From: an uncultured Gemmatimonadales bacterium
GTDB taxonomy: Bacteria > Gemmatimonadota > Gemmatimonadetes > Gemmatimonadales > GWC2-71-9
Direction: 5' to 3'
Length of the DNA stretch: 14,206 bases
NCBI GenBank assembly: GCA_963844035.1
Contig: CAWJMT010000026.1
Location: 1-14,206, forward strand
The notes under the pieces are model-generated. The model made no database searches, was not told the origin of the DNA, and saw nothing but the letters and a program-made list of their open reading frames with translations. The translations under genes and the position numbers were made by a program. Of this stretch, positions 1-14,206 are shown piece after piece. How positions within the stretch are numbered: the first letter of the stretch is position 1; the number at the start of each line of letters is the position of its first letter.

Positions 1-119
1 CCACGCATTGCTACCAAGAACCCGTTGAGCGAGGCGAGCCCGGCAAGCACCGCGAGCGCCCCTACCACGCGTCGAGAGACCGCGTCGAAGTGACCAATAT
101 TTCCACCGATTCGCGCCAT
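1..119 (-). CDS. 5' end of a gene running off the left edge; N-terminal hydrophobic segment (membrane or exported protein, function unknown)
   Basis: ATG at 119-117 preceded by AGGGGG RBS-like sequence. Open to the window edge: MARIGGNIGHFDAVSRRVVGALAVLAGLASLNGFLVAMR. Not in the ORF track because it is truncated. Confidence 0.55.
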   Translation of the reverse strand, partial: MARIGGNIGHFDAVSRRVVGALAVLAGLASLNGFLVAMR

Positions 120-245
120 TGTTCCCCCTGAGTCACGGGCCGTGTGTACCACCAATTTCCGCAGGGAAGGTGCGAGGCCCGACGCGAAACGGAGCATGAA
201 GAGCGCGTGATGATTCCTTGCGCGGCTAACGCGTGGAGACGGCGG

Positions 246-2114
246 TCATGACGGGCCTGTGCACCGTTGGAGGATCCGGAGGCGCAGCCCCGTCTCCACC
301 ATGTCCCGGTCGATGACGTCCCGGAACATCCGTGCGACGAAGGCGTAACCCCGCGGCTCGGCCGTCAGCCACCGCGACCATTCCAGCTCGTCCAGCGCCG
401 CCCCGAGTCGATTCCCTTCAAAGTTGCTACCACGCCCCAGCAGCGCGGCCGGGCTCCGGCCACCCAGAATTGCGGCGACTCTCAAGAGAGCCTGCGCATC
501 GTCACTCGCCCGGCCGAACATCACCCGGATTGCCCCGACGACGCTGTCTGGCAGATCTCCGGGAAGCGTCTCATCCAACGTGCGACCGGGTTTGGGCCAC
601 CCTTCCCGCGCTTCCCGAAGCTCGAGGCCCGCCGCCACCGCCTCGAGGAGGGCCGTCACGAGCAGTGGAATGCCGGCGGAGTCGGCGGCGACACGGCGAG
701 TCAGGCGCTGCACCTCCTCGTCCTTGTATGTCGGCTGAGTCCAGCGTGCCAGCCGGGCGATGGCCTGCTCCGAAAGCGGGGCCAGGCCGAGCACGACCCC
801 GGCGACTTCGCGGCCCAGCCGCGCCCGCACCTCGTCTACCTCTGTCCGGGCTGGATGAGACGATGTGGTGACGAGGATCGTGAGCGGCGCGGGCGGGTCC
901 CGGAGCGTGCCGAGGATCGCGAGCAACGATTCCCGATCGAGCCACTGCGCGTCGTCCAGCGTGAGGAGCAGCGGTTGCTCGTCGCACACGGCCGTCACGA
1001 CGTCGCTGAACGCCCTGGCGAGCTCCGGAGCAGCGACGTCGGCGCGGAGGGCAGCGAGCGCGGCGGGCGAGGCGCCCGCGATTCCGGGCGCGGCTAGAAG
1101 ATCGTGGTGGCACAGGCTGAGCACGCCGCTCCAGGGGGAGGACAGATCGGCCTCGACGGCGCGAATGGCGGCCGTCGCTGCGCCGTCAACCCGGGCGCGT
1201 GCGGCGACCTCTTCAGCGAGACGCGTCTTTCCAATCCCCGCGTCACCCTCAAGGATGATGACACTGCGGTGTCGCTCGGTGCGACACGCCCGCCACGCCG
1301 TGAGGGCGCGCTCGAGGGCGTCGGCCCGGCCTTCCAAGGGGGTACGGCGCCCGCGGTCGCTCTGATCCACGTGTGCGCGTGGAGTCCGTGGCGCCCGCCA
1401 GGCGCGTTCGCGCCGCACCCGTTCGGCCAGCGCGGCGGTCGCCTGATCGGGCAAGGCACCGAGCCGCGTTCCCAGCTGGGCCTTGAACACCTCGTAGCAT
1501 GACAGCGCGCTGGCGCGGTCGCCGCCAACCGCACGAACGCACATGAGCGTCCGCACGACCGGCTCAAAGAGGTCGTCCAGGCGCAACGCCCGGGTGCACA
1601 ACTCCTCGGCCTTGCTCGTGTCGCCGGCGTCGAGCACTGCGTTTGCGTGCCGCCAGAGCACGTCGAGCGAGCGCCGCCGCACGGCAGCACGCTCGGCCAG
1701 CAGCCAGTTTTCGAATTCGGAAGAGTCTGAGAGTGCAAAGCCTTCCAGGAAGTCGCCGCGGGCGAGGTCCGCCGCTCCCTCGAGCTCGCCCGCCGCGGCT
1801 AAGGACTCGAACCGATCGACGTCCAATTCCACCGACCCGGCGCCGAGGCGCACATGGTCCACATCCGTGTGCAGACTCCCTTCTCCCAAGTGGTGCCGCA
1901 ACGTGCTGAGCGCCACGTTCAGCGATCGGCGGGCGTCATGCTCCGGCTTGTCCGCCCAGAGAAGACCGATCAAATGGTTCCTGGTGCGGCTTCGTTTGGG
2001 AGAGCGGGCGAGATATATCAGCAGCCCGAAGTTCTTTTTCCAGGTGAGATCGGACGACGGCGCCTGGCCGTCCACCTTCAATTCCCAGGTACCCAGCGTG
2101 CGGCACTCGATCAC
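246..2114 (-). CDS. SARP/AfsR-like transcriptional activator: winged helix + BTAD + STAND/AAA ATPase (about 622 aa)
   Basis: Winged helix (LLIYLARSPKRSRTRNHLIGLLWADKPEHDARRSLNVALSTLR); BTAD (LDVDRFE...RGDFLEGF...FENWLLAER); Walker A GDAGIGKT; Walker B LLLTLDDAQWLD; AGIPL motif. Start moved from 2252 to GTG 2114 (VIECRTLG, a typical family start, with GAGGG upstream). Confidence 0.9.
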   Translation of the reverse strand: MIECRTLGTWELKVDGQAPSSDLTWKKNFGLLIYLARSPKRSRTRNHLIGLLWADKPEHDARRSLNVALSTLRHHLGEGSLHTDVDHVRLGAGSVELDVDRFESLAAAGELEGAADLARGDFLEGFALSDSSEFENWLLAERAAVRRRSLDVLWRHANAVLDAGDTSKAEELCTRALRLDDLFEPVVRTLMCVRAVGGDRASALSCYEVFKAQLGTRLGALPDQATAALAERVRRERAWRAPRTPRAHVDQSDRGRRTPLEGRADALERALTAWRACRTERHRSVIILEGDAGIGKTRLAEEVAARARVDGAATAAIRAVEADLSSPWSGVLSLCHHDLLAAPGIAGASPAALAALRADVAAPELARAFSDVVTAVCDEQPLLLTLDDAQWLDRESLLAILGTLRDPPAPLTILVTTSSHPARTEVDEVRARLGREVAGVVLGLAPLSEQAIARLARWTQPTYKDEEVQRLTRRVAADSAGIPLLVTALLEAVAAGLELREAREGWPKPGRTLDETLPGDLPDSVVGAIRVMFGRASDDAQALLRVAAILGGRSPAALLGRGSNFEGNRLGAALDELEWSRWLTAEPRGYAFVARMFRDVIDRDMVETGLRLRILQRCTGPS

Positions 2115-2150
2115 GGTGAGAGCACCCTCAGCGAGTTCCGGAGGGAGACA

Positions 2151-2156
2151 ATCATA
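2151..2156 (-). promoter_or_regulatory. Putative -10 element (TATGAT) for the SARP-like regulator gene
   Basis: Near-consensus sigma70 -10 located 36 nt upstream of GTG 2114. No convincing -35. Confidence 0.4.
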
Positions 2157-2189
2157 CGACCGCGAACGAGGGCCAGCCAGCGGGGCGTT

Positions 2190-2224
2190 CGCTTTACTCC
2201 AGCTTGACTCCTGCAGCGGACCTT
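2190..2224 (+). promoter_or_regulatory. Putative SARP-dependent promoter of the EEP gene
   Basis: cgc-TTTACTC(2193-2199)-cagc-TTGACTC(2204-2210)-8 nt-GACCTT(2219-2224). 11-bp period; same layout upstream of 6329 and 13974. Confidence 0.55.
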
Positions 2225-2272
2225 GGGCGCGTCCCTCAAAACAGACTCGCACAAACTCGCAAGGAGGCTCAC

Positions 2273-3424
2273 ATGGCTAGGGCAGTCATTAGCGTCGCCG
2301 CGGCACTCATCGTTCTCGGCTGTGACGCTCAGCAGGTGACAGGTCCGGTATCGCCGGGCGGGGCTGATGTCACCGCCAACCGGTCGGCTGCCGATGAGTC
2401 CCGGATAGGGACGCCCGGTGTCACGGCGCTGACCTGGAATGTCTATGTCGGGGCGGAAGTGGAACGCGTCCTCCAGGCGCGGACACCCGACGAAGCCGTG
2501 GCGATCGCCACGCAGCAATGGGCGAACGTCCGCGCCACCAATTTCCCCGCACGCGCTGGACGCATCGCGGCGGCAATCGCCGCGCGGCATCCCGAGCTCG
2601 TGGGCCTTCAGGAGGTGGCGCTCTACCGGACCACCGACCGGCCGTTCGAGGAGCTCGCAACGCATGTCGCCTATGACTTCCTTCAGATCGTGATGGATTC
2701 GCTCACAGCGCGCGGACTCCACTACCGGGCCGCGGCAATGGATCGAACGACCGACATCCAGGTGCCGGTGATCGCCGGATTCGACTCGTCGGGCAGCCCA
2801 ATCCTGGCGGGCGTGCGGTTCACCGATGGCGATGCCGTCCTGGTGCGTGGTGACGTCCCCTTCACGCATCCTCGATCCGGCGTGTACGTCGCGCACCAGA
2901 CGGTGTCCATCGGCGGCGTCACGACGGGCGTGTACCAGGGCTGGAGCTCGGTGGAAGCATTGCTCGACGGTCGGACGTACCGGTTCGTCGTCACGCATCT
3001 GGCCGGTCAGGACGTGCAGAGCACGCAGCTGGCGCAGACCGCCGAGCTCATCTCTCTGCTCCGCGGTGAGGCTCGGCCGACGATTCTCGTCGGCGACTTC
3101 AATTCCGATGCGTATGGCGCCGATCCCACCCACGCGACGCCAACGTACCCGACGCTGCGCGCCGCCGGATATTCGGACAGCTGGATCGAGCCGGAGCAGC
3201 GAGACCCTGGGCTCACCTGCGGCGCACAGCCGGACCTCCTCAACGCGCGCCGGACGTTCGATCAGCGCATCGATTTCATCTTCACGCGGAACCTGCCTCG
3301 GCGCGCTGACGCGGTGCGTCGAGAAGTCGTGGGTGATCGCATCGTTGATCGCCGCGCAGGGTTGTGGCCGTCCGACCATGCCGGCGTCGTCGCAACGTTC
3401 CTGGCGCCGAATCGGGGCAAGTAG
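2273..3424 (+). CDS. Endonuclease/exonuclease/phosphatase (EEP) family lipoprotein (383 aa)
   Basis: AAGGAGG RBS before ATG 2273. Signal peptide with lipobox VLGC (Cys17). EEP motifs LTWNV, LVGLQEV, VVTHL, ILVGDFN, RIDFIF, PSDH. Confidence 0.9.
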   Translation: MARAVISVAAALIVLGCDAQQVTGPVSPGGADVTANRSAADESRIGTPGVTALTWNVYVGAEVERVLQARTPDEAVAIATQQWANVRATNFPARAGRIAAAIAARHPELVGLQEVALYRTTDRPFEELATHVAYDFLQIVMDSLTARGLHYRAAAMDRTTDIQVPVIAGFDSSGSPILAGVRFTDGDAVLVRGDVPFTHPRSGVYVAHQTVSIGGVTTGVYQGWSSVEALLDGRTYRFVVTHLAGQDVQSTQLAQTAELISLLRGEARPTILVGDFNSDAYGADPTHATPTYPTLRAAGYSDSWIEPEQRDPGLTCGAQPDLLNARRTFDQRIDFIFTRNLPRRADAVRREVVGDRIVDRRAGLWPSDHAGVVATFLAPNRGK

Positions 3425-3452
3425 GACGTGCATGCGCTCGGCTGCCGGCTGT

Positions 3453-3481
3453 TTGACTTTCCCGTGCGCGGCGGGGAAGTT
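3453..3481 (+). promoter_or_regulatory. Putative sigma70-like promoter for the kinase, overlapping an inverted repeat
   Basis: TTGACT(3453-3458)-17 nt-GAAGTT(3476-3481). Inverted repeat ACTTTCCCG(3456-3464)/CGGGGAAGT(3472-3480) with one G-T pair. Confidence 0.35.
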
Positions 3482-3499
3482 CTGAGTCCGAGGTGAGTC

Positions 3500-6262
3500 G
3501 TGTCGCCCTTCTTCGAGCGCCTCCGCGCGGCGTTAGCACCGGACTATGAGCTGCTTCAGGAGCTTGGAAGCGGCGGCATGGGGATGGTGTACCTCGCCCG
3601 GGAGGTCGCCCTCGATCGCCCGGTGGCCGTCAAGGCGCTCAGGCCCGAGCTCGTCACAGCCGAGGGCGTCACGCGATTTGTGCGCGAGGCCCAGCTCCTC
3701 TCGAAGCTGCGCCATCCGAACATCGTCGTCGTGCACAAGGTCGACAAGCGGGACGGCCTCCATTTCTATGTGATGGAGCAGCTCGACGGTGACACGTTGC
3801 AGCGCCGTCTCGAGACGCAGGGTCGCCTGACGCACGATGAGGCCCGCAAGCTCGGGCGCGATCTCCTCGAGGCGCTCGACGTGGTGCACCGGCTGGGCGT
3901 GATCCACCGCGACGTCAAACCTTCCAACTTGTTCGTGATCGGCCGTCGTGCCGTGCTGACCGACTTCGGCATCGCCAAGCAGGCGACGGGCAACGGGCTT
4001 ACCGACCCATGGTTCACACCCGGGACAGCGGCGTATATGGCTCCGGAACTGTTTCGCCCAGTCGGAGGGGCGGGGCTACTTCGCCGGGTCGAAGCGAACG
4101 AACGGACAGACACATACGCCGCCGCCATGGTGATCTATGAAGCGTTCACGGACCGCCGCTGGGAGAAGGGCTCGCCTCAGGCGGGCGAGTGGGCCGGTGT
4201 GCCGCGCGGCGTGGCCCGTGTGTTGCGTCGCGCCCTGGAACTCGATCCGGAGGATCGCTGGCCGGATGCGGCTTCTTTCCGACGGGCCCTATGGCGGACG
4301 CGAGTGTGGCCGTATCGCCGCAATGTCATCGGCGTAGCGCTGGTTTGCGCGGTCATCGGAGCTGTGCTGCGGCCGTTGCCGCCGTCCACAACCCTCCACC
4401 TATCTCTTCAGGTCGCTGGCGCGGCGCCGGGATTGCCAACCTGGCTCGGGGACTCGATCTCTTGTGGGCTGGCGCGGCGTCTGAGCGCCTATCCGCAGCT
4501 CTCGGCGCACTGCGCTTCGGGGTTGGCCCGCTGGTGGCCCCGCGGACGTCGCGGCCTCGACGTGCGGCCCGAGATCGAGAACGACGCCGGCCGCGCACGG
4601 GTGCGGTTGGCGAGTTCGGTCGAGGGTATCGACGGACTCGAGGTGCGGGGTGCGCCGGACCGGTGGCCCGTGCTGGCCGACAGTCTCTCCGACCTCGTCT
4701 CGGCGGTGCTCTTCGGGACGGCGAAACTGCTCGACCCCGCGATGTCGCCGCTCGTGTTGCCCAAGAACCCCGATGGGCGGTTGGCATTTCTTCGGGCCGA
4801 GCGCGCCTTCGCACAAGGGCGCTGGGGGGAGTCGCGCAGCGCGTACGCCGCCGCTGCCGCGCTCGACCCGACCTGCTGGATCTGCTATTGGCGCCACGCC
4901 GAGGTCGGTCGCTGGTTCGATTTGGCAGACGACCCGGTGGACACCGCGCGTTATCACGCCCACGTAGCCGATTTCCCGGACTATTACCAGACCTTGATCC
5001 GGTCGGAGCGGCTTCCCCAGCGGGTACGACTCGACTCGCTCGCGGCCCTCAGTCGCCGCTGGAAGGATTTCCTCTTCGGCCAGTTTCGCCTCGGCGATGA
5101 GCTGCTGCACCGCGGGCCGCTCGTTGGGCATCCCCGGCGGGAGGCCGTCGCGCTCTTGGAGAACGTCGTCAAAGTCCAGCCCCAGTTTGCGCCCGGGTTA
5201 CAGCACCTTGCGCAGGTGCGCATCGCCGATGGCGACTCGGCGGAAGCCGCGGTCGCGCTCGCTCGCGCCGAGCGCCTGAGCAGTCCGGGCGATCCGTCGT
5301 TCGCCACGCTCGCGCTCCTCGAGGTGGCCGCTGCGTGGCGGTTTCTGCCGCGCGAAGCAGCCCTGCGACGGACCGATGAGCTCGTGGCCCAAGCCAAGCA
5401 AGCGGGTATCCTCGACATCGATGCCGGGGCTCGCTTCCTGGCCGGTTATGGCAGCCCGGAGGGAGAGCTTGCGCTTGCCGAGCGGCTGTTGAGCGAGCCC
5501 GGCTTCGCGCGCTCGGCCGGCATCGCCCGCGTCCTGGCCCTGGTCGGCCTGGGACGGCCCGACACGGCGCTCGCCTTTGCCGGGATACTCGCGAAGCAGT
5601 TCCCGGACCTGGCGCTCTTCGCCACCGAGCTGGCCGCCGCCACCATTCTTTTCGACCGAGATTCGGTCCGGTACCCCACCGCGTGGCCGGCGGTGCGGGC
5701 GGCGTTGGCGCGCGACACGACCGACCGGCGAGCGATCTGGATGCTTGGGATGGTCGAGGCTGGAGGCACCCGGAGCGCGATGCACCATGAGGATGCGGCA
5801 TCACAACCGCTGGTCGAGTTGCTTCAGGCCACGACCCTGGCACAACGGGGCTATGTGGCGTTGGCGTTGGAGACCAGCGACGCGCTGACCGTCATTCCGG
5901 CCCGACGGATCACCGACCCATTCTTCCGAGCGGCATTGCACCTGCTGCGGGCTCAGTGGTATGAGCGAGCGGGACGCCCAGCCCATGCACGGTCCGAGCT
6001 CGTGTGGGCCGAAAACACCGACGTGGTCGGCTACCCCAAACGTGACCCACAACCGGCTGAAGTGGACTGGGCGTTCGCGCCGCTCGCGGCGTGGCGGCTC
6101 GGGGTCCTGCTTGAGCAGGCGGGGGGAACGCGCGACGACTTCTGCCGCGCCTATCGCACGGTCGCAAGCCGGTGGGCGGGTGGTGAACCGCGCTTCCGGA
6201 CCCGGGCGGAAACCGCTGCCCGGCGACTCGCATCGCTCGGGTGTGGGCGTGGCCCACGATGA
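3500..6262 (+). CDS. Hanks-type Ser/Thr protein kinase with a probable transmembrane segment and long TPR-like C-terminal region (920 aa)
   Basis: GTG start after GAGGTGA. Motifs LGSGGMGMVY, VAVK, FVRE, HRDVKPSN, DFG, GTAAYMAPE. Hydrophobic VIGVALVCAVIGAVL (about 4325-4369) follows RR. TPR-like helices include AERAFAQGRWGESRSAYAAAAALDP. Confidence 0.92.
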   Translation: MSPFFERLRAALAPDYELLQELGSGGMGMVYLAREVALDRPVAVKALRPELVTAEGVTRFVREAQLLSKLRHPNIVVVHKVDKRDGLHFYVMEQLDGDTLQRRLETQGRLTHDEARKLGRDLLEALDVVHRLGVIHRDVKPSNLFVIGRRAVLTDFGIAKQATGNGLTDPWFTPGTAAYMAPELFRPVGGAGLLRRVEANERTDTYAAAMVIYEAFTDRRWEKGSPQAGEWAGVPRGVARVLRRALELDPEDRWPDAASFRRALWRTRVWPYRRNVIGVALVCAVIGAVLRPLPPSTTLHLSLQVAGAAPGLPTWLGDSISCGLARRLSAYPQLSAHCASGLARWWPRGRRGLDVRPEIENDAGRARVRLASSVEGIDGLEVRGAPDRWPVLADSLSDLVSAVLFGTAKLLDPAMSPLVLPKNPDGRLAFLRAERAFAQGRWGESRSAYAAAAALDPTCWICYWRHAEVGRWFDLADDPVDTARYHAHVADFPDYYQTLIRSERLPQRVRLDSLAALSRRWKDFLFGQFRLGDELLHRGPLVGHPRREAVALLENVVKVQPQFAPGLQHLAQVRIADGDSAEAAVALARAERLSSPGDPSFATLALLEVAAAWRFLPREAALRRTDELVAQAKQAGILDIDAGARFLAGYGSPEGELALAERLLSEPGFARSAGIARVLALVGLGRPDTALAFAGILAKQFPDLALFATELAAATILFDRDSVRYPTAWPAVRAALARDTTDRRAIWMLGMVEAGGTRSAMHHEDAASQPLVELLQATTLAQRGYVALALETSDALTVIPARRITDPFFRAALHLLRAQWYERAGRPAHARSELVWAENTDVVGYPKRDPQPAEVDWAFAPLAAWRLGVLLEQAGGTRDDFCRAYRTVASRWAGGEPRFRTRAETAARRLASLGCGRGPR

Positions 6263-6267
6263 CCCTC

Positions 6268-6302
6268 CGCTTTACCCCCCCTTGATCGTGCCCTCATATC
6301 CT
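6268..6302 (+). promoter_or_regulatory. Putative SARP-dependent promoter of the Tat-lipoprotein/GMC pair
   Basis: cgc-TTTACCC(6271-6277)-cccc-TTGATCG(6282-6288)-8 nt-TATCCT(6297-6302). 6268-6285 matches 2190-2207 at 15 of 18 nt. Confidence 0.55.
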
Positions 6303-6328
6303 GCACGCGTCCCTAGAAGGAGACGCAG

Positions 6329-6890
6329 ATGCAGGCTGTCTCTCGCCGACAGGTTCTCAGCCAGCTCAGTCTGATCGCCGCCGGGCTCGCGGTGGCATGC
6401 ACGCCGCTCCGCATCCTGACGCACGCATATCCCTCCGCGTTCGACGACGATGCCATACTGCTGGACGAGGTACTCCGAGCGTTCGTCGCGGTTGTGATTC
6501 CCGGCGCGCCCGGCGACGATCCTGACCTCGTCAGAGCCTTCACCGATCGCGAGCTGCCGTTTGCCCGTTTCGCTCCGTTCTTCGGCGCCGATCTGTGCCG
6601 GCGCGCCCGGGCACGGTTCGGCGCGACGTTCCCCCGACTCGCGGCAGCCCAACGGGCCGCCATCATTCGAGATGGCCTCGCCGCCGACGGCACGACCCGC
6701 AAGCTGTACGGCAGCGCCATCGTGCTCGCCGAGGTCGCGTTCTACGCCGGGATATACGACCCGCAACAAGGGGTGCGCCCTGATCGGCTTCGAAGGCGGT
6801 CAACACTCGCGTCTCCTGACCGACATCACCCACCCCGACCCCGTGCGGTTCTTGCCCAAGGCTCTGACGGCCGACGGCAATCACGTCTGA
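6329..6890 (+). pseudogene. Tat-signal lipoprotein, probable small partner subunit of the GMC flavoprotein, interrupted by an apparent +1 frameshift near 6770-6773 (about 186 aa if repaired)
   Basis: AAGGAG RBS; twin-arginine SRRQVL; lipobox LAVAC; VIPG and FPRLAAAQRAAII resemble gluconate 2-dehydrogenase subunit-3-like proteins. After AGIYDPQQG the plausible sequence continues in the +1 frame (CALIGFEGG...ADGNHV*) and stops 15 nt before the GMC start. May be a sequencing error in an intact gene. Confidence 0.7.
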
Positions 6891-6905
6891 CCCTGCGAGG
6901 CACTC

Positions 6906-8435
6906 ATGCGAACGATTCACGCAGACGTCCTGATCATCGGCACCGGTTTCGGCGCGGCGGCGCCGGCTTTGCGGCTCGCCGCAGCGGGGGCACGGGTCGT
7001 GATGCTCGAGAAAGGGCCGCGCATCGACACGGCCACGTTCCGGCAGACTTCGGATCCGACGTACGTCCTCAAGTACCTGAAAGGAACCGCGGGGGACCAT
7101 CTGAGCCTCACGTACGCCGAGGCGCTGGGAGGCGGCTCGGGCTTCTATGAAATGGTATCGTTGCGCGCACCATCACGGGCGTTCGATCAGGTCGAGCCGG
7201 GCGGCCGGCGGTTGTGGCCCGCAGGACTCGACCGCCACGCGCTCGATCCGTACTACGAGCGCGCCGAAGCGATGTTGCACGTGGCGCAAATCGCGCCCGA
7301 GGAAGTGCCCAAGACCGGCCTCGTCTTCGCGCAACTCATGAAGAATCTGGGCTACTCCGTGGACCGCGCGCGCTATGCGGTACGCGGCTGCCAGGGGAGC
7401 AGCTTCTGCGTGACCGGCTGCATCTACGGCGCGAAGCAGTCGCTGTTCCTCAACTACCTCCCACAGGCATGCTCGGCCGGCGGCGCAATCGAAACCGACA
7501 TCGAGGCCATGGCGATCCATCCGCTGCCGGGGTTGCGGCAGGCCAGCGCCCGCGGCTTGCGACAGGTCCCATACCGTTACGAGATCATCGCGCGCCGCCG
7601 TACTGGAGCGCAGGAGCTGCGCCGCTACGTGGCGCGCATTGTGATTCTGGGAGGCGGTACGGTTGGGACCGCGAAGCTCTTGCTGCGGTCGCAGCCGTAC
7701 CTGCCGTTCCTCAGCGAGCACGTAGGACGGAACATTGCGTACAACGGCAGCGTCAAAGTGGCCGCGGTGTTGCCGGAGGGGTTCCCGGACGGCGACATGT
7801 TCACCGGCCGCACGCATCCGGGGATGGTGAGCTACGAATTCCTCGCGTCCCACGGAATTACCGTGCATGCCGTGAAGGCGCTGCCCCTGATGCTCGTGTC
7901 AGGCGCCCACCTGCGGCCTGAGGACCGCAGTCCCATTTCGGGTTGGTGGGGCGTGCCGCACGGTGAGTTGATGCGCAAGCTGAGATACCGCGTCGTCATC
8001 CTCGATGCGTTCGGACTCACCCCGCCCGGCGGCAGGCTCGAACTTGCCGATGGCGACAGGCTTGGGCTGTCGCTCCGGGTGGATTCCTCGCTCGAGCAGT
8101 ACCACAGGCGGACTAAGGACGTGCTCGAGAGCATCCTGGTGCGAAATGGCTGCCGCCTGATACAGGCGGACTTTCTCGACAAGAGCCTGCAGCCCGAGCA
8201 GGGGCTTCACTTCTCCACCGCCCACCAGGTCGGTTCCTGCCGGATGGCCGATGCCAAGAAGAACGGCGTGGTGGACGCGAACGGCGAGGTGTTCGACTAC
8301 CCGGGGCTGTACGTGTCCGACGGCGCCGCGATTCCCTCGTCGCTCGCCGTCAACACCAGCCTCACGATTCTCGCGAACGCCGAGCGGATTGCGGATGGCG
8401 TGGTGGAACGCTACGGGCTGCGCGCGGCGGCCTGA
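6906..8435 (+). CDS. GMC-family FAD-dependent oxidoreductase (509 aa)
   Basis: GAGG RBS. FAD-binding IIGTGFGAA...VVMLEKG; LGGGS; CQGSSFCVTGC..GAKQS; GGGTVGTAKLLLRS; TAHQVGSCRM; VVDANGEVFDYPGLYVSDGAAIPSSLAVNTSLTILANAERIA. No signal peptide. Confidence 0.93.
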   Translation: MRTIHADVLIIGTGFGAAAPALRLAAAGARVVMLEKGPRIDTATFRQTSDPTYVLKYLKGTAGDHLSLTYAEALGGGSGFYEMVSLRAPSRAFDQVEPGGRRLWPAGLDRHALDPYYERAEAMLHVAQIAPEEVPKTGLVFAQLMKNLGYSVDRARYAVRGCQGSSFCVTGCIYGAKQSLFLNYLPQACSAGGAIETDIEAMAIHPLPGLRQASARGLRQVPYRYEIIARRRTGAQELRRYVARIVILGGGTVGTAKLLLRSQPYLPFLSEHVGRNIAYNGSVKVAAVLPEGFPDGDMFTGRTHPGMVSYEFLASHGITVHAVKALPLMLVSGAHLRPEDRSPISGWWGVPHGELMRKLRYRVVILDAFGLTPPGGRLELADGDRLGLSLRVDSSLEQYHRRTKDVLESILVRNGCRLIQADFLDKSLQPEQGLHFSTAHQVGSCRMADAKKNGVVDANGEVFDYPGLYVSDGAAIPSSLAVNTSLTILANAERIADGVVERYGLRAAA

Positions 8436-8445
8436 CGCAACTCAC

Positions 8446-8468
8446 CTCGAGGGCTATTCCTCGGGTTT
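8446..8468 (+). terminator. Possible weak hairpin terminator between convergent genes
   Basis: CTCGAGG(8446-8452)/CCTCGGG(8459-8465) stem with one G-T pair, followed by TTT, in the 35-nt convergent gap. Confidence 0.3.
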
Positions 8469-8470
8469 CG

Positions 8471-9202
8471 CTACGGCCCACCCATCGACGCAACCGCGGC
8501 AGCCGACCCGGTGAGGATGAACCAGTCGAGGCTCACGGCCACGACCCAGTGGATCACGGCGACGTACCAGATCGATCCGATCCGGCCGGTGACCCAGCCG
8601 AATACGAGGCCGGCCGGGAGGGCCGCGAACGTTTCGTTCAGCGCCCGGCCGAAATGAGCCGTCACCGACACGGCCGTCTGGACGGCGTTGGCCGCGCTGC
8701 TGCCCACTTTCCCCCGCAATCCGAACAGCAGGACGCCCCGAAACAGCGCTTCCCAGGCGCCGAAATACAGGAACGTGAGCAGGGCGTACGGAATGAAGCG
8801 CGTGGGGGCAGTGACGAGGGACGGGTCGAGTGGATACACGGCCCGCACCGCCGGCGCGGCGGCGCCGAACTTCCCCGCGAGAATCGCCAGGGGAATGCCG
8901 ATCGCGAGCCACCGCAGGCCGAGCTGCCAGCGCCCGAAGCCCAGGCCGAGTTGCGTCCACGTGAGCCCGGTGAGGCGGCGCGCGAGCAGCATGGGAACGA
9001 CGCCCAGGACGAGTCCTGAACCGAGGTAGTGAAGCCACGGCGGCAGGGGCCGGCTCGTGAGCGCGTGCCAGCCGCGCGCCGGCGAGAACACGCCGACGGC
9101 GTCGGCGCGCATGAGGTAGTAGAACGCGACCAAAGCGATGGTTGCCACGACGGGCAACCACGCCGCGCCGCGCGCCGTCGAACGGGCGGGGATCGCGGTC
9201 AT
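8471..9202 (-). CDS. CPBP (CAAX protease-like) intramembrane protein (243 aa)
   Basis: Several hydrophobic helices; motifs WEALFRG, VTAHF, RIGSIWYVAVIHW. ATG 9202 overlaps the upstream TGA (ATGA). Confidence 0.85.
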   Translation of the reverse strand: MTAIPARSTARGAAWLPVVATIALVAFYYLMRADAVGVFSPARGWHALTSRPLPPWLHYLGSGLVLGVVPMLLARRLTGLTWTQLGLGFGRWQLGLRWLAIGIPLAILAGKFGAAAPAVRAVYPLDPSLVTAPTRFIPYALLTFLYFGAWEALFRGVLLFGLRGKVGSSAANAVQTAVSVTAHFGRALNETFAALPAGLVFGWVTGRIGSIWYVAVIHWVVAVSLDWFILTGSAAAVASMGGP

Positions 9203-10185
9203 GCCGCCGCCTTGCCGCGTTCCGCGAGCCAGGCGATCGTCTCGGCCAATCCCTGGCGCAGGGGACGCGGCCGGTACTCCAAGGCGGCGCGCGTCGGCTC
9301 GACGTCCACTCGCCGGTCCTCGAGGAAGACGCGGACCCATCCCGGCGTAATCGGCGTCGTGCCGCCCAGCTGACCCCACCACACGGCAGCGCGGGCCACC
9401 GCGAGCGCCGCCTGCCATGGCAGGGCGAACACGCGGCGCCGCACCCCCGTGAGCTCCTCCACCAGCTCGAGGAACTTCCGGAACGAGGCGTTCTCGCCAC
9501 CCAGCAGGTAGTGGCTGCCGGCGCAGCCGCGTTCCGCCGCGAGCTGGATCCCCGTCGCGACGTCGGCCGCGTGTACGTAGTTGCCGAGCACGTCGCCGTC
9601 GGCGATGCGCACTCGGAACCGGCCGCTCAGGTACAGCGCGATGATTTTCGTGAGCGCGTTGGCGTCGTGCAGGGGCCCCGGTCCGTAGACGCGCGTCGGG
9701 TGGACCAACACCGCATGTCGGCCCGTCGCTGCATACGACTCAACCAGGCGCTCCCCCGCGAGCTTCGTCTCCTCGTAGATCGTGGGCCGGCTCGCTGCGC
9801 CGCCCACCGGCGCCGGTTCGTAGGGGGGCAGCGTGAGCAGCGTGGAGACGTGGACCAGCCGCTCGACGCCCGCGTCGTACGCCGCCTCGAGCAGGGTGGC
9901 GACGGCGTGTACGTTCACGGCCGCGAACTCCAGGGGGTCGCGCGACCAGGCGCGTGCGCAGGCCGCGAGGTGCAGCACGGTGCGGGCACCCTGCACCGCG
10001 CGGGTCAGCGCGGCGGCGTCGCGAACGTCGCCCCGGTGTACCTCGACGCGGTCCAACAGGGCGGTCCCAAGCAGCTCGGGTCGGCGTGCCAGGATCCGCA
10101 CCGGCCGGCCCTGCGCCACAAGGTCCCGGACGACGTAGCTCCCGATGAACCCAGTAGCGCCGGTCACGAGGGTCAGGTCGTTCAT
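9199..10185 (-). CDS. NAD(P)-dependent epimerase/dehydratase, extended SDR, DFR/HpnA-like (328 aa)
   Basis: LVTGATGFIG Rossmann motif, HLAA, VHVST, catalytic YEETK, PTRVYGPG. ATG 10185 overlaps the upstream TGA (ATGA), with GGAGGTG RBS. Confidence 0.9.
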   Translation of the reverse strand: MNDLTLVTGATGFIGSYVVRDLVAQGRPVRILARRPELLGTALLDRVEVHRGDVRDAAALTRAVQGARTVLHLAACARAWSRDPLEFAAVNVHAVATLLEAAYDAGVERLVHVSTLLTLPPYEPAPVGGAASRPTIYEETKLAGERLVESYAATGRHAVLVHPTRVYGPGPLHDANALTKIIALYLSGRFRVRIADGDVLGNYVHAADVATGIQLAAERGCAGSHYLLGGENASFRKFLELVEELTGVRRRVFALPWQAALAVARAAVWWGQLGGTTPITPGWVRVFLEDRRVDVEPTRAALEYRPRPLRQGLAETIAWLAERGKAAA

Positions 10186-11105
10186 GCGGCACCTCCGGTG
10201 GTCGCTCGGGCGAAGAGCGGCCCGGGGTGGAAGGACGGTAAGATCGGCACGGGACGGACGACCGCGGCGGGCATGACGACGCCCTCCAGCGCCAGCGCAA
10301 GCACCACCCCCGCCACCGAATCGATCGCGAAATGGTTCTGGGTGTAGACCGTCGCCACGCAGACGCCGGCGGCCTCGATCGCGAGCAGGGTGGCGACGGC
10401 CGGCCGGCACCAGCGCCAGCCCACGTACGCAATCGTCACCGCGCCGGCGACGTGGGAGCTTGGGAACGCGGTCCCCATCGAGTCGCCGACCTCTATGGCG
10501 GCGTGCGTCAGCCGGTAGAAGAACCCGTCGGTCAGGGCCCCGGCGTAGCGGATCGTCGTGTGACTCGGCCCGTCGACCGGAAAGAGGATGTAGATGAGAT
10601 AGCAGCCGATGTACGTCACGAGCAGGCGGAAGGTCATGTCCCGCATCGCCGCCGTCCGCCCTGCGAGCCCCATCACGAGCGGGGGCAGGAAGATGAGCGG
10701 GTAGTAGGAGAAGTAGATGAAGTGCATTACCTCGCTCAACCACACGTACGGCATCCCGGGCATCCAGACGGCGTTCACATGCACGCCGAACAGGGCGAGG
10801 TCGAGTGCGGCAATCGGGGCATCGTTCGCGCCGGTGTGCAGCAGCTCGCGAACGAACCCCAGCTCCGACCAGAAGGCCACGAGCAGAAGGAGGGGATAGA
10901 TCTCCCGCAGCGCGCGGCCGGCCCGGGTCAGGCGGTCCTTCGCCCGCTCGAGCAGCCACGGCAGCCCTGTCGCGGCGAGGTGTGTGGCACAGATCCACGG
11001 CGCATAAGGAGTGCGCAGCAGGACCACGCTCCACACGGCCGCGAGGAGCAGGTTGTAGCCCGCGAGCAGGCGGTCCACGGGTAGCACGGCGCGGTCTAGA
11101 GCCAT
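10182..11105 (-). CDS. PAP2-superfamily integral membrane enzyme, Aur1/IPC-synthase-like subtype (about 307 aa)
   Basis: AFPSSH and NHFAID catalytic motifs; FIYFSYY and YILFPVDGP resemble the PAP2_3/Aur1-like group; multiple TM helices. ATG 11105 follows GGAGG and overlaps the upstream gene by 10 nt. Confidence 0.85.
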   Translation of the reverse strand: MALDRAVLPVDRLLAGYNLLLAAVWSVVLLRTPYAPWICATHLAATGLPWLLERAKDRLTRAGRALREIYPLLLLVAFWSELGFVRELLHTGANDAPIAALDLALFGVHVNAVWMPGMPYVWLSEVMHFIYFSYYPLIFLPPLVMGLAGRTAAMRDMTFRLLVTYIGCYLIYILFPVDGPSHTTIRYAGALTDGFFYRLTHAAIEVGDSMGTAFPSSHVAGAVTIAYVGWRWCRPAVATLLAIEAAGVCVATVYTQNHFAIDSVAGVVLALALEGVVMPAAVVRPVPILPSFHPGPLFARATTGGAA

Positions 11106-12076
11106 TGGGCCTCCCGGTACCACGCCGCCGTTTCGGCCATCCCCTGCTGCACGCCGTAGGCGGGACGGAACCCGAGCTCTGCGACGGCGCGGATCGGATC
11201 GCACACCCAGCGCTGCTGGGTGAGGTCGCGCACCCGTTCGCGGTTCAGGATCGCGGGTGTCCGACGCAGCGCGGCGCACGCTTCCGCCGCGAGGGCGATG
11301 ACGCGGGCGATCGGCACGGGCACGCTCACCCGCAGCGGCGCTCGGGCGAAAATGGCGCCCACGACGTCGGCGACCCGCCCCCAGCTCACGGGCTCGGGAT
11401 GGGCGAGGCAATAGGTGCGCCCCACAGCGCGCTCGCTCGTTGCGGCCGCGAGGAGGCCTTGCACCAGATCGGCGACGTAGATCAGGCTCACTTCACGGTC
11501 CCATGCGCCGATGGTGAGCGCCACGCCGCGGCGCACCAGGCGAAAGAACTTCAGCACCCCCTTCTCGCGGGGCCCGTATACGGAAGATGGGCGGATGACG
11601 ACCGTGGGCACCCGGTCGGTGTAGGCATGCACCACCGCCTCCGCGAGCAGTTTGGAGTGGCCGTAGTGGGAGATCGGGAACGGCACCGTGTCGGGCGCGA
11701 GCGCTTCCCCGTTGCGGCAGGGCCCCAGAGCGGCAATCGACGACATCACGATCACCCGCGGCGCCGAGCCGTTGTGCGTGGCGGCGGCCCGCAGCACGCA
11801 CGCCGTGCCTTCGGTGTTGACGGCGTAGTAGTCGGCGGGGTCGCGTGCCTCGGTGAGCCCGGCCAGATGGAACACGACGTCGGCGCCTTCGCAGGCGCGC
11901 GCCAGTGCGGGCGCGTCCGCGAGGCCCGAGTCGCAGTAGTGGAGCTCCAGTCCCTCGAGCCAGCGCCGCGACGCGCCCGGCCGCTCGACGCACACGACCA
12001 CGTCGCCCCGCGCCCGCAGGGCCTCGATCAAGTGGCTTCCGATGAAGCCCGCTCCGCCCGTCACGACCGCTCGCAT
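11096..12076 (-). CDS. NAD(P)-dependent epimerase/dehydratase, extended SDR, 3-beta-HSD-like (326 aa)
   Basis: GGGAGGA RBS; VVTGGAGFIG, FHLAG, MSSIAA, catalytic YGHSK, RPSSVYGP, IYVADL. Confidence 0.92.
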   Translation of the reverse strand: MRAVVTGGAGFIGSHLIEALRARGDVVVCVERPGASRRWLEGLELHYCDSGLADAPALARACEGADVVFHLAGLTEARDPADYYAVNTEGTACVLRAAATHNGSAPRVIVMSSIAALGPCRNGEALAPDTVPFPISHYGHSKLLAEAVVHAYTDRVPTVVIRPSSVYGPREKGVLKFFRLVRRGVALTIGAWDREVSLIYVADLVQGLLAAATSERAVGRTYCLAHPEPVSWGRVADVVGAIFARAPLRVSVPVPIARVIALAAEACAALRRTPAILNRERVRDLTQQRWVCDPIRAVAELGFRPAYGVQQGMAETAAWYREAQWL

Positions 12077-12122
12077 AACGTCCTCCCGTTCCGAGGTCCG
12101 TGCCCAACATCGCGCGTGGGGG

Positions 12123-13070
12123 TCAAGGGGCGATTAAGCGGCGCGGCGGCAGCGTGAGGGCCAGCCGGTCTCCTCCCGGGCGCCAGGCCAGCCAGACGAA
12201 CCGAGCCAGGTCCCGGAGGAACGCCGTGTACGTGGGGTAGACCTGAGCGCCCGCCTGCCGCAGCTCCTCCGTCAGCAAGCGATGGAGTGCCGGCAGGTTG
12301 TACCAGGGCACCGCGGGGTAGAGGTGGTGCACGAGGTGATAGTTCAGGTTGCACATGAAGAAGGAGACGAACCGGTTGCTGATCACGGTGCGCGTCGCCG
12401 TGAAGCGGTCGCCGTGGCCCGTGAGCACGTGCTCGGCGAGGGTGCGCACATTGGTGAGCTGGCGCGCGAACAGCGCCGGAAAGATCCAGAGTTGGAGCAG
12501 CGTCGCGAGCGGGACCGCGCTGAACGCCACGACCATCGCCGCGGCGATGATGGCGTATTCCACCGCAATGTCGCGGCGCTCGCCGGGCGCGGCCCGCAGG
12601 GCGGCGGTCGGGCCCACTCGATAGAAGCCGAACACCTCGCCGCCCACGAACATCAGGCAGAACAGCGCGGCAAGGGCGCGTGGGTTGTGCGTCGCGTTCT
12701 CCAGCTCGTCCGGGTCGCGGGCCCCGCGCTCGTAGCGGTGATGCGGCAGATGGCCGACGCGGTACGCCGTGACCGACAGCGCGGCCGGCAGACCGCACAC
12801 GAACGCCACCCAGCGATTGAAGCCGCGGTCGCGGAACAGGATCCGATGCACCCCCTCGTGCATCAGGATCGCGAGCCCCTGGATCGTCGCCCCGATCAGG
12901 AACCAGCAGACGAACCGCACCGGCAGCAGCGGCACGTGCAACGCGGTCCATCCCGCGCCAGCCCAGACGCCCGCGAAGGCGAGGGCCTTGAGGTTCCACC
13001 ACGGCCGCAGCGCGTGCAGCTCCCGGATGCGGGCCTTCTTGGCGGCGGGGATGTCGCGGATGGTCAGCAT
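12123..13070 (-). CDS. Membrane di-iron fatty acid desaturase/hydroxylase family protein (315 aa)
   Basis: His boxes HEGVH, HLPHH and NYHLVHH plus AEH, then YPAVPWYNLP. ATG 13070 follows GGAGG. No cytochrome b5 fusion seen. Confidence 0.9.
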   Translation of the reverse strand: MLTIRDIPAAKKARIRELHALRPWWNLKALAFAGVWAGAGWTALHVPLLPVRFVCWFLIGATIQGLAILMHEGVHRILFRDRGFNRWVAFVCGLPAALSVTAYRVGHLPHHRYERGARDPDELENATHNPRALAALFCLMFVGGEVFGFYRVGPTAALRAAPGERRDIAVEYAIIAAAMVVAFSAVPLATLLQLWIFPALFARQLTNVRTLAEHVLTGHGDRFTATRTVISNRFVSFFMCNLNYHLVHHLYPAVPWYNLPALHRLLTEELRQAGAQVYPTYTAFLRDLARFVWLAWRPGGDRLALTLPPRRLIAP

Positions 13071-13080
13071 GGCCGCCTCC

Positions 13081-13974
13081 CTAGCGGGCCGAGACCGCGG
13101 CCCGCGCCGCGAGCTCAGCCAAGAGCCGCTCGACCGCGGCGACCACAGCCGCCGGCCGCTCCTCGTACACGAAGTGTCCGGCACCGGGGACCGAGTCCAC
13201 GGCGAACATGACGAGCCGCTCCCGCAGCAGCGTGACCTCGGCTGCGCCGGGCGCGCCGGAATGCGGCGTGCCGCCGGCCATGAGGCGGACCGGACAGCGG
13301 ATCGCGCCGAGGTGCTCGCGCAGCAGCTCCGGCTCGCGCGCGTGCGCCATGCGGAGATAGGCCTTCAGGGTCGCGTCGAGGTCGGCGGCGGCGCCGGCCG
13401 TGTAGCCCGCGACCACCTCCTCGGTCACCCAGGCGGGATCCCCGGACGCCTCGACGAGGGAGTCGCGGATCTTGCGGCGGATCAGCTGCACGCCGCCGAA
13501 CAACTTGATCCACGGCGCGAACCGCATCGCGCGGCGGAGCCCCGGCGTCGCCGCCGCTTCGGCGGGCCCACCGTCGAGCGCGATGATGCCCCGAACGTGG
13601 TCGGGCCTCCGGTAGGCGAGGCGGTACGCCATCGACGCCCCGATGGAGTGCGCGACCACCACAGCGGCACCCAGGCCGAGCGTGTCCAGCGCGGTTGCGA
13701 TCCGGTCGGCCTGCGCGGTGAGCGAGTAGTCGGCGCGCTCGGGCCGGCTCGAGCCGCCGATGCCGAGCGGCTCCACGACGACTACGCGGTATCCTGCCGT
13801 CGTGAGCCGCGGGATGAGGTTGCGGAAGCCGTACGCCGACCCGAACAACCCGGGCACGAGCACTACGGGCTCTCCCGCCCCGGCGTCGGTGACGCGCAGC
13901 GTTTCCTGTGGCGCGACGAGGATGTTCCAGGTGCGCGATGAATCGGTGAACAGCAGCAGCGCGAGCAGCCACAT
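13081..13974 (-). CDS. Alpha/beta fold hydrolase (297 aa), short hydrophobic N-terminus
   Basis: VVLVPGLFG, EPLGIGGSSRP, nucleophile elbow AHSIG, catalytic His in GAGHFVYEE; GGAG RBS. Confidence 0.9.
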   Translation of the reverse strand: MWLLALLLFTDSSRTWNILVAPQETLRVTDAGAGEPVVLVPGLFGSAYGFRNLIPRLTTAGYRVVVVEPLGIGGSSRPERADYSLTAQADRIATALDTLGLGAAVVVAHSIGASMAYRLAYRRPDHVRGIIALDGGPAEAAATPGLRRAMRFAPWIKLFGGVQLIRRKIRDSLVEASGDPAWVTEEVVAGYTAGAAADLDATLKAYLRMAHAREPELLREHLGAIRCPVRLMAGGTPHSGAPGAAEVTLLRERLVMFAVDSVPGAGHFVYEERPAAVVAAVERLLAELAARAAVSAR

Positions 13975-14000
13975 GGGGGCTCCGGTGACGGGGGCGCCCC

Positions 14001-14043
14001 AACGTGGCGGTCGAGTCTTAAGGAACAGTCAAGCGGGAATGCA
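14001..14043 (-). promoter_or_regulatory. Putative SARP-dependent promoter of the six-gene operon
   Basis: Minus strand: TGCATTC(14043-14037)-ccgc-TTGACTG(14032-14026)-ttcc-TTAAGAC(14021-14015)-8 nt-CACGTT(14006-14001). 11-bp period. Confidence 0.45.
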
Positions 14044-14048
14044 CCGCG

Positions 14049-14177
14049 TCAGCGTGTGGAGGCAAACACTTCGGGACTCGCAGCTATGACAGTGTCGGTC
14101 AACGCCTGGAGGAACGCCCGCAAGTCGTTTCGCTCCACCGCCGTGAGGCGATTACGAATCCCGCTCCGTGCCCAGGG
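14049..14177 (-). other. Start-less reading frame resembling the C-terminal helix of cytochrome c / cytochrome c peroxidase-like proteins
   Basis: Translates to PWARSGIRNRLTAVERNDLRAFLQALTDTVIAASPEVFASTR*, directly after an in-frame TGA at 14180-14178. Confidence 0.3.
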
Positions 14178-14206
14178 TCAGCCAAATGTGAAAGCGAAGG
14201 CCTCAA

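Follow-up and report, generated by a model that had tools for sequence, protein, structure and literature searches.

The closest described counterparts of the locus studied here belong to the SARP family of activators. In S. coelicolor, AfsR recognizes the afs box, whose two repeats have an 11-bp period, carry T at −38 and −27, and end 8 bp from a suboptimal −10 (according to the accessible text of PMC10936776). The effects of AfsR phosphorylation are disputed between the available parts of PMC10936776 and PMC10972967. The medium-sized SARPs (CdaR, CpkO and FdmR1), as outlined in PMC10972967, are proteins of about 600 aa with SARP and NTPase domains, which use direct heptamer repeats across the −35 region and are encoded beside their targets. 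In the PknH-EmbR system of M. tuberculosis, a SARP-family activator is tied to a receptor Ser/Thr kinase and has envelope-modifying targets (PMC4601284, in its consulted sections; PDB 2FEZ). In its accessible portion, a 2024 review (PMC10972967) describes SARPs as exclusively actinobacterial.

We analysed a 14,206-nucleotide stretch of DNA (the window) from an uncultured Gemmatimonadales bacterium. Its SARP-NTPase shares with AfsR the wHTH-BTAD fold, the NTPase domain, the repeat period and the −10 distance (PMC10936776; PDB 8K60, 8HVR). Judged against the same portion of that literature, several differences are seen. One is that the repeat is CTTGA here and CGTT(T/C)ATCG in the afs box. Another is that the protein, from a Gram-negative phylum, has 622 aa, no detected TPR tail, and does not keep T88/R92. 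A further one is that many envelope-type candidate targets are seen here, while AfsR has one sigma-like target gene. The medium SARPs, as described there, differ in that the present candidate targets are non-antibiotic, the putative regulon is dispersed, and the gene is paired with a membrane kinase. EmbR meets its kinase via an FHA domain (PMC4601284, same sections), whereas the present protein has an NTPase domain and no FHA match. The features of the window are as follows.

246..2114, −: SARP-NTPase, 622 aa, predicted binder of the boxes (OmpR-type wHTH, BTAD and AAA_16 by Pfam)
2190..2224, +: Box 1 with a weak −10, 5′ of the EEP gene; predicted +1 at 2231
2273..3424, +: EEP-family phosphoesterase (PF03372), lipoprotein-like signal by eye
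3453..3481, +: ordinary sigma70-type promoter of the kinase gene, 17-nt spacer, no tandem box (from sequence)
3500..6262, +: Ser/Thr kinase, predicted receptor kinase (Pfam, hydropathy)
6268..6302, +: Box 2 with a weak −10, 5′ of the Tat/GMC pair; predicted +1 at 6309
6329..6890, +: partner protein bearing a twin-arginine signal, without a family in Pfam (Pfam search, relatives)
6906..8435, +: GMC oxidoreductase; best NCBIfam match cholesterol oxidase, far below cut-off
8471..9202, −: CPBP/Rce1-like intramembrane protease (Pfam)
9199..10185, −: NAD-dependent epimerase/reductase, HpnA-like, below cut-off
10182..11105, −: PAP2_3 membrane phosphotransferase (Pfam)
11096..12076, −: NAD-dependent epimerase/reductase (Pfam)
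12106..12140, −: Box 4, putative internal promoter 5′ of the 11096..12076 gene; predicted +1 at 12099
12123..13070, −: fatty-acid desaturase family protein (Pfam)
13081..13974, −: alpha/beta hydrolase, encoded at the head of the lipid operon (Pfam)
14001..14035, −: Box 3 with a weak −10, 5′ of the lipid operon; predicted +1 at 13994

The tandem element and its promoter geometry

The sequence-only reading had proposed a common SARP-type layout ahead of three transcription units. Its three strings (2190–2224 +, 6268–6302 + and 14035–14001 −) are present, each with CGC ahead of the first heptamer, an 11-bp period and an 8-nt spacer. The nAnnnT hexamers, placed by that reading 26–48 nt ahead of the start codons, lie at 48, 27 and 26 nt (the 27-nt Tat distance by hand), and recounting by hand gave the same site matches, 15/18 for the first and second and 12/18 for the first and third. 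The three sites are thus real, but the list was incomplete: Box 4 (12106–12140, −), which overlaps the stop of the desaturase gene, had been overlooked. Similarly, the claimed CGC-TTnAC core holds in the three strings, while the core conserved over 115 sites is C-TTGA, position 3 being G in 102 of 115 first heptamers and in 108 of 115 second ones. A supposed third unit upstream of the lipid-operon site was not conserved (at −11, TTGA occurred in none of the 115 sites and TT in 4).

The element can be written as CTTGA-N6-CTTGA-N11-nAnnnT. A post-hoc pattern drawn from the window had 3 matches in the entire 3.47 Mb of the genome, each of them inside the window, against 0 and 1 in two Markov simulations, so that the motif exceeded background. 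With heptamer position 3 left free, 11 matches were found in this genome at the 8-nt spacer, 4 of them in the window, as compared with 0, 1, 3 and 0 at spacers of 6, 7, 9 and 10 nt; periods of 9, 10, 12 and 13 gave 1, 0, 1 and 0 matches against the 11 at period 11 (these counts leave out the AT-rich end of contig C4). Across 61 genomes, 164 matches occurred at 8 nt and 7 at 9 nt. The candidate regulon is wider than the window, being genome-wide with 11 sites at the pattern. Using a matrix built from 10 sites of relatives only, the window sites ranked 2nd, 5th (Box 4), 28th and 51st of 6.85 million positions; window matrix scores from the 61-genome co-occurrence run are in-sample and were kept out of the evidence.

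This layout equals the AfsR numbering: the T's of the repeats fall at −38/−27. The earlier claim of SARP-type geometry is thereby borne out by the AfsR layout and by the period and spacer peaks; SARP direct repeats have an 11- or 22-bp period, of which 11 is used here, and the 3′ repeat lies 8 bp from a putative −10, whose identity is supported by the +1 signal. This signal is a pyrimidine-purine step at the predicted −1/+1, found in 74/115 sites as compared with 13–31% at 17 neighbouring steps, and it played no part in site selection. It was not reproduced in housekeeping-type promoters (13/59).

The repeat is identical to the housekeeping −35. This favours activator-independent or MerR-like promoters, with TTGAC serving as the −35 of sigma70 at an extended spacing of 20 nt, or with the doublet read by a different sigma factor. 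Counted from the first repeat, the spacing of 20 nt is reminiscent of MerR promoters. We regard this explanation as very improbable. Housekeeping promoters genome-wide show a spacing peak at 17 nt (59, against about 7 elsewhere) with only 12 at 20 nt. A generic sigma70 scan of the window returned 0 sites, a scan uninformative for weak −10s. Moreover, the element is missing in 12/12 family f2 genomes and tracks the SARP subfamily within genera, as described below. A MerR-type promoter has an inverted repeat inside a long −35/−10 spacer; it was rejected because the profile of the 115 sites consists of two equally conserved direct repeats followed by an unconserved spacer.

Association of the box with a SARP-NTPase subfamily

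The box accompanied the subfamily of SARP-NTPases of about 620 aa: it was found in 37/37 carrier genomes and 4/24 non-carriers, and, in a second genome set, in 66/70 carriers and 21/130 non-carriers, although the genomes are related and the co-occurrence p-values are therefore overstated. The contrast is also seen within genera: carriers had 3 and 3 sites in g13, 4, 6 and 5 in g48, and 3 and 13 in g60, while non-carriers had 0 in 5/5, 5/5 and 3/3 genomes, respectively. Since BTAD proteins are near-universal in Gemmatimonadales (60/61 genomes), this tracking is subfamily-specific. The box density beside the SARP-NTPase gene is about 40-fold enriched, and the 0.70 Mb around these genes contains 39 strict sites against 0–3 at other spacings; none was present in the 0.60 Mb that flank SARP-like genes in other taxa. 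Among 60 SARP loci, a site occurs within 250 nt of the gene's 3′ end in 19 and divergently at the 5′ end in 7, and 25 have no site within the flanking DNA examined. SARP is the only DNA-binding family common to these loci (57/60), the next being ECF-sigma-like (7/60). The genomes G207, G103 and G198 have a high-scoring family member but no site.

In the protein, PF00486 (wHTH) is followed by PF03704 (BTAD), both above cut-off, which is the domain order of the SARP family. Walker A is located at residue 290, and Walker B is also present; Pfam NB-ARC did not match, AAA_16 matching instead, and no C-terminal TPR family was detected by Pfam. A medium SARP would be expected to have about 600 aa, an NB-ARC-type NTPase beside its SARP domain and no TPR tail; the window protein may be of this kind. 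The structure model (pLDDT 93.8) has AfsR (8K60/8HVR) and EmbR as its top Foldseek matches, with TM about 0.7–0.75. A profile search of the PDB with the N-terminus found EmbR and AfsR, and weakly OmpR/PhoB-family proteins; a single-sequence search with it gave 0 matches. Counterparts of the AfsR backbone-contact residues W74 and R94 and of the acidic E76 occur in 28/28, 28/28 and 27/28 sequences, respectively. The base-reading T88/R92 pair is replaced by E/V and mostly V/T, an ungapped offset being assumed. With no TPR domain detected and without the afs-box consensus and T88/R92, the protein does not qualify as an AfsR orthologue.

Regulators of the OmpR/PhoB family also use 11-bp direct repeats near −35, their winged helices binding in tandem one helical turn apart, and the genome encodes three of them; an EEP phosphoesterase and lipid remodelling would also be plausible under phosphate limitation. 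That such a response regulator binds the repeats is nevertheless highly unlikely. The window SARP has BTAD and NTPase domains and no receiver domain. A PhoB-like regulator, so labelled from its sequence and kinase neighbour and the sole one of the three profiled across genomes, is present in 54/61 genomes and shows no association (the box occurs in 36 of the 54 genomes that have the regulator and in 5 of the 7 that do not). The best matrix scores at two PstS-family genes were 8.3 and 6.3, the threshold being 15 (1.5-kb flanks only). With the box tracking no PhoB-like gene and none found in those pstS flanks, a Pho-box reading was rejected.

A further alternative keeps the sites as SARP sites and assigns the window promoters mainly or equally to a paralogue, either the C37 copy, 43% identical to the window protein and with its own adjacent site, or a longer SARP of another subfamily. 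The top-ranked out-of-sample site lies directly behind the C37 gene, the recognition helices of the two copies are similar, sites adjoin longer SARPs (divergent at G024 C80, about 5 kb away at G034 C48) and lie upstream of the C4-type SARP in G000 and L121, and some genomes have sites without an orthologue found (G134, 5; G054, 8; G040, 3; G087, G177 and G180, 2 each). Against this, the window sites form a separate sequence class, since only these 4 among the genome's 11 have a non-G at position 3; orthologues of the genes for EEP, Tat and the epimerase cluster around window-type SARP copies; and G002 and G003 have C4-type SARPs but only 1 and 0 strict sites. We thus consider this alternative unlikely, if less so than the two preceding ones. 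Loci whose SARP is without His63 have more non-G at position 3 (11/36 versus 5/82 heptamers, confounded by genus); L161, with a window-type recognition helix yet all-G sites, runs counter to helix/motif covariation.

Candidate target genes and the adjoining kinase

The orthologues of the EEP, Tat-GMC and lipid-operon genes recur beside the SARP-NTPase gene with the box, and this comparative evidence backs the earlier proposal that the three blocks form one system. The box precedes EEP homologues in 6/6 cases in SARP loci, Tat genes of relatives in 6/6, and, as Box 4, orthologues of the 11096..12076 epimerase in 4/4. Hydrolase homologues are generally without it (present in 4/29 rows, and 3/6 in SARP loci); it occurs where the hydrolase heads a lipid operon, and the hydrolases of L068 and L078, which directly follow the SARP gene, have none. 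The PDB search with the EEP protein gave one weak match only, and hence no substrate was assigned. In this assembly, the Tat-signal gene is frame-broken by one extra base near 6761–6764; it is intact in relatives (186–217 aa as called). The window PAP2_3 protein and the 11096..12076 epimerase are 33% and 39% identical, respectively, to the PAP2 and epimerase of the C37 SPT-like cluster.

Box 1 lies back-to-back with the SARP gene. A kept divergent SARP/EEP layout in the orthologues was rejected: most have a kinase directly upstream. A kinase-like gene ends within 200 nt ahead of the SARP start in 31/60 loci; within the window, however, there is no co-transcription of the kinase and SARP genes. 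The kinase consists of a kinase domain, one hydrophobic segment (about residue 276) and a TPR-like domain with a conserved C-terminal Cys pair. From this gene neighbourhood, we propose that the kinase may control the SARP, perhaps in the way of the AfsK-AfsR and PknH-EmbR pairs, whose defining feature is a kinase that alters SARP activity by phosphorylation.

Proposed mechanism and implications

The box, its spacing and conservation, its linkage to and co-occurrence with the SARP-NTPase family, and the AfsR-like fold were shown. On the comparative evidence, the four boxes are probably binding sites of the Gemmatimonadales SARP-NTPase subfamily, most likely of the 246–2114 copy, and this copy would act in the AfsR manner as an activator at the promoters of EEP, Tat-GMC and the lipid operon. 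Because the box goes together with a single local regulator family in related genomes, this protein is likely to turn on genes for lipid modification and for secreted enzymes; because the C37 paralogue has its own adjacent site, it may not act alone. Two protomers would lie head-to-tail on the CTTGA repeats, with their first T's at −38 and −27. Since neither TTGA lies 16–18 nt from the weak nAnnnT −10, sigma70 region 4 should be unable to use them and would dock on this dimer instead. The NTPase domain may hold the SARP off until released, and the adjoining membrane kinase, with a predicted extracytoplasmic TPR-like domain, may be the signal source in place of the TPR domain of AfsR or the PknH of EmbR. 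The output would likely be envelope remodelling by lipid-modifying enzymes and many secreted proteins and lipoproteins.

The host belongs to the Gemmatimonadales, and the close relatives of the source organism are all Gemmatimonadota, in agreement with the non-actinobacterial host expected from the sequence and outside the range given in the accessible part of the review (PMC10972967). Our literature search for a binding site or regulon of Gemmatimonadales BTAD proteins found none described. The new point is likely a SARP-type regulon in a host outside Actinobacteria.

More tentatively, we suggest that Gemmatimonadales might possess a lineage-wide two-gene receptor-kinase/SARP-NTPase module, which would take the place of a two-component system in a eukaryote-like manner. 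In AfsR, the TPR sensor forms the protein's own tail; here, the partner kinase would carry it on the outer side of the membrane. The sigma70 −35 word would have been adopted as a tandem operator, and paralogues would divide an envelope/sphingolipid-remodelling regulon via small helix and motif changes. For a phylum that is abundant and for the most part uncultured, the analysis offers an exact operator, predicted starts, and candidates for both the regulator and its upstream kinase. Many secreted proteins that lack annotation are brought together in one putative regulon, tied by gene neighbourhood to a serine-palmitoyltransferase-like cluster. The results also suggest that a Gram-negative lineage uses an AfsR-type sigma adaptation, and that it does so for the envelope and lipids instead of for antibiotics.

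Sites in the window and the source genome

The three strings claimed in the sequence-only reading were confirmed by a sequence check (2190–2224 (+), 6268–6302 (+) and 14001–14035 (−)), and its post-hoc pattern occurs three times in the source genome G000 (3.47 Mb, 84% complete), each time in the window, which is contig C26 in full. With an out-of-sample matrix made from 10 sites upstream of orthologous genes in relatives, the sites at 6271, 2193 and 14032 ranked 2nd, 28th and 51st, respectively, among 6.85 million positions. Rank 5 fell to a fourth window site, missed by that reading (12106–12140 (−), 29 nt ahead of the epimerase start at 12076), and rank 1 to a position that immediately follows the gene of a paralogous SARP (contig C37). 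The pattern CTTnA-N6-CTTnA-N12-AnnnT, scanned with the AT-rich part of C4 past 410 kb excluded, gave 11 matches, as compared with 0–3 at other spacers and 0–1 at other periods. By eye, all 11 are upstream of plausible starts; four are inside the window. The further upstream repeat of the sequence-only reading is not general (0/115 sites).

Other boxed promoters lie at C5:4686, C5:5945, C9:134737, C10:64015, C31:92339 and C35:14856, and weaker ones at C5:206419, C21:20886, C21:23574 and C18:3928. Behind these two sets are genes for an MFS transporter, for a methyltransferase-P450 pair and for several small secreted proteins that matched no Pfam family.

Two peculiarities of the assembly were observed. 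At C4:410000–455565, the G+C content drops from about 66% to 25–29%, and this segment is probably chimeric or contaminant. Near-identical duplicates (C15:5900–16400 and C31:137500–148200; C5:206400 and C21:20900), which include a 956-aa BTAD protein, represent a strain mixture or a duplicated assembly.

Promoter geometry and the candidate regulator

When the hexamer is set as −12 to −7, the first Ts of the repeats fall at −38 and −27, the positions of the Ts contacted by AfsR, where 8 bp separate the 3′ repeat from a suboptimal −10 (PMC10936776); the SARP-type layout proposed from the sequence is supported. The predicted −1/+1 is a pyrimidine-purine step in 74 of 115 sites (neighbouring steps, 13–31%). 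It counts against this signal that housekeeping-type promoters did not show the step at equal distance (13/59). In housekeeping promoters, the spacing is most often 17 nt, a distance from the −10 that neither repeat of the box occupies; the kinase gene promoter is of this type.

The candidate regulator and its paralogue are as follows.
246–2114, minus strand: SARP-NTPase with wHTH, BTAD and AAA_16 domains
G000 C37:204138–215605 (locus L217): second SARP-NTPase of this subfamily, transcribed divergently from a kinase gene

The predicted model of the SARP-NTPase (pLDDT 93.8) best matched AfsR and EmbR in a structure search (E about 1e-9 to 1e-7, TM 0.69–0.75). Its close relatives are from Gemmatimonadota, which bears out the suggestion of a host outside Actinobacteria. 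On an assumed ungapped offset, backed by the EmbR alignment, W74, R94 and E76 of AfsR have counterparts in the subfamily, while T88 and R92 have none; this agrees with the repeats having another sequence and is no proof of binding. In favour of the local copy as their regulator, only the four window sites among the 11 of the genome carry T or A at position 3. Heptamer variants at this position accounted for 11/36 in the loci whose SARP lacks His63 and 5/82 in the others; most of the former come from one genus, and locus L161 is a counter-example.

At 2150–2190 (−), a −10-like hexamer for the SARP gene stands back-to-back with the first box, so that binding there could also act on the promoter of the SARP gene itself.

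Co-occurrence and conservation

Among 61 genomes, the strict pattern gave 164 matches in 41 genomes, as against one for the reversed control and seven with a 9-nt spacer. In hand tallies from the result tables, the box was found in 37/37 genomes with the subfamily vs 4/24 without it, and within the family of the window in 28/28 vs 2/9 (cut-off E 1e-50, chosen after a gap from 1e-44 to 1e-53 was noticed; partial genes counted). A phylum sample of 200 genomes (cut-off in the gap 1e-54 to 1e-59; 13 candidates scored per genome; G183 left out) gave 66/70 vs 21/130, and the family genomes new to it 51/54 vs 7/27; the p-values of these contrasts are inflated by kinship among genomes. Within-genus contrasts agree in g13, g48, g60, g24, g8, g11 and g1 and are mixed in g45, g17 and g18. 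Concerning the exceptions, orthologues are split or frameshifted in G023 and G166 and were not found despite sites in G134, G054, G040, G087, G177 and G180; a family member is present and the site absent in G207, G103 and G198, and G119 has two relaxed matches.

BTAD proteins at large (60/61 genomes) do not track the box. Neither does a PhoB-like regulator, considered as an alternative binder: it occurs in 54/61 genomes, with the box in 36/54 carriers and 5/7 others.

Around the SARP gene, 39 strict sites were found in 0.70 Mb (about 56 per Mb; 44 loci, a few of which duplicate G004/G005), as compared with roughly 1.3 per Mb over the whole genomes of carriers and none in 35 loci from other taxa. 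Of the DNA-binding families, SARP alone is shared by the loci (57/60).

In 60 distinct SARP loci (0.99 Mb), the box precedes EEP homologues (6/6), Tat genes (4/4), epimerase genes (4/4) and hydrolase genes (3/6). Among relatives generally, it precedes Tat genes in 6/6 cases and hydrolase homologues in 4/29, mainly those heading the lipid operon. EEP and Tat-GMC occur together with SARP in L162, L177 and L233, and the lipid operon with SARP in L161, L173, L238, L045 and L050, which indicates that the three blocks, read from the sequence as one system, belong together beyond the source genome. That the box is real and conserved is well supported by comparative genomics, and its copies are candidate binding sites of the SARP.

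Back-to-back box pairs serving divergent genes were seen at G046 C1:49212–49292, G044 C5:579673–579753 and L237. The Tat partner gene of the window is broken at 6755–6770 by a single additional base not present in two orthologues, being a pseudogene or an assembly error.

Proposed signal input and output

A kinase-like gene on the same strand ends no more than 200 nt ahead of the SARP start in 31/60 loci. In the window this order is rearranged: SARP and EEP are transcribed divergently, and the kinase gene, under a promoter of its own, comes downstream. In the subclade of L148–L154 and L156, a boxed small gene (about 150–210 aa, unnamed family), divergent from the SARP start, replaces the kinase directly upstream. 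In the paired kinases, a single hydrophobic segment near residue 270 and a pair of Cys residues at the C terminus suggest a TPR-like sensor outside the cytoplasm. The signal would reach SARP from the partner membrane kinase, a pairing with precedents in AfsK-AfsR (PMC10972967) and PknH-EmbR (PMC4601284). This step is the weakest link of the scheme, because the NOD/TPR part of AfsR is inhibitory until ATP binding and phosphorylation hardly alters AfsR activation in vitro (PMC10936776).

Downstream of the boxes in relatives, 108 ORFs form 43 clusters (38 representatives scanned for families). The largest are EEP (9), Tat partner (9), an unnamed lipoprotein-like family (7), hydrolase (7), epimerase (7) and YdjM-like (7), along with several small secreted families without Pfam matches. 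Behind the C37 SARP comes a boxed phosphodiesterase/VTT unit, and the locus faces an SPT-like/GNAT/epimerase/PAP2 cluster, an arrangement found again in relatives. The best NCBIfam match of its SPT-like PLP enzyme is serine palmitoyltransferase, under the cut-off, and identity to the C37 counterparts is 39% for the window epimerase and 33% for the window PAP2. The genes for Spt, bCerS and CerR frequently form clusters (PMC11334938, which does not mention Gemmatimonadota); judged by clustering, the C37 genes may be of this kind.

A different SARP gene, of the C4 type, is immediately preceded by a box-like site that lacks the leading C (G000 C4:122101 (+); L121). This suggests that SARP subfamilies may regulate themselves or one another.

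The literature searched (mainly abstracts, few subscription journals) showed no regulon or operator of a SARP in Gemmatimonadota. The mechanism would be of an already known kind, and the host, operator, kinase pairing and targets appear new. From the downstream families and the C37 identities, we tentatively propose, as a hypothesis and not a result, that the output may be sphingolipid or envelope remodelling.
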